Source of the DNA: a virus
Taxonomy: Duplodnaviria > Heunggongvirae > Uroviricota > Caudoviricetes
Virus record (IMG/VR): IMGVR_UViG_2737471844_000006
Length of the DNA: 47,932 nucleotides
Strand: one strand, 5' to 3'
Shown here: positions 1 through 47,932 of the stretch, one piece after another
How positions within the stretch are numbered: position 1 is the stretch's first letter
Layout: each line of letters opens with the position of its first letter
The notes under the pieces: model-generated
What the model was told of the DNA's origin: nothing
The model's input: only the letters and a program-made list of their open reading frames with translations
The model's database searches: none
Translations under genes and position numbers: made by a program

Positions 1-1236
1 CTATGATAACCGCGCATTCAACATGGCTATCTGTTCGTCGTTCATGTCATCAATCCACATACCGTAAATTTCATACACCATCTGCGCAGTTTCATGCCCC
101 ATTTGGCTGGCTATAAATGCCGGGTTCGCTCCTGCCGTCAACAGCCAGCAGGCAAAAGTATGCCGCGTATGGTACGGATTACGGCGGCGAATACCAGCAC
201 GTTTTACTGCTGCATTCCACCTTGCCCCCAAACTGCTTACCGAGTAATAAGGTTTTTGTTTTCCGTTACACACCCTGGGCATGAAAACAAAATGCAGTTT
301 TTGCTTTTCGGTTCTGCCGTACTCCCGATGATAAAAGGTGATTTCGCTTTTGCGATGATGCCCGGTCAGTTTGTATTGCTCCTTCAGTGCTTCAAGAGCA
401 GGCTGCAGTAGTGTTACTGTCCGGATCCCGGCATTTGTTTTTGGGGGACCGAACATATCAAGTATCGTCAGGTTTCTTCTGACATTCACTATTCCCTTTT
501 CGAGATCCACATCCTCCCACGCCAGAGCTGCCAGTTCCCCGTGACGAAGTCCTGAGTAAACGGCAAATTTCCACAAGTTCTGGCTCTGTCCTTTTTCACT
601 TTCCATTAATGCATTGAATTCTGTTTTAGATAACGGATCAGGCTTTATTCTGTTTCGCTGTAATTTTTTTACTCCTTCAAATGGTTTGGTTGATATAAAT
701 CCCGACTGATACGCAAAACGTAACAGCGAACAGAGCAGGGCGATATAGTTATCAACTGTGCGTACGGTTCTTCCTTTTTTGTTGGATCTTGGATTATCCA
801 GGTAAAGCGTTTCTCCATGCAGCAGTTCATTCCGGTAGTTTAAGATATCGCTATAACGTATATGTGATATCGGGGTACTTTCACAAATTATTATTCTGAG
901 TGTTTTTAATTGTGATTTCGTTTTCTTCATTGTGTTTGTTGTTAACTCTGTCTCTTTAATTTTTGTCCAGATATCACAAAGCTCCCCGAACGTTTTTATG
1001 ACTCTCGTTGTCACCATTTTTGCCCCAGTGCTGGACTGGGGAAAACGTCTTAAATACTCAAATTCACCGGAGTTTATTTCATGAACTATCAGTGCTCTTA
1101 AATTTCCGGCCTTTTTAATATTACTGTTTGTAATCTCCCAGCCTTTTAATGTTTCCCGACATCGTTTTCCTCGAAACATGAACCAGATGCGAATGTATCT
1201 ACCTCTAATCTCGACACCTGTTGGTAATTTAGACAT
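1..1236 (-). CDS. intR: Phage integrase, tyrosine recombinase (Rac IntR-like)
   Basis: 411-aa ORF; C-terminal catalytic region (HTRHTFA...Y) typical of tyrosine recombinases; first gene of a Rac-like gene order. Confidence 0.9.
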   Translation of the reverse strand: MSKLPTGVEIRGRYIRIWFMFRGKRCRETLKGWEITNSNIKKAGNLRALIVHEINSGEFEYLRRFPQSSTGAKMVTTRVIKTFGELCDIWTKIKETELTTNTMKKTKSQLKTLRIIICESTPISHIRYSDILNYRNELLHGETLYLDNPRSNKKGRTVRTVDNYIALLCSLLRFAYQSGFISTKPFEGVKKLQRNRIKPDPLSKTEFNALMESEKGQSQNLWKFAVYSGLRHGELAALAWEDVDLEKGIVNVRRNLTILDMFGPPKTNAGIRTVTLLQPALEALKEQYKLTGHHRKSEITFYHREYGRTEKQKLHFVFMPRVCNGKQKPYYSVSSLGARWNAAVKRAGIRRRNPYHTRHTFACWLLTAGANPAFIASQMGHETAQMVYEIYGMWIDDMNDEQIAMLNARLS

Positions 1237-1237
1237 A

Positions 1238-1453
1238 TCATGAGTCTTTGATAAACTGATTTATCTTTGGATAGTTGTACCAGATAATCCCTCGTTTGCT
1301 GTCTGGCTTACCTAAAGGAGATACTCGTTTGAAGTGGAAGCCCTCCACCCAACAGTTCTGGCGGTATGCTTCAATTTGTCTGGCCCCCAGACCAGTGCGA
1401 AGCATCAGGCCGTATTCAACCATCCACTCTTCATTAAAGATTACTTGTGCCAT
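1238..1453 (-). CDS. xisR: Excisionase-like protein (Rac XisR/YdaQ-like)
   Basis: Small ORF immediately upstream of int on same strand; start chosen at internal Met ([10 protein letters not shown]...); sequence recalled as YdaQ-like. Confidence 0.65.
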
Positions 1454-1552
1454 CGCATCACCTCTGGCAGGCGCCAATGTTAGACTGAAATTGACGCCCG
1501 ATGTTGATTATTAATAATCAGCTATGAAGTTTTAATTTGAATACAATGCAAT

Positions 1553-1741
1553 TCACGAGGACTGAAGTTTCTCGCAATTAAAATTAATCAGTTTTACTTT
1601 CTGCTCTCTGGAAACGCCTGCTTCTTTTTTACCTGAGAGCATTTTTTCGCATTCTGATTTCGTTAGTTTAGATTTTGAATATCTTGTCCAGTTAGTAGGA
1701 GTGCCACCTTCCTTTTCAATAGTGGCGGTAATTTTATACAT
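1553..1741 (-). CDS. ydaC: Rac prophage small protein YdaC-like
   Basis: 62-aa ORF (MYKITATIEKEGG...); its ATG overlaps the end of ralR; position matches Rac gene order. Confidence 0.55.
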   Translation of the reverse strand: MYKITATIEKEGGTPTNWTRYSKSKLTKSECEKMLSGKKEAGVSREQKVKLINFNCEKLQSS

Positions 1742-1928
1742 GAACACCTCCATTATTATTTCCAGTGGTTCGTTTATTCCATCTTTCGAGTGCTTCTTTT
1801 TCACTTCCACCATAACCGGTTCGGGATTCGCATCCGTTACACTTCGCTCGGTAATATCCTGAAATGGCTTTCACCGTTACTGATGGACAACCACAAAATG
1901 GACATGGTTTAACATTGTCATATCTCAT
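1734..1928 (-). CDS. ralR: Restriction alleviation protein Lar/RalR
   Basis: 64-aa protein with KPCPFCG...CNGC zinc-ribbon-like signature of the Lar family; lies upstream of recT as in Rac. Confidence 0.8.
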   Translation of the reverse strand: MRYDNVKPCPFCGCPSVTVKAISGYYRAKCNGCESRTGYGGSEKEALERWNKRTTGNNNGGVHV

Positions 1929-1983
1929 AACTTTTCTCATAAAAATATTTCAAGTTCGCGGTGCATTACACCGCCAGGCTGAA

Positions 1984-2793
1984 TTATTCCTCTGAATTAT
2001 CGATTACACTGTATTCCCCGGTTAATACAGAGGAATCTGCAGGATCGATTGTCAGTGGTTCCTTTTCATCCATTGATACTGCACGCTGGATCTCAATTGA
2101 TACGGGCAGATATTTGAACAGGCGACGAATAGCCGTTTTCTTTGCCATTTCTTCCCAGTGAGTTACCCACGGCCCGTTATTACCAGCTTTACTCTGGCTG
2201 CGCACCAGCTCAATCTGTTTGCGCGTCATAACTTCAAACTGAGTACCTCCGTCTTTCAGTCTTGCGACAGCATAGACGTGGGTAACCGGGGCATCTTCGT
2301 TTTCTCCTGGGCGGTGTATTAACTTTTCATCAAGGCCAAATTCGAAATTAAACTTGTCACCTTCACGGACAACACGGGCTGACAGGCTGGCGATTTGACC
2401 TGAACGGCGAGCCAGATCAATCATGCCGCGATAGCCAATGATTAGCTGAACGTTTTTTTTACCGCTCTTTTCGTTTTTATTACCAAAAGGCAGTAAATAT
2501 GCATGACCGAGGGCGCTACCGGGCTCAAGTCCGAGCTGTGAACACTGTACGATTGCACTGACAAAACTCATAGTGTCACAGTTTCCTAACGCCGGAACTT
2601 TACGAATTTCTGTGGTGGCGATACGGATCATACGTTCAGCCGTCATATGGCGTGGAAGAGCTGCTGCCAGTTGCTCTTTCATTGATGGCTGGTTAATAAA
2701 ACTAATCACGTCATTATTTTTAATTGCTGCTGGTGCACGGTTTCCCTGAGTTTTTTGCAGATCGGCTTTTGCGATTGGTGGTTGCTTAGTCAT
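1984..2793 (-). CDS. recT: Recombinase RecT (single-strand annealing protein)
   Basis: Translation from [16 protein letters not shown]... matches RecT as recalled; 269 aa from internal Met of the 288-aa ORF. Confidence 0.95.
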
Positions 2794-5407
2794 TTGCATA
2801 TTCCTTAGCCCAGCGGGGCAGTGATAACGTCTTAATAGCTGGCCATTCATCGGTATTGAGGCAGTCAGCCAGGGTTCGCAGATTGCGGTGATATTCCAGC
2901 TGACCTGCCAGTTTTGCTTCTTCGCCCATCATGAAAATTTCAACCGGATAACGTCCGCATTCAATAGTTGTGCTGGCAACCAGAAAAACGAAAGTTGGCT
3001 GCACTCCAAACTGTGCTTCATAACCGTCACTGTAGAATGCATCCTGAACGTGATAGCGGTAGTCGTAATAAGCGGTTTTGAATCGTTGAATATCCGCCGT
3101 AGTTTTCACGTCCATAATCCAGTGAAATTCAGGGATAATTTTGTCCGGACGGCACCGACACAAAATTCCTGTTTCAGGATCTTCCCAGTAAATTGATGAT
3201 TCAGCGTGTCCGGCGCTTTCAACAAGCCATTGCCCCAGCGGCAAAGCCATAACGCTTTGATACATGAGTTCAATTTTCCAGCCTTCTTCCGCAGTGATAA
3301 CCGTTTTTCCTGTGCTTGCGCATTCCATCAGAAACGCTTTCTCTTCTTCTTTTCCGGCGTTTGTACGGCGGTTAAATTCAGGTGCTACGATAAAGCGGTT
3401 ACTGAATTCTTCCGGTTCAAGTACCCGGCAGTGGAAAGCGGTTCCTAAATCGAGCGTTTTTGTCTTTGTGGTGTCCACGGGGGCATTTTTACGCCACAAA
3501 TACAGTGCCGGAGTATCAGCAATGTCGTCGAGCTGAGACTTACTGACACCGGGACCCGCGTGGTAATTCTCATTCGAAATTCCGTAATAAATACCTGGCT
3601 CTATGTCTTCTACGATTACGGGATCTGCGACTTCGCCAGTTTCATCACTGCAATCGTGATGCGGATCGCTGCCAGCATTCTCATTGTGCGGATGTTCAGC
3701 GCCTTCCATTTCCTCCGGATCATTTTCCTTAGCTTCAACCTGATTCTCTTCATCGAATGTTTCCTGGTATGTTGCGTCGCCCATCACCGCACCATAGTCA
3801 GGGCAGTTATCCCCGCCAGTCTGACCGCAGGCATTGCAGACTATTTCCGGTTCCTGTTGCACTACTGGCTCAGGTTGTTTCACATCCGGGCTGGTTTTTT
3901 CCGTTTCTGGCGTGTTTTGTTCCGTTTCTGGCTGGTTCTGGTACACAGAATCGCGAGTCTGGATCCCCTTAACCCATTTCGGATTGTTCGGGTCGCTAAT
4001 TCCGTCAACAAATTCACCACGTGATGCAGCAAGCAATTTATCGGCATCGACAGGATTTTTTGATGGAATGTTTTTCCGGGCTTTATGGAGTTCTGCCCGC
4101 AGTTCCTGATATTTCGCATCAACAGAATTTACCTGTGACTGAGCATCCAGCGGCTGCGTGTCCTGATGATGTTTAGTTGCGTCCGGTTCCATTGTTTCAG
4201 CCTCTCCCTGTTCATCTGCCGTTGTTCCAGATGGTTGCGGTTTTTCTTCATCATCCTGTTTTCCTTCTTCTGTTACTCGCTGCGGTATTGGGGCAGAGGA
4301 GCGACCGCAGGCAATATCCACGATTTCCGGATCAGGGTTGGCATGATCGGTTTCAGTCAGTACTTTGTTCAGATATTCAGTGACGTGCGCGGGGATGACC
4401 TCGATCCCAATTGGTGCTTCTTTTACGGACGCAACCACGATGGCGCGGGAATAATCCAGCCCGCCAGGCATGGTGATGAATTTGTCGCGGAAAACAGAAA
4501 AGGGCGGTTTATTTTCAGCGATAATTTCCTCAATGCGTTTAGCGTGTGCCGGATGAAGGTTATAGATGTCCAGATCCATTGAGCGGGCCAGTACGCCAGT
4601 GGCTACGTCGCGCGCCAGTGACGTCAGATCGTGTACGAAACCTTCGCCGCGATCGGTGAGGTTTCCGCCGCCAGCATTAGCACCGGAAGCCGTGCGAGTG
4701 ATGTGTGAAACACGATTACCCTTCATCCACTCTTTTGTCAGCAGTCCTCGATCGGTGTAGTCAGCGTTCAGGTATGCTTCGAAAAAAGCAGTTATCAGTC
4801 CCAGGTTTGAATTACCAGGATTAGGGAAAACTTTGTCAGTGTCACGAACCAGTTTGTGGAGATCGCGAATTTCCAGCGGGTCGAGCAGGCTGGTTTTGTG
4901 GGAAACAGCCAGGGCAGTAACAGCCGGTAGTTCTTCAGCCCGAGCAATGTGTAATGCCTGGAGTCCGTCGCGTGAAACGTGCGTTACCGGTTTTTCGCTG
5001 CCGTGTTGAGCAAGCCAACGAATGGGCAGTTCCTGGCCAGAAATTGGGAGTAGCATATTATCCTCAATCTCAGTCATGTCTTCGCCGTTGACGTTGGTAT
5101 TGCCTTGATAGTGAGCGTTGTCTGGTGCTGCTCCCGGTTTTAGTTCCCATGTCATGGAGTCTTTGCTGAGTTGATAGCGTTCACTCCAGGTAAAATCGAT
5201 CTCACCTTCAGTGGGCAGGTCATTAACGACAGGAAAATTCGTGGCAACAGGTTTAAAATAGCTGCTCAGTTTTTTACCTGACTTAACGAGCAGGTAGTCC
5301 AGAGTGGCACAGGTCGATTCAAAATCGTCGCTTGCCCACAGGACGACGTCAGGTTCACCGGATGATTTTTTCGCTTTCCGTAAAAGGAAGAGTGGTTTTG
5401 TGCTCAT
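2786..5407 (-). CDS. recE: Exodeoxyribonuclease VIII RecE
   Basis: 873-aa ORF starting [20 protein letters not shown]..., recognisable as RecE; 3' end overlaps recT start. Confidence 0.95.
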
Positions 5408-5505
5408 TGTTTTTTAACCTCAACTCAGATTAAAATTACTGCGAGTGATGAATAAATGTCCCAGGTTCTTCACTCAGGCCTGCACGTTGTGCAGGCTTTC
5501 TTTTT

Positions 5506-5781
5506 TCAGATTTCACCTTTTAATTTCATTGCAATCAGAGTTGCCAGAAATCCGGCTTTTTTTTCTGCGGGCAGATTCTTTCCGATGTGAACCAGACTCA
5601 TTTTTGTGACACCTTCATCAAGTGTTTTTACGTTGCCTGATGGGCCGTCAATATCAACCACAGTGAATGGGGTTTCTTTATTTTCTGTTTTAATCACGTA
5701 GCCAATACGCTTTCCTTCCAGATTAACCTCGTGAACAATGTCATCAGTAGTTACAACAGTGGCTTCATAACTGGTAATCAT
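5506..5781 (-). CDS. racC: Rac prophage protein RacC
   Basis: 91 aa from internal Met (MITSYEATVVTTDD...), matches RacC as recalled. Confidence 0.75.
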   Translation of the reverse strand: MITSYEATVVTTDDIVHEVNLEGKRIGYVIKTENKETPFTVVDIDGPSGNVKTLDEGVTKMSLVHIGKNLPAEKKAGFLATLIAMKLKGEI

Positions 5782-5855
5782 GTTTTTCTCCTTAATTAAG
5801 GTTGAGCGAATCCCTGCCATTGCTGGCATAAATTCAGTTTCGCATAGTCAGTTAA

Positions 5856-6026
5856 TTAAAGTTCGTGTGCCATCTGGTCTTTTTCGGCACAACTTTCACT
5901 ACAATATTTTTTCATTTCCGTCGTTGGGATAACTCCACGCATGAAATGAAGTGGTCTTTTAATACTTTTGCTTTCTTCAATTTCTTTATTGCAAAGGTGG
6001 TAAGCACATTTTATTTTCTTAGTCAT
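5856..6026 (-). CDS. ydaE: Zinc-binding small protein YdaE
   Basis: 56-aa ORF missing from the track (under 60 aa); [19 protein letters not shown]...CSESCAEKDQMAHEL with Cys pairs; ATG overlaps kilR stop (ATGA). Confidence 0.7.
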   Translation of the reverse strand: MTKKIKCAYHLCNKEIEESKSIKRPLHFMRGVIPTTEMKKYCSESCAEKDQMAHEL

Positions 6027-6247
6027 CACCATGACTCCGCCTTTACAGGTAAACCATCACGACCGAGGAAGACTTTAATCATGCAGTCAGTAATGCATGT
6101 TTTTGTGGTCAGGTTATGAATATAAAGTTTTCGCTTTTTAATATTGTTTGCCGAGGCAATATATGTCCGGCCTTCATGAAGAATATAGTCACCAGGAGTC
6201 ACACACTGACGTGGTATTTCATCAGTTCCGAAGTGATGTGCAATCAT
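6026..6247 (-). CDS. kilR: Cell division inhibitor KilR
   Basis: 73 aa from [21 protein letters not shown]..., matches KilR as recalled. Confidence 0.85.
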
Positions 6248-6678
6248 AATTATCTCCATTTTTACAAATGAACTTTGTTGATGCGGTGCCTGGTGCCTCC
6301 AGGTGACGTTAACCAGTTAACAATTAACGCCGGATAATCCACCCATAACACTGATGCTTTTAACTGTTCCGCGTGCGCTTAGCCGCATTCACCGCATCAC
6401 AAAATTTACTTTAAAAAGGGGCGGACATCAGCCGAACTTCAAGAAAAAACTGATGCCGCCAAGACTACACACAGCAATGTCGTTATTTACAACCGGAGGC
6501 GCACTCCCACCATTTAAATTTAACAGACAAAACCGACTCTTTATGGATATCGGAAATGCGCCTTCGTGTTGTGCCCGGTTTTATTTCACCACCTCCGGGC
6601 TTCGGTGGTCTCTGCTATACCCCTACAGCGAGAGCTTGTGTTAACATTTCAATACCCTTACAGTTGAGAGTTATTGAA

Positions 6679-7188
6679 ATGTTAGAAAGTCTTTTAACAT
6701 TGGCAAAATTCTTTGCCGAAAAATCAGTTAGTCGGTTTATGATTACTATAGTTATATTTTTTCTGATATTAATGTTGGTACCAGAAAACTTGTCAGAGTA
6801 TCTGGAAAAGAAAAGCGCCATTCCATATTCCATGCAGCTATTTTGCTTCAGCATAGCCTTTGTCTCGACTTTAATCCTTGATAGAGTAGTAATCCTTTTC
6901 TTGAGAATGTTCTACCTGATTCGGGATTTTGTAAAAAAGCGCAAAATGCTAAAAAATCTGAATTCGCTAAATGCAGAACAAATTCGTATTATTGAATCAT
7001 TCCTCCAGTTCAATGACCTACTTACGCTTTGTCCTGAAAATCAAAGTACAGCCTTGCTTGTCAGGATGGGAATAATTCGTTTTGTTAGAAAGTGTTCATT
7101 AGGCAATAGCTCCCATTTTCAACTCGATCCCGACTATGAGGAACTAATATTTGAAGCATGGAACCCTTGCACTAAGCGCTTCGAATAA
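6679..7188 (+). CDS. sieB: Superinfection exclusion protein B-like membrane protein
   Basis: AT-rich ORF, hydrophobic N-terminal segment (ITIVIFFLILMLV); position between kilR and ydaF as sieB in Rac; start chosen at MLESLL. Confidence 0.55.
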   Translation: MLESLLTLAKFFAEKSVSRFMITIVIFFLILMLVPENLSEYLEKKSAIPYSMQLFCFSIAFVSTLILDRVVILFLRMFYLIRDFVKKRKMLKNLNSLNAEQIRIIESFLQFNDLLTLCPENQSTALLVRMGIIRFVRKCSLGNSSHFQLDPDYEELIFEAWNPCTKRFE

Positions 7189-7189
7189 G

Positions 7190-7345
7190 TTACTCCGCTA
7201 ATGTTTTGACTAACCAGCGGCGTGCGTCACTTTCAGTTTTAAACGTCCTGCTTCTGGTATATGTCATGGCGGTGAACGTTCCATCCTGGTTGGGGAACAC
7301 GCCGCACACCAGGGATTCGTTATTGCCGAGGTCGATTTTTTGCAT
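7190..7345 (-). CDS. ydaF: Rac prophage small protein YdaF-like
   Basis: 51-aa ORF not in track: MQKIDLGNNESLVCGVFPNQDGTFTAMTYTRSRTFKTESDARRWLVKTLAE. Confidence 0.55.
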   Translation of the reverse strand: MQKIDLGNNESLVCGVFPNQDGTFTAMTYTRSRTFKTESDARRWLVKTLAE

Positions 7346-7355
7346 TTTTCGCACC

Positions 7356-7490
7356 TCACATTTTGTTGTTGCGGATAGAGGCTTCTGCCTGCCAGAGATC
7401 CCAGTCGTTGCTGCGTAGAGCCTGTACAGCCTGGCTGTAAGTGATATCGCAACAATCCATCAAATACTGAACTACTTCGTAATGCACCAT
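7356..7490 (-). CDS. ydaG: Rac prophage small protein YdaG-like
   Basis: 44-aa ORF not in track: MVHYEVVQYLMDCCDITYSQAVQALRSNDWDLWQAEASIRNNKM. Confidence 0.55.
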   Translation of the reverse strand: MVHYEVVQYLMDCCDITYSQAVQALRSNDWDLWQAEASIRNNKM

Positions 7491-7659
7491 CTTATCTCTC
7501 CCCTTAACGCCGGGTGGCGGAACTAACTGCTGCACTGCAAAATTTGAATCCCGCCGTCATGTTCATACGCCTCGGGCTGGCTACTTAACCCCTTACCACT
7601 GCCTGGTAACTCGAAGTATTGCCCGGCGTTCTGTGGGGCGGGGTGGGTGGTATGCTGGA

Positions 7660-7688
7660 ACTATAGGTAATGCCTAATTGATTGTCAA
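7660..7688 (-). promoter_or_regulatory. Leftward early promoter (PL-like): -35 TTGACA, 17-nt spacer, -10 TATAGT
   Basis: Read on minus strand: TTGACA at 7688..7683, TATAGT at 7665..7660; points toward ydaG-ydaF-kilR. Confidence 0.4.
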
Positions 7689-7704
7689 TAGGCTATGCCT
7701 AATG
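7683..7704. repeat. 22-bp operator-like repeat, left copy (inverted relative to right copy)
   Basis: Reverse complement of CATTAGGCATAGCCTATTGACA; same 22-mer at 8326-8347; contains TGCCTAAT half-sites. Confidence 0.6.
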
Positions 7705-7797
7705 TTTTGGGCGTAACCTAATAGGTGATGGCGACAGGAGAAAGTGATGGGGGGTTAAATAACGGAATCCAGGAGTTTTCCGTCAGACCATATAAGT

Positions 7798-8274
7798 TTA
7801 AGTTCCAGTTTTTGTGATGTTCTGGCTTTTCCGTTCAGATTCTAGAGCTTTCAGATACTTACCCACTTTCATTTCCATCGCTGCTATGTAGGCGCGAACA
7901 TCGTGGTCAACCCAATCTGGTTCTGTAGCATTTCCAGATAACAGGAAAGCTACAATCGCTCTTATTTCATCAGAGGCTGCTTGATAAAGGTTGTTTATAT
8001 CTAAAAGTTCACTTTTTGTATCTGAATTGGTGGGGGTTGGTATGGGGTATTCGTTAAGCCCCCAATGCTCTGGACCAACAACATCAGAAAAGAAACGCCA
8101 TAATTCTGGAAGTTTATCTTTACTTATGGAGCCTTTCTTAATCCAGTCATAAATTGATGGTGGTTGGATTTTGAAGTGGCGTGCGACCTCCGCCTTTGAT
8201 TTGACGGATCCCGATGCGATTTTTTTGTTAATGGCCTGCTCTATCGCTCGGCCTAAGTCTTTACCACTAAGCAT
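7798..8274 (-). CDS. racR: Rac prophage repressor RacR
   Basis: 158-aa ORF, N-terminal HTH-like region; divergent from ydaS; flanked by operator-like repeats. Confidence 0.85.
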   Translation of the reverse strand: MLSGKDLGRAIEQAINKKIASGSVKSKAEVARHFKIQPPSIYDWIKKGSISKDKLPELWRFFSDVVGPEHWGLNEYPIPTPTNSDTKSELLDINNLYQAASDEIRAIVAFLLSGNATEPDWVDHDVRAYIAAMEMKVGKYLKALESERKSQNITKTGT

Positions 8275-8325
8275 TGCTTAATATTCTCCTATGCTCATTG
8301 CATTAGGCAATCCCTACCTTTATCG

Positions 8326-8347
8326 CATTAGGCATAGCCTATTGACA
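8326..8347. repeat. 22-bp operator-like repeat, right copy
   Basis: CATTAGGCATAGCCTATTGACA; further ATTAGGCA-like 8-mers at 8302 and 8363. Confidence 0.6.
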
Positions 8348-8371
8348 TTTATGTTAGGCGTCGCCTAATAT
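8342..8371 (+). promoter_or_regulatory. Rightward early promoter (PR-like): -35 TTGACA, -10 TAATAT
   Basis: TTGACA at 8342-8347, TAATAT at ~8366-8371, about 27 nt before ydaS ATG. Confidence 0.45.
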
Positions 8372-8397
8372 TTCTGTGTGTTTTTGGAGTTCATTCG

Positions 8398-8694
8398 ATG
8401 AAAAAAGAGAACTATTCATTCAAGCAAGCTTGTGCTGTTGTCGGTGGGCAATCAGCAATGGCTAGGCTTTTAGGTGTATCACCTCCAAGCGTAAATCAAT
8501 GGATCAAAGGGGTACGTCAATTGCCTGCCGAGAGATGTCCAGCAATTGAACGAGCAACAAGAGGTGAGGTTCTGTGCGAAGAGCTTCGTCCTGATATTGA
8601 CTGGTCATATTTACGACGTTCGGCATGTTGTTCGCAGAATATGTCAGTGAAGCAACTAAATGACAGTAACAAATCCTCATTTGATCATACCTGA
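8398..8694 (+). CDS. ydaS: Cro-like HTH regulator YdaS
   Basis: 98-aa ORF with HTH (QSAMARLLGVSPPSVNQWIKG); first gene of rightward operon. Confidence 0.85.
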   Translation: MKKENYSFKQACAVVGGQSAMARLLGVSPPSVNQWIKGVRQLPAERCPAIERATRGEVLCEELRPDIDWSYLRRSACCSQNMSVKQLNDSNKSSFDHT

Positions 8695-8716
8695 AACATC
8701 AAGAGGCAAATGATTC

Positions 8717-9139
8717 ATGAAAATCAAGCATGAGCACATCGAATCAGTGTTGTTTGCCCTGGCAGCCGAAAAAGGGCAGGCATGGGTAGCCAATGCAATT
8801 ACTGAAGAATATCTGCGCCAGGGGGGCGGCGAATTGCCCCTGGTTCCAGGCAAGGACTGGAACAATCAGCAGAATATCTATCACCGTTGGTTGAAAGGTG
8901 AAACGAAAACGCAAAGAGAAAAAATTCAGAAGCTGATCCCAGCAATTCTGGCAATCCTTCCGCGCGAGTTGCGTCACCGACTCTGCATCTTCGATACCCT
9001 GGAACGCCGTGCATTACTGGCGGCGCAGGAAGCGTTAAGTACGGCAATTGATGCGCATGATGATGCAGTCCAGGCCGTTTACCGGAAAGCGCATTTCAGC
9101 GGCGGCGGTTCTTCCGACGATTCTGTCATTGTTCATTAA
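8717..9139 (+). CDS. ydaT: YdaT (CII-like regulator / putative toxin)
   Basis: 140-aa ORF directly after ydaS; sequence recalled as YdaT. Confidence 0.85.
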   Translation: MKIKHEHIESVLFALAAEKGQAWVANAITEEYLRQGGGELPLVPGKDWNNQQNIYHRWLKGETKTQREKIQKLIPAILAILPRELRHRLCIFDTLERRALLAAQEALSTAIDAHDDAVQAVYRKAHFSGGGSSDDSVIVH

Positions 9140-9145
9140 GGTGAT

Positions 9146-9448
9146 GTGGTGATGGAAAAATATGAACTGAAAAAATACCGACTTAAAACACTGGAAGGCG
9201 AAACATTGCTTCAGCGTATAGCCCGAAATGTTGCCTGGTATGCCATACGACTCTCTCTGCATCGCCATCTTGTTAACGGGTATCCCTCGTCAACGCTGTT
9301 GTTCATCAATATCAAAGATAAAGAAAAAGCCGCAGAACACATTCGGTGGATGGAACTGGCGCAGGGACAAGCTCTTGATATTGAGTATGGCGATGAGATC
9401 GACTACAGCAAAGCTCAACCGCTGCGCCACGTAATTTTTAGGGGGTGA
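9146..9448 (+). CDS. Hypothetical protein
   Basis: 100-aa ORF 7 nt after ydaT; no recognisable motif; marks where the Rac-like match ends. Confidence 0.45.
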   Translation: MVMEKYELKKYRLKTLEGETLLQRIARNVAWYAIRLSLHRHLVNGYPSSTLLFINIKDKEKAAEHIRWMELAQGQALDIEYGDEIDYSKAQPLRHVIFRG

Positions 9449-9700
9449 TTATGACATCTTTTCTTTTAGCTTTTGTAGGGCAACGATCAGTTCATCAATT
9501 TGGGTTGCATCCATTATCAACTCTAGTTTGTGATAAGCCCCGTAATTTAGCTCCTGTGTGTGGAATTCCTGGGCAAGTATTTTTACTCCTCCGCGATTGA
9601 GCATTCCTGAGGTGCTAAAAATTTTTGACTCGGTTCCAGTAATACTGTCCACCCAAAATTTTTGGGGGAATGGAGCAGACTTATCAAATGTAAAAGACAT
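9449..9700 (-). CDS. Hypothetical small protein (reverse-oriented, AT-rich)
   Basis: 83-aa ORF with AGGAGG 6 nt upstream of ATG; convergent with 9146-9448. Confidence 0.5.
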   Translation of the reverse strand: MSFTFDKSAPFPQKFWVDSITGTESKIFSTSGMLNRGGVKILAQEFHTQELNYGAYHKLELIMDATQIDELIVALQKLKEKMS

Positions 9701-9779
9701 GTCGAACCTCCTTTGGTTCTGTTGATTGGGGAATCACAGATTATATCCGGAGGAAGGTTCGACACCAGATGAGGCAATT

Positions 9780-10904
9780 ATGGTTAAGGCTAAAAATATG
9801 CCAAATCCCATGCCAAAAACTAAGGCAAACAATGAGCCTTATCGCAAGGTAAAAATAACGATATGGGATGATCCCAAATTTAGGGCGTTATCTCCTCTGC
9901 CTCCAAGTGGACAGAGTTTGTTTATTTATCTGCTGACCAGTCCATTTACCGGGATTATTCCTGGGTTGTTTAAAGCCGGGCGGGCAGCAATGGCTGAAGA
10001 GTTGGGGTGGGATATCGAAGCCTTTGACTTAGCCTTAGGCGAAGCCATGAATCTTGGCATGGTGAAAGCAGATATCAAAGCCAGAGTTTTTTGGCTCCCG
10101 AATGCTGCGAAACACAATCCGCCAAACTCGATAAATGTCATTAAATCCTGGGCAAAGGCATTCGCTTTAATTCCTGATTGTCCTCTCAAATGGGAGGCCA
10201 GGGAATCGCTGAGAGCCGCGTCCTATGGGGTTTCTGAGGCTTTGGGGATGGCATTCGATAAGGCAATCCCTTTGCCTGAGGATAAGCCTAAGGATAAGGC
10301 TAACGCTTTGTCATGCGGTATCCAGATAACAGATAACAGATATATAAACCCCACACATAACGCGCGCGTGCGCGAGAGTGCTCCGGCCAGTGAGGCAAAT
10401 GGCGTGCCGTTGCAGACAGCGGAACCTGATTACCTGGAAGGCCTGAACGAACCCATCGGGAAATTTCCGATGACTGATGGCTGGCATCCGTCGCTGGATT
10501 TTCGACGGCGGGCAGCTCTGTGGGGAGTGGCTCTGCCGGAGCCGGAATTTACACCAGCTGAACTTGCCGCCTTCCGGGACTACTGGGCAGCGGAGGGGAA
10601 AGTTTTCACGCAGGTTCAGTGGGAGCAGAAATTCGCCCGTCACGTAAATCACGTCAGGGCGCAGGTTAAACCAGTCAGCAAGGGGGTGAACCATGCAGCA
10701 GCACCAGGTGGCACCGCATCACGGGCAGTTCAGGAAATTCGGGCAGCACGTGAGCAGTGGGAACGTGAAAACGGATTTATCAGCGACGGAAACGGCCTGG
10801 AAGTTGTGGGAACTCATGGGGGAGGTTTATTCGAACCGCTGGACCCAGAAGAACGGGGCCGCACCTTCGAAGCTCTGGATTGCACAGATTGGTGCGATGA
10901 CTGA
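9780..10904 (+). CDS. Replication initiation protein, O-like with DnaT-like C-terminal region
   Basis: ORF preceding the P-like gene; start chosen at ATG 9780 (GAGG upstream); C-terminal segment resembles DnaT-type domain; assignment is tentative. Confidence 0.55.
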
Positions 10905-11358
10905 GCAGCAAATCCGACAGGTCTGCCGCCAGTGCATGGACCGCTGCCGGACGGGTGAAACATGGCCTCCGGACCTGGCTGAGTTTGTGGCGCTGATTTC
11001 GGAAAGCGGGGCCAATCCATTCGGTCTGACGGTGGATGCTGTGATGGAGGAGTACCGACGCTGGCGCAACGAGTCCTGGCGATACGACGGAAGCGATAAA
11101 TACCCGTGGTCTCAGCCTGTGCTGTATCACATTTGCCTCGAGATGCGTTCAAAGGGGATTGAGCGCCAGATGACCGAAGGGGAGTTAAAACGACTTGCAG
11201 AACGGCAACTGGCGAAATGGGCAAAGCATGTTGGTGACGGCTTCAGCGTTCCGCCCGTACGGCGGCAACTGGCAGCACCAGAACGCCCGTCGGGGCCAAC
11301 ACCAATTGAGTTGCTGAAACAGGAATATGAACGCCGGAAAGCGGCTGGTTTTGTTTGA
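10693..11358 (+). CDS. Replication protein P-like (helicase loader)
   Basis: C-terminal two-thirds aligns by eye with lambda P ([10 protein letters not shown].., [16 protein letters not shown].., [14 protein letters not shown]..); true start uncertain (10693, 10816 or 10897). Confidence 0.6.
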
Positions 11359-11391
11359 GTTGATAAGTAATTTTACCGGGAGCAAATTTTA

Positions 11392-12153
11392 ATGGAGACT
11401 GTTTTTGACGCACTGAAAGCAATGGGAAAAGCCACGTCGGTAGAACTCGCTGCGCGACTTGATATCAGTCGTGAAGAGGTACTGAACGAGCTGTGGGAAC
11501 TGAAAAAGGCTGGTTTCGTTGATAAAAGCGTATACACCTGGCGTGTGGCTGATAACAACGTTCAGCAGGAACAGCCAGAGCAGGCAGAACTGCCGGAAGA
11601 AACCACCACAGCAACAGTAGCGAAAATCTCAGAGTGCGATTTAACCGCGACGATTGAACAACGCGGACCACAAACGGCTGATGAGCTGGCTACATTGTTT
11701 GGTACCACATCACGCAAAGTGGCTTCAACGCTGGCAATGGCAATCAGCAAAGGTCGTCTGATTCGCGTAAATCAGGGCGGTAAATTTCGTTACTGCATAC
11801 CGGGCGATAATTTACCAGCAGAGCCGAAAGCAGCATCGGTAGCGGAAACTGATGGTAAGGCTTTTCCTCAGCCCGCAGGTGTTGCGTTACCAGTACAGGA
11901 GGCTGCAACACAGGAAGAAATTAAAACAGATACTGTAGCGGACATTGTGCAGTCGTTGCCATCGTTTACCGAAACGCGGGCGGATGATTTGATTTTGCCA
12001 TCGCTGCATCTGGCAAACCGCAAACTGCGTCGGGCGAAAAATCATGTCCAGAAGTGGGAGCGTGTCTGCGCCGCGCTGCGGGAGCTGAACAAGCACCGGG
12101 ATATTGTTCGTCAGATTGTCGATTCCTCCAGTCGTATTGTGTCGGAAAAGTGA
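11392..12153 (+). CDS. Hypothetical phage protein with N-terminal winged-helix-like region
   Basis: 253-aa ORF; N-terminus [28 protein letters not shown] suggests wHTH. Confidence 0.55.
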
Positions 12154-12168
12154 TTGCCGGAGGCGCTT

Positions 12169-12600
12169 ATGGCAAAAGTATTTACACAAGAAGAGCGGGA
12201 AAAAATTAAGGGGAAGGTTGTTGAACTTGTACGTCTGAGCGGTCGCGAGACGTTACGGGCTCTGGAGGCTAAAACCGGTGCATCAAGGTATTACATAAGC
12301 ACTCTTGCCAGAGAACTGGTCGCCAGTGGTGATGTTTACAATTCTGGCTACGGATTATTCCCGTCTGAGCAGGCGCGTAAAGACTGGCAAAACGCCCGCA
12401 AAAAACTATCAAGGGCAAAGATGAAGAAACCGGTTGTGGTTGATCCTGACCTTATCTGGTCATTACCAGACGGAGAAATACGCCGCTACGACAGGCGTCA
12501 GAACATAATCTGTCGCGAGTGCCGGAAAAGCGAAGTTATGCAGCGTGTACTGGCATTTTACCAGAGTAATTTCAGGAGGTTGTCTGGTGAGCACGATTAA
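12169..12600 (+). CDS. Hypothetical protein
   Basis: ORF with GGAGG 5 nt before ATG 12169; basic, HTH-like segments. Confidence 0.5.
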   Translation: MAKVFTQEEREKIKGKVVELVRLSGRETLRALEAKTGASRYYISTLARELVASGDVYNSGYGLFPSEQARKDWQNARKKLSRAKMKKPVVVDPDLIWSLPDGEIRRYDRRQNIICRECRKSEVMQRVLAFYQSNFRRLSGEHD

Positions 12601-12620
12601 CTACTAGGGGGATAACAATA

Positions 12621-12648
12621 AAATAAAGCCTCCTAGGAGGCTTTGATT
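12621..12648. terminator. Bidirectional rho-independent terminator
   Basis: Perfect palindrome AAAGCCTCCTAGGAGGCTTT between convergent genes, T/A-rich on both sides; overlaps the MTase stop. Confidence 0.6.
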
Positions 12649-13673
12649 ATATTAAGCAAATGTTTTCCAATCGTTTCAGACATCTTCGGAGGGACCGCAT
12701 TTCCTATTTGACGAGCCCGAGATTGCAAAGAACCAATAAATTTATAATCCAAAGGAAATGTTTGTAGACACGCTGCTTCACGAACCGATATTGCTCGATT
12801 TTGTGTTGGATGTCCAAAACGTCCATTTGAATAGCTAATACAACGAGTTGTTAGTCCGCTGGCTGGTTTGTCCCAACTCAAACGTCCATATACGTCTGTA
12901 TGCCCTTTATGGTTACGATGGCATTCTAAAATCAATTCATCTGGCCAAAATTCTCGACTTCCACCTTCAGGAGTGCATTTTATTCTACGCAAATTAAGCT
13001 CTGATAAGCGTGCAGCTTCATGATCAGGAATACTATTATGCTTTTCTCCTGCTTCTATCTTCGGTAAATTAGCGATCCAGTCCTTTACTGTTGAATAGGG
13101 AGTATTTCCAACCCCATGTGTAGGAGAAGGCAATGCGACATAAAAATCCTTGGATGCAATGAGCACTAATCTTTCTCGCGTCTGTGGTACACCGTACCAC
13201 GCAGCTGGCATTACTTTATAATCTACACTATATCCCTTTGATGAAAGCATTTCTAAAAACATCATGAATGTTCCTTCATTTTTGTTAAACTTTTGCATTC
13301 CTGGCACGTTTTCAACAAAAATAAAATCAGGCATATAATGCTCTACAAAACGACTGAATTCCTTTAATAGATCTAATCGTGGATCATCATTTTTTTTATT
13401 TGAGTTTTGCTTAGAGTATGGTTGACAAGGCGCACATCCTGAAAAAAGAATGTAATCATTACGATGTTTTTTTACTAACTTGTTTATGGCATTGTTGTCG
13501 ATTAACCTAATGTCCGAGTTAATAAAAGCAGCCTGCGGGAAATTTGCACGAAATGAACTGGCTGCATCAACGTCGAAATCGAGGCCAAAAACAATATCCA
13601 TTCCAGCTTGATGGAAACCTTGGCTGGTTCCACCACAACCGGAAAAGAAGTCAAACACTTTGATTTTTTTCAT
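12633..13673 (-). CDS. DNA (cytosine-5)-methyltransferase
   Basis: C5-MTase motifs in order: FSGCGG (I), PCQ (IV), ENV (VI), QTRER (VIII), GNAVPP (X); start at ATG 13673 with GAGGG SD; low GC. Confidence 0.9.
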   Translation of the reverse strand: MKKIKVFDFFSGCGGTSQGFHQAGMDIVFGLDFDVDAASSFRANFPQAAFINSDIRLIDNNAINKLVKKHRNDYILFSGCAPCQPYSKQNSNKKNDDPRLDLLKEFSRFVEHYMPDFIFVENVPGMQKFNKNEGTFMMFLEMLSSKGYSVDYKVMPAAWYGVPQTRERLVLIASKDFYVALPSPTHGVGNTPYSTVKDWIANLPKIEAGEKHNSIPDHEAARLSELNLRRIKCTPEGGSREFWPDELILECHRNHKGHTDVYGRLSWDKPASGLTTRCISYSNGRFGHPTQNRAISVREAACLQTFPLDYKFIGSLQSRARQIGNAVPPKMSETIGKHLLNIIKAS

Positions 13674-13696
13674 TTTTCCCTCTGCATCCAGAATCA

Positions 13697-15526
13697 CTAC
13701 CTAATGATACCACGGTCAAGAGCCTGAGTAATTATTTTTCTTATTTTTATAAATTCAGGTAATTCATTTTTAAGTCTTGCGGTCATTATTTTTTGGATGC
13801 AAAAAATCTCCTCTGCATTTACTTCTTCTTTATCATACAGGTGTTGCGCTAATAATCTTATTTGATTCTTATACAGTTCTGGATCATTAGAACTCCAGGT
13901 CTGTGAATCAATTATTTCTTTTTCACTTGGCGTAATTGCCTTTTCAATGAGTAATTGTTCGGGAGTATCAAATGGTAAATACTGCACTTTATTGAATGCA
14001 TACTCAAGCACTTGCCTTTTGAGTCTATTAGATTCTTGTTCATTTTTTTTGCCATTACTACCACTGGCATTGATAATTAACTCGCAACCATAATATTTGC
14101 ACATTGTATTAACTAAATCAGCATCAGCAATTTCACTAATTCTTACTGGTTTTATTTTTTTGTTTTTATCACCATCAAGTAAAAACAAAATATCATTGCG
14201 TTCTACCACAGCGTAACTGGGAAGATGCTTGCTTAAAATGGTCTCCGAACCACCTGGTATATAACTTACACTAAATGATAAGCTTAATCTTTCATCATTT
14301 TTAATCGCTTTATCTATAATTGCTTTAGCTAATTTATCTTCTACAATTATTGTTTTCTTGTTAATATCATGTCCTAGCTCTATAAAAGCTTCATCCGGTG
14401 CTATATTTTGAACTATTTTAGCTGTTTCATTCTCTTCATCAAAAACAAATAATTTAATGGCATCTTTGGGAAGAGTGTTCACAATAACAGGAGAATGGGT
14501 TGATATTACCACTTGATGTTTTTTCTGCTCAACAATAGAGTACAGAACATCCATCATCCTTTTCTGTGCACCAGGGTGAAGTGAAACTTCTGGTTCGTCA
14601 AGAAGAATTAATGAATTAGGTTTGGCCGAATAAATATTGAGTATTAGTGAAACTATTGCAAATTCACCACTTCCAGCAAAAGCTTCTGTATAGTTCAACT
14701 TATCAGTTGAAAGTAAAGCGGTTCCTCCTCTGGTTCCAAATAACCGATGCTCAAGAAATTTAATGACTTTATATTTTTTCCCTAATATAAATGAGACGTG
14801 CTCAACTAGTTCTGGCGCCAAGGTTATATTTTTAACAATGGTTTCCGCCCCCCAAAGTCTTAAATTACTTAGCTTTTCATCAAAAGCTTTCTTTATATAT
14901 TTAGATTTGCTTCTGATATAGTCTTGCTTTGTAATTAATACACCACTCTTCTTCTTTCTTAATTTAAAATCAGAGTGATACATACATCTATCAAATGCAC
15001 TTATTTCCGATCTGAAATCTAGGAAAACCAATCCCTTCTTGATTTTTTTCCATCTGGTTGCATTACTATTAGCACCCAGATCATCCGAAATACTCTCCAT
15101 GTTATCACCAACAGATGGTCGACTTGTTTCCCAATAATCGATTGTTTTCTTGGTAGCATTGATACGCGCTTGGAGTATTTCAACTAAACGGCCATCAGCA
15201 TTTTTATATCCATATATATATCTAGGTTTAAGAGAACTGCCATCAGCAAGTTTTAGGTCAGGAAACTCATCTGTTTCAGTTGTGAACCAATAACGAGTTA
15301 TATTTTTACCATGTGGGCAACCAAATAGCGCTTTGATAACAGAACTTTTATTAGTTCCATTTTTTCCTACTAAAGCCGTTATAGGGAACTGAAAATCGAT
15401 CCTTGCATTCTGCTCTATATTTTTAAAGTATGGAAAACGGATATGTTGTATGAATGGTTCAAATTCACCGTTTTTTAACGCGCACTGGAGTGTTCGAATT
15501 ATGCTCTTGTATGCGGAAGTGCTCAT
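13697..15526 (-). CDS. OLD-family-like ABC ATPase with putative C-terminal TOPRIM nuclease region
   Basis: 609 aa; deviant Walker A LVGKNGTNKSS, Walker B LILLDEPEVSLHP, H-loop ISTHSP, then TIIVEDK and ILFLLDGD resembling TOPRIM Glu and DxD; low GC; MTase ATG follows 24 nt after its stop. Confidence 0.8.
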   Translation of the reverse strand: MSTSAYKSIIRTLQCALKNGEFEPFIQHIRFPYFKNIEQNARIDFQFPITALVGKNGTNKSSVIKALFGCPHGKNITRYWFTTETDEFPDLKLADGSSLKPRYIYGYKNADGRLVEILQARINATKKTIDYWETSRPSVGDNMESISDDLGANSNATRWKKIKKGLVFLDFRSEISAFDRCMYHSDFKLRKKKSGVLITKQDYIRSKSKYIKKAFDEKLSNLRLWGAETIVKNITLAPELVEHVSFILGKKYKVIKFLEHRLFGTRGGTALLSTDKLNYTEAFAGSGEFAIVSLILNIYSAKPNSLILLDEPEVSLHPGAQKRMMDVLYSIVEQKKHQVVISTHSPVIVNTLPKDAIKLFVFDEENETAKIVQNIAPDEAFIELGHDINKKTIIVEDKLAKAIIDKAIKNDERLSLSFSVSYIPGGSETILSKHLPSYAVVERNDILFLLDGDKNKKIKPVRISEIADADLVNTMCKYYGCELIINASGSNGKKNEQESNRLKRQVLEYAFNKVQYLPFDTPEQLLIEKAITPSEKEIIDSQTWSSNDPELYKNQIRLLAQHLYDKEEVNAEEIFCIQKIMTARLKNELPEFIKIRKIITQALDRGIIR

Positions 15527-15539
15527 TGTTTACTAAAGT

Positions 15540-15671
15540 CCATAATAGGCTAACAGGTTGAGGATGACATGATAGCGATTTTTAATGCAGATAAAAGAGG
15601 TTTGTTGGTTACCACACAACAGAAAAAGTGACCTTACCGCTTGAACGAAAGGTAAGGGTAAGTAGGCTGTG
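15540..15671 (+). promoter_or_regulatory. hok leader / presumed sok antisense region
   Basis: Inferred from hok-family architecture; individual elements not resolved; no obvious overlapping mok ORF. Confidence 0.3.
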
Positions 15672-15824
15672 ATGCAGCAAAAGACGATGTTAATCGCCCT
15701 GATTGTCATCTGTATTACCTTCGTTGTGATGGCACTGGTAACAAGGAAAGACTTCTGCGAGGTACAAATCCGAACCGGTCAGACGGAGGTCGCTGTCTTC
15801 ACAGCTTACGAACCTGAGGAGTGA
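15672..15824 (+). CDS. hok: Hok/Gef-family type I toxin
   Basis: 50-aa ORF not in track: MQQKTMLIALIVICITFVVMALVTRKDFCEVQIRTGQTEVAVFTAYEPEE, near-identical in pattern to HokD/RelF as recalled. Confidence 0.85.
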   Translation: MQQKTMLIALIVICITFVVMALVTRKDFCEVQIRTGQTEVAVFTAYEPEE

Positions 15825-15831
15825 GAGACCA

Positions 15832-15853
15832 GGCGAGGGAGAAATCCCTCGCC
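15832..15853 (+). other. Stable stem-loop after hok (GGCGAGGGA-GAAA-TCCCTCGCC)
   Basis: 9-bp perfect stem with GAAA tetraloop directly 3' of hok stop. Confidence 0.5.
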
Positions 15854-16290
15854 ACCTCTGATGAGTCAGGCATCCTCAACGCACCCGCACTTAACCAGCT
15901 TTGGCGGGTATATTTTATCTGTGAATATTTTTATAAAAATAATGCCCACGCACAGCATAAAACAAAAAGTATTACAGATAAAAAAGGAACGTAATGTGCA
16001 GATTTGTTGTTTTCCATATTTACTCACCTTAATATTATTAATCCTGATAGGGTTGTTATTTCAGCGGTTTTCAAATGAGATATTATGGTGATCTGGCAGA
16101 TTTGCATAACATTAAAATTTAATTTGTTTAACCGCTTTTAATAATAAGCGTTGTTTTTATCCCAGCAATCTGTTGTTTGGTTTTTATTCCATCAATGTGG
16201 GGGCTTTACACTGGAATCAGTTTATTTATACTTTATACGTCAGCCTGAACAACTGGCATCTGCTGCACTGCGCCATCGAGAGATTGAGAA

Positions 16291-16890
16291 ATGGCGCATA
16301 TACAACTGGTCAAACAAACCTCTTCTGGTTTACTTCTCCCGGCGACGCCGGAGAGTTGCGATTTTCTGCATCAAATCAAAATAGGTGAGTGGATACACGC
16401 AGACTTTAAGCGTGTGCGTAACTACGCATTCCACAAGCGTTTTTTCAAACTCCTGCAACTGGGATTCGATTACTGGACTCCGGTCGGTGGGGCGATCACG
16501 CCTCGCGAACGAGAACTGCTGTCTGGTTTCGTGGATTACCTGTGCGAATCAGTTGGTCGGGAACACACGCCAGCCCTGATTGATGCCGCGGAACAATATC
16601 TGAATACCGTTGCGACACGCAGAACCCAGGATATGGCATTGCTCAAATCATTTGACGCTTTCCGCGAGTGGGTAACCATTCAGGCCGGATTTTACACCGA
16701 GCATTTTTATCCTGATGGTAGTCGTGGGCGTCGGGCGAAATCCATCGCGTTTGCGAATATGGACGAAACCGAGTTTCAGCAGGTTTATAAATCTGTACTG
16801 AATGTGCTGTGGAACTGGATTCTGTTCCGTAAATTTTCCTCTCCGGAACAAGTCGAAAATGTGGCCGCGCAGCTACTGGAGTTTGCGTAA
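16291..16890 (+). CDS. nin-region phage protein (possibly NinB/Orf-like)
   Basis: 199-aa ORF heading a coupled operon before the Q gene; weak pattern similarity to lambda NinB only. Confidence 0.5.
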   Translation: MAHIQLVKQTSSGLLLPATPESCDFLHQIKIGEWIHADFKRVRNYAFHKRFFKLLQLGFDYWTPVGGAITPRERELLSGFVDYLCESVGREHTPALIDAAEQYLNTVATRRTQDMALLKSFDAFREWVTIQAGFYTEHFYPDGSRGRRAKSIAFANMDETEFQQVYKSVLNVLWNWILFRKFSSPEQVENVAAQLLEFA

Positions 16891-17180
16891 TGGTGGATTT
16901 ACGTAAAGCGGCGCGGGGCCAGATGTGCCAGGTCAGAATCCCTGGCTACTGCAATCACAATCCCGAAACTTCTGTGCTGGCGCATTACAGGTTGGCGGGA
17001 ACGTGCGGAACGGCGATAAAGCCACACGATATGCAGGCAGCGATTGCCTGTAGCTCGTGCCACGATTTAATCGACGGGCGGGTAAAAACAAGCGATTACA
17101 CCAAAGAAGAATTACGCCTGATGCATGCAGAAGGTGTTTTTCGCACGCAAGAAATCTGGAGAAAGGAAGGTTATTTATGA
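16890..17180 (+). CDS. Cys-rich nin-region protein (YbcO/DUF1364-like)
   Basis: 96-aa ORF with conserved Cys/His (CQVRIPGYCNH...CSSCHD); ATG overlaps upstream stop. Confidence 0.6.
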   Translation: MVDLRKAARGQMCQVRIPGYCNHNPETSVLAHYRLAGTCGTAIKPHDMQAAIACSSCHDLIDGRVKTSDYTKEELRLMHAEGVFRTQEIWRKEGYL

Positions 17181-17719
17181 TTTACCCAACAAATACAGGC
17201 AAAAGCGGGGAACACCTTCGTCTCACCACGCTGGAAAGTGTCTGGATTCAGGGAAAACTGCGCATGTGGGGGCGCTGGTCGTATATTGGCGGCGGTAAGA
17301 CGGGGAATATGTTCAACCAGTTGTTGGCCTCTAAAAAGCTGACAAAAACGGCAATTAACGAGGCGCTCCGGAGGATGAAAAAAGCAGGTCTGAACAAGTC
17401 TGAACTTGAGGCTTTTTTGCGGGATATGATTAACGGTAAGCAAAAGAGCTGTCTGGCGCATTGTACTGATGCAGAGGCGTTATGTATTGATCGGGTCATA
17501 AGTGAGGTGCTGGCAGAGCATCCAGGATTGATTAGCGTCCTTCGTCAACGGTATGAGGGGCGGGGGATGACCAAACGCAAAATGGCTGAATTGCTAAATG
17601 ATGCACACCCAGAGTGGTGTTTTAGCACATGCGAAAAACGGATTGCTAATTGGTTAGCTGTTGCTGAGTATGCCCTATATATTCACATGCGTGAATCATT
17701 TGCTGAGAAAATGGCTTGA
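17177..17719 (+). CDS. Late-gene antitermination protein Q-like
   Basis: 180 aa from ATG 17177 (ATGA overlap); position before a terminator and the lysis cassette; family assignment from memory. Confidence 0.6.
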   Translation: MIYPTNTGKSGEHLRLTTLESVWIQGKLRMWGRWSYIGGGKTGNMFNQLLASKKLTKTAINEALRRMKKAGLNKSELEAFLRDMINGKQKSCLAHCTDAEALCIDRVISEVLAEHPGLISVLRQRYEGRGMTKRKMAELLNDAHPEWCFSTCEKRIANWLAVAEYALYIHMRESFAEKMA

Positions 17720-17802
17720 TTTCTTACGTATAAACTGCTTCAATTTTGCTATGCTTCGCAAAGCTGTATCGCGAGGCGAACCAAGCGCATGAACTTTGAT
17801 AC

Positions 17803-17826
17803 AACCCGCCATTGAGCGGGTTTTTT
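17803..17826 (+). terminator. Rho-independent terminator (tR'-like)
   Basis: AACCCGC-CATTGA-GCGGGTT hairpin followed by TTTTTT, about 85 nt after Q stop. Confidence 0.6.
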
Positions 17827-17948
17827 ATGTCCGAAAAACGGCAGAGAACATAAAACGTGCTGGTGGTTGCTAATACTGGTCTTTCGGCTTGTATTTTTGT
17901 AAATCGATATATACTTATCTTGTGACCAGTAATGTCAGGGCAATTGAT

Positions 17949-18692
17949 ATGAATGAAGCCTGTTCTGTTGTTTTTGTTCATTCCCCGTTTGTTGTGCTCT
18001 TTGAAGGAAAAGAGCTCTCTCTTGAAAGTGGTAGTGCACTTCTTGTCAGGGGGGGAGCTGGATCGTTATTGCCCTTTTCGGAATGTTTTCGGCGAATAAG
18101 TCTCAGTGAATCGACAATTAGCCGTTACCTGTTGTGTGGAGACGAAAAACAGGATGTAGTTTTAGTCCGGCAAATACCACGATATCTTTGCGTGAGTTTT
18201 CCGAAGGCAGAATTGATGGGCATCCTGATTGATTATCTTTGTGAGGAAAAGATTCATACGGACAATTTAGCGGAAATGCTTTCCTTTTCGTGTCTGGCGT
18301 TTTTCTCATCAGAGAAGATGTTTTCGTCGTTTCTGACCGCGTGTATTAGCAATATTAGTGACAGGCTTAGTGCATTGTTTCGTACGGACATTGCAGCAAA
18401 CTGGACTCTGAGAGATGTGTCTTCGCGGTTATGTATCAGTGAAAGTTTGTTAAAAAAAAGACTGAAAGAAGAAGGCACCTGTTTCAGTGAGTTGTTGCTT
18501 ACAGAGAGAATGAGAATGGCAGCAATGCTGTTGAATCAATCTCGTTGCGCCATCAACAGAATCGCTGCTCAGTGCGGCTATAATTTTACATCTTATTTTA
18601 TCAGCGTATTCAGGAGTTATTTTGGTGTTACACCGGCAGGTTACAGGATGGCTGCATTCAATGAGATGAGTTTAAGTGTTACTCAAGAATAA
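17949..18692 (+). CDS. AraC-family transcriptional regulator
   Basis: 247 aa; C-terminal AraC-type double HTH (NWTLRDVSSRLCISESLLKKRL...INRIAAQCGYNFTSYFISVFRSYFGVTP). Confidence 0.8.
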   Translation: MNEACSVVFVHSPFVVLFEGKELSLESGSALLVRGGAGSLLPFSECFRRISLSESTISRYLLCGDEKQDVVLVRQIPRYLCVSFPKAELMGILIDYLCEEKIHTDNLAEMLSFSCLAFFSSEKMFSSFLTACISNISDRLSALFRTDIAANWTLRDVSSRLCISESLLKKRLKEEGTCFSELLLTERMRMAAMLLNQSRCAINRIAAQCGYNFTSYFISVFRSYFGVTPAGYRMAAFNEMSLSVTQE

Positions 18693-18867
18693 TTGAATTT
18701 TGCACTCATTGAAAACAGGCTCGCTGCGGCGGGCCTTTTTCATATCCGCGCCGCGCCCGGCGCACATCACATCAGATAACACCACACAAAAGGCATCTGC
18801 GGGTGCCTTTGACAGGGTGTTTTTACGGGCCGCTGGAGGCCCTTTTTTATTTGTGGGAGGAAAAAGC

Positions 18868-19260
18868 ATGTCTGAACCCTTATCCGGTTCCGGTACGGCT
18901 GTGGCGCTCGGCGGGGCGACGGTATTCGGGCTGTTTACCGGAACGGATTTCGGGATTGTGTTTGGTGCGTTCGCCGGGGCGTTATTTGTGGCAACGATGC
19001 CGCAGGCGCTTTCAGCCTGGCGTGTGGCGGCGCATTTTCTGGTGTCGTTCATTATCGGCGTGCTGGGCGCAGAGGTTCTGGCATCCTGGCTGGTAAAGCA
19101 TACAGGGTTTGACGGTGCGCCTGTCGACGCACTGTGTGCAGTGCTGGTGTCAGTGGTGTCGGTGAAGATTCTCTCGTTCATCCACCAGCAGGATATTGCA
19201 TCACTGGTGTCCGGCCTGTTCTCCCGTCTGCGGGGTGGAGGAGGCGGCAATGTTAAGTAA
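18868..19260 (+). CDS. Holin-like membrane protein
   Basis: 130 aa with Gly-rich transmembrane segments; GGGAGG SD; first gene of lysis cassette. Confidence 0.55.
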   Translation: MSEPLSGSGTAVALGGATVFGLFTGTDFGIVFGAFAGALFVATMPQALSAWRVAAHFLVSFIIGVLGAEVLASWLVKHTGFDGAPVDALCAVLVSVVSVKILSFIHQQDIASLVSGLFSRLRGGGGGNVK

Positions 19261-19525
19261 CCTTCCCGGATTGCTGAATGTAGCGTTATGCACGGTTATC
19301 GTGCTGACGCTCTTTTTTTATCGTCGCCGTGATTCCAGACATAAACCGCTGATGTCATGGCTGGCGTGGCTGCTGATGCTGCTGTATGCCTTTGCGCCCC
19401 TCAGCTATCTGTGTGGTCGCCCGTTAGCAACGGGCTGGCTGGAAGTGTTTTTTAACCTGCTGTTCTGCGTGCTGGTGATACGCGCACGCGGGAACGTCAC
19501 AAAAATCTTTCCATTGTTGAGGTGA
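19250..19525 (+). CDS. Small membrane protein (holin/antiholin-like)
   Basis: 91 aa with two hydrophobic helices; GGAGGAGG SD; overlaps previous gene. Confidence 0.5.
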   Translation: MLSNLPGLLNVALCTVIVLTLFFYRRRDSRHKPLMSWLAWLLMLLYAFAPLSYLCGRPLATGWLEVFFNLLFCVLVIRARGNVTKIFPLLR

Positions 19526-19527
19526 AT

Positions 19528-19905
19528 ATGTCGGGTAAATTCAGATTCAGCCGTCGCAGTGAAAAAAATCTGGAGGGCGTTAAACCACAGCTGGTTGCTG
19601 TCGTTCGCCGTGCGCTGGAGCTGACGGAGGTTGATTTCGGTATTACGGAAGGGCTGCGCACGAAAGAACGCCAGAAACAGCTGGTCGCGGAAGGGAAAAG
19701 CCAGACCATGAACAGCCGCCACCTGACCGGTGATGCGGTGGATGTTGTTGCCTGGGTTGGCAGCCAGGTGTCATGGGACTGGCCTCTGTACGAGAAAATC
19801 GCGCAGGCATTTAAGAAGGCTGCCGCAGAGCTGGGAACTGCCATCGAATGGGGCGGGGACTGGAAAACACTGAAAGACGGGCCTCACTTTCAGTTGAAAC
19901 GCTGA
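19528..19905 (+). CDS. Endolysin, peptidase M15 (L-alanyl-D-glutamate peptidase-like)
   Basis: SRHLTGDAVD and DW..H zinc-ligand pattern typical of VanY/M15 phage endolysins. Confidence 0.75.
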   Translation: MSGKFRFSRRSEKNLEGVKPQLVAVVRRALELTEVDFGITEGLRTKERQKQLVAEGKSQTMNSRHLTGDAVDVVAWVGSQVSWDWPLYEKIAQAFKKAAAELGTAIEWGGDWKTLKDGPHFQLKR

Positions 19906-19919
19906 TAACCAGGTGTGTT

Positions 19920-20138
19920 ATGAGCAGAAAACACTGGACACACAGAATGCCGCGAACGGCGGCGAAATGGGCACTGGTAGCGATACTGGTGCCTTTTTTC
20001 CTGGTGGGATGCGTTAGCCTGGATAAGGCGCGCCAGCTTTTCGATACGGCTTCTCAGGTCTGCGAAATTGTTGACGGTGTTCGGCAGTGTCTGCAGAACT
20101 TATCGCCTGTAAGAGCAGAATATTTTGCTGAAAAATGA
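19920..20138 (+). CDS. Lysis-associated lipoprotein (o-spanin-like)
   Basis: 72 aa; signal peptide with lipobox FLVGC; directly after endolysin. Confidence 0.5.
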   Translation: MSRKHWTHRMPRTAAKWALVAILVPFFLVGCVSLDKARQLFDTASQVCEIVDGVRQCLQNLSPVRAEYFAEK

Positions 20139-20276
20139 AGGATGCGCCATCGTCTGGAAAGCACGAAATTCTGTGTTTGTGGCTACTCAATAAAATAAAT
20201 TCTTTCTTTCGCTGCGAATACTCAAATGTTGATCAGCGCCCGGTGCGGCGGCGGGCTTCGATATCAGGAGACGATG

Positions 20277-20573
20277 ATGGAAAAAACAAAAAACAAACCG
20301 ATTGTAATTGGTGCTGATGCTGCTCCGTTTAAGTTTGAGTTGTCTCAACTGGTGGAGATGCGCATCAGTGATGAATGGGGGGAGGTTAAAGCCCGCGCGC
20401 AGTATGCGGATGGCGAAAACCAGTACTTGATCCACTACAAAGCAGCTGATGGTCGCGCCACGACGGAGTGGTTTGGTGAGTCAATGCTGGAAGCAACAGA
20501 AGATGATTGTCATCCTGGTTGTCCGGTATTTGCCGGTATGAAATTACCGGAAGGCGCAGTTGTTACTGAGTAA
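20277..20573 (+). CDS. Hypothetical protein
   Basis: 98 aa from ATG 20277 with AGGAG upstream. Confidence 0.45.
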   Translation: MEKTKNKPIVIGADAAPFKFELSQLVEMRISDEWGEVKARAQYADGENQYLIHYKAADGRATTEWFGESMLEATEDDCHPGCPVFAGMKLPEGAVVTE

Positions 20574-20696
20574 CAGGCATTACAGCAGCCCTTCAGTGTG
20601 AGGGGCTGCGATAATGTCAAAGCTCGTTATCAGCACCCGCCGCGCACCCAGCGCACTGGCCGATAGCGGGCTTTTTTATTCATAAAGCGAGGCTGT

Positions 20697-21485
20697 ATGA
20701 GCGAGAAATTGAAGATCGTCTATCGCCCGTTGCAAAAACTGTCTCCGTATGCGCACAACGCCAGGACACACAGCCCTGAGCAGGTGGCACAACTGGTAGA
20801 AAGCATTAAGCAATTCGGCTGGACCAATCCGGTGCTGATTGACGAAAAGGGCGAAATTATTGCTGGTCACGGTCGCGTGATGGCGGCTGAGGTGCTCAAA
20901 ATGGATTCTGTTCCGGTCATTGTTCTGTCTGGCCTGACGGATGATCAGAAAAAGGCGTACCGCCTGGCAGATAATCGCCTGCCGCTCAACGCTGGCTGGG
21001 ATGAAGAACTGTTACGGGTGGAACTGTCGGAGCTAATCAATGCTGATTTTGATATCTCCCTGACAGGATTCAGCCCAACAGAAATTGATGAACTGTTGAT
21101 GGAAGTTTTGCCAGGTACCGGAAATGAGGAGGAGCAGTATACGACGAAAATTGATACGCCTGTTTATGAGCCGTCGGGCGATAAACCGGATATCAGTGAA
21201 CTGTACGACGATACGAAAACTCAGGAGCTGATCAGCCGGATACGTTCGGCGTCCCTTGAGCCTGATATCGAAAAATTCCTCCTGTGCGCGGCAGAACGCC
21301 ACACGGTGTTTAATTTCAGCAGAATTGCGGATTATTACGCTCACGCCCCCGCTGAAATTCAGCGCCTTTTTGAGGAGTCGGCGCTGGTGATCATTGATTA
21401 TCAGCAGGCTATTGAAAATGGATTTGTCCGGATGACGCAGCACATGGTGGAGATCATGCATGGCGGGGAGGAGGAATATGCGTGA
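20697..21485 (+). CDS. ParB-like nuclease domain protein
   Basis: N-terminal ParB/Srx-type motif (KLSPYAHNARTHS...GHGRVMAA). Confidence 0.75.
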   Translation: MSEKLKIVYRPLQKLSPYAHNARTHSPEQVAQLVESIKQFGWTNPVLIDEKGEIIAGHGRVMAAEVLKMDSVPVIVLSGLTDDQKKAYRLADNRLPLNAGWDEELLRVELSELINADFDISLTGFSPTEIDELLMEVLPGTGNEEEQYTTKIDTPVYEPSGDKPDISELYDDTKTQELISRIRSASLEPDIEKFLLCAAERHTVFNFSRIADYYAHAPAEIQRLFEESALVIIDYQQAIENGFVRMTQHMVEIMHGGEEEYA

Positions 21486-22410
21486 TGATTTTTGCGCCTT
21501 TATTCTGACTCACGGGCGACCGGACAAAGTTCTGACTTACCGGACGTTGCGTCGTGCTGGCTATACCGGGAAAATTTTTATCGTTGTTGATGATGAAGAT
21601 AAGACACGGCATCAGTACATAGTTGAATTTGGTGAACAGGTGCTGGTGTTTTCCAAAGCCGATATAGCCAGTCGTTTTGACGAAGCCGATAATTTCGGTG
21701 ATCGCCGCTCAATTTTTTACGCCCGTAATGCCTGTTTCGACCTGGCAAAACTGGTCGGGTGTAAATACTTCATTCAGCTCGATGATGATTATCACGAGTT
21801 CCAGTTTCGGGTGGATCGCAACTATGACCAGGCCTATTTCCCGATAAGAAAACTGGATGCGATCCTTTCTGAAATGCTGGCGTACTACGAATCAATACCT
21901 GCGCTTTCCATCGCTATGTCGCAGGGCGGGGATTTTCTTGGTGACAATGGCGGCCATGCTTCGTGGGTGAAACGCAAGGCAATGAACAGCTTTATCTGTT
22001 CGGTTGATCGACCGTTCTCATTCATGGGGCGCATTAACGAGGATGTGAATACGTACACGAATCTCGGTCGCTGTGGTGAATTGTTTATGACGATCGGTGC
22101 TGTCCAGTTAGGGCAGAAACAGACGCAGAAAAACAGCGGCGGAATGACCGAGCTGTATCTGGATTCCGGAACCTACGTTAAAAGTTTTTACTCCGTCATG
22201 TATGCGCCCTCGTGCGTAAAAATCTCACTGATGGGGGCCAGCCATAAACGCATTCACCATCAGGTCACTTGGAACAACGCTGCAGTAAAAATCCTTCACG
22301 AAAAATACAGGAAGAAGACACCCTGCATATCAATGGGGGTGACAAATGATTCCGTATTCGAAAGTCGAGTCTCTGGCAGCGTGCCGGATGACTGCACAAC
22401 AAATCGCTGA
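21478..22410 (+). CDS. Hypothetical protein with DxD motif (possible nucleotide-sugar transferase-like fold)
   Basis: 310 aa from ATG 21478 (GGAGGAGG SD, overlaps ParB-like stop); FIVVDDED and QLDDDY acidic motifs; function unknown. Confidence 0.45.
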   Translation: MRDDFCAFILTHGRPDKVLTYRTLRRAGYTGKIFIVVDDEDKTRHQYIVEFGEQVLVFSKADIASRFDEADNFGDRRSIFYARNACFDLAKLVGCKYFIQLDDDYHEFQFRVDRNYDQAYFPIRKLDAILSEMLAYYESIPALSIAMSQGGDFLGDNGGHASWVKRKAMNSFICSVDRPFSFMGRINEDVNTYTNLGRCGELFMTIGAVQLGQKQTQKNSGGMTELYLDSGTYVKSFYSVMYAPSCVKISLMGASHKRIHHQVTWNNAAVKILHEKYRKKTPCISMGVTNDSVFESRVSGSVPDDCTTNR

Positions 22411-22597
22411 CGTTCTGGATGTTGATCTGAACCGACTGAAAGAAAATCGGGAAGCAATGACAGATTTTTACGCATCCATCCGTAAGGGCAGAGCGAAAGG
22501 TGAAGCCGAACTACGGGCGGCATTGTTTAAGCTTGCCAGAAAAGGGGATGCCTTTGCCCTGCGTGAACTACTCAGGGTGGATAAAAATCAGGACTAA
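22388..22597 (+). CDS. Small HTH-like protein
   Basis: About 69 aa (MTAQQIADVLDVDL...); overlaps end of upstream gene; could start at 22346. Confidence 0.4.
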   Translation: MTAQQIADVLDVDLNRLKENREAMTDFYASIRKGRAKGEAELRAALFKLARKGDAFALRELLRVDKNQD

Positions 22598-22600
22598 CTA

Positions 22601-23692
22601 ATGAGCAGACCGGACTGGGGGGCGTTGCAGCAGGAATATATTGCTGAATACACCCGCTCCGGTGTATCTCCGGTGGCATGGTGTGAGGCAAGGGGACTGA
22701 ATTACGCAACAGCCCGTCGTTACATCAAAAAACCTCCGAAAAATGCGCAGACAGAAATGCGCAAAACTGCGCAACAAAGTGCGCAGAAAAAATCTGCGCA
22801 GACTGCGCAAAAGCGGAACGGAAAATCTCAGAAAAAAAAGCCAGTATCCGATGCGTGCCTGAATGAGGGCGACGCGGAGGAATTTTCGTTCTGCCCCGAT
22901 GAATTCGGCATTTCTGACCAGCAGGCTAAGTTTGCGATGCTTGTTGCTCAGGGGAAAAAGCCGACAGAGGCATACCGACTGGCTGGTTATGAGGGGCAAG
23001 GTGCGACAGCTAACAGCAACGCCAGCCGTATGCTTAGAAATGCCAGGGTTTATCGTGCTATCAGCTACTTCCGCAATCAGTATCAGAAACGCTATACCGC
23101 AGACCTGGATTTACTGGTGAGTCAGTTGATGGCTATTGTCCAGGCCGACCCCAATCAGTTGGCACAATTTCGCCGTGTTAACTGCCGTTATTGCTGGGGC
23201 GAGAATCATCTCTACCAGTGGCGTGATATTGCAGAATTCGATAAGGCAGCGGCACAGGCCTCCAGAGATGGCAAACCCGAGCCGGAATATGGAGGCCTCG
23301 GCTTTGTTGATAACGCCATACCCAATCCGGATTGTCCGAAGTGCTGCGGTGAGGGAACGGGACAGCTTTATATGGCTGATACCACTCTGCTTGATGGGGA
23401 TGCGCGACAATTATATGCAGGGGCAAAGCTCGGGAAATTTGGTGTTGAGATCCTGCTGGAGGATAAGGCTGCCGCCCGGCGCGAACTTATCAAGCTGATA
23501 ATGGCGACGAAAGGAAGTTCTGCTGGTGGTGCAACTGACAGTCGCAATGATCTGGAGCTTGAAGGACTGAGGCTTCGCAACGAAAAGCTGCGCACTGAGA
23601 TTGAAAACCTCAAAAAAGGCGTGGGTGGTGAGAATAACGAAATAATTATCCACAACTCTCTGCCGATGCCGGGAGTGGATAATGTCGATTGA
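22601..23692 (+). CDS. Terminase small subunit (putative) with Cys-rich C-terminal region
   Basis: N-terminal HTH (VAWCEARGLNYATARRYIKK) directly before terminase large subunit; CRYCWG...CPKCCGEG motif. Confidence 0.6.
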   Translation: MSRPDWGALQQEYIAEYTRSGVSPVAWCEARGLNYATARRYIKKPPKNAQTEMRKTAQQSAQKKSAQTAQKRNGKSQKKKPVSDACLNEGDAEEFSFCPDEFGISDQQAKFAMLVAQGKKPTEAYRLAGYEGQGATANSNASRMLRNARVYRAISYFRNQYQKRYTADLDLLVSQLMAIVQADPNQLAQFRRVNCRYCWGENHLYQWRDIAEFDKAAAQASRDGKPEPEYGGLGFVDNAIPNPDCPKCCGEGTGQLYMADTTLLDGDARQLYAGAKLGKFGVEILLEDKAAARRELIKLIMATKGSSAGGATDSRNDLELEGLRLRNEKLRTEIENLKKGVGGENNEIIIHNSLPMPGVDNVD

Positions 23693-25010
23693 AATCTACC
23701 TCCCAAAACCTCATGAGGGGCAAATAGCTGCATGGACGGCGGCAATAGAGGAACGCTTCCACGCGGTATGCTGTGGTCGTCGCTGGGGTAAAACGGTGAT
23801 GCTGGTAAACATCGCTACCAGTTTCGCTACGCGGAAATTTGCCGTTCCTACCACCGGGCAACTTATCGCGGGTAGGGTGGGGATTTTTACCGCACAATAC
23901 CGCCAGTACCAGGAAATCTGGGATGAAATTAGCGCCGTTCTGCAACCGCTGATCCTCAGCCAGTCAAAAAATGAAAAGCGCATTATTCTCCGTAATGGGG
24001 GGCGCATCGACTTTTGGGTAACGGACAATAACAAACTGGCCGGGCGTGGGCGTAAATATCACGCTGTGCTGATTGATGAGGCAGCATTCACTAAATCGCC
24101 GGAAATGCTCGAGGAAATCTGGCCCCGAGCTATACGCCCGACGCTTGTCGATTACCGCGGCTGTGCGTGGGTATTTTCCACACCAAACGGTATCGACGAG
24201 AGCAATTTTTTCTACGCGATATGCCACGATGAATCCCTGGGATTTGTCATGCACCATGCGCCAACTTCATCGAATCCGTATATTCCGAAAGAAGAACTGG
24301 AGGAAACGGAGAAGAAATCCGATCCGCGCGTCTGGCAGCAGGAATATCTTGCCGAGTTCGTGGACTGGTCCAAAGACGCGTTACTCGATGTCGATAAGCT
24401 GCTGGTGGACGGTCAGCCGATTGAGATGCCGCCGTACTGCGACATGATTTTCGCAGTGATGGATACGGCGCTGAAAGGCGGGACCGAAAATGATGGTACT
24501 GGCGTGTTGTATTTCGCTTATGAGTCAACGTATTCGGAAGAGCCAAAACTGACGATTATTGACTGGGATGTTACGCAAATTAAAGCGTCATTGCTTCCTG
24601 AATATATCCCCGGCGTTTATGACAACCTTGAGCGCCTCGCGAAATTATGCCGTCCGCGTCTGGGCAGCCAGGGAATTTTTATGGAAGACGCCGCGATGGG
24701 GGCAATCCTCAACCAGAAGGCGGAAACCGAAGGCTGGGATATGACGCCGATTAAATCGGCACTAACCAGCAAGGGCAAAGACGAACGGGCGGTGATGGCA
24801 TCCAGCTACCACTATCAGGGGATGTGCAAAATCGTCCGGGAGGCTTACGACAAGACCGTTTCATTCAAGCGTACCACCGCAAACCACCTCATAAAACAAA
24901 TCGCCGGATTCCACCTGGCGGATAAAGACGCGCATAAACGTGCTGATGACCTTTTCGATTGTTACACCTATGGATTGATCATCGCGCACGGTAATTACGC
25001 GGAGTTGTAA
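23682..25010 (+). CDS. Terminase large subunit
   Basis: 442 aa; Walker A-like CCGRRWGKT, Walker B-like AVLIDEAA; terminase-type layout. Confidence 0.9.
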   Translation: MSIEIYLPKPHEGQIAAWTAAIEERFHAVCCGRRWGKTVMLVNIATSFATRKFAVPTTGQLIAGRVGIFTAQYRQYQEIWDEISAVLQPLILSQSKNEKRIILRNGGRIDFWVTDNNKLAGRGRKYHAVLIDEAAFTKSPEMLEEIWPRAIRPTLVDYRGCAWVFSTPNGIDESNFFYAICHDESLGFVMHHAPTSSNPYIPKEELEETEKKSDPRVWQQEYLAEFVDWSKDALLDVDKLLVDGQPIEMPPYCDMIFAVMDTALKGGTENDGTGVLYFAYESTYSEEPKLTIIDWDVTQIKASLLPEYIPGVYDNLERLAKLCRPRLGSQGIFMEDAAMGAILNQKAETEGWDMTPIKSALTSKGKDERAVMASSYHYQGMCKIVREAYDKTVSFKRTTANHLIKQIAGFHLADKDAHKRADDLFDCYTYGLIIAHGNYAEL

Positions 25011-25027
25011 AAATCAGGATATTTTTG

Positions 25028-26464
25028 ATGGCAGAGATCGAGATTACTGGCGGCCTCGGTTCAGCACTGATGCATATTCTTGAGGCTGAAGAAATTCAGC
25101 CGGGAACCGACATTGGCTATGAATTGTGTAAGCAGCTGTGGCAATTCCATCCTCTGGGCGGAAAACTTGTCGAAAAACCCATACTTATGGCGATGTGTAA
25201 GCCGCGTCAGTACAACGTGGAGACAGACCCTGACGAGCGGGTTGTGCGGCGTTTCCAGGAGGTATGGGAACGTATGAAGGTTAACGAGAAGATTAAAAAT
25301 CTATTTTTTCTGTCTCGTTGCTACGGTGCCGCAGCGATCGGCGTGGGCACCGACAGTGTTCCATGTCGTGAGCCGCTTCCGACATTCGGACTGACAGAAG
25401 ATGATGTGTATATCAACGCGTGGGACCCGTTGAACGCTTCTGGTTCGATGGTGACTGACCAGAACCCAAACAGCCCGTTTTTCCAGGAAGCCAATAAAAA
25501 GCTGAAGATTGGCGGAAAAGACTGGCATCCGTCACGCACACTGAAAATTTTCAATGGCACACCGATTTATCTGGAGTTTCAGAGTTCATCGTTCGGCTTC
25601 ACCGGGCGAAGCGTGTTTCAGCGCGTTCTTTATTCCCTGAAATCCTATATCAATACGATGGAGGCGAATGATCTCGTCAGCCAGAAGGCAGGCGTGCTGG
25701 TGGCTAAAGTTGTGCAGTATGGTTCGAAACTTGACGGGATCATGGCTGCCGCCACGGGACGAAAAAGGGAAAATGTCAAAGAGGCAAAAAATAAAGGTGT
25801 GCTTAGTATCGGGAAGGATGAGGACGTTACCTCGCTGAATTTACAAAACATCGATGGCGCGCTAAATGCCGCCCGCGACAACATTATTTCCGATATTGCA
25901 TCAGGTAGCGATGTTCCCGCGATTCTCATCAAGGAGGAGGCTTTTTCGAATGGTTTCGGTGAAGGAACCGAGGACTCGAAAGCCATCAGCCAGTATATCG
26001 ATGGTGTACGCCAGCAGATTGAACCTGTGATGGATTATTTCGAACGCCTGGTGCAGTACATCGCCTGGAACGAGGAATTTTATCAGTCGCTGAAAAATGA
26101 TTACCCGGACATCATAACCGAGGACTATAAAACCACGTTTTACCAGTGGCGGCGCGAGTTTACCGCGACGTGGCAGGAGCTGGTGGAGGAGTCGCCGGAC
26201 AAACGCCGGGAAAGCGACAGTAAAGTGATTCAACAGGCGATAGCACTTTTCTCTGCCGTGTCGCTACAGGTTGATCCTGAAAACCGTGCCGCCGTCACTG
26301 AATGGCTGGCAAGCCTTGTTAATGCCACGCAGACCTATGGCGAAGCTCCACTCATCATTGATGTGGACGCCCTGGCGAATTATGAACCACCGAAGCAGGA
26401 GACGCCTGATGGCAATTTCCAGCCGGGCGGGGAGGAAGAAGAAACGGATCAGGACGCTGTATGA
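25028..26464 (+). CDS. Portal protein (putative)
   Basis: About 478-aa ORF directly after terminase large subunit; by position and size. Confidence 0.65.
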   Translation: MAEIEITGGLGSALMHILEAEEIQPGTDIGYELCKQLWQFHPLGGKLVEKPILMAMCKPRQYNVETDPDERVVRRFQEVWERMKVNEKIKNLFFLSRCYGAAAIGVGTDSVPCREPLPTFGLTEDDVYINAWDPLNASGSMVTDQNPNSPFFQEANKKLKIGGKDWHPSRTLKIFNGTPIYLEFQSSSFGFTGRSVFQRVLYSLKSYINTMEANDLVSQKAGVLVAKVVQYGSKLDGIMAAATGRKRENVKEAKNKGVLSIGKDEDVTSLNLQNIDGALNAARDNIISDIASGSDVPAILIKEEAFSNGFGEGTEDSKAISQYIDGVRQQIEPVMDYFERLVQYIAWNEEFYQSLKNDYPDIITEDYKTTFYQWRREFTATWQELVEESPDKRRESDSKVIQQAIALFSAVSLQVDPENRAAVTEWLASLVNATQTYGEAPLIIDVDALANYEPPKQETPDGNFQPGGEEEETDQDAV

Positions 26465-27242
26465 GGTTCTGACGGATGCCGTTAACTACTACGTAAATCA
26501 CGGGTGGGATAGCGAAAAATCATTGCTCGAATGGTGCCGGAAACTCCGTGTAGCCGCTCAGCGAGAAACCCCTGATGATACCGTAGCCAGAAAACATCTC
26601 ACCGCTATCTACAGCCGTCTTGTCATCGACGGCGGGGCATTACGGGATCAGCCTCCTGACGGCCCTAAAAAAATCACTGTTGAAAAACTGAAACCTGAGT
26701 TTCGCAAGGAACTCGACAGGCGAATTTTCGCCAGTGCCAACCTGATAAAACTCAACCGCGAACAGGCTATCGAGAAAACCATACAGCGTTTTCAGGGATG
26801 GGTTACGTCCATTCCGCCTGACGGGGTGAGCGAAATTGATCGCCGGGAAGTGAAGTCCGGTTTTCAGAAGTCCGTGAAGGATATGGATTTTATCAGTCGC
26901 CGGGTGGCAATTGACCAGGGACATAAGCTGGCGAGCAACGTTAAGTATCTGCTGGCTGTTCAGAGTGGTGCGATTGCTCTGCGCTGGCATTCTAACTGGC
27001 GGCGTCCGGGCTACAAATACCGACAGGACCACAAAGAGCGCGACGAGAAAATTTATCTCCTCCGCGATTCGTGGGCGCTGGAGCAGGGGCTTATTAAGCC
27101 CGTATATGGTTTTTATGACGAAATCACTGCTGCCGGGGAGGAGGTTTATTGCAGTTGCGATGCTCTGCCGATCTACGCCCCTCAGAAACTACCCGACGAA
27201 TTTTTAACGGAGAAGGGCAAACGTGAGTTTAACCGAGCTTGA
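26409..27242 (+). CDS. Head morphogenesis / minor head protein (putative)
   Basis: 277 aa from ATG 26409 (AGGAG SD), overlapping portal end; by position. Confidence 0.45.
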   Translation: MAISSRAGRKKKRIRTLYEVLTDAVNYYVNHGWDSEKSLLEWCRKLRVAAQRETPDDTVARKHLTAIYSRLVIDGGALRDQPPDGPKKITVEKLKPEFRKELDRRIFASANLIKLNREQAIEKTIQRFQGWVTSIPPDGVSEIDRREVKSGFQKSVKDMDFISRRVAIDQGHKLASNVKYLLAVQSGAIALRWHSNWRRPGYKYRQDHKERDEKIYLLRDSWALEQGLIKPVYGFYDEITAAGEEVYCSCDALPIYAPQKLPDEFLTEKGKREFNRA

Positions 27243-28545
27243 AGTGGCAGAACGCATCAGGGACGGAACCGTACCGTCTCCGGTGAAATTCTCCAACATG
27301 TGGTTGGTGAATTTGCGCATAACCGGAACCGGGCTTGCCTATCGCGCCGGGCTGAAAGAGCACGTCTGGCGTGATCCAAAGCTCTATCTGAACGAGGAGT
27401 TTTTAAGGCGATGCAATGGCCTTCCGGTTATCACAAACCATCCTGACGACGCAGTTCTGACGGAGGAGGATTTTAAATCGCGGATCGTCGGTAGCGTCAT
27501 GCTGCCGTATATCCGGGGTGATGAGGTATGGGCGGTGTGCCGCGTTTACCTCCAGAGCATTGTTGAAGAAATCACTGAGGGGGATGTTTCGACAAGTCCG
27601 TCGGTGGTGTTCAACAGCACATCAGGAAATGTGGAAGTACAGGAAGGTGACACCAATTTTTTAATCGAGGGCGTTCCTTTCCTGGTTGATCATATCGCCC
27701 TGGTGACGAAAGCCCACGGCTCGCTGGGTGTGTGGGATAAAGACCGGATCCCCGCAGGGGTTGAAGTGACAAACACAGGTGAAATCGAGATGGAAAAAGA
27801 AGAACTCCAGGCCCTGTTACAGGGGGTTGTGAGCGATGCCCTGCAAGGCATTAATCAGAAAATCGATGGTGTCGTTACGCGCATGGACTCACTGGAGCAG
27901 CGGGACAAAGCGCGGGCGGATGCCGAAGAACAGGCGAAAAAAGAGGCCGAAGAAAAGGCCAAAGCCGATGAAGCCGCAGAGGAACAACGTAAAGCTGATG
28001 AAGCTGCGGCAAAGGAGGCGGAAGAAAAAGCCAAAGCTGACGAGGCGGCAGCTAAAGACGCTGAGGAGAAAGCAAAGGCTGATTCCGAAGCGGAAGAACA
28101 GCGTAAGGCTGCCGAGGAGGCAGAAAAAGAACGCAATGACTCAGCCCTGGCAGAAGCACAGGCAAAAGCCGACTCCGCATTCAGTGCCTGCGGTAAAAAC
28201 GCGCCAGCACCGTTTTCTGGTGAAAATGCGCTGGACTACCGCAAGCGTGCGCTAATCGCTATGCAGAAACACTCTCCGGCACATAAGGACGTCAATATTC
28301 GCGCGATTGCGGATTCTGCAACGCTGGCTGTGCTTGAGGACGCAATTTTCAGTGCCGCCCGTCAGTCCATCGAAAAAGAAATGATGAGTACGCAGGGGCA
28401 ACTTCATAAACGTATCCGCAACGATGAAGCCGGACGTCGCATTACTGAATATCAGGGCGATCCGAACGTCTGGCTGAGTGCTTTCAAAATTCCGGGGCGT
28501 CGTCTGGCAAAAATTAACACTCAAGGGAGCCTGAACAATGGCTGA
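27223..28545 (+). CDS. Prohead protease / scaffolding protein (putative fusion)
   Basis: N-terminal globular region followed by long acidic coiled-coil with EEKAKADEAA repeats; precedes major capsid gene. Confidence 0.55.
   Translation: MSLTELEVAERIRDGTVPSPVKFSNMWLVNLRITGTGLAYRAGLKEHVWRDPKLYLNEEFLRRCNGLPVITNHPDDAVLTEEDFKSRIVGSVMLPYIRGDEVWAVCRVYLQSIVEEITEGDVSTSPSVVFNSTSGNVEVQEGDTNFLIEGVPFLVDHIALVTKAHGSLGVWDKDRIPAGVEVTNTGEIEMEKEELQALLQGVVSDALQGINQKIDGVVTRMDSLEQRDKARADAEEQAKKEAEEKAKADEAAEEQRKADEAAAKEAEEKAKADEAAAKDAEEKAKADSEAEEQRKAAEEAEKERNDSALAEAQAKADSAFSACGKNAPAPFSGENALDYRKRALIAMQKHSPAHKDVNIRAIADSATLAVLEDAIFSAARQSIEKEMMSTQGQLHKRIRNDEAGRRITEYQGDPNVWLSAFKIPGRRLAKINTQGSLNNG
27940..28130. repeat. 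Imperfect tandem repeats encoding EEKAKADEAA-type units
   Basis: Repeated gaagaaaaggccaaagc-like units within the scaffold gene. Confidence 0.5.
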
Positions 28546-29155
28546 TATTAACTTTCATCCGTTTAAAAACCGTGGAGCATTTGGTGGCCTTTTTAACGTC
28601 GAATCCCGTGGGCTGATGCAGGGGGATGCGCAGGATGATCCGGCAATTCGTCTGCAACTTTGCTCCGGTCGACTGGACAGCAAAATCACTGAACCGGTAT
28701 GGGGTGGCGTTGGAGTTATGGAGTGCATTGCTCCCGCGAAAGACAGCGTTAACGGCGCGGTAATTAAACAAGCCACGAAGGACGCCTGTAACGCCTTTAC
28801 TGTCTTTAATCAGGCATTTCATGGCATTACCACGCCGGATAATCCGGTGCCGTTATATCTCGCGGGTGGCTTTGTTCACTATTACCGCGTTGGCTCAGGT
28901 TCCCGCATTCCTCTCCCTGTCAGTGCAGAAGTTGTTGCGCTGGCTGATGGAAATAACACCGTTGCTGCCAGTGGTTTTGTGTGGGATCTGACGAAAAACA
29001 TGGTTGATGTTTATTCGGGATCACCCGGCGCTAATCCGAAAGTGGATATTAAGCTGCTGATGGTTTCAGTTGACGGAAACCTGACGGTGAAAAAAGAGGA
29101 TGGCGGTAACGTTGTCTGGGAAATCGGCAAACCGTGCGGCCTGTTTTTAATTTAA
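28538..29155 (+). CDS. Hypothetical head-module protein
   Basis: 205-aa ORF with AAGGGAG SD between scaffold and capsid genes. Confidence 0.45.
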   Translation: MADINFHPFKNRGAFGGLFNVESRGLMQGDAQDDPAIRLQLCSGRLDSKITEPVWGGVGVMECIAPAKDSVNGAVIKQATKDACNAFTVFNQAFHGITTPDNPVPLYLAGGFVHYYRVGSGSRIPLPVSAEVVALADGNNTVAASGFVWDLTKNMVDVYSGSPGANPKVDIKLLMVSVDGNLTVKKEDGGNVVWEIGKPCGLFLI

Positions 29156-29169
29156 GGGGATATTAATTA

Positions 29170-30198
29170 ATGAGCGCATTTACTCCTGCGACTACTATTG
29201 TGTCGCCGTCAATGGTGCTGCCGGAAATGATCGTGCAACAGAGCATGGCTTCCGGGGCGTTTGAAGTCCTGGCTGGTGGTGCTCCAGCGGTAAAAATCAG
29301 TTCCAGTGATTTGATGGTCTATCAGAAATATCTGCGCATGACCTCGCAGGCGCAGGTCAGCCAGTCTCTGCCGGGTCAGTTACCGTCTTCCAGTATCTCT
29401 GGCGGCTATGACGGAATGATGACTTACCGAATTTCTTCCCGCTCGCAATACAGCTATCTCGATACTGATGCAGCAGATCGCTGGGGCTATTCTCTGATTG
29501 AAGGCCTGCGCCTGGCTAACCGTCAGGGACACGCTCAAATGTTGCGTAATATGCTGCTGTATGGCGTGAATGCAGCTAATAACGAGGGGATCACCAACTC
29601 CCCGAACGCAGTGACGCTGAATCTGGGCAACGACAGCAAAGGGAATGATTCATATACCACCTGGGATTCCGGTGAGATGGCTAAATTTATGCTTGGCCTG
29701 ATTGCTGACCAGAAAACCCGCATGTTGCTGCTGGGGCAGCCATTAACGACTGTTATTCTGAGCCCACAGCGATTCATGAAGGCGCTGGAGTGGACAGGAA
29801 TTGTTGAGCTGACCAGTTACCAGCGTCCTGGTGGTGGTACCGGAACGGTGGGAACGATGGTTAAAGACGTCGCCGATAAGGCGACAGGCGACGACATCAT
29901 TTTCTGCCAGGATGACACGCTGATCGGTAAAGGCGCTGGTGGTAATGACCTGATCATCGTTACGAACCCGACGATTGAGGTTCCGGAAGCGCGTCACACC
30001 ATTAACACCAATATTTTCTCCACGCTGGTACCTAACCAGCAGGCCGTCAACGTGATGTTCTGTGATATGGCAGCGCCGACGGAAATTCCGTCCCCTATGC
30101 CGGATGGCGGCCTGACCACGTTGTATACGATGCGCGCGACGCCGGGCTGGAACTTCCGCCCTGAGGGGATCACCCTGTTGTCTGCCAAATACGCATAA
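29170..30198 (+). CDS. Major capsid protein (putative)
   Basis: 342-aa ORF followed by a strong terminator; by position and size. Confidence 0.6.
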   Translation: MSAFTPATTIVSPSMVLPEMIVQQSMASGAFEVLAGGAPAVKISSSDLMVYQKYLRMTSQAQVSQSLPGQLPSSSISGGYDGMMTYRISSRSQYSYLDTDAADRWGYSLIEGLRLANRQGHAQMLRNMLLYGVNAANNEGITNSPNAVTLNLGNDSKGNDSYTTWDSGEMAKFMLGLIADQKTRMLLLGQPLTTVILSPQRFMKALEWTGIVELTSYQRPGGGTGTVGTMVKDVADKATGDDIIFCQDDTLIGKGAGGNDLIIVTNPTIEVPEARHTINTNIFSTLVPNQQAVNVMFCDMAAPTEIPSPMPDGGLTTLYTMRATPGWNFRPEGITLLSAKYA

Positions 30199-30217
30199 AC
30201 GTTCAATCTGATAATGC

Positions 30218-30242
30218 GGGGAGCTAAATGCTCCCCTTTTTT
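30218..30242 (+). terminator. Rho-independent terminator
   Basis: GGGGAGC-TAAAT-GCTCCCC hairpin followed by TTTTTT right after the capsid gene. Confidence 0.7.
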
Positions 30243-30255
30243 GTGGGAAAAATTT

Positions 30256-30726
30256 ATGAAGCTCTACATCGCTAACTGCTCACGTCAGCCGCACACGTTC
30301 AACTACAAACTCCCCGAAAAAACGCAGTCGTTCGGTGTGACAATTCCGTCCGGACGTCAGCATATGATCGAAAATCAGTCCGATATTATCGACCACATCA
30401 TCCGACAGCATGAGCCTTACGGATTCCAGCGTTGTGACAAGGTGGACAAGAATTTTTCCGGTATCTGCTATTCCATCGATAAACCTGTGAGCGTCGGTCG
30501 CATTGAGGATTGCGCGGAGCAGAAAACGGAAAATCTGGAATCCCTGTCAGAAGAAATTCTCGCAGCCAGCGCCGTATCGCTGAATAACGCAGTGGATCAG
30601 GCAGTGATTCAGAGTGGCGAAAAACCTCAACCGGGTGGTATTGAAATGGAAATCACCGGGGAAGCGATTAACACTGAACAGGAAAATCCGCCCAGCACAA
30701 AGCGAAATATTAAGGTTAAAAAATAA
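30256..30726 (+). CDS. Hypothetical head-tail joining protein
   Basis: 156 aa from ATG 30256 downstream of terminator. Confidence 0.5.
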   Translation: MKLYIANCSRQPHTFNYKLPEKTQSFGVTIPSGRQHMIENQSDIIDHIIRQHEPYGFQRCDKVDKNFSGICYSIDKPVSVGRIEDCAEQKTENLESLSEEILAASAVSLNNAVDQAVIQSGEKPQPGGIEMEITGEAINTEQENPPSTKRNIKVKK

Positions 30727-31166
30727 TGACCTTGCGTCCGTCACTGGAGGGATTTATTCGCTTTGTTCGTGACGACATGAAAGTACCGGTTCATGCTATT
30801 GCTGACGATGATCCGACGCTGGAATGTTGCTTTCAGTCTGCGATGGAGCTAATCCCTCATGATCAGGGGCTGGAGCGTTTACCCATCATCTATGTGCGAA
30901 CGGTTTATAACGCTGCCGCCTCATTTCTCCTGAATTTCGCTCCCGGCTCGTGGTTTGCCGACCTGAGAAAAAAACTCAACCTTGGGAAACTGGCTACCGG
31001 GCTTGTCAGCGCGGCAGCAGACCAGGGGACATCTGGTTCGATCACCATCAGCGACGCGCTGAGTAATCTGTCTTTGCTGGATTTGCAGATGTTACAGGAT
31101 CCGTATGGACGACAGGTTGTTGCGGTGCTGATGCAGATGGGCACGGTATGGGGTTACACGCCATGA
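30726..31166 (+). CDS. Hypothetical structural protein
   Basis: 146-aa ORF, stop/start overlap with upstream gene. Confidence 0.5.
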   Translation: MTLRPSLEGFIRFVRDDMKVPVHAIADDDPTLECCFQSAMELIPHDQGLERLPIIYVRTVYNAAASFLLNFAPGSWFADLRKKLNLGKLATGLVSAAADQGTSGSITISDALSNLSLLDLQMLQDPYGRQVVAVLMQMGTVWGYTP

Positions 31167-31603
31167 AACTTTGTTTTGGGGTTATCGACCAGCCGTATGA
31201 CTACGGCGACGAACTGGGAAAAACCACGTTTGACGTGGCCTGTGACCTCGAGGAGCGATACGAAATTTTTACGCACTTCTGGGAATTGCATAAGGACGAG
31301 ATTATCCAGGAGGCAGGTACTGAACTGGCGTACCAGTTGGTCAATCACTTCAAGTATAAGGCTCCGCTACTTGGCGAGCATTTTCTGGAAGGGACCGGGA
31401 AGATTTTCCATATATTTCTTGAAACCGAAGAAATGGCCGGAATGACGATCAACGGAAATCAGGTCCCAACCCAGGCTGCGTTACAGGGTGTTAACTCAAG
31501 GCTTAAGGACAAATATACCGGGGAGCGGCGCCCGTCATTCATAGATGGCGGCCTGTTTAAGGGCAGCTTTATAGCGTGGATAGATAACAATGCCGAGTCT
31601 TGA
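31163..31603 (+). CDS. Hypothetical structural protein
   Basis: About 146 aa from ATG 31163 (ATGA overlap). Confidence 0.5.
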   Translation: MKLCFGVIDQPYDYGDELGKTTFDVACDLEERYEIFTHFWELHKDEIIQEAGTELAYQLVNHFKYKAPLLGEHFLEGTGKIFHIFLETEEMAGMTINGNQVPTQAALQGVNSRLKDKYTGERRPSFIDGGLFKGSFIAWIDNNAES

Positions 31604-32534
31604 AGAATTAGCCGAACAGCACAGTTCGCAGCTCTCGTCCGTTCTTAAATCAGCAGTTGAAACCATCTCGTCAGACCAGGAAATCACGTTCAGGCTCTAT
31701 GTCCGGCAGGTTCTGCCGCTGGATGGCTTTGTCTATTGGGTTAATGCGGAAATCATCAGTTGCGATGAACTGTGTCGTCTGAATATTGAGTCACCAACTC
31801 GTCTGAAAATCAAAGGCAGCCTGCATCGTCAGGTTATTGCGATTCAGGACGAGTCTGTCTCGAAGGATGTGAACAACATTATTTTCACGCCTGTTCAGCA
31901 GGTTGATGATTTTAATGTGGAAAATCCCGATGCGATCTATCTCGGTGAGTACGGCGGCGTCCAGTTCGCTTTTTCTCGAATGGAGAGCCGCTATCAGCAG
32001 TCGGGTATTTTTCATTATCGCGGCATGGCGATTTTGCCAACCATGCGTTCCCAGATTATCGACTGCGAGGAGGATATCAGCGACGAGCAGATCATATCCA
32101 ACAGCATCCCGATCTGGCTGCAAATGAAAGATGCCGCGACCGTGTATCCGTCTTACTTGGTACCGCAGAACCTTCGCCCTCCGTATATCGCGGTGGATGT
32201 TCGCAACAGTATTCCGTTGCAGGTGGCTCCCGTTGTTTTCGGTGGTGAGCGATTCCAGCTCGTCCAGGATTCGGTTCGCCTGACGCTTTACGGATTCAGC
32301 AATAAAATGGCGCTGGATCTTGTCGACTCGGTGGTGAACAGGGCGCTGGAGGAGGAAAAGTTTGGTGTAACCAATATTCCGGTGGTTCAGGACGCAAAGT
32401 CGGGACAGGTTGAAATCAACGCTCTGGCGAAGAAAAAGATTGTCGATTTTGACGTGAATTACTACCAGAGCACCGCCCGGGAAATATCCCGGCAGTTGAT
32501 TGAAAAAGTCATTTGTAAATATGAGGTTAAATAA
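31590..32534 (+). CDS. Hypothetical structural protein
   Basis: 314-aa ORF in the structural operon. Confidence 0.5.
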   Translation: MPSLEELAEQHSSQLSSVLKSAVETISSDQEITFRLYVRQVLPLDGFVYWVNAEIISCDELCRLNIESPTRLKIKGSLHRQVIAIQDESVSKDVNNIIFTPVQQVDDFNVENPDAIYLGEYGGVQFAFSRMESRYQQSGIFHYRGMAILPTMRSQIIDCEEDISDEQIISNSIPIWLQMKDAATVYPSYLVPQNLRPPYIAVDVRNSIPLQVAPVVFGGERFQLVQDSVRLTLYGFSNKMALDLVDSVVNRALEEEKFGVTNIPVVQDAKSGQVEINALAKKKIVDFDVNYYQSTAREISRQLIEKVICKYEVK

Positions 32535-33871
32535 TGGGGTTTAATATCGTCACGGTGAATGTGTCCCAGACCATCGGGGCCATTCCCTCGAATTCGCAGC
32601 AGATGTCCGCTGTTCTCTCGTTTGGCTCCACGACTCATGAGCCGGGAAAGCCTGTATTACTCACCCGTAATCAGGATATTAACGATCTGGTAAGAAATCC
32701 GATTGCTGCGTTGTCGGCGGCTGCTGCAGGAAAATCTGCGGCAAACGTCACCGTTACGATGACGCTTCCGGAAGGGAGCAACATCCGACGCGAAAACAGT
32801 TCTGAGGTGAAAATTGTTGTTTCCGGGTGTTCGCCCGACGCGTGGAATGGCGAATATACTGCTACCGTCACGGATGAAAAAACACTGACTTGGACGATTG
32901 CTGATTCTCAGCTTTCCGGTTCGCCAGTGACACTGGGGCAGTTTTCCATTGTTGGCAGTGAAAATCTGGTGACGGCAGTAAACACGTTTTTTGCCCAGGG
33001 AAATTCAGTTGGGATTTACCTGCTGGAGCTGGGAGTACAGAAAGGTGGAGTCAGTAAGGAAATCGCTGCACTGAAAGCTTATATGGAAGATCCGCTCCTG
33101 CGTTTTTATGCGTATCTGGTGCCGCAGCCGTGGGATGGTGACGCAGAGTTTATCAGTCTGGCAAAACTCCACACCGCCAACGAAGCGATGCAGTATTTCT
33201 TCGTGCTGACGAAAACGCCGGACGACACGAATTACGTTTCGCCTTATGCCGGTATTAAGTCGGTTATTGCAACGGCGGATGATACGTACCCGGCGACAAA
33301 CGCGGCAGCAGCCGTAATGTGGAACTATGTTTCCGCATCACCTTCAGAAATCAACAAGGTGCCGCCGATGGCATTTCGCTATCTACAGGCGGTAAACGCC
33401 CACACGGGCAAAAATTCAATTCTGGTCACGATGACGAAGCAGAATATTAACTACGTCGACACGGGGGCTGAGGGGGGAATTTCCAACACGATTCTGGTGA
33501 AAGGCGTTACCAGTGACGGTAACGATATGACGTACTGGTATTCCGTGGACTGGGTGCAGATTAATGTCGATATGCAGCTCGCCAACACGGTGATCAACGG
33601 CAGCAATAACTCAATTAACCCGCTTTACTACAACCAGGACGGGATCGACCGTCTACAGCAGGTCGCACAGGCGGTGTTCAATACGGGCGTATCTTACGGC
33701 CTGGTCAACGGTCAGCCTGTCGTCGATGCAGTGCCTTTCCGCCAGTATATCAACACTAATCCCAATGATTACGGTATCGGGCGTTATGCAGGCCTTTCGG
33801 CCTCCTATACGCCGATGCGCGGATTTGTCGAAATCATTTTTAACATCAATGTGACAATGCAGCTTTCGTGA
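32534..33871 (+). CDS. Tail sheath protein (putative)
   Basis: 445-aa ORF preceding a tube-sized gene and chaperone pair; by position. Confidence 0.55.
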   Translation: MGFNIVTVNVSQTIGAIPSNSQQMSAVLSFGSTTHEPGKPVLLTRNQDINDLVRNPIAALSAAAAGKSAANVTVTMTLPEGSNIRRENSSEVKIVVSGCSPDAWNGEYTATVTDEKTLTWTIADSQLSGSPVTLGQFSIVGSENLVTAVNTFFAQGNSVGIYLLELGVQKGGVSKEIAALKAYMEDPLLRFYAYLVPQPWDGDAEFISLAKLHTANEAMQYFFVLTKTPDDTNYVSPYAGIKSVIATADDTYPATNAAAAVMWNYVSASPSEINKVPPMAFRYLQAVNAHTGKNSILVTMTKQNINYVDTGAEGGISNTILVKGVTSDGNDMTYWYSVDWVQINVDMQLANTVINGSNNSINPLYYNQDGIDRLQQVAQAVFNTGVSYGLVNGQPVVDAVPFRQYINTNPNDYGIGRYAGLSASYTPMRGFVEIIFNINVTMQLS

Positions 33872-33882
33872 GGGACTGAACC

Positions 33883-34326
33883 GTGCCTAATCCAATGATC
33901 CCCGTTGGCACCCTTAACCGGGTTCGCGCCAGCGTTAAATTCACCTCCCATTCTGAACTGAATGTGTCCGCCTCATTTCTGGCAAAAGAAGGCGTCGAAT
34001 TGTCCTTTCAGGGCAATATCACGGAGTTTTTACCCGCTATGACGGGAGCCGTGCAGTCGCCGCAGCCATACATGATTTTACAGGCGCGTGTTCATCTGCT
34101 GCGTAGCCAGGCGCTGGGAAAACAATTCAAGGCGCAATGGGAAAAGAATGCCACGATCGGCGACGCAAAAGTGTATAGCGACAGCACGGTGTTCGGTGAC
34201 TTCGATATCTATAACACGGCGATCACCAACGTGCAGGATATGACCTTCGCCGGGGGCGAGCCGGGTGTGGCCATCACCATTACTGGTACGTATTACATCA
34301 ACTCTGAAATGTGGGATCTGGTATGA
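33883..34326 (+). CDS. Tail tube protein (putative)
   Basis: 147-aa ORF between sheath-sized gene and frameshifted chaperones. Confidence 0.55.
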   Translation: MPNPMIPVGTLNRVRASVKFTSHSELNVSASFLAKEGVELSFQGNITEFLPAMTGAVQSPQPYMILQARVHLLRSQALGKQFKAQWEKNATIGDAKVYSDSTVFGDFDIYNTAITNVQDMTFAGGEPGVAITITGTYYINSEMWDLV

Positions 34327-34940
34327 AAATCGCGCGAAATTTAAACCTGATTATTCCTGTCCGGACAGAAAAGGGTAATGGCTGGATCCATGCCACGCCG
34401 ATCAGCAAAGAGGTGTTTAAAGAGCATTTCTTCATTCTGAGTAAAACTTTTTCTGCCATTTTTTCAGAAGGTCTTGGCGTCGTTGCGGGTCCGCGTATCG
34501 CTTTTTTGATGCTGGAGCGGATCTCGCGTGATTCTAATATCTGGGAAGGTGATAAAGGGGTCCGTAATACACTTGTTAATGAGGTCATTCGCCTGGCAAA
34601 CCTTGTTTACTCAGTGGAGGGTAAAGGCTACGACACAATCCCTCTCGATATGGCGCTGGAGCGTGAAATCATTGATTTGGATGAAGTGGCGGGTGAGCTC
34701 ATTTTTTTTACATGCGTCTCGTCGATAAATTCACCGGAGCAGGCGAAGGGGACTATGGATGTGGTCAATGGAGTATGGAGCACTCAATGCTCGTTATTGA
34801 ATCTTACGGAATGGATCGCTTCATTGCCGACATTGAAATCAGCCGCCAGTTCTGGCGCGACGGCGAACACGTCATCAGCGACATCCTCGACTACTCAGCC
34901 GGAGCCGGATTCAGAGACATCTGTGCAGATTCCGGCCTAA
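34323..34940 (+). CDS. Tail assembly chaperone (short product)
   Basis: ORF upstream of tape measure gene containing slippery T-run; ATG overlaps tube stop. Confidence 0.6.
   Translation: MKIARNLNLIIPVRTEKGNGWIHATPISKEVFKEHFFILSKTFSAIFSEGLGVVAGPRIAFLMLERISRDSNIWEGDKGVRNTLVNEVIRLANLVYSVEGKGYDTIPLDMALEREIIDLDEVAGELIFFTCVSSINSPEQAKGTMDVVNGVWSTQCSLLNLTEWIASLPTLKSAASSGATANTSSATSSTTQPEPDSETSVQIPA
34703..34709 (+). other. Putative -1 programmed ribosomal frameshift site (TTTTTTT)
   Basis: Slippery heptamer in the zero frame (ATT TTT TTT ACA); the -1 frame stays open to 35005. Confidence 0.5.
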
Positions 34941-35005
34941 ATGTAAAAACAGCAGCTCAGTTTCGTGAGCTGCTCAAATTCAAAAATCCCGCAGGAGTAT
35001 TGTGA
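34712..35005 (+). CDS. Frameshift extension of tail assembly chaperone (-1 frame)
   Basis: ORF in -1 frame overlapping chaperone 3' part and ending at the tape measure start. Confidence 0.5.
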   Translation: MRLVDKFTGAGEGDYGCGQWSMEHSMLVIESYGMDRFIADIEISRQFWRDGEHVISDILDYSAGAGFRDICADSGLNVKTAAQFRELLKFKNPAGVL

Positions 35006-37080
35006 TGGCTGGTAACCAGATGCCAGTTCTGACGCTGGATGTTAATGAAGAACACCTCAGGCGGCTTGAGGCGATATTTGAAAAGTATCGCAACGGACTG
35101 ATGATTGGCCCTGCCGGTACGCCGCTTAAAATACCTTCAAATACCGGTCCGGGAGGTGGCTCTTGGCAGACAACCACAGGCGGAGAAGCCAATCAGGCTC
35201 CCAGGAAACCATCTTCACCCGCGCCAGTTCTGGCTGCTTCCACTGATGGACGTTTAAGGGATGAAAAATGGCGCTTTGTTGGCAGCGGGAAAACACCTGA
35301 TTCGCTGGTGAGCAACTATAAAGGTCGCGGCGAAACGATGTTTGATAAGTACCTCAGCGGGCTGGGGAAAAACGCCAAACAGACGCTGAAAACTTACAAG
35401 CAGATCAATTCTACGCTACGGACGACCACTTCGAGATTAAACAACCTGTTTAAAACCACCGTATCGTGGGGGACAAAACTTGCGGTTATGGGCGTTACCG
35501 GGCCGTTTGGCTTTGGCATGATGGCTCGTAATGTTGTAGAGAAACAGAAAAATGCTGATGAATTGCAGGCAACGCCAGGAGAGTTAAAGGCGGCAGAAAG
35601 CACTTATTCGCCTTATTTTTCCGGTGTTGGTAATTTGCTCAATACACTGGCAGCCGCGCAAAATGACACTCAGCATCCTGCTTACAACGGGCTAATTGGA
35701 TTAGGGATAAATCCTAAAAAAGGGGCAGCAGAAAATCTTCCTGTATTGTTAGAAAGAGTTGCTGCTCTTGCAAAGGAGTATGAGGGAACCGGACTTACTC
35801 AGAGCATGCTCAGAGGTCGTGGCCTTGGATGGGTAAATTTTGGTATTGCTAACCAGTTAGTCAAATATCAGGACAAAATACCTGAACTCAACAAAGAGTT
35901 TTTATCGCGAGCTTCTCAGAATGACTCGTTGCTCACCTCTGGACATACAAGCCAGTATCAGAATCTTACCAGTAACTTAGAAAATAACTGGGATCAACTT
36001 ACCAGCGGATTTCAGGGGGCAATGTCGGGTAACTCTGTACAGCTAATTAGAATATCTAATGGTGTAAAGAATGCTGGTCTAAATTTCCTTAACGGTGAGA
36101 ACTTTAAAAGAATTTTGACTGATGTTGAAACAGGTCTGGATAAACTTGGTAAGTATGTAAATGGCCCGGATTTTAATAACGACCTGAATAATTTTGCCGA
36201 AAATGTTGCAAAGGTTGTTAAGGCACTTAGCGGGTTTGTTGGTTTTGCGGTTGAACATCCCTGGCTTTTTGGGGCCGCAGTACTTGCTGGACCATCGAGA
36301 GTTGGTGCTGTGGCAGCCACAACGACCGGAGTTGCCGCCCGTGTTGTTGGTGGAAGTCTTCTTGGGGCTACAGCCGGAACAGTAGCTGGATTGGCTATTC
36401 CTACAAATGACACACCAACCACCAGTGAGGAAATGAAAGGGCTGGAGGGGCGTTTCAACTTTGATTATTTTAACGAAGTGCAGGAGTGGCAAAAAAACAA
36501 TCCGGGTAAGGTCTGGCCTGGAGGATTGCAGGGATTTTCAAATCAAGTAAACAGATCTGCATATTTATCCAGAGGGATCAGGAATAACAATCCCGGAAAT
36601 CTTAATTTCGCAGGACAAAAAGGGGCTACCTTGGAATCGGGGCCAAATGCCCGTTTTGCCAGCTTCCCGACGATGCTGGAAGGCATTGCTGCCTTAGATC
36701 GGCAGGTAATGCTATACCTGAAACGCGGCAAAAATACGATTGATCAGATTATTGATATTTATGCCCCTTCATCTGATGGAAATAACACATCGTCCTATAA
36801 AAGCTATCTCTCTCAGTACACCGGATTAGGTGTTAAGGAGAAAATCGATGGTTCTAATTTTGAGATAATGAGAAAGCTAATTCAGGGCATTATTAACCAT
36901 GAAAATGGGGACGCCGCTCGTGCAGTAAGTGGCGATGATGTGATGCGGGCGCTGGCAATGAACCGGGGAAACGTATATTCACCAAATAATACTTCTCAGG
37001 TAATCAGGCTCGACGTTCAACAAAAACCAGGTTCCGACATACTGGCACAACTCGCCGGAATGCAACAAATACCGGGGTAA
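35005..37080 (+). CDS. Tail tape measure protein
   Basis: About 691 aa, alpha-helical/Gly-rich with hydrophobic central segment (LFGAAVLAGPSRVGAVAATT); follows chaperone pair. Confidence 0.7.
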   Translation: MAGNQMPVLTLDVNEEHLRRLEAIFEKYRNGLMIGPAGTPLKIPSNTGPGGGSWQTTTGGEANQAPRKPSSPAPVLAASTDGRLRDEKWRFVGSGKTPDSLVSNYKGRGETMFDKYLSGLGKNAKQTLKTYKQINSTLRTTTSRLNNLFKTTVSWGTKLAVMGVTGPFGFGMMARNVVEKQKNADELQATPGELKAAESTYSPYFSGVGNLLNTLAAAQNDTQHPAYNGLIGLGINPKKGAAENLPVLLERVAALAKEYEGTGLTQSMLRGRGLGWVNFGIANQLVKYQDKIPELNKEFLSRASQNDSLLTSGHTSQYQNLTSNLENNWDQLTSGFQGAMSGNSVQLIRISNGVKNAGLNFLNGENFKRILTDVETGLDKLGKYVNGPDFNNDLNNFAENVAKVVKALSGFVGFAVEHPWLFGAAVLAGPSRVGAVAATTTGVAARVVGGSLLGATAGTVAGLAIPTNDTPTTSEEMKGLEGRFNFDYFNEVQEWQKNNPGKVWPGGLQGFSNQVNRSAYLSRGIRNNNPGNLNFAGQKGATLESGPNARFASFPTMLEGIAALDRQVMLYLKRGKNTIDQIIDIYAPSSDGNNTSSYKSYLSQYTGLGVKEKIDGSNFEIMRKLIQGIINHENGDAARAVSGDDVMRALAMNRGNVYSPNNTSQVIRLDVQQKPGSDILAQLAGMQQIPG

Positions 37081-37083
37081 ACC

Positions 37084-37752
37084 ATGTCACTTAATTACTT
37101 TGGACAAGCTTTCAAACTGGCGTTTGAAGTATCGCCCATTCTTTTAGTTGATGGCATAGCGTCGAAAATTCCCGGCGGGGTGATGCCGATTGCTGTTTTG
37201 ACCGAAGGCCTAAGCATTGTGAACGGTCTGCTGCATGGCGAGATTCGTACACGCTCGATGGCGGCATTTACCCCGATGGCGGGGACAACGTTGGTTCAGC
37301 AGGATATTTGCAACCTGAATTTCTATAACCAGGTAACGGCAGCGAATGCGACCGTCAAGAAGCCTAACCGGGTAGTCATGCAGATGATCCGTCCGGCATC
37401 AACGGAGGACGGTGGCTACATCACTAAGGGGATGACATTCACGGCGCTGAAAATGGCGCTCGATATGCATAACCAGTATGGCGGTTGTTACACCGTAATG
37501 ACGCCATCTTTCATCTACACGCGCTGTCTGATGCGGTCGTTTATCGATACATCCGGTTTCTCTGAGCAGAACAAGCAGGTTCAGCACACCTGGCAGATTG
37601 AGTTTGAGCAACCATTGTCGTCTGTCGAACAAACGGTAAAAACGCTGGCGAGCGTTCTGGATAAATTTGATAAAGGGATGCCGTCAGACGGGGCGCTATC
37701 GTGGTCAGGTATTAAGAACCAGGTCGTGCAGGAGTTTGGTTTTGGCTTATGA
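37084..37752 (+). CDS. Hypothetical tail protein
   Basis: 222-aa ORF after tape measure. Confidence 0.5.
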   Translation: MSLNYFGQAFKLAFEVSPILLVDGIASKIPGGVMPIAVLTEGLSIVNGLLHGEIRTRSMAAFTPMAGTTLVQQDICNLNFYNQVTAANATVKKPNRVVMQMIRPASTEDGGYITKGMTFTALKMALDMHNQYGGCYTVMTPSFIYTRCLMRSFIDTSGFSEQNKQVQHTWQIEFEQPLSSVEQTVKTLASVLDKFDKGMPSDGALSWSGIKNQVVQEFGFGL

Positions 37753-38015
37753 CAACGTTAATTCCTTTCAAACCTGACGGGCGAGGACCATTTCAGTTCA
37801 CTGCCAGAATCGGAGAATATGAAACATTCGCCCGCGTTCCGTTTAATCTGTATGCAAATCGTTACTACCTGGAACTGAAAGACAGTTCAGGCGACGTGAT
37901 TGTATACATGCCTTTGATCGCGTCACCTGACAGTTACGACATCAATCTGGCGCTGCCTTGCTCTCCGGGGAAACTTGTTTTTCGCGAAAGTACGAATCAG
38001 TTTGAGGTTTCGTAA
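37749..38015 (+). CDS. Hypothetical tail protein
   Basis: 88-aa ORF, coupled to flanking genes. Confidence 0.5.
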   Translation: MTTLIPFKPDGRGPFQFTARIGEYETFARVPFNLYANRYYLELKDSSGDVIVYMPLIASPDSYDINLALPCSPGKLVFRESTNQFEVS

Positions 38016-39022
38016 TGCGTTATTACCGACTGGAAATTATTAATCCTAAAACAGGCAAGCCGCCAGTGGATAGCAATGGAAAACCCATTGGACCTTTTGA
38101 TACCAATGAAACACCAGGATGTGGGTTGCATGTTGAATTTGACTTTGAAGTAACCGGCCTGGATGTAGTCTGTTCGGGTACGATGCTGACGATCTATGGA
38201 TTACCAATTGACATGCTGAAGCAAAGCGTAAGTTTGCAGGGTTGTCTGGTACGTATGAAAGCAGGCTTTGTTCAGGGGTTACCACTGGCAAATAAGGATC
38301 AACAGGGGGAGGTAATCTATGGTGAAATTTATCTGGCCTATGCCAACTGGATCGGCACGAACCAGACTTTAAACCTGGTAATAAATCCAAGCATACGCAA
38401 AACCGATGACGGTAAACCTTTTTCAATTGAGGGGCAGGGGGAAGCAGGGGAAAGGGTGGGCGATGTTTTAGTCCGCGCTTTGCAAAAAGCATATCCCAAT
38501 AAACTTATTGATTGCACAGTCAGCGACAACCTGGTTTTGCCAGAGCCGTGGACGGGCAAATATACGGAGATTGGTTCGCTGGCTATGGTCGTAAAAAACG
38601 CCTCTATTGCGATGATGCGTAATGAAAGGTATAGCGGAATCGCCATCAGTATTCTTTCCGACAGAATACGAATCTACGATAACGCATCGGCAAAGTGGGG
38701 TGAGCCAAAAACAATTCATGCCCATGAACTGGTCGGGCAGCCGACATGGATAGCGCCGTTTACCGTCAGTTTCAAATGCCCTATGAGAGGCGATATCAGA
38801 TGTGGTGATGTGGTTAAACTGCCGGAGGGGCTATATTCTGGCGCTGCGTCGATTGTGATGGCTAATACAACGGTACCCAGCGTTATCGCAAAAAATTCGA
38901 CCACGTTCACCGGGAAATTTCTTGTGAAATCAGTCAGACACATTGGTTCGTATCTGACAGCCGATGGCGATGCCTGGGTGACGGTATTTGAGGCATATGC
39001 TGAGAACTGGGCGAGGGTGTAA
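38015..39022 (+). CDS. Baseplate hub protein (putative)
   Basis: 335-aa ORF in baseplate cluster; by position. Confidence 0.5.
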   Translation: MRYYRLEIINPKTGKPPVDSNGKPIGPFDTNETPGCGLHVEFDFEVTGLDVVCSGTMLTIYGLPIDMLKQSVSLQGCLVRMKAGFVQGLPLANKDQQGEVIYGEIYLAYANWIGTNQTLNLVINPSIRKTDDGKPFSIEGQGEAGERVGDVLVRALQKAYPNKLIDCTVSDNLVLPEPWTGKYTEIGSLAMVVKNASIAMMRNERYSGIAISILSDRIRIYDNASAKWGEPKTIHAHELVGQPTWIAPFTVSFKCPMRGDIRCGDVVKLPEGLYSGAASIVMANTTVPSVIAKNSTTFTGKFLVKSVRHIGSYLTADGDAWVTVFEAYAENWARV

Positions 39023-39735
39023 TGTCAAACGCTCAAAAATTACCGTTTCTCCGAACACTGTCGGAGATGATGACCAGTTCTGGTAACCAGCAAGCCGAGC
39101 TTAAAGGCCGCGAATTGCCCTGCCATGTTGTCGATATCTGCGGGCAAATAGTGACAGTTCAGTTTGATATGCTGCCGGAGGGGATCAACTTCCCGCAGAT
39201 AACAATCCCTGTCGCCACATTCCCGTATATCCGTTACCCGATACAGCCGGGCGATCGAGGAGTAACAATTGCCGCTGATGTATCACTGCGCGGTGTGTCC
39301 GGATTGGGAACCGGTATGGCAACGCTTTCTTACTCGATGTCGCTCACTCCCCTGTTTTTCGTGCCATTGGCAAACAAGGAGTGGTCCGACGAAGATCCGC
39401 AAAAAATCGTTTTGTACGGTCCGGATGGCGCGATCCTCAAAACAGAGGACGGCAGTAGCTCGGTAATGGTGGCTCTGGAAGAAATCAGGCAAAAGTCGAA
39501 AGCTGTTTACCTCGAGGCCGAAGATATTTTCCTGAACGGGAAAATTCACCTCAATGGACCGATCGTCCAGGACAAAGCCCAGATGAAGGATACAACCGCT
39601 TCGCTGATTGGTCCTCTTAATGTCGAGATGGATGCAGTTATCAACGGCGTGAGCGTCAGCGGCCACAGCCACGATGTGACTGGTGTTCAAAGCGGCAGCA
39701 GCACGATTACGTCGAAGAAACCAAATCCTGGTTAA
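39022..39735 (+). CDS. Baseplate spike / assembly protein (putative)
   Basis: 237-aa ORF followed by terminator; by position. Confidence 0.5.
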   Translation: MSNAQKLPFLRTLSEMMTSSGNQQAELKGRELPCHVVDICGQIVTVQFDMLPEGINFPQITIPVATFPYIRYPIQPGDRGVTIAADVSLRGVSGLGTGMATLSYSMSLTPLFFVPLANKEWSDEDPQKIVLYGPDGAILKTEDGSSSVMVALEEIRQKSKAVYLEAEDIFLNGKIHLNGPIVQDKAQMKDTTASLIGPLNVEMDAVINGVSVSGHSHDVTGVQSGSSTITSKKPNPG

Positions 39736-39774
39736 TACCGGTTCATTTCACTTTAAATTCTGACCATAAAACGA

Positions 39775-39810
39775 AAACCCCGACTGTTGGCCCAGTCGGG
39801 GTTTTCTGTT
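39775..39810 (+). terminator. Rho-independent terminator
   Basis: CCCCGACTG-TTGGCC-CAGTCGGGG hairpin followed by TTTTCTGTTT. Confidence 0.7.
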
Positions 39811-39832
39811 TCTCACCTTGAATACGCAAGGG

Positions 39833-47932: not shown

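Follow-up and report, generated by a model that had tools for sequence, protein, structure and literature searches.

The racR locus of the prophage analysed here is very probably a lambdoid immunity region, arranged OL/PL-racR-OR/PR, in which the early operons on both sides of racR are controlled by RacR. RacR binding and repression on the right side, between racR and ydaS, are already experimentally established. The left side carries a second, inverted copy of the same operator and promoter arrangement, located 3' of racR and directed towards ydaG. Sequence comparison, together with published derepression of the leftward genes, supports the left copy as a second operator/promoter set for RacR; we infer that RacR binds OL and that PL is an active promoter. 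What appears to be new is the left half of an otherwise characterised RacR switch, and the resulting architecture is textbook lambdoid, as that model predicts.

Organization of the racR locus

The window, meaning the whole stretch of 47,932 nucleotides that was analysed (IMG/VR record IMGVR_UViG_2737471844_000006), is a Rac-type prophage distinct from that of K-12. Its best complete-genome match is 99.4%, and identity to K-12 is 99% in the left control region and 97% in the right. The names racR, ydaS, ydaG and ydaF, assigned in the original prediction from the letters alone, agree with the open reading frames and with the annotation of K-12, which is 99% identical across the left region. The relevant genes and the hairpin behind racR are as follows.

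6026-6259, minus strand: kilR, FtsZ inhibitor ORF (K-12 annotation), proposed downstream target of leftward transcription
7190-7354, minus strand: ydaF, DUF1391 (Pfam PF07151, E = 1.7e-25), homologue of Qin ydfA (K-12 annotation)
7356-7490, minus strand: ydaG, 44 aa, first gene past the predicted PL, weak UBA_4 match in Pfam (K-12 annotation)
7762-7783, minus strand: hairpin, 15 nt past the racR stop, ACGGAA-n10-TTCCGT, then UUAUUUAA
7798-8274, minus strand: racR, repressor gene, 158 aa (K-12 annotation)
8398-8694, plus strand: ydaS, Cro-like (Pfam PF15943; YdaS_toxin 2.6e-31, P22_Cro 3.4e-9)
8717-9139, plus strand: ydaT, CII-like (Pfam PF06254; PMC11879457, PMC9986795)

The prediction had also placed ydaG, ydaF and kilR in one leftward operon. 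Their identities hold, but the operon is not uninterrupted and co-oriented: in the window a plus-strand gene at the sieB position intervenes between ydaF and kilR, so that transcripts from PL must cross it antisense. Beyond kilR the left operon continues with ydaE, racC and recE. In the isolated phage vB_EcoS-683R6, the RacR module is followed by an unbroken ydaG-ydaF-kil-ydaE-racC-exoVIII operon.

A Pfam search of RacR gave a weak HTH_17 match only (residues 28-61) and no Peptidase_S24 domain, so that RacR is CI-like at the DNA level yet lies outside the CI family; a different fold has been reported for its C-terminal domain (PMC11014345). The hairpin 3' of racR is possibly the 3' end of the racR mRNA or a stabiliser of it. 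In alleles with 91% amino-acid identity its stem reads ACGGGAA/TTCCCGT, with matched insertions on both arms.

Inverted dyad and promoter cassettes around racR

The 22-mer CATTAGGCATAGCCTATTGACA, on which the original prediction was built, is found at 8326-8347 on the plus strand and as its exact reverse complement at 7683-7704. This pair also ranks as the top inverted repeat; searching with up to 3 mismatches revealed no other match in the window and none in 100 dinucleotide shuffles. The 22-mer is the core of two clusters of a 17-bp dyad, ATTAGGC-n3-GCCTAAT. The window holds 10 matches to the dyad, where 1.95 would be expected, and the two clusters around racR account for 7 of them. The dyads and promoter hexamers are listed below.

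7660-7665 (7665-7660), minus strand: PL -10, TATAGT (promoter scan)
7662-7678: OL1, left dyad TATAGGTAATGCCTAAT, 1 core mismatch, 4-nt overlap with PL -10
7683-7688 (7688-7683), minus strand: PL -35, TTGACA (promoter scan)
7687-7703: OL2, strong left dyad AATAGGCTATGCCTAAT, 0/10 core mismatches, 2-nt overlap with PL -35
7706-7722: OL3, weak left dyad TTTGGGCGTAACCTAAT, 3 mismatches to ATTAGGCnnnGCCTAAT, 19 bp from OL2
8266-8282: fourth right dyad ACTAAGCATTGCTTAAT, over the racR ATG; equals RacR operator 3 of PMC9638921, which overlaps the C-protein site
8302-8318: OR3-equivalent, dyad ATTAGGCAATCCCTACC within the racR promoter region; intergenic RacR footprints (PMC9638921)
8327-8343: OR2, dyad ATTAGGCATAGCCTATT, 2-nt overlap with PR -35 (PMC9638921)
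8342-8347, plus strand: PR (PydaST) -35, TTGACA, verified promoter (PMC11879457)
8353-8369: OR1, dyad GTTAGGCGTCGCCTAAT, 4-nt overlap with PR -10; highest affinity inferred in PMC9638921
8366-8371, plus strand: PR (PydaST) -10, TAATAT (PMC11879457)

Both promoters are sigma-70-like, PL with a 17-nt spacer and 11/12 consensus matches, PR with an 18-nt spacer and 10/12. Each side therefore presents a cassette of about 46 bp, [dyad]TTGACA-n5/6-[dyad]TA(A/T)A(T/G)T, and the two are inverted around racR. OL1 and OL2 are spaced by 25 bp, OR3 and OR2 by 25 bp, and OR2 and OR1 by 26 bp; 640 bp separate the centre of OL2 from that of OR2. The prediction that TTGACA within each repeat serves as the -35 of an outward promoter stands for the hexamers on both sides, the rightward promoter being verified by experiment and the leftward one predicted from sequence. 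The additional half-sites that it placed about 25 bp away are real, but they are full dyads, three per side plus the fourth on the right. The overall claim of a geometry like that of lambda OL/OR is borne out, as dyad clusters of shared consensus and outward promoter hexamers flank racR.

The right-hand elements provide the reference for those on the left. A 123-bp racR-ydaS region gives three shifted complexes with RacR, and ChIP-qPCR shows enrichment of RacR at this region (PMC5700373); DNase I footprints gave the operator consensus (T/A)TAGGC-n3-GCCTA(T/A), with one operator over the racR ATG (PMC9638921). Measured against this footprinted consensus, OL2 and OL1 have 0 and 1 core mismatches, respectively, in 10 positions, and OR1, OR2 and OR3 score the same. 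Promoter strength is very high for PydaST, whose hexamers are exactly those of PR, with a spacer of 18 bp (PMC11879457). On size exclusion RacR is an octamer of 151 kDa, which the authors took to be one dimer on each of the four right-hand repeats (PMC11014345), and the analogy of the Rac switch to CI/Cro/CII was argued in Jobling's letter (PMC5917428).

Conservation of the left cassette

The perfect identity of the two 22-mers is restricted to 26-27 of 85 related loci. In K-12 and 33 other loci the right-hand dyad has a one-base difference in its central spacer, and both arms are within 2 mismatches in 84/85. The conserved feature is the dyad/promoter cassette, and the exact identity of the 22-mers is allele-specific. 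OL3 is variable among alleles (G to A in K-12) and is absent from the cross-genus homologues.

Relatives of RacR with 57-62% identity, from Mixta, Morganella and Proteus, have the same two-dyad cassette 3' of the repressor gene and facing outward. The cassette also lies 3' of the gene in Achromobacter and Pigmentiphaga, betaproteobacterial relatives with only the N-terminal domain in common, and in these five genera it reads [dyad]TTGACA-n5/6-[dyad]TAATAT. Within the cassette, pairwise identity averages 0.78, versus 0.27 in the 50 nt either side. OL2 is kept in the loci of all five genera, the OL1-OL2 spacing is the same in every homologue, the TTGAC of the PL -35 is invariant in 6/6 lineages, and the homologues carry TAATAT or TACTAT as the equivalently placed -10, joined to the end of the dyad. 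No cassette was found downstream of the repressor gene in a Klebsiella homologue (L008). The TAGGC half-site is kept in every RacR relative found, which leaves no variation in the operator to set against that of the repressor.

Substitutions within the Rac group were compared across 83 loci with 42 distinct left-side alleles. Variable columns made up 5/34 of OL1, OL2 and the hexamers versus 41/105 elsewhere (Fisher p = 0.011, with columns that are not phylogenetically independent), and minor-allele cells per column on the left side averaged 0.29 at functional positions versus 2.10 elsewhere. Applied to the right side, which is validated, this test gave 9/48 versus 25/78 (p = 0.15). The left-side result lends modest support to constraint on the putative operator and promoter positions.

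A conserved leader downstream of the predicted leftward promoter

Between the left cassette and ydaG lies a conserved leader, which the window has in common with phages of other immunity types.

7651-7653, minus strand: predicted PL start, A7653 or A7651, 7-9 nt past the -10 (K-12 ~1,419,619 or 1,419,617)
7499-7654, minus strand: leader of the leftward operon, ~155 nt, conserved, common to phages of at least 18 immunity types

Homology to phages with a different immunity sets in at 7654-7640, just past the PL -10, and extends to 7499. Among 85 copies of the leader, 18 unrelated promoter/operator classes lie directly upstream, one of which is the RacR-operator class, and nearly all classes have a recognisable -35 and -10. 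From this homology break and the promoter classes upstream of it, transcription from PL is predicted to start at about A7653 or A7651. The leader is nearly invariant, has a C-rich 5' end and is present in 3,810 of 5,426 complete E. coli genomes; the window holds no second copy.

An Rfam search of 5400-9300 gave no match in the leader or the control regions; its only results were sub-threshold matches to STnc100 and DicF, upstream of kilR, the latter at 6419-6473 with 41.1 bits against a gathering score of 48. The minimum-free-energy z-score of the leader is only -1.74, and RNAalifold on 59 distinct copies gave weak covariation with one compensatory pair; given these two values, no conserved secondary structure is claimed. 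A conserved small ORF in the leader was rejected because alignments showed its frame to be shifted by a 7-nt indel between Rac-type and Evi-type leaders. Searches also returned no boxA-like sequence in either early operon and no minus-strand site resembling an intrinsic terminator between PL and kilR.

RacR levels and expression of the leftward genes

Published expression data connect the leftward genes to RacR. When RacR was lowered by an interfering regulator, ydaG, ydaF, ydaE and racC rose ~40-fold and kilR more than 70-fold (PMC6765115), and xisR and intR rose ~100-fold only when RacR was low (PMC11014345). CRISPRi reduced racR mRNA 11- to 20-fold, and in the same experiment ydaG, kilR, ydaE, racC, recE, recT, ralR, xisR and intR went up (bioRxiv 10.64898/2026.09.06.749655). 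Since the leftward genes rose while racR mRNA fell, read-through from the racR promoter cannot explain the rise, and the CRISPRi result instead points to an independent RacR-sensitive promoter downstream of racR. Part of the derepression could be indirect, through YdaS/YdaT or prophage excision. There are further routes to kilR: Rho-sensitive read-through from the racR promoter also reaches it, a Rho-dependent terminator, trac, being located inside racR (PMC4150792), and a NusG/OxyS route has been described (PMC5793797).

No description of the left cassette was found in the accessible literature, and an earlier one may exist; likewise, no binding assay, reporter or start-site map of the cassette was found there. 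Published RacR binding experiments are all confined to the racR-ydaS fragment, and RacR is treated as a regulator of that intergenic region, one paper noting that its regulon lacks detailed characterisation. Sites downstream of racR are not mentioned in PMC5700373, PMC9638921, PMC11879457 or PMC5917428, and "ydaG" has zero occurrences in the operator-mapping papers PMC9638921 and PMC11879457. No relevant study using RacR ChIP-exo or SELEX, and nothing relevant on sbcA operator mutations, turned up in the literature searches.

Alternative explanations for the left cassette

Several other readings of the left cassette were weighed. The left dyads might bind RacR next to no working PL, serving as a looping aid to repression at OR or, together with trac, as a roadblock that stops racR-promoter transcripts from entering ydaG and kilR, with leftward expression by read-through only. 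This would fit the rise of Rac genes in Rho/NusG defects or with bicyclomycin and the attribution of kilR toxicity to read-through of the terminator inside racR (PMC4150792, PMC5793797), as well as the octamer that RacR forms in solution (PMC11014345). We consider it improbable, because TTGACA/17/TATAGT is near consensus and, together with the dyads, conserved across six lineages, a promoter also precedes the same leader in 17 other immunity classes, and CRISPRi, while cutting racR transcription 11- to 20-fold, sent the leftward genes up instead of down. Roadblock and looping roles are compatible with a working PL too; only the absence of the promoter is disfavoured.

Very improbable, in turn, is indirect derepression, in which YdaT, YdaS or excision acts on the leftward genes once PR is on, and some protein other than RacR, for example the Cro-like YdaS, is the main occupant of the left dyads. 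Activation by YdaT has been demonstrated for host genes and for at least one Rac promoter (PMC11879457, PMC11014345), and the cells that furnished the in-vivo derepression data all had ydaS and ydaT induced too. However, the left dyads have the RacR consensus and not the reported YdaT box (PMC9986795), a promoter with 11/12 matches should need no activator, and in the lambda model Cro uses the operators of the repressor, so that binding by YdaS would supplement RacR control without replacing it. The 22/22 identity of the repeats, including the central spacer that is not contacted, could suggest recent copying, and Rac is defective in K-12; on these grounds the left copy might be a non-functional relic, or might have been copied recently from the right side by gene conversion, in a cryptic prophage undergoing decay. 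That account is the hardest to credit and has a very slight chance of being correct, since the exact identity is allele-specific and the spacer differs in most alleles, the cassette persists in other genera, where its flanks are randomised, and also in an isolated phage, and substitutions avoid its functional positions. A second RacR-controlled operator/promoter set is the reading we adopt.

Proposed model for the Rac switch

In the proposed model, RacR dimers at OL1/OL2 and OR1/OR2 would exclude RNA polymerase from PL and PR. The right cassette, OR1/OR2 and PR, would silence ydaS-ydaT, while the left cassette, OL1/OL2 and PL, would silence an early-left transcript predicted to start near 7653 and to run through the leader and ydaG-ydaF into kilR, ydaE, racC, recE, recT, ralR, xisR and intR. 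Modulation may come from OL3, OR3 and the ATG site, which are weaker, and on the right it would take the form of racR autoregulation. As a second layer, transcripts that read through from the racR promoter, itself active in the lysogen, would be subject to Rho/NusG termination.

Looping between OL and OR over 640 bp by the RacR octamer, as in lambda, may be entertained as speculation; given the strong paired dyads on both sides, such a bridge would account for the octamer as well as four dimers on the right-hand repeats do. Two further-reaching readings, which we regard as possible but rather doubtful, would have the octamer, through an oligomerisation domain unrelated to that of CI, bridge OL1-OL2 and OR1-OR2 in a 640-bp loop around racR, and would make the leader an undescribed cis-acting RNA, for example a Rho-loading or anti-termination switch gating elongation from PL into the kilR/dicB, recombination and excision genes.

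Discussion

The Rac locus is close to lambda in layout. In both, two operator clusters, each of three imperfect 17-bp dyads with a common consensus, flank the repressor gene, and the -10 and -35 of the outward early promoters are overlapped by the two dyads nearest to them. The lambda operators are spaced 24/20 bp centre to centre on the left and 24/23 on the right. Those of Rac, at 25/19 bp and 25/26 bp, come close to these values. Common to both are also a divergent Cro-like gene followed by a CII-like gene (PMC5917428, PMC11879457), a left operon with kil, recombination genes and xis/int, and operator/promoter DNA that forms part of an exchangeable immunity module, outside which homology to other phages resumes; the octameric state of RacR in solution is a further likeness (PMC11014345). 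Unlike CI, RacR lacks the S24 peptidase/LexA-like C-terminal autocleavage domain. The OL-OR distance is 640 bp in Rac but ~2.3 kb in lambda, being short because no rexAB-like genes follow the repressor. Rac further differs in the extra dyad over the racR start codon and in having neither an N gene nor a boxA-like nut site, in place of which stand the conserved leader and, as first gene, the 44-aa ydaG.

The dicA/dicC region of Qin offers a second parallel, with a short non-cleavable repressor, three operators per side and repression by DicA of the PL-like dicBp (PMC10448788). Its left operon has a DUF1391 gene at the front (ydfA, related to ydaF), a DicF-type RNA and a division inhibitor; in Rac, ydaF is DUF1391, the DicF match is sub-threshold, and kilR, ydaE, racC and recE follow. 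Repressor family and operator sequence are different, and KilR takes the place of DicB. The full leader is common to Qin-like phages such as Tritos, whereas K-12 Qin has only its 3' ~35 nt; anchoring PL by homology to the mapped dicBp of K-12 Qin was rejected for this reason, and the anchor is one of synteny. While dicBp has been tested, rising 22-fold in a dicA deletion (PMC10448788), PL of Rac is predicted from its sequence.

The PaaR2 switch of CP-933P likewise has a right operon of the YdaS/YdaT type and an octameric repressor (PMC8630535). Its PL933P, with -35 and -10 identical to those of PR and with OL1-3, was found by analogy to lambda and proved to be regulated in a reporter fusion (PMC8630535). 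Unlike Rac, CP-933P has PaaR2 as repressor, an operator of GTTTAGTAA repeats and a toxin-antitoxin pair between the repressor gene and PL.

To specialists the left cassette is useful and unsurprising. Conter et al. in 1996 reportedly saw kil repressed by racR from the natural kil promoter. If PL is indeed controlled by RacR, this would provide a direct mechanism for the 40- to 100-fold rise of kilR, recET, xisR and intR, a mechanism for the excision of Rac upon RacR depletion, and one that accounts for the RacR octamer. It would also join two accounts of kilR control, one in which the repressor acts at PL and the other in which Rho/NusG acts on read-through from the constitutive racR promoter.

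A conserved leader downstream of the predicted PL

A conserved leader lies directly after the predicted leftward promoter PL and occurs once in the window.

7499-7654, minus strand: leader of ~155 nt, with its 5' end at the predicted PL start point

The leader shares 85-89% identity with counterparts in phages of at least 18 immunity types and 76% with the version in an Actinobacillus phage, and is present in 3,810 of 5,426 complete E. coli genomes. Its position is constant: it separates the repressor-side promoter from the gene that opens the ydfA/dicB/kil-exoVIII operon. The first 30 nt are rich in C (18 C, 3 G). Covariation across the leader copies was weak, an Rfam search of 5400-9300 gave no match to the leader, and boxA was absent from both early operons, leader included.

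Possible transcript ends and starts around racR

A hairpin is located between racR and the left operators.

7762-7783, minus strand: hairpin ACGGAA-n10-TTCCGT, then UUAUUUAA, 15 nt 3' of the racR stop codon

In alleles with 91% amino-acid identity, the stem reads ACGGGAA/TTCCCGT, gaining one base in each half with pairing kept. The racR mRNA may end at this hairpin, immediately upstream of OL.

On the other side of racR, the Rho-loading site for trac, the Rho-dependent terminator inside the gene, was previously placed in an upstream 'untranslated region +1 to +210' (PMC4150792). The racR-ydaS intergenic region (8275-8397) is only 123 bp, shorter than this interval; therefore, either the 'PRM' start of that study lies inside ydaS, or its numbering differs. 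In the former case, the start possibly corresponds to the later-described PracR4.

Variable content of the left operon

Two adjoining sub-threshold Rfam matches were detected upstream of kilR, in a region corresponding to that annotated in K-12 with the small RNA KilS.

Within 6240-6473, minus strand: STnc100-like match, 44.9 bits (gathering score 47)
Within 6240-6473, minus strand: DicF-like match, 41.1 bits (gathering score 48)

Together with the KilS annotation, these matches suggest that the Rac left operon may encode a DicF-type RNA, as does that of Qin.

Compared with K-12 sieB, the window has a strongly diverged allele in the sieB position, set between flanks almost identical to K-12.

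About 6690-7210, + strand: sieB-position gene

Homology also drops out across this gene in the best complete-genome matches to the window. The pattern resembles the exchange, as a cassette, of a superinfection-exclusion gene that is antisense inside the left operon. The isolated phage vB_EcoS-683R6, unlike the window, has no gene at this position.

RacR and related modules in records from other hosts

In Achromobacter and Pigmentiphaga, conservation of RacR is restricted to the N-terminal, DNA-binding half (73-74%), and the two-dyad promoter cassette recurs 0.9-1.9 kb downstream of the matching part.

L010 (Achromobacter locus), 3672-3715: two-dyad promoter cassette
L011 (Pigmentiphaga locus), 4615-4658: two-dyad promoter cassette

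The module in these hosts probably differs in its C-terminal domain, has additional genes separating the repressor from OL, or combines the two. A 5.2-kb contig in a 'Candidatus Nanosynbacter' metagenome-assembled genome (JARKOR010000130.1) encodes a RacR of 99% identity, its gene flanked on both sides by E. coli-type operators, and is most likely an E. coli binning contaminant. In Actinobacillus phage vB_Apl-pPE4 (PP818812.1), whose source host is given as Actinobacillus pleuropneumoniae, the leader is of the enterobacterial type and is accompanied by a dicA-like repressor, ydaT, kil and exoVIII, all arranged in the order seen in the Rac and Qin phages. Either this host was misassigned, or the host range of the module is unexpectedly wide.

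What the first reader, a model, noticed from the sequence alone, without database searches (positions are those of the whole stretch)
15527..15860. hok/sok-type type I toxin locus divergent from the ATPase-MTase cassette
A 50-aa Hok/Gef-family toxin ORF (15672-15824), too short for the ORF track, lies about 145 nt from the start of the OLD-like gene on the opposite strand, followed by a 9-bp stem / GAAA tetraloop hairpin. The shared intergenic region must hold the hok leader, any sok antisense promoter and the cassette promoter. I could not find an obvious overlapping mok frame with a start codon, so translation control may differ from plasmid R1 hok.
Basis: partly seen in the sequence, partly recalled or inferred. 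Interest (0 to 1): 0.5.

Follow-up and report, generated by a model that had tools for sequence, protein, structure and literature searches.

The report
Hok toxin gene without its antitoxin
This is a real Hok membrane-toxin gene in an E. coli Rac-like prophage, but an inserted ATPase/methylase cassette has replaced the front of its control region, so it has no Sok antitoxin RNA and no mok reading frame; it resembles the known crippled hokD gene of E. coli K-12 and is ordinary.

Summary
A 51-codon ORF (GTG 15669, or ATG 15672, to 15824) is a Hok/Gef toxin (Pfam 75.5 bits). It lies 142 nt from the divergent 609-aa ATPase gene and is followed by a 9-bp/GAAA hairpin (15832-15853).

The "hok/sok locus" interpretation is only half right. 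The gene is a hokD-class copy, about 91% identical to hokD from about 15643 onward. Intact prophage relatives have a 169-nt leader with a promoter -10, tac, a 70-codon in-frame mok and a Sok hairpin, and they score 104-120 bits on Rfam sok. The window and K-12 hokD score nothing. Similarity to that leader starts only about 40 nt before the start codon. The mok frame carries a TAG two codons upstream of the start.

What remains is the SD hairpin, the ORF, the 3' protective stem-loop, the fbi and a terminator. 15527-15628 is unrelated sequence that travels with the cassette. Diverged cassette homologues lack hok, and unrelated cargo sits beside intact hok elsewhere. Hok therefore marks the right edge of a cargo slot and serves as a recombination anchor.

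It is most likely a silent orphan toxin gene. One loose end is a perfect 10-nt complement between the new upstream sequence and the fbi.

The parts
15669..15824 (+). hok toxin ORF, 51 codons from GTG 15669. This GTG aligns with the ATG of hokD; an ATG at 15672 is codon 2.
   Evidence: ORF. Pfam HOK_GEF 75.5 bits. About 91% nt identity to hokD. 15 nt differences from HokD of K-12.
15527..15628 (.). Cassette-linked spacer that replaces the 5' ~125-130 nt of the hok leader. It shows no similarity to any hok leader.
   Evidence: Found only in 32 of 5426 E. coli genomes, always beside the ATPase gene. No match in phages or plasmids. Identity to intact leaders is at background level. It is constant across haplotypes in which the rest of hok is swapped.
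15629..15668 (+). Surviving 3' end of the hok leader. It holds a 7-bp hairpin (CCTTACC 15632-15638 / GGTAAGG 15651-15657) that buries the weakened SD (AAGGG 15654-15658; AAGGAG in intact loci), and a TAG at 15663-15665 in the mok frame.
   Evidence: 60-70% identity to intact leaders. Hairpin seen in the fold. In-frame translation shows the stop.
15832..15853 (+). 9-bp stem with GAAA loop just after the stop codon. It is the homologue of the terminal stem-loop of the processed (Tr) hok mRNA of R1.
   Evidence: Perfect inverted repeat. Compensatory changes across haplotypes. It aligns with the R1-type hairpin GGCGGGC-GCAG-GCCCGCC, whose disruption destabilises Tr-hok mRNA (PMC9841398).
15874..15886 (+). 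fbi-equivalent (CCTCAACGCACCC). In intact relatives it pairs with the 5'-terminal tac (GGGUGCUUGAGG), which is absent here.
   Evidence: The MFE fold of the intact L002 mRNA pairs its 5' end with this element. It aligns with the R1-type CUGAAGCGCC.
15895..15918 (+). Terminator remnant. The stem is CCAGC/GCGGG with one mismatch (consensus CCCGC-TTCG-GCGGG), followed by a T-rich tail.
   Evidence: Alignments. The same degenerate form also occurs with an intact leader in L035.
15557..15566 (+). GTTGAGGATG, a perfect 10-nt complement of 15871-15880, which overlaps the fbi-equivalent. Unexplained.
   Evidence: Reported by the repeat finder. Reached in 15 of 2000 shuffles. It forms the outer helix in the MFE fold of 15556-15927.
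15569..15631 (+). 20-codon upstream ORF (MIAIFNADKRGLLVTTQQKK). GAGG lies 5 nt before its ATG, and its stop lies 1 nt before the SD hairpin. Significance unknown.
   Evidence: ORF. It is open in all 9 haplotypes, but every substitution is nonsynonymous.
15542..15570 (-). Best promoter-like site in the spacer (ATGTCA-17-TATTAT). It points toward the ATPase gene.
   Evidence: Consensus scans. No comparable site on the + strand.
15807..15810 (+). TACG at Tyr47, the Tyr-to-Cys editing position reported for hokC, hokD and hokE.
   Evidence: Read from the sequence. Editing is reported in PMC12214031 and in bioRxiv 10.1101/2025.08.07.668861, which names TadA as the enzyme for hokB.

Best explanation
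This is a hokD-class hok toxin gene that has lost the front of its regulatory leader. In intact relatives in other lambdoid prophages, a ~415-nt hok mRNA starts at GGGUGCUUGAGG (tac). It carries a 70-codon in-frame mok. A Sok antisense RNA (long hairpin plus U tail) is encoded opposite the leader. The mRNA ends with a protective stem-loop, an fbi that pairs with tac, and a terminator. In the window, everything upstream of about 15629 has been replaced by sequence that travels with an OLD-like ATPase / C5-methyltransferase cargo cassette. The lost parts are the hok promoter -10, tac, ucb, the mok SD and start, the Sok target and the sok gene. The SD-proximal hairpin, ORF, 3' stem-loop, fbi and terminator remain. 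The surviving initiation region carries four changes that all point toward weaker translation: SD AAGGAG to AAGGGT, start ATG to GTG, a perfect 7-bp hairpin over the SD, and TAG in the mok frame. In R1, hok translation depends on mok translation and on tac-driven refolding, so I infer that this ORF is poorly expressed or silent. That would explain how it is tolerated without an antitoxin. Shown: the homology map, the absence of the sok/mok/tac region, linkage of the spacer to the cassette, and recombination inside the ORF. Inferred: translational silence, and a role as no more than a remnant and a homology anchor at the right edge of a cargo slot.
For: Rfam sok scores 104-120 bits in four intact relatives. 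It scores nothing in K-12 hokD or in the window: gathering threshold over the whole window, and E<=10 over 15300-16300.

Alignments place the start of similarity at about 15629-15643.

Intact relatives have a 70-aa in-frame Mok-Hok ORF. They also have a Sok-like antisense hairpin of -32.8 kcal/mol, z -4.95, and tac-fbi pairing in the MFE fold.

In the window, a TAG lies two codons before the start and no ORF overlaps it.

The spacer occurs only with the cassette, in 32 of 5426 genomes.

Cassette homologues in Pantoea and in two viral contigs have no hok.

Unrelated cargo (AbiH, an AAA ATPase, relBE, paa, small ORFs) sits beside hok at the same prophage position.

In mosaic haplotypes, 15527-~15690 stays with the cassette while the rest of hok and its downstream flank is exchanged.

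In every fold, the start region is paired with 15799-15814 and the SD lies in a hairpin.

A predicted bidirectional terminator at 12624-12645 would block read-through from the early-right genes.

Precedent: K-12 hokD lacks canonical TA components through rearrangement (PMC12214031), and its relE-hokD junction is present in 1166 of 5426 genomes. R1 hok without Sok is lethal unless its expression is lost, and mok translation is required for hok translation (PMC9841398).
Against: There is no expression data, so silence is an inference. The ORF is intact in every copy seen, although these copies are nearly clonal. A perfect 10-nt complement to the fbi region lies in the new upstream sequence, reached in 15 of 2000 shuffles. 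A 20-codon uORF with a GAGG SD ends at the foot of the SD hairpin. Together these could mean the leader was rebuilt rather than simply lost. Promoter scans are too weak to exclude a + strand promoter.
Confidence: 0.75

Rival explanations
1. Rewired hok. The cassette-linked spacer supplies a new 5' end whose GUUGAGGAUG pairs with the fbi region, acting as a neo-tac and holding the mRNA closed. After 3' processing, the GAGG SD of a 20-codon uORF is freed. Ribosomes terminating at 15629-15631 would melt the SD hairpin and couple into hok, playing the part of mok. Antisense control, if any, would come from the divergent ATPase transcript.
For: A 10-nt perfect complement lies exactly at the fbi-equivalent, reached in 15 of 2000 shuffles. 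It forms the outer helix of the MFE fold. The uORF is open in all 9 haplotypes, and its stop abuts the hairpin.
Against: The complement was found post hoc. Four of the ten bases are an SD-like GAGG pairing with CCUC. No sequence variation exists to test covariation. All uORF substitutions are nonsynonymous. No convincing + strand promoter lies upstream of 15557. The only promoter-like site on the minus strand would start the ATPase mRNA at about 15535, which does not overlap this leader.
Confidence: 0.12
2. Canonical hok/sok module with a diverged Sok. This is the first reader's view: the spacer holds a hok leader and a sok promoter too diverged to recognise.
For: Hok ORFs usually come with Sok. 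A remnant of the Sok -35 position (TTACCT, reverse complement of 15650-15655) survives in the homologous stretch, as read.
Against: There is no Rfam sok hit at E<=10, while relatives score above 100 bits. The position matching the Sok -10 reads GTCACT. No antisense hairpin-plus-U-tail is present, and no minus-strand promoter lies over the initiation region. 142 nt is too short for a promoter plus a 169-nt leader. The spacer has no homologue in any hok locus of E. coli genomes, phages or plasmids.
Confidence: 0.04
3. Hok is a third component, the killing effector, of the ATPase/MTase defence cassette.
For: The exact Hok variant and the spacer are always found beside the cassette. The two are divergently arranged.
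Against: ATPase+MTase pairs at 63-72% aa identity in Pantoea, and ATPase homologues at 64-69% in two viral contigs, have no hok nearby. Hok sits at the same prophage position beside unrelated cargo. The hok ORF recombines independently of the cassette.
Confidence: 0.04

Closest known systems
hokD (relF) of E. coli K-12, Qin prophage
   Same: The ORF and 3' UTR belong to the same family, with about 91% nt identity from just upstream of the start to the terminator. Both lack the sok/mok/tac region and give no Rfam sok hit. Both sit just upstream of the late-gene antiterminator (Q) module of a lambdoid prophage, with DUF1367/YbcO before it here and DUF968 in K-12.
   Different: The junction is independent. 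In K-12 the hok homology begins about 10 nt before the start codon, directly after relE, and hokD lies downstream of relBE on the same strand. Here the homology begins about 40 nt before the start codon, the SD hairpin is kept, and the upstream neighbour is a divergent ATPase gene. The K-12 type is in 1166 of 5426 genomes and this type in 32. The protein differs from HokD at 9 of 51 residues, counting the GTG start.
Intact prophage hok/mok/sok loci (annotated hokW/mokW or mok/hok in lambdoid and Stx phages, e.g. phage Rac MN652886)
   Same: They hold the same position in the prophage and have the same ORF, 3' stem-loop, fbi and terminator.
   Different: They have the full 169-nt leader, a 70-codon mok, a Sok hairpin and an Rfam sok hit. 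The window has none of these.
hok/sok (parB) of plasmid R1
   Same: The toxin is of the Hok family. The post-stop stem-loop, CUGAUG motif and fbi align position for position.
   Different: R1 has Sok, mok, tac, ucb and dcb, and it acts in post-segregational killing (PMC9841398). In the window all 5' elements are missing.

Membership tests
Hok/Gef toxin protein family (Pfam PF01848) | Profile match above the curated cut-off | tested here: met
   75.5 bits against a cut-off of 22, E 2.4e-21, covering profile positions 2-42 of 42. The NCBIfam Hok subfamily model scores 42.9 bits, below its cut-off of 73.
Hok/Gef toxin protein family (Pfam PF01848) | Peptide of about 50 aa with an N-terminal hydrophobic helix, a conserved Cys and a C-terminal Tyr/Cys position | tested here: met
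   The sequence is MMQQKTMLIALIVICITFVVMALVTRKDFCEV...AYEPEE. Cys30 and Tyr47 (codon TAC, followed by G) are present. The editing position is described in PMC12214031.
Hok/Gef toxin protein family (Pfam PF01848) | Kills or depolarises cells when expressed | not testable with these tools
   This needs an induction assay.
Canonical hok/mok/sok type I toxin-antitoxin locus (R1 parB type) | Sok antisense RNA gene opposite the leader | tested here: not met
   Rfam RF01794 gives no hit at E<=10 over 15300-16300 or at the gathering threshold over the whole window. Positive controls score 104-120 bits. No antisense promoter or terminator was found.
Canonical hok/mok/sok type I toxin-antitoxin locus (R1 parB type) | mok reading frame starting upstream and overlapping hok | tested here: not met
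   No ORF of 20 aa or more on the + strand overlaps the hok start. A TAG at 15663-15665 closes the mok frame. Relatives have a 70-aa Mok-Hok frame.
Canonical hok/mok/sok type I toxin-antitoxin locus (R1 parB type) | 5' tac element pairing with the 3' fbi, plus ucb/dcb boxes | tested here: inconclusive
   The homologous tac, ucb and dcb region is absent, while the fbi is present at 15874-15886. A non-homologous 10-nt complement to the fbi region exists at 15557-15566, reached in 15 of 2000 shuffles.
Canonical hok/mok/sok type I toxin-antitoxin locus (R1 parB type) | 3' protective stem-loop and terminator downstream of hok | tested here: met
   The hairpin at 15832-15853 shows compensatory changes and aligns with the R1-type terminal stem. 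A terminator remnant lies at 15895-15918.
Sok-less hokD class (as in K-12 hokD/relF) | hokD-type ORF and 3' UTR without sok, mok or the upstream elements | tested here: met
   About 91% nt identity to hokD. Like K-12 hokD, it gives no Rfam sok hit. The literature describes the K-12 case (PMC12214031).
Sok-less hokD class (as in K-12 hokD/relF) | Same rearrangement as K-12 (relBE immediately upstream) | tested here: not met
   The upstream neighbour is a divergent ATPase gene, and the breakpoint is about 30 nt further upstream. This is an independent event.
OLD-like ATPase / methyltransferase cassette with hok as a component | hok co-occurs with the cassette wherever the cassette is found | tested here: not met
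   There is no hok beside the homologous cassettes in Pantoea (L019) or in the viral contigs L028 and L029.

The most novel reading that the evidence does not exclude
The truncated hok has not been silenced. It has been rewired by the sequence that came with the cargo cassette. A new 5' segment (GUUGAGGAUG, 15557-15566) pairs with the ancestral fbi and masks the SD of a 20-codon uORF. That uORF ends at the foot of the hok SD hairpin. This would recreate a fold-back lock and a mok-like translational coupling without Sok, and it might tie toxin release to the state of the divergent defence cassette.
Probability: 0.1. Interest if true: 0.55.

Novelty: new member of a known kind. Interest (0 to 1): 0.2.

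Why it matters
It matters little by itself. The gene is already annotated as Hok/Gef, and Sok-less hokD copies are common in E. coli: the K-12 junction alone is in 1166 of 5426 complete genomes.

The useful points are practical:
- A Hok ORF should not be called a hok/sok toxin-antitoxin system unless the leader is checked, and the Rfam sok model separates the two cases cleanly.
- In these lambdoid prophages, hok marks the right edge of a slot that carries varied cargo, some of it defence-related (AbiH, an AAA ATPase, relBE, the paa adhesin, this OLD-like ATPase/methylase pair).
- Recombination inside the hok ORF moves that cargo between prophages.

Tried and rejected
- I searched for Sok with Rfam at a permissive threshold over 15300-16300. 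It returned only noise hits, with no sok match.
- I looked for homologues of the spacer in E. coli genomes (distant mode), phages and plasmids. There were none beyond the 32 cassette-bearing genomes.
- I compared the spacer with the region upstream of the Pantoea ATPase homologue. Similarity was not above shuffled controls, so the origin of the spacer remains unknown.
- I first read the excess of nonsynonymous differences from HokD (9 nonsynonymous against 4 synonymous codons) as decay. I rejected this because the same mid-ORF substitutions and the degenerate terminator occur in loci with an intact leader (P0003/L035 and P0004/L036).
- I first took GTTAAGT upstream of the intact leaders for tac. 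I rejected this after the Rfam and R1-type alignments placed the mRNA start at GGGUGCUUGAGG, with TAGAAT as the -10.
- Relaxed promoter scans gave only weak sites.
- Pedersen & Gerdes 1999, the primary source on the chromosomal hok loci, is not held in the library.

Full report
**Context.** The window is a Rac-like lambdoid prophage of E. coli. A RalA antitoxin RNA lies at 1557-1735. The region around the finding is 100% identical to E. coli EC11 and about 98% identical to 27 further complete genomes. The EC11 annotation reads recE, kilR, racR, ydaS and ydaT, replication genes, DUF1627 and DUF977. It continues with a cytosine methyltransferase and an 'ATP-dependent nuclease' on the opposite strand, then Hok/Gef, DUF1367, DUF1364 (YbcO), DUF1133 (Q-like), and lysis genes.

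**The observation.** The ORF runs 15669-15824 (GTG start; the ATG at 15672 is codon 2) and encodes MMQQKTMLIALIVICITFVVMALVTRKDFCEVQIRTGQTEVAVFTAYEPEE. It matches Pfam HOK_GEF at 75.5 bits, E 2.4e-21. The divergent 609-aa ORF starts at 15526, which leaves a 142-nt spacer. It is an OLD/Gabija/PtuA-class ABC ATPase: PADLOC gives HEC-04 at 5e-34 and ATPase-Toprim_I-B at 3e-26. The 9-bp/GAAA hairpin is at 15832-15853.

**Which hok it is.** Megablast against 5,426 complete E. coli genomes gives about 91% identity to annotated hokD. The match starts only at window ~15643-15660 and runs to ~15909. Just 32 genomes match the 116 nt upstream of that point, and all of them carry the same ATPase gene. Phage and plasmid records behave the same way.

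**What an intact relative looks like.** I fetched hokD-type loci from other prophages: L002, L003, L004, L006 and L008. They share a conserved block of about 190 nt upstream of hok that the window lacks.
- *Rfam match.* The Rfam family sok (RF01794) matches that block on the hok strand, at 119.9, 112.8, 105.2 and 103.9 bits.
- *mok.* In L002 an ATG at 2467 opens a 70-codon frame continuous with hok. This is mok, laid out as in the 70-aa 'Hok family toxin' proteins.
- *Sok.* The opposite strand of L002 2395-2482 folds into a short 5' region, a long hairpin and a U-rich tail, at -32.8 kcal/mol and z -4.95. This is Sok-like.
- *Promoter and tac-fbi pairing.* By my reading of the sequence, TAGAAT lies 6 nt before GGGUGCUUGAGG. 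That places the mRNA start where the R1-type mRNA starts, GGCGCUUGAGG. The MFE fold of the 419-nt L002 mRNA pairs this 5' end with CCUCAAUGCACCC near the 3' end, which is the tac-fbi fold-back. R1 uses GGCGC/GCGCC where the hokD type uses GGGUGC/GCACCC, so complementarity is kept between families.
- *Published roles.* PMC9841398 summarises the elements. The tac/fbi pairing closes the full-length mRNA, and ucb sequesters the mok SD. 3' processing opens the structure. mok translation is needed for hok translation. Sok binds the processed form.

**What the window has and lacks.**
- *No sok match.* RF01794 gives no hit at the gathering threshold over the whole window, or at E<=10 over 15300-16300. 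K-12 hokD, used as a control, is also negative. The literature describes K-12 hokD as lacking canonical components through rearrangement (PMC12214031).
- *Where similarity begins.* Sliding identity to three intact leaders is at background level up to about 15628. It is 60-70% over 15629-15668 and above 85% in the ORF.
- *mok frame.* Read upstream in the hok frame, the window gives ...TKGKGK*AVMQQK. The TAG at 15663-15665 stands where intact loci have CAG. No ORF overlaps the start.
- *Initiation region.* It differs from the consensus in four ways: SD AAGGAG to AAGGGT, ATG to GTG with AAG to ATG at codon 2, C to T completing a perfect 7-bp hairpin (15632-15638 / 15651-15657) over the SD, and the TAG. 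All four weaken or block translation.
- *Folds.* In every fold of the region, the start codon region pairs with 15799-15814.
- *3' elements.* These are all present. The stem-loop 15832-15853 aligns with the R1-type hairpin GGCGGGC-GCAG-GCCCGCC. Mutations in that R1 stem eliminate the processed hok mRNA (PMC9841398). The window hairpin shows A:T, G:C and G:T exchanges and a G:C to A:T exchange across haplotypes. The fbi-equivalent is at 15874-15886, followed by a terminator remnant at 15895-15918.

**Where the spacer came from, and whether hok belongs to the cassette.**
- The exact Hok protein is found only in this context: 10 of 10 places read.
- Cassette homologues occur without hok. In Pantoea sp., an ATPase at 63% and an MTase at 72% aa identity sit adjacent, with no Hok by tblastn. 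Two viral contigs carry ATPases at 69% and 64% identity and also have no Hok.
- Hok sits at the same prophage position next to unrelated cargo: AbiH (L002), an AAA ATPase plus a hypothetical protein (L003), two hypotheticals (L004), relBE (K-12), the paa adhesin (L006), and small ORFs (L008, L035).
- Among IMG/VR contigs with a 99%-identical ATPase, the spacer and the first ~25-35 nt of hok are constant, while the rest of the ORF, the 3' UTR and the downstream flank switch to other hokD alleles.
- The reverse also occurs. L035 joins an intact leader to the window-type 3' half.

Hok is therefore not part of the cassette. It is a conserved flank within which recombination exchanges cargo. The amino-acid differences in the middle of the protein are alleles from the shared pool and are not decay.

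**Expression.** Consensus scans find no convincing + strand promoter in the spacer. The best site is on the minus strand (ATGTCA-17-TATTAT, 15570 to 15542) and points at the ATPase gene. A predicted bidirectional terminator at 12624-12645 separates the early-right genes from the cassette. R1 hok without Sok is lethal even in single copy, and survivors carry mutations in the promoter, tac, mok, hok or the 3' stem (PMC9841398). A locus that lost Sok together with the promoter, tac and mok is the kind that can persist. I conclude, by inference, that the ORF is silent or nearly so.

**An unexplained detail.** GTTGAGGATG (15557-15566) in the new spacer is a perfect complement of CATCCTCAAC (15871-15880), which overlaps the fbi-equivalent. 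Only 15 of 2000 shuffles of the spacer give a complement that long anywhere in the 3' UTR. It forms the outer helix when 15556-15927 is folded. It contains GAGG 5 nt before the ATG of a 20-codon uORF (15569-15631), whose stop lies 1 nt before the SD hairpin. The uORF is open in all nine haplotypes, but every substitution in it is nonsynonymous, and neither arm of the complement varies informatively. This could be chance built on an SD/anti-SD-like core, or it could be a rebuilt lock. I give the rebuilt-lock reading about 10%.

**Verdict.** The toxin gene and the hairpin are real. The 'hok/sok locus' label is not supported. This is a second, rarer junction type of the Sok-less hokD class: 32 genomes, against 1166 for the K-12 relE-hokD junction. 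It was created by cargo replacement at a prophage slot bounded by hok. It is a new member of a known kind and of low interest.

Noticed in passing
window 12601-15628; loci L002-L006, L008, L035: The stretch between the DUF977 gene and hok is a variable cargo slot in Rac/Qin-like prophages. Depending on the strain it holds the OLD-like ATPase + C5-MTase, AbiH, an AAA ATPase + hypothetical, relBE, the paa adhesin or small ORFs. In intact loci the conserved block starts between the -35 and -10 of the hok promoter.
   Followed up: partly
L023-L027 versus window 15690-15960; L035 4001-4320: Mosaic haplotypes show homologous recombination inside the hok ORF. The cassette plus spacer is joined to different hokD alleles and downstream flanks. 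In L035, an intact leader is joined to the window-type 3' half.
   Followed up: yes
window 12633-15526 (minus strand): The 609-aa ATPase has best PADLOC hits HEC-04 (5e-34) and ATPase-Toprim_I-B (3e-26). It is paired with a type II C5-cytosine methyltransferase (MTase_II 1e-96, DruM-like). The same gene pair is adjacent in Pantoea sp. alder81 at 63% and 72% aa identity. In E. coli EC11 the ATPase is annotated as two overlapping CDS, which suggests a frameshift; the window has one intact ORF.
   Followed up: partly
window 12624-12645: A 9-bp palindromic hairpin (AAAGCCTCC-TAGG-AGGCTTT) has T-rich tails on both strands. It lies between the convergent DUF977 and methyltransferase genes and looks like a bidirectional terminator.
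   Followed up: no
window 1557-1735: A full-length RalA antitoxin RNA of the RalR/RalA type I toxin-antitoxin system (Rfam 223.8 bits). It is a second type I system in the same prophage.
   Followed up: no
window 15807-15810: TACG at Tyr47 of Hok is the Tyr-to-Cys mRNA-editing position reported for hokC, hokD and hokE. In the predicted folds it lies in the segment that pairs with the hok start region (15657-15672 / 15799-15814).
   Followed up: partly
window 15588-15596 and 15913-15921: A second perfect 5'-3' complement (CAGATAAAA / TTTTATCTG, 9 nt) links the spacer and the terminator tail. It cannot nest with the 10-nt complement. It is AT-rich and may be chance.
   Followed up: no
Rfam RF01794 hits, e.g. 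L002 2355-2529 (+): The Rfam family named 'sok antitoxin' matches the hok-sense strand, from the mRNA start to the hok start codon. In practice it detects the hok leader and not the antisense Sok RNA itself.
   Followed up: partly
phage record PP818812.1, 13378-13641 (hit H147): A record named Actinobacillus phage vB_Apl-pPE4 carries a hokD-type gene 90.9% identical to the window's. That host is unexpected for an E. coli prophage sequence.
   Followed up: no

Follow-up and report, generated by a model that had tools for sequence, protein, structure and literature searches.

The segment at approximately 17829-18717 of the window, which carries the gene for an AraC/XylS-family regulator of 247 residues, is well supported by sequence comparison as a mobile accessory cassette (moron) in the slot between a Q-like gene and the lysis genes. 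The window is the whole stretch of DNA analysed, 47,932 nucleotides in length, and represents a complete and intact Rac-like lambdoid prophage (approximately 48 kb) of E. coli. A moron is an accessory transcription unit of a lambdoid phage (Juhala et al. 2000, as cited in a passage of PMC4104026), and the position downstream of PR', which stx2 also occupies, is described as the moron insertion site by Tree et al. 2014 (PMC4104026). The overall model, in which a self-contained unit composed of a leader with its putative promoter and a regulator is placed between two terminators (T1 and T2) and would act on host acid resistance, is the reading that we favor with moderate confidence. Every position given by the initial annotation was confirmed, and the features are summarized in Table 1.

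Table 1. Features of the window related to the AraC cassette and its surroundings
Feature	Position	Strand	Basis or remark
Integrase gene	1-1236	minus	Start of the window
Q-like late-gene antiterminator candidate (DUF1133), last nin-like gene	17177-17719	+	Pfam PF06576, 349 bits
Intrinsic terminator T1, left cassette junction	17803-17828	+	Terminator scan, folding, end of homology
120-nt leader travelling with the AraC gene	17829-17948	+	Conserved in three Q contexts
Chi	17859-17866		In the leader
-10-like TATACT	17910-17915		In the leader, 39 nt 5' of the ATG
Weak Shine-Dalgarno AGGG	17937-17940		In the leader
AraC/XylS-family regulator, 247 aa	17949-18692	+	Pfam HTH_18, HTH_AraC
Intrinsic terminator T2, right cassette junction	18717-18741	+	Terminator scan, folding, resumption of homology
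Conserved pre-holin leader	18742-18867	+	Terminator scan, folding
Holin	18868-19260	+	Pfam Phage_holin_8
Second holin	19250-19525	+	Pfam Phage_holin_3_7
M15 endolysin	19528-19905	+	Pfam Peptidase_M15_4

The same element is found in E. coli EC11, where it adjoins ttcA and is 99.6% identical across the region studied. The gene order in EC11 begins with intR-xisR-ralR-recT-recE-kilR-racR-ydaS-ydaT, followed by the replication genes, the nin-like region, and the lysis, terminase, head and tail genes. The site of the AraC cassette is the junction of the nin-like region with the lysis cassette (18868-19905), which also matches PHROGs 198, 217 and 465. The window lacks tRNA genes, and an Rfam scan of 15500-19300 with E values up to 1 gives no known sRNA or leader family; sub-threshold matches to rsmX and the Trp leader were discarded as chance hits.

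The boundaries of the cassette are defined by comparison with relatives that lack the AraC gene. On the left side, homology with these relatives ends where T1 ends (17824-17828); in another class, it ends at approximately 17778. On the right side, homology with the AraC-less prophages RM13752 and CP61 resumes at 18718, at the start of T2, giving a unique segment of about 17829-18717. The DUF1133 gene with its downstream sequence occurs in approximately 1650 of the 5426 complete E. coli genomes, and the whole stretch from Q through AraC to holin is covered in 14 of the 1937 matching E. coli records. Behind the same nin/Q module, the slot of Ec-U7 holds tRNA-Thr, tRNA-Gly and a small ORF, and that of Combat13F7 holds TolA-like genes. 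The cassette has a G+C content of 40-44%, compared with 47-53% for Q and 55-61% for the holin region. Among the features that mark a moron, presence or absence at a module junction of otherwise homologous phages and a base composition unlike that of the flanking phage genes are both found here. As for an own promoter and terminator, T2 is present, and the promoter side offers only TATACT with a weak -35 hexamer.

The same gene (at least 91% nucleotide identity) is located behind three antiterminator families that are distinct in Pfam. A DUF1133 gene is upstream in the window, NWU_3 and ZYB62, whereas the upstream gene encodes a 273-aa PF03589 (lambda Q family) protein in STEC307 and a 121-aa PF06530 protein in O139:H1 W13-16. 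In these genomes, the ORF is conserved along with T1 and the 120-nt leader, and usually with T2 as well. A Q-type gene is located upstream on the same strand in 45 of the 47 IMG/VR loci, in which 21 DUF1133, 19 PF06530-type and 5 lambda-Q-type genes occur at several levels of identity, and the same holin pair follows in most of the loci that reach far enough. The initial annotation regarded the regulator as cargo in the Q-to-lysis slot. Its absence from prophages with the same Q, its lower G+C content and its recurrence behind three Q families bear this out. Since T1 and T2 are common to AraC-containing and AraC-less phages, they look like recombination junctions, and the cassette has probably been exchanged by recombination at these sites.

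T1 begins 83 nt past the stop codon of Q, in agreement with the T-run terminator placed about 85 nt past Q by the initial annotation. Its stem (17803-17822) consists of 7 bp, five of which are G-C, with a 6-nt loop, and is followed by a T6 run to 17828. The folding energy is -11.2 kcal/mol (z = -2.6 against shuffled sequences). The T1 hairpin is located 5' of the AraC gene in every genomic context, with the stem kept and the loop variable. The T2 hairpin (18717-18736) lies 24 nt past the AraC stop codon and is more stable (-15.5 kcal/mol, z = -4.5). T2 is common to most cassette copies and is degenerate in the porcine allele, which weakens the argument that the cassette is insulated from the genes behind it. 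The pre-holin leader contains a hairpin at 18789-18810 and a third terminator, T3 (hairpin 18827-18842, extent 18827-18848), and is also found in AraC-less prophages with Phage_holin_8 or EssD holins. The gap between the AraC gene and the holin gene thus contains two to three further terminator hairpins, which the initial annotation did not mention. In total, nine terminator-like sites are found in 17000-19400, against 3.1 +/- 1.7 in shuffled sequences.

The assignment of the upstream gene as Q should be read with its evidence. Its product scores 26.5 bits against PF06530, barely over the cut-off of 26, and corresponds to PHROG 753, "anti-termination protein Q-like". In a phmmer search against the PDB, the DUF1133 protein matches the Q21 structures 6P18 and 6JNX in residues 13-39 (27 residues) only, with an E value of 0.26. 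The DUF1133 gene is directly upstream of the lysis cassette. The label Q is reasonable by position and annotation, and the protein is a putative antiterminator. In this DUF1133 context, a consensus promoter scan gives no convincing PR' between Q and T1. A weight-matrix scan offers TTGATT-17-TTCAAT at 17716-17744, a candidate that was rejected because its score is at chance level.

The STEC307 copy gives a clearer view of this region. Immediately 3' of the Q stop codon, STEC307 has TTGATT-16 nt-TAAATT-cgccct-AACGAT-ggg, to be compared with TTGACT-17 nt-TAAATT-tgactc-AACGAT-ggg at PR' of lambda. In lambda, Q engages at AACGAT, the sigma-70-dependent pause element. T1 of STEC307 is located approximately 45 nt beyond this lambda-type PR' with its AACGAT element and is the first terminator after PR'; therefore, T1 is tR' by position. 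From its position and the shared hairpin, we infer that T1 in the window also corresponds to tR'.

The leader between T1 and the AraC gene contains a candidate promoter. The TATACT hexamer is invariant in all 33 loci that could be anchored. Hexamers are placed alike in other regulators of the clade: TATACT at -39 in patE and at -42 in the homologue of the 1H12 type, and TATAAT at -41 in psrA and the psrB-like gene. The regulators sharing this position are only 36-39% identical to the window protein. This conservation of position across four subfamilies suggests that the AraC gene has a promoter of its own, besides possible read-through under Q. Scored as a sigma-70 promoter, the best pair is TTGTAT-15-TATACT; its -35 hexamer is poor, its spacer measures 15 nt, and its score of 8.9 is at chance level (about one per kb). 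A consensus promoter scan of the leader gives nothing above the threshold. The putative promoter thus owes its standing to conservation, not to consensus strength. Such a weak candidate would fit dependence on an activator or RpoS, and a review reports that expression of patE is higher in stationary phase. A mini-ORF of eight codons just after T1 (17827-17853) is not conserved in the other contexts and was dropped.

Since the cassette is bracketed by terminators and the -10-like element is conserved in position, expression in the lysogen from the gene's own putative promoter is likely. Transcription there would start at this weak promoter, probably in a stationary-phase- or activator-dependent manner, and T2 and T3 would keep it out of the holin gene. 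Terminators 3' of the AraC gene are what is expected if the gene is transcribed in lysogens without reading into the lysis genes. Upon induction, polymerase modified by Q would also transcribe the gene, passing T1, T2 and T3 without stopping. This read-through is expected from the position, although it is the less likely of the two modes to matter biologically for a transcription factor. The initial annotation described the gene as cargo under Q control; the slot agrees with this description, whereas Q is probably not the main route of expression, judging from the terminators and the conserved -10-like element.

Conceivably, the gene belongs among the true late genes, as stx does; it would then have no promoter of its own and would be expressed only by Q read-through after induction, with a role in the lytic cycle such as reprogramming of the host for phage yield or survival of the released phage. 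By position, the gene indeed resembles stx, being located on the late strand, 3' of PR'/tR' and 5' of the lysis genes. It is immediately downstream of the late operon on the same strand and always occupies the Q-to-holin slot, the STEC307 copy follows a lambda-type PR' with its pause element and T1 at about 45 nt, and the leader is without a consensus sigma-70 promoter. However, a transcription factor made minutes before lysis would have little time to act. The relatives PatE, AppY and PsrA act in lysogens, and patE and appY are outside late operons. The -10-like element shared by four subfamilies and the terminators right behind the gene also disagree with late expression. We consider the late-gene explanation unlikely. 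Regulation of neighboring phage genes was rejected as well, since no neighbor travels with the cassette.

The regulator itself was placed by the initial annotation, as an AraC-type protein ahead of the holin gene, at the position of an intact ORF of 247 codons. The start codon at 17949 is backed by an N-terminal alignment (M..CSV motif) with PatE, YdeO, GadW and AppY. Residues 158-233 match HTH_18 (50.9 bits, cut-off 33.6) and HTH_AraC (50.0 bits, cut-off 26.6). The best NCBIfam model is YdeO, which matches residues 2-230 with 148 bits against a cut-off of 348, while the GadX model gives 98 bits against 500; the protein is accordingly an equivalog of neither YdeO nor GadX by score. The models of GadX, HilD and others match the C-terminal domain only. 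In a blastp search against the proteins of K-12 and O157 Sakai, the full-length identities are 39% with PatE, 37% with YdeO, 36% with GadW and 30% with AppY, covering residues 1-232, whereas the 40% identity with GadX is limited to the C-terminal domain. PsrA is 36% identical; the RefSeq annotation of its gene starts late, and a re-derived 237-aa ORF was used for the comparison.

In a collection of 5.8 billion proteins, the regulator belongs to a tight group at 76-99% identity, and everything beyond this group is at most 42% identical. The closest protein encoded in the phage records is 40.5% identical, and no relative was found among the GTDB species-representative genomes. With the nearest outside proteins at 42% or below, the group is a distinct subfamily in the YdeO/GadW/PatE/Psr/AppY clade. 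Two further subfamilies occupy comparable places: one is located between Q and holin in phage 1H12 and many related phages, and another (P0012) directly follows a lambda-type Q.

The two halves of the protein differ in conservation. The overall identity to characterized regulators is 28-39%, and comparison with the clade members by domain gives 41-54% for the DNA-binding and 16-31% for the N-terminal domain. In the DNA-binding domain, the first recognition helix (SESLLKK.LK) is near-invariant and the second (SYFISVFR.YFG) is well conserved. The structure of the GadX DNA-binding domain (3MKL) matches with an E value of 1.7e-22 by sequence and a TM score of 0.90 in a fold search. Over the full length, the fold search gives Rns, CsvR and ToxT at E values of about 1e-11, with a TM score of only 0.4. 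The AlphaFold model was built from nine sequences and has a mean pLDDT of 65.8, with values below 50 in residues 60-132. Because the model is weak, the Rns/ToxT-like fold is only suggestive for the N-terminal regulatory domain; the C-terminal domain of this two-domain product is GadX-like, with a double helix-turn-helix.

The gene is under purifying selection. The initial annotation named a pseudogene as the outcome that would undo its proposal. The dN/dS value against the porcine O139 allele, which differs by 9% of the nucleotides, is 0.26 overall, the C-terminal half being lower (0.20) than the N-terminal half (0.34). This argues against a pseudogene, and the ORF is intact in most copies. 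Frameshifted or truncated copies are found in C7, C3 and C41 (742 nt), in L061 and L063, and in a cluster of 158-aa proteins (P0006). The gene is rare, occurring in 65 of the 5426 complete E. coli genomes (about 1%), and all these copies are chromosomal. The sources are mostly cattle, sheep meat, pigs, farm environments and wildlife, with 3 of 40 being human among the matches listed, and the carriers include STEC and porcine ETEC/O139 strains. The broken copies and the rarity would be in line with a decaying or silent passenger that has no effect on host or phage transcription. We regard this as very unlikely in the face of the selection on the coding sequence over this divergence, the full length of most copies, and the conservation of the helix-turn-helix residues and the leader.

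A regulator that acts on host genes, as the initial annotation supposed, fits the homology to PsrA/B, PatE, AppY, YdeO and GadW. By analogy with the characterized members of the clade, the protein would act in trans, most likely by activating A+T-rich promoters in the acid fitness island of the host chromosome (gadE, hdeAB and gadBC). The acid resistance of the lysogen would be raised, and in LEE strains type III secretion would be damped indirectly. Activation of the GAD system is the most likely activity, because every characterized clade member acts on this system. The genes activated by PatE are gadB, gadC, gadE and hdeAB, and those activated directly by AppY are gadE, gadY and nhaR. PsrB has binding sites at the promoters of hdeA and gadE, the stretch from -132 to -45 of hdeA being bound by PatE as well as PsrB. 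GadE and YhiF mediate the repression of type III secretion by PsrA and PsrB. A chromosomal YdeO-like relative is located near an hdeA gene. We judge lysogenic conversion through activated host acid-resistance genes to be plausible, leaning slightly towards true. The targets and the signals could differ, because the identities to the characterized regulators are low overall and lower still in the N-terminal domain.

In another explanation, the targets would be horizontally acquired genes outside the GAD system, for example H-NS-silenced fimbrial or adhesin operons, as for Rns, CfaD, AggR and ToxT, and the N-terminal pocket might sense fatty acids. This explanation agrees with the matches that the fold and sequence searches give to Rns, CsvR and ToxT over the full length, with the frequency of the gene in porcine ETEC, O139 strains and livestock isolates, and with the low N-terminal identity to the GAD regulators. 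On the other hand, the best full-length relatives are YdeO, PatE and GadW, not Rns, and the recognition helices hardly differ from those in the GAD clade. In addition, no fimbrial genes travel with the cassette, and the model has low confidence in its N-terminal part. We consider this explanation quite unlikely, and activation of acid-resistance genes is the preferred reading.

A wider proposal combines several of these elements. The Chi site is found at the same relative place 5' of psrA and of the psrB-like gene, where the flanking leaders are unrelated. The cassette could be a portable unit of terminator, Chi, promoter, regulator and terminator, in which the conserved Chi and the shared terminator junctions would drive RecBCD- or RecET-mediated exchange among phages of the three Q systems, and an Rns/ToxT-like pocket might couple a gut signal such as fatty acids to an acid-resistance or H-NS-silenced regulon in livestock-adapted E. 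coli. If true, the regulator would provide a distinct regulatory input and would not be a redundant copy of PatE or Psr. This combination as a whole appears distinctly improbable.

The prophage-encoded AraC regulators PsrA/B, PatE and AppY rewire acid resistance, type III secretion, biofilm formation and motility, and the window gene represents an uncharacterized fourth or fifth subfamily of such regulators. An increase in acid resistance, if the gene does confer one, could influence how livestock-associated E. coli pass through the stomach and persist. The cassette is also a clean example of a terminator-bracketed unit that moves among phages with three unrelated antiterminators while keeping the same slot, a principle that is already established.

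PsrA and PsrB of E. coli O157:H7 (z1789/ECs1087 in Sp4, and z2104) are likewise AraC/XylS regulators of the YdeO/GadW clade on lambdoid prophages. In Sp4 of Sakai, the order is Q, a CAAX protease gene, a small ORF, psrA and ileZ-argN-argO, which is the same Q-to-lysis slot. The psrB-like gene of phiSTEC1575-Stx2k also occupies this slot, between Q and the tRNAs with stx2. As in the window, a terminator hairpin and Chi precede the psrA and psrB-like genes, and a -10 hexamer is placed about 41 nt before the ATG. The arrangement is thus already exemplified by these genes. However, the Psr genes are found on effector-carrying prophages of LEE-positive strains with a PF06530 or PF03589 Q, whereas the window gene is on a Rac-like prophage with a DUF1133 Q-like gene, mostly in livestock commensals, STEC and ETEC, and is only 36% identical to PsrA.

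PatE (z0321/ECs0287 in CP-933H/Sp1; also in mEp332 and ev099) is the closest characterized homologue, also of 247 residues, and is prophage cargo that activates gadE, gadBC and hdeAB. Its gene differs in place, being located at the tail-fibre/attachment end of the prophage and not in the Q-to-lysis slot. AppY of DLP12 in K-12 is likewise prophage-borne, belongs to the same clade, and directly activates gadE and other host genes. In contrast to the window gene, appY lies at the right end of DLP12 beside ompT, its upstream region is very A+T-rich, and the identity is 30%. YdeO, GadW and GadX differ as genes of the chromosomal core or the acid fitness island, while the full-length identities are 36-37% with YdeO and GadW, and the DNA-binding domain is 42-47% identical. 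Stx and the other morons at the PR'/Q site share the slot and the strand, 3' of Q and the first terminator and 5' of the holin gene; compared with stx, the cargo of the window is a transcription factor in place of a toxin, with an apparent conserved promoter element of its own, and is immediately followed by a terminator. Precedents exist for both the kind of gene and its placement. What is new is the subfamily, which may overlap the "six additional Psr homologs" mentioned in a review, together with its Rac-like/DUF1133 setting and its distribution.

The positions of the Chi sites in the leaders of the AraC-type genes should be noted (Table). Three genes, namely the AraC gene of the window, psrA of Sakai Sp4 and the psrB-like gene of phiSTEC1575-Stx2k, are each preceded by a Chi site at the same relative place, whereas the sequences flanking it are unrelated among these leaders. 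The window contains eight Chi sites against 1.3 expected, seven of which are on the + strand. Should the ends of the phage DNA be close to the terminase genes, the site in the AraC leader would be the first correctly oriented one for RecBCD entering from the lysis-gene end.

Table. Positions of features in the window and in loci of relatives (L006, Sakai NC_002695.2; L009, phiSTEC1575-Stx2k; L068, locus of P0014).
Feature	Location	Strand	Remarks
Low-G+C gene pair	window 12633-15526	-	between replication genes and hok-like gene
Hok/Gef-type toxin ORF	window 15669-15824	+	51 aa, GTG start; directly upstream of nin-like region
Chi (GCTGGTGG)	window 17859-17866	+	in leader, from terminator T1 to AraC ATG
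Pre-holin leader	window 18718-18867		three hairpins; conserved in AraC-less prophages
ParB/Srx-N-domain protein (262 aa), then 316-aa protein	window 20697-22410	+	between lysis and terminase genes
Chi upstream of psrA	L006 18569-18576		Sakai Sp4
Extended psrA ORF, upstream ATG	L006 18678-19391		237 aa, with family N-terminal M..CSV motif
Chi upstream of psrB-like gene	L009 4892-4899		phiSTEC1575-Stx2k
P0014 and hdeA-family gene	L068 4001-4729 and 5834-6094		chromosomal YdeO-like relative

The annotated start of psrA in RefSeq (ECs_1087; 588 bp, 195 aa) is an internal codon of the extended ORF. Another relative, P0014, is 41% identical to YdeO. Its surroundings are not those of a phage, and a gene of the hdeA family lies at a distance of about 1 kb, an arrangement that agrees with the link of the clade to acid-resistance genes.

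The products of the low-G+C pair are a C5 DNA methyltransferase of 354 aa and an AAA_21/AAA_15 ATPase of 609 aa. The ATPase gives PADLOC matches to HEC-04, ATPase-Toprim_I-B, AriA, and PtuA, and the pair is probably an anti-phage defence moron. The counterpart of the neighboring toxin ORF in EC11, an E. coli strain with a counterpart of this prophage, carries a Hok/Gef annotation. The ParB/Srx-N-domain gene is truncated in the same strain; in the window, its product matches the N-terminal part of a PADLOC type II methyltransferase model, and no family match was found for the 316-aa protein encoded downstream.

In AraC-less prophages, the holin gene behind the pre-holin leader is of either the Phage_holin_8 or the EssD type, which are unrelated to each other. 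The leader matches no Rfam family. Two of its three hairpins are also terminator-like on the minus strand, and convergent sRNAs have been described at this kind of site (Tree et al. 2014, PMC4104026).

Over 1000 E. coli genomes contain, in conserved form, the 83 nt that separate the stop codon of the Q-like DUF1133 gene from the intrinsic terminator T1 (window 17720-17802). A convincing sigma-70 promoter was not found in this interval. If the late promoter PR' is located there, the transcript terminated at T1 would be only about 60-75 nt long, and such a transcript would be a candidate short RNA, comparable to the PR'-derived short RNAs of other lambdoid phages.

Follow-up and report, generated by a model that had tools for sequence, protein, structure and literature searches.

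The window analyzed here, a 47,932-nucleotide stretch of viral DNA (IMG/VR record IMGVR_UViG_2737471844_000006), derives from a Rac-like Escherichia coli prophage and carries a pair of overlapping genes flanked on one side by the lysis genes and on the other by the terminase genes terS and terL, which lie downstream. The features referred to below are as follows, with coordinates given as positions in the window.

20697 to 21485, plus strand: ParB-like partner gene ("ynaK" type); 262 aa, comprising a ParB/Srx N-domain, a conserved linear motif predicted to be disordered, and a helical C-domain
20697 to 21116, plus strand: ParB-CTPase-fold N-domain of the partner (aa 1 to 140), with N21-x-R23, box II G57-H-G-R60, and A-D-N93
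21132 to 21431, plus strand: TAGT-partner C-domain (aa 146 to 245), with the linear motif, four confidently predicted helices (aa 173 to 227), and an ALVIIDxxxAIExGF segment
21138 to 21188, plus strand: linear motif Y148-T-x-K151-I-x-x-P155-x-Y157-E-P-x(4)-P164, predicted to be disordered in the monomer
21467 to 21474, plus strand: Shine-Dalgarno-like sequence GGAGGAGG, read from the sequence, within the partner gene at its 3′ end and 3 nt ahead of the glycosyltransferase ATG
21478 to 21485, plus strand: 8-nt overlap of the glycosyltransferase ATG (21478) and the partner stop codon (TGA, 21483 to 21485)
21478 to 22410, plus strand: TAGT-family GT-A glycosyltransferase gene; 310 aa, RefSeq WP_001204027.1, "GREB1-related protein"
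21517 to 21519, plus strand: Arg14 codon (HGR motif), first element of the R...DDD...ED signature, invariant in the alignment
21781 to 21789, plus strand: D102-D103-D104 codons (QLDDDY), DxD metal/nucleotide-sugar binding motif, invariant in the alignment
22039 to 22044, plus strand: E188-D189 codons (NEDVNTY), third active-site element, invariant in the alignment
22346 or 22388 to 22597: small ORF downstream of the glycosyltransferase gene and before TerS
22601 to 23692, plus strand: TerS (Pfam Terminase_2, phrog_51)
23682 to 25010, plus strand: TerL (Pfam Terminase_6N, phrog_2)

A first-pass annotation made from the letters alone had placed a ParB-like gene at 20697 to 21485, overlapping a 310-aa ORF upstream of the terminase, and had described FIVVDDED and QLDDDY motifs and a Shine-Dalgarno sequence for that ORF. 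All of these were confirmed, with the two motifs at aa 33 to 40 and aa 100 to 105, respectively. An alternative start at 21460 would give a product of 316 aa, compared with 310 aa from 21478. Most homologues stop near aa 287, and the last ∼23 aa are a local extension overlapping the next ORF. The 8-nt overlap, as read from the sequence, is consistent with translational coupling of the partner and the glycosyltransferase. A GC content of 0.48 to 0.52, similar to that of the surroundings, ruled out a foreign composition for the pair. A consensus scan of the 123-nt gap that precedes the pair (20574 to 20696) revealed no σ70-like promoter, and around this gap it gave nothing meaningful for a promoter or terminator belonging to the pair itself. 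The sole σ70-like site between 19800 and 22700 lay inside the TAGT gene, and the number of sites was below that expected by chance.

The 310-aa protein had been described as unknown, with the suggestion of a nucleotide-sugar transferase-like fold. It is instead a member of the TAGT family, matching Pfam PF20691 at 119.6 bits (cutoff, 27.5; E value, 2.2e−34) with aa 8 to 222 aligned over profile positions 4 to 205 of 205, and also matching phrog_842 (2e−102). The suggested fold was borne out by this match and by structural comparison. Residues 1 to 150 of the AF2 model mostly had a pLDDT of >85, and the C-terminal third was of low confidence. Foldseek matches in the PDB were all to GT-A or nucleotidyl-transferase folds (SpsA, glycogenin, ColGalT1, LARGE1, and SunS), while those in BFVD were to viral TAGT-domain proteins (E values, 3e−20 to 1e−12). 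The model thus supports a GT-A fold with a DxD motif. An R...DDD...ED(Y/F) signature has been defined for phage GT-A DNA glycosyltransferases and for the base-J glucosyltransferase (JGT), with which the phage enzymes align (10.1101/2023.12.21.572611). Its elements R14, D102, D103, D104, E188, and D189 were invariant across 16 sequences, down to 59% identity; the residue following ED, Y/F in the signature, is Val here, followed by N-T-Y. In the same 16-sequence alignment, the acceptor-side C-terminal region was nearly invariant from E. coli to other bacterial phyla, and the homologue in the haloarchaeal virus HHTV-2 matched the TAGT profile over its full length. Conservation of the acceptor side across such different hosts implies that the acceptor would be either a universal molecule (nucleic acid) or a product of the module.

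The partner protein passed the Pfam ParB_N threshold (28.8 bits; cutoff, 26.3) and matched phrog_620 (8e−88). Using its AF2 model, Foldseek identified Noc, ParB, PadC, and KorB over ∼140 residues (E values, 1e−6 to 1e−4), and a PDB sequence search gave matches to Spo0J. The nucleotide-motif residues N21, R23, G57, R60, and N93 were kept in 57 to 88% of 115 cluster representatives, and the motifs were lost in some. A canonical partition ParB of a ParABS system was rejected: no HTH DNA-binding domain and no PF23552 match were found in the partner, TIGR00180 scored 36.7 bits (cutoff, 58.45), and no parA is annotated in the prophage. The N-domain (aa 3 to 146) instead matched phage ParB-DNA-methyltransferase fusions (phrog_498, 1.9e−51; PADLOC MTase_II, 4.6e−38), so that the view of a common targeting domain joined to an exchanged effector holds. 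Fusions of ParB_N to N6_N4_Mtase or Methyltransf_23 domains have been surveyed (PMC12704722), and they share with the present protein the type of N-domain and a niche just upstream of the terminase in temperate phages. Here, however, the effector is a separate GT-A protein, and a novel C-domain occupies the place of the methyltransferase. The earlier view that the gene paired with the ParB-like gene does not encode a methyltransferase agrees with the absence of any MTase Pfam match in either protein. Among PADLOC defense and anti-defense models, none matched the glycosyltransferase, and the partner matched MTase_II through its N-domain only.

The C-terminal part of the partner showed no Pfam match better than an E value of 0.003, which is below the significance/gathering threshold. 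When 18 members were scanned against Pfam with E values of up to 10, only scattered subthreshold matches were obtained (Phage_Gene47 in 6 of 18, best E value of 0.017; UPF0262 in 2 of 18). A PDB profile search gave nothing better than an E value of 0.0058 and no credible match, and the Foldseek list for the full-length model was dominated by the ParB N-domain. No known family could be assigned, and by these searches the C-domain is an undescribed domain. It is diverse (1,395 clusters at 50% identity), acidic (pI 4.4 here and 4.3 to 5.2 among members), and under purifying selection (dN/dS, 0.06 to 0.075), with ∼16 residues conserved at ≥98% over 115 representatives at ≤50% identity. Conservation in these representatives was most striking in the linear motif, where P155 and Y157 were present in 115 of 115 and Y148 and P164 in 113 of 115; the AF2 model had a pLDDT of <50 for residues 137 to 156. 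The domain occurs fused to ParB_N or alone, with stand-alone proteins of ∼131 aa making up 98 of the 118 top matches examined. Fusions of the C-domain to TAGT were absent from the 120 best matches and the 150 best cluster representatives, all of which were ≤369 aa with the domain at the C terminus. The N-terminal extension of the TAGT from the T4-like phage phiAS5, considered as a built-in C-domain, gave no HMM match.

In one-genome-per-species bacterial and archaeal contigs spanning many phyla, the C-domain partner lay directly upstream of TAGT in 38 of 38 loci. The same adjacency was seen in HHTV-2 and in cultured phages infecting Lactobacillus, Porphyromonas, and Vibrio. Of 45 loci from many phyla, 39 showed an overlap between the partner stop codon and the TAGT start codon, which measured 8 or 11 nt in 35 of the 45. 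Strong purifying selection acts on both genes (dN/dS of 0.06 to 0.07 for the glycosyltransferase and 0.11 to 0.13 for the partner). The pairing is therefore not a chance juxtaposition. In many phages carrying the C-domain/TAGT pair, the ParB domain is missing or encoded by a separate gene, and sequence comparison identifies the C-terminal ∼100 aa of the ParB-like protein, not the ParB domain, as the constant partner of TAGT. The proposed coupling of the ParB-like gene to a DxD-motif protein thus stands as regards adjacency, but the obligate link is to the C-domain. Terminase or portal genes lie downstream of the module in Lactobacillus phage phi jlb1, a Porphyromonas phage, Bacteroidota, and other loci. 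The genes around the module serve DNA transactions (SSB, ERF, helicases, primases, VRR-NUC, N6/N4 MTases, or terS/terL). A nucleotidyl-transferase (cytidylyl-transferase-like) and histidine-phosphatase (His_Phos) gene was inserted within the module in one phage, a hint that the sugar donor there may not be a UDP-sugar, and class I SAM methyltransferase domains of the small-molecule type were fused or adjacent to it in three others.

A literature search found no paper pairing TAGT with ParB; the family was reportedly defined by Iyer et al. in 2013 (NAR 41:7635), in a paper that lay outside that search. The set of "solitary" TAGTs to which the present glycosyltransferase belongs was described as having an undefined function (2026 NAR paper). 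A large coherent subset of these enzymes is never solitary: its members come with a hitherto undescribed partner domain of extreme conservation, in most cases joined to a ParB-CTPase fold, and the start/stop overlap is kept from E. coli to haloarchaeal viruses.

The tentative best explanation, which we place slightly short of an even chance, is that the pair encodes the two subunits of a phage DNA glycosyltransferase that is expressed late and is comparable to the ParB-activated phage thymine dioxygenases. The 310-aa protein would be the catalytic GT-A subunit, using a nucleotide-sugar via R14, D102-D104, and E188-D189, and the upstream protein would be its obligate partner, cotranslated stoichiometrically. 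The acidic C-domain of the partner may bind and activate the enzyme or complete its acceptor side, and the optional ParB-CTPase-fold N-domain may couple it to DNA or to a nucleotide state, in the manner of the ParB-like activators of thymine dioxygenases and of the ParB_N domains in the phage DNA methyltransferase fusions. Expression of the module would coincide with that of the packaging genes, and progeny DNA would therefore be marked shortly before or during packaging and protected from host nucleases. Late expression is suggested by the position of the pair between the lysis and terminase genes without a promoter of its own. DNA as the acceptor is suggested by the characterized TAGT relatives, which glycosylate DNA, by the DNA-transaction genes among the neighbors, and by an N-domain near-identical in type to those of the phage ParB-MTase fusions.

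A precedent for the postulated complex is the phage thymine dioxygenase 5mYOX176, which needs a ParB-like protein without a DNA-binding domain for activity on double-stranded DNA (PMC13229309; O'Toole et al., PNAS 2026). In both cases, the enzyme gene adjoins a gene for a ParB-CTPase-fold protein without an HTH, often with terminase genes nearby, and the present partner may, by analogy, resemble ParB176 in its essential C-terminal domain and conserved NTP-motif residues. The systems differ in that the enzyme here is a glycosyltransferase rather than an Fe/2OG dioxygenase and in that the C-domain, which has no Pfam match, is not the ParB dimerization domain; it is constant, while ParB_N is often missing. 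If DNA is marked without a precursor pathway, the pair would add to the second function just discovered for ParB-like proteins, that of activating enzymes that modify DNA.

Some glycosyltransferases need a small auxiliary or activator protein, as in DesVII/DesVIII, EryCIII/EryCII, and GtfA/GtfB. These offer a conceptual analogy, that of a catalytic subunit inactive or unstable without a dedicated coencoded partner; their folds and partner families, however, are unrelated to those here, and their targets are natural products or adhesins.

A number of observations were counted against the proposed two-subunit DNA glycosyltransferase. With two strongly acidic domains (pI 4.3 to 5.9) and no HTH, the partner does not look like an evident DNA binder, many phages do without the ParB N-domain, and the C-terminal third of TAGT and the motif region of the partner were modeled at low confidence. 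The eukaryotic TAGT relative GREB1 glycosylates protein. Acceptor-generating genes were also absent where surveyed. No TET/JBP 5mYOX, ThyA-like hydroxymethylase, C5-MTase, or α/β-GT is annotated in the 41.7 kb of identical prophage surveyed, a stretch ending in baseplate genes, and the same genes were absent from the complete phi jlb1 genome. No source of hydroxymethyl-pyrimidines was present among the Pfam-annotated neighbors at the loci examined. The DNA-modifying or anti-restriction role that had been proposed for the 310-aa protein is therefore not established. To our knowledge, all characterized phage DNA glycosylation begins from 5-hydroxymethyl- or 5-hydroxy-pyrimidines, and we know of no glycosyltransferase that acts on canonical DNA bases. 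Surveys have recorded hundreds of phages with "solitary" TAGT/GT-A genes and no such pathway, and left their function open (10.1101/2023.12.21.572611; 2026 NAR paper). That the C-domain partner and TAGT are self-sufficient and glycosylate unmodified DNA (a canonical base, DNA end, or backbone position) without a hydroxymethyl-pyrimidine precursor is a rather unlikely but appreciable prospect. It would represent a chemically new DNA modification made by temperate phages of many phyla and by haloarchaeal viruses, and the mark would be carried in the virion DNA of prophages found in roughly 1/6 to 1/3 of sequenced E. coli.

A conventional role as a secondary glucosyltransferase dependent on hmC or hmU, with hydroxymethylated or glucosylated pyrimidines supplied by genes elsewhere or by a coinfecting phage, is very improbable. 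The T2/T6 β-glucosyl-HMC-α-glucosyltransferase is a PF20691 member (PMC13216743) and shares its PHROG with the present protein, the PHROG being labeled with that enzyme's name. It has also been suggested that prophage glycosyltransferases might hypermodify invading genomes (10.1101/2023.12.21.572611), and one version of this role would be a prophage defense that hyperglycosylates invading T-even DNA. The late, packaging-proximal location without a promoter of its own, however, speaks against expression in the lysogen. Identity to the TAGTs of T4-like phages, which have no partner, was only 22 to 26%, and neither the prophage stretch surveyed nor complete small phage genomes with the module contained an α-GT, β-GT, dCMP hydroxymethylase, or 5mYOX. 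The module also occurs in haloarchaea, Lactobacillus, and Bacteroidota, where such substrates are unexpected. The low identity and the lack of α-GT, β-GT, and hmC genes led to rejection of the T2/T6 enzyme identity, and the label was transferred by family, not by function. The T2/T6 and 5mYOX/TET-associated GT-A enzymes resemble the present one in fold, R...DDD...ED motif, phage origin, size (∼285 aa), cytoplasmic nature, and conserved C-terminal region; an obligate upstream partner domain and the absence of TET/JBP, ThyA-like, C5-MTase, and α/β-GT genes set the present enzyme apart. JGT and GREB1 are assigned to the same GT-A family by the literature and by RefSeq name, with the catalytic motif in common, and neither has a ParB-like or C-domain partner; JGT needs 5hmU made by JBP, and GREB1 O-GlcNAcylates a protein, ER-α (PMC7968844).

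The main rival to a DNA acceptor, though unlikely, is that the glycosyltransferase modifies its own partner, at Tyr, Thr, or Ser of the disordered Y-[TS]-x-K-x(3)-P-x-Y-E-P motif, by O-glycosylation in the manner of glycogenin or GREB1. The active product would in that case be the acidic ParB-like protein in its glycosylated form, serving, for example, as a decoy, a DNA mimic, or a regulator of packaging or anti-defense; the partner is acidic, as DNA-mimic proteins are. The C-domain is the sole component universally coinherited with this TAGT clade, and its most conserved stretch is predicted to be disordered and has two invariant Tyr residues and a Thr/Ser. A module-encoded acceptor would also explain conservation of the TAGT acceptor side from bacteria to archaea without a precursor pathway. 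The protein O-GlcNAc transferase activity of GREB1, a TAGT relative (PMC7968844), points the same way, as does the presence among the structural neighbors of glycogenin, ColGalT1, and SunS, GT-A enzymes that modify proteins or peptides, although this likeness is generic GT-A similarity (E value, ∼1e−3; TM, ∼0.3). However, ∼10 residues of the helical part are invariant (R201, H202, Y214, Q222, E226, and D234 among them), which suits a surface for binding or catalysis better than a protein that is only modified. The 8- or 11-nt overlap implies 1:1 synthesis, as is more usual for two subunits than for an enzyme with its substrate, and the DNA-metabolism neighborhoods and MTase-type ParB_N domain point to DNA. 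Were the partner the acceptor, the pair would constitute a dedicated phage protein-glycosylation system, which would also be new.

The requirement for an acceptor universal across bacteria and archaea could also be satisfied by another cytoplasmic molecule, such as an RNA (tRNA or another kind) or an immune signal in the form of a nucleotide or small molecule, with the partner as an allosteric activator; the small-molecule version would amount to anti-defense through glycosylation of a second messenger. Absence of the DNA precursor pathway from the prophage and phi jlb1 is in keeping with this, and the nucleotidyl-transferase/histidine-phosphatase gene and SAM methyltransferase domains indicate small-molecule or sugar chemistry. 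These accessory genes are equally explained by synthesis or tailoring of the donor sugar, however, and no direct evidence favors such an acceptor. The glycosyltransferase had no PADLOC defense or anti-defense match, and its location within replication or packaging modules is what one expects of genes for DNA modification. We know of no TAGT-family member that acts on RNA or free nucleotides, and this explanation is quite improbable.

Whichever acceptor applies, the pair is a concrete two-gene unit directly testable in E. coli. The identical prophage sequence is carried by strains that include E. coli JNU and mip270_05, and E. coli W and APEC O1 are among those with close relatives of it. E. 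coli K-12 matches the window over 20653 to 20950 only, thus keeping only a 5′ fragment of the partner gene, and RefSeq for this reason calls the intact gene a truncated "ynaK" pseudogene, annotating only its first 258 nt. As a consequence, the C-domain is invisible in many genome annotations. The K-12 gene ydaY, considered as a possible TAGT remnant, gave no BLASTP alignment and was rejected, the shared segment lying outside the TAGT gene. The full prophage was found in 889 of 5,426 complete E. coli genomes.

The window represents an E. coli lambdoid prophage of the Rac type; in strain mip270_05, an identical stretch reads intR-xisR-ralR-recET-kilR ... lysis genes, 'ynaK', 'GREB1-related protein', terS, terL, and head and tail genes. 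As proposed in the first-pass annotation, two overlapping ORFs of 262 and 310 aa are present just upstream of the terminase. A small ORF and then TerS and TerL follow them:

20697-21485, + strand: partner ORF, 262 aa, ParB-like protein (ORF call)
21467-21474, + strand: GGAGGAGG ahead of the enzyme ATG (read from the sequence)
21478-22410, + strand: enzyme ORF, 310 aa (ORF call)
22601-23692: TerS, downstream of the pair, after the small ORF
23682-25010: TerL, downstream of TerS

The enzyme ATG overlaps the partner TGA by 8 nt. The composition of the pair is ordinary, a consensus scan identified no σ70-like promoter upstream, and the pair is most simply read as part of the late transcript. Among the 5,426 complete E. 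coli genomes searched, 1,566 carried this 1.7-kb pair (889 at a coverage of at least 80%); it also occurred in ten records from induced coliphages or Salmonella phages. Rac of K-12 keeps solely the equivalent of window positions 20653-20950 of the region; K-12 ydaY, considered as a glycosyltransferase relative, was unrelated. In RefSeq, PGAP annotates the first 258 nt alone of the intact partner gene, as a 'ynaK' pseudogene 'missing C-terminus' (NZ_CM132658.1 884655-884912), and the part coding for the C-terminal domain is left without annotation. The C terminus of the enzyme extends ∼23 aa beyond almost all homologues (22338-22410), and this tail overlaps the small ORF, which encodes 83 aa from 22346 (22346-22597) or, with the RefSeq start at 22388, 70 aa. 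The 22346-22597 ORF matches solely an internal part of phrog_309, a terminase-small-subunit PHROG, and is kept beside the pair in enterobacterial loci.

The 310-aa protein, previously regarded as unknown, is no orphan: it matched Pfam PF20691 (TET-associated glycosyltransferase, TAGT) at 2.2e−34 (119.6 bits; cutoff, 27.5) and phrog_842 at 2e−102. The AF2 model was confident at residues 1-150 and weak past 220. In Foldseek searches with it, every PDB match had a GT-A-type fold (SpsA, glycogenin, ColGalT1, LARGE1, and SunS), and BFVD yielded viral TAGT-domain proteins (E values down to 3e−20). Together with the Pfam match, these bear out the earlier suggestion of a possible nucleotide-sugar transferase-like fold, and the FIVVDDED and QLDDDY motifs noted at that stage are both there. 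Residues R14, D102-D104, and E188-D189 were invariant in an alignment of 16 homologues with identities down to 59%. They constitute the R...DDD...ED signature, which has been reported both in phage GT-A DNA glycosyltransferases and in the base-J glucosyltransferase of trypanosomes (10.1101/2023.12.21.572611). PF20691 includes the T2/T6 beta-glucosyl-HMC-alpha-glucosyltransferase (PMC13216743), and its eukaryotic relative GREB1 O-GlcNAcylates a protein (PMC7968844); no solved structure for any TAGT member was detectable by sequence. By sequence, fold, and motifs, the enzyme is a genuine member of the TAGT family. It lacks the contextual hallmark of that family, a hydroxymethyl-pyrimidine source nearby. 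Examination of the module neighborhoods, of the prophage stretch as annotated, and of the complete 38-kb genome of Lactobacillus phage phi jlb1 revealed no TET/JBP, ThyA-like hydroxymethylase, C5-methyltransferase, or alpha/beta-GT gene. A conventional role that depends on hmC/hmU, which the transferred PHROG label would suggest, is the least likely function considered and highly improbable.

Thirty-eight loci with enzyme relatives (48 to 99% identity) were taken from one-genome-per-species contigs covering Enterobacterales, Bacteroidota, Desulfobacterota, Firmicutes, Planctomycetota, Saccharibacteria, Actinobacteriota, Ignavibacteria, and Alphaproteobacteria. In all 38, an ORF matching the partner lay immediately upstream of the enzyme gene on the same strand, and the best-matching part was the C-terminal ∼100 residues (E values, 1e−19 to 1e−74) rather than the ParB domain. 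The partner stop overlapped the enzyme ATG in 39 of 45 non-redundant loci; the overlap was 11 nt long in 24 of these and 8 nt in 11. In metagenomic phage contigs and Vibrio phage pv27, stand-alone C-domain genes were found immediately ahead of TAGT genes, and the fused ParB_N/C-domain form preceded TAGT in phi jlb1, haloarchaeal virus HHTV-2, and a Porphyromonas phage whose TAGT is merely 27.5% identical to that of the window. In contrast, the TAGTs of T4-like phages (22 to 26% identity) were without a partner-type neighbor. The module is a TAGT glycosyltransferase with an obligate, apparently undescribed partner domain.

A profile of the C-domain (A3) retrieved 3,035 proteins; the best 120 matches carried no Pfam annotation over this region, and 98 of 118 checked among the best matches were stand-alone C-domain proteins (median, 131 aa). 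Across 1.84 billion cluster representatives, the C-domain formed 1,395 clusters (1,156 at an E value of 1e−10 or better) and was always C-terminal. Among the 147 top representatives checked, a recognizable ParB_N preceded it in 114 and was lacking in 33, and none was fused to the enzyme. The AF2 model of the partner showed four confident helices at residues 173-227 (pLDDT, 83 to 96) followed by a low-confidence tail, and ahead of them a disordered segment (137-156) bearing the motif Y148-T-x-K-I-x-x-P155-x-Y157-E-P-x4-P164. Sixteen C-domain residues were each at least 98% conserved in 115 representatives of ≤50% mutual identity (Y148, P155, Y157, P164, F194, L195, R201, H202, A211, Y214, Q222, E226, L230, D234, A238, and G242); in the same set, the ParB_N nucleotide-motif residues were kept in merely 57 to 88%. 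Within Enterobacteria, dN/dS was 0.06 to 0.075 for the C-domain, 0.13 to 0.15 for the N-domain, and 0.06 to 0.07 for the enzyme. The invariant Tyr/Thr motif of the partner could itself be the acceptor, in a glycogenin- or GREB1-like manner; this is the main rival explanation of the module, although an unlikely one.

The partner N-domain has a ParB-CTPase fold (Pfam ParB_N; Foldseek matches to Noc, ParB, PadC, and KorB; PDB sequence matches to Spo0J) and carries N21-x-R23, G57-H-G-R60, and N93, but the partner is not a partition ParB; an HTH, a ParB dimerisation domain, and a parA neighbor are all absent. The partner N-domain also matched, very strongly, those of phage ParB-DNA-methyltransferase fusions (phrog_498, 1.9e−51; PADLOC MTase_II, 4.6e−38).

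Bacterial phyla show almost no variation in the acceptor-side region of the enzyme or in the partner, and the same profiles find a full-length match in HHTV-2. It follows that the acceptor must be either universal or supplied by the module. The best-supported reading, tentative and falling a little short of an even chance, is that the two proteins are co-translated and form a heterodimeric glycosyltransferase whose target is phage DNA. The role of the C-domain would be to activate the catalytic subunit or to complete the acceptor side of that subunit, and ParB_N would be an optional device coupling the enzyme to DNA or nucleotide state. This reading is supported by the characterized TAGT relatives that act on DNA, by the methyltransferase-fusion type of the ParB_N domain, and by the DNA-metabolism and packaging genes nearby. 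In E. coli, Lactobacillus, Porphyromonas, Bacteroidota, and marine contigs, the module immediately precedes terS/terL and portal genes; in other cases, it lies within replication modules with SSB, ERF, helicases, primases, VRR-NUC, and N6/N4 methyltransferases. Against this reading, no acceptor-generating pathway was found in the neighborhoods, the prophage stretch, or the phi jlb1 genome, and glycosyltransferases that modify canonical DNA are not known. The partner is also acidic (C-domain pI of 4.3 to 5.2 in 18 of 18 sequences examined, with the N-domain acidic too; enzyme pI ranged from 5.4 to 9.5). RNA or small-molecule acceptors are less likely than the partner motif and improbable. An experimental precedent further supports the heterodimer reading, in that the phage thymine dioxygenase 5mYOX176 requires a ParB-like protein without a DNA-binding domain to act on double-stranded DNA (PMC13229309).

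The module is widespread and strongly constrained. No description of a TAGT-ParB unit or of the C-domain was found in the accessible literature; Iyer et al. 2013, reportedly the founding TAGT paper, might already mention ParB-TAGT pairs. The module bears on an open question flagged by the field itself, as 'solitary' TAGTs (288 of 753 phages; PMC13216743) and GT-A genes without 5mYOX or ThyS (10.1101/2023.12.21.572611) have been treated as unexplained. The accessible literature, the latter study included, places ParB among the frequent neighbors of DNA-modification genes.

Occasional accessory genes point to sugar or donor chemistry. On a P22-like metagenomic phage contig (L124:1850-4418), two separate adjacent genes encode ParB_N (125 aa) and the C-domain (129 aa). 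A 317-aa His_Phos_1 plus CTP_transf_like (cytidylyl-transferase-like) gene separates the C-domain gene from TAGT and may function in making a non-standard nucleotide-activated donor. Another recurrent companion of the module is a SAM methyltransferase domain of the class-I small-molecule type (Methyltransf_23/11 type, as opposed to a DNA N6/N4/C5 MTase): it is fused to TAGT with a second TAGT paralogue following (L035:3581-6161), fused N-terminally to the ParB-like partner (L023:189-1736), or encoded by a gene that shortly precedes a stand-alone C-domain gene (L127:5159-5992). Separately, in a Bacteroides prophage, a 954-aa protein encoded ∼4.6 kb downstream of the module (L024:14581-17442) ends in an ADP-ribosyltransferase exoenzyme domain (PF03496; 5.9e−18), and homologous ORFs occur in six of the Bacteroidota loci.

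Elsewhere in the prophage, a 386-aa gene annotated 'type I restriction endonuclease' lies between baseplate genes in the tail region (window ∼40515-41675; RefSeq copy L001 39819-40979) and may be a defense moron. A convergent pair, 'sce7726 family protein' and 'beta family protein' (∼13477-15112; L001 12781-14416), sits in the early region between the replication genes and hokD and may be a defense or accessory cassette. Directly after terL, a 479-aa gene occupies the portal-protein position (25025-26464); RefSeq calls it 'anti-CBASS protein Acb1 family protein', a name that looks like annotation transfer. An unusual feature of the late or lysis region is the insertion, between the DUF1133 gene and the holin genes, of an AraC-type helix-turn-helix regulator gene (17889-18692; 267 aa when read from the first start and 247 aa in RefSeq) of low GC content (∼0.42-0.44).
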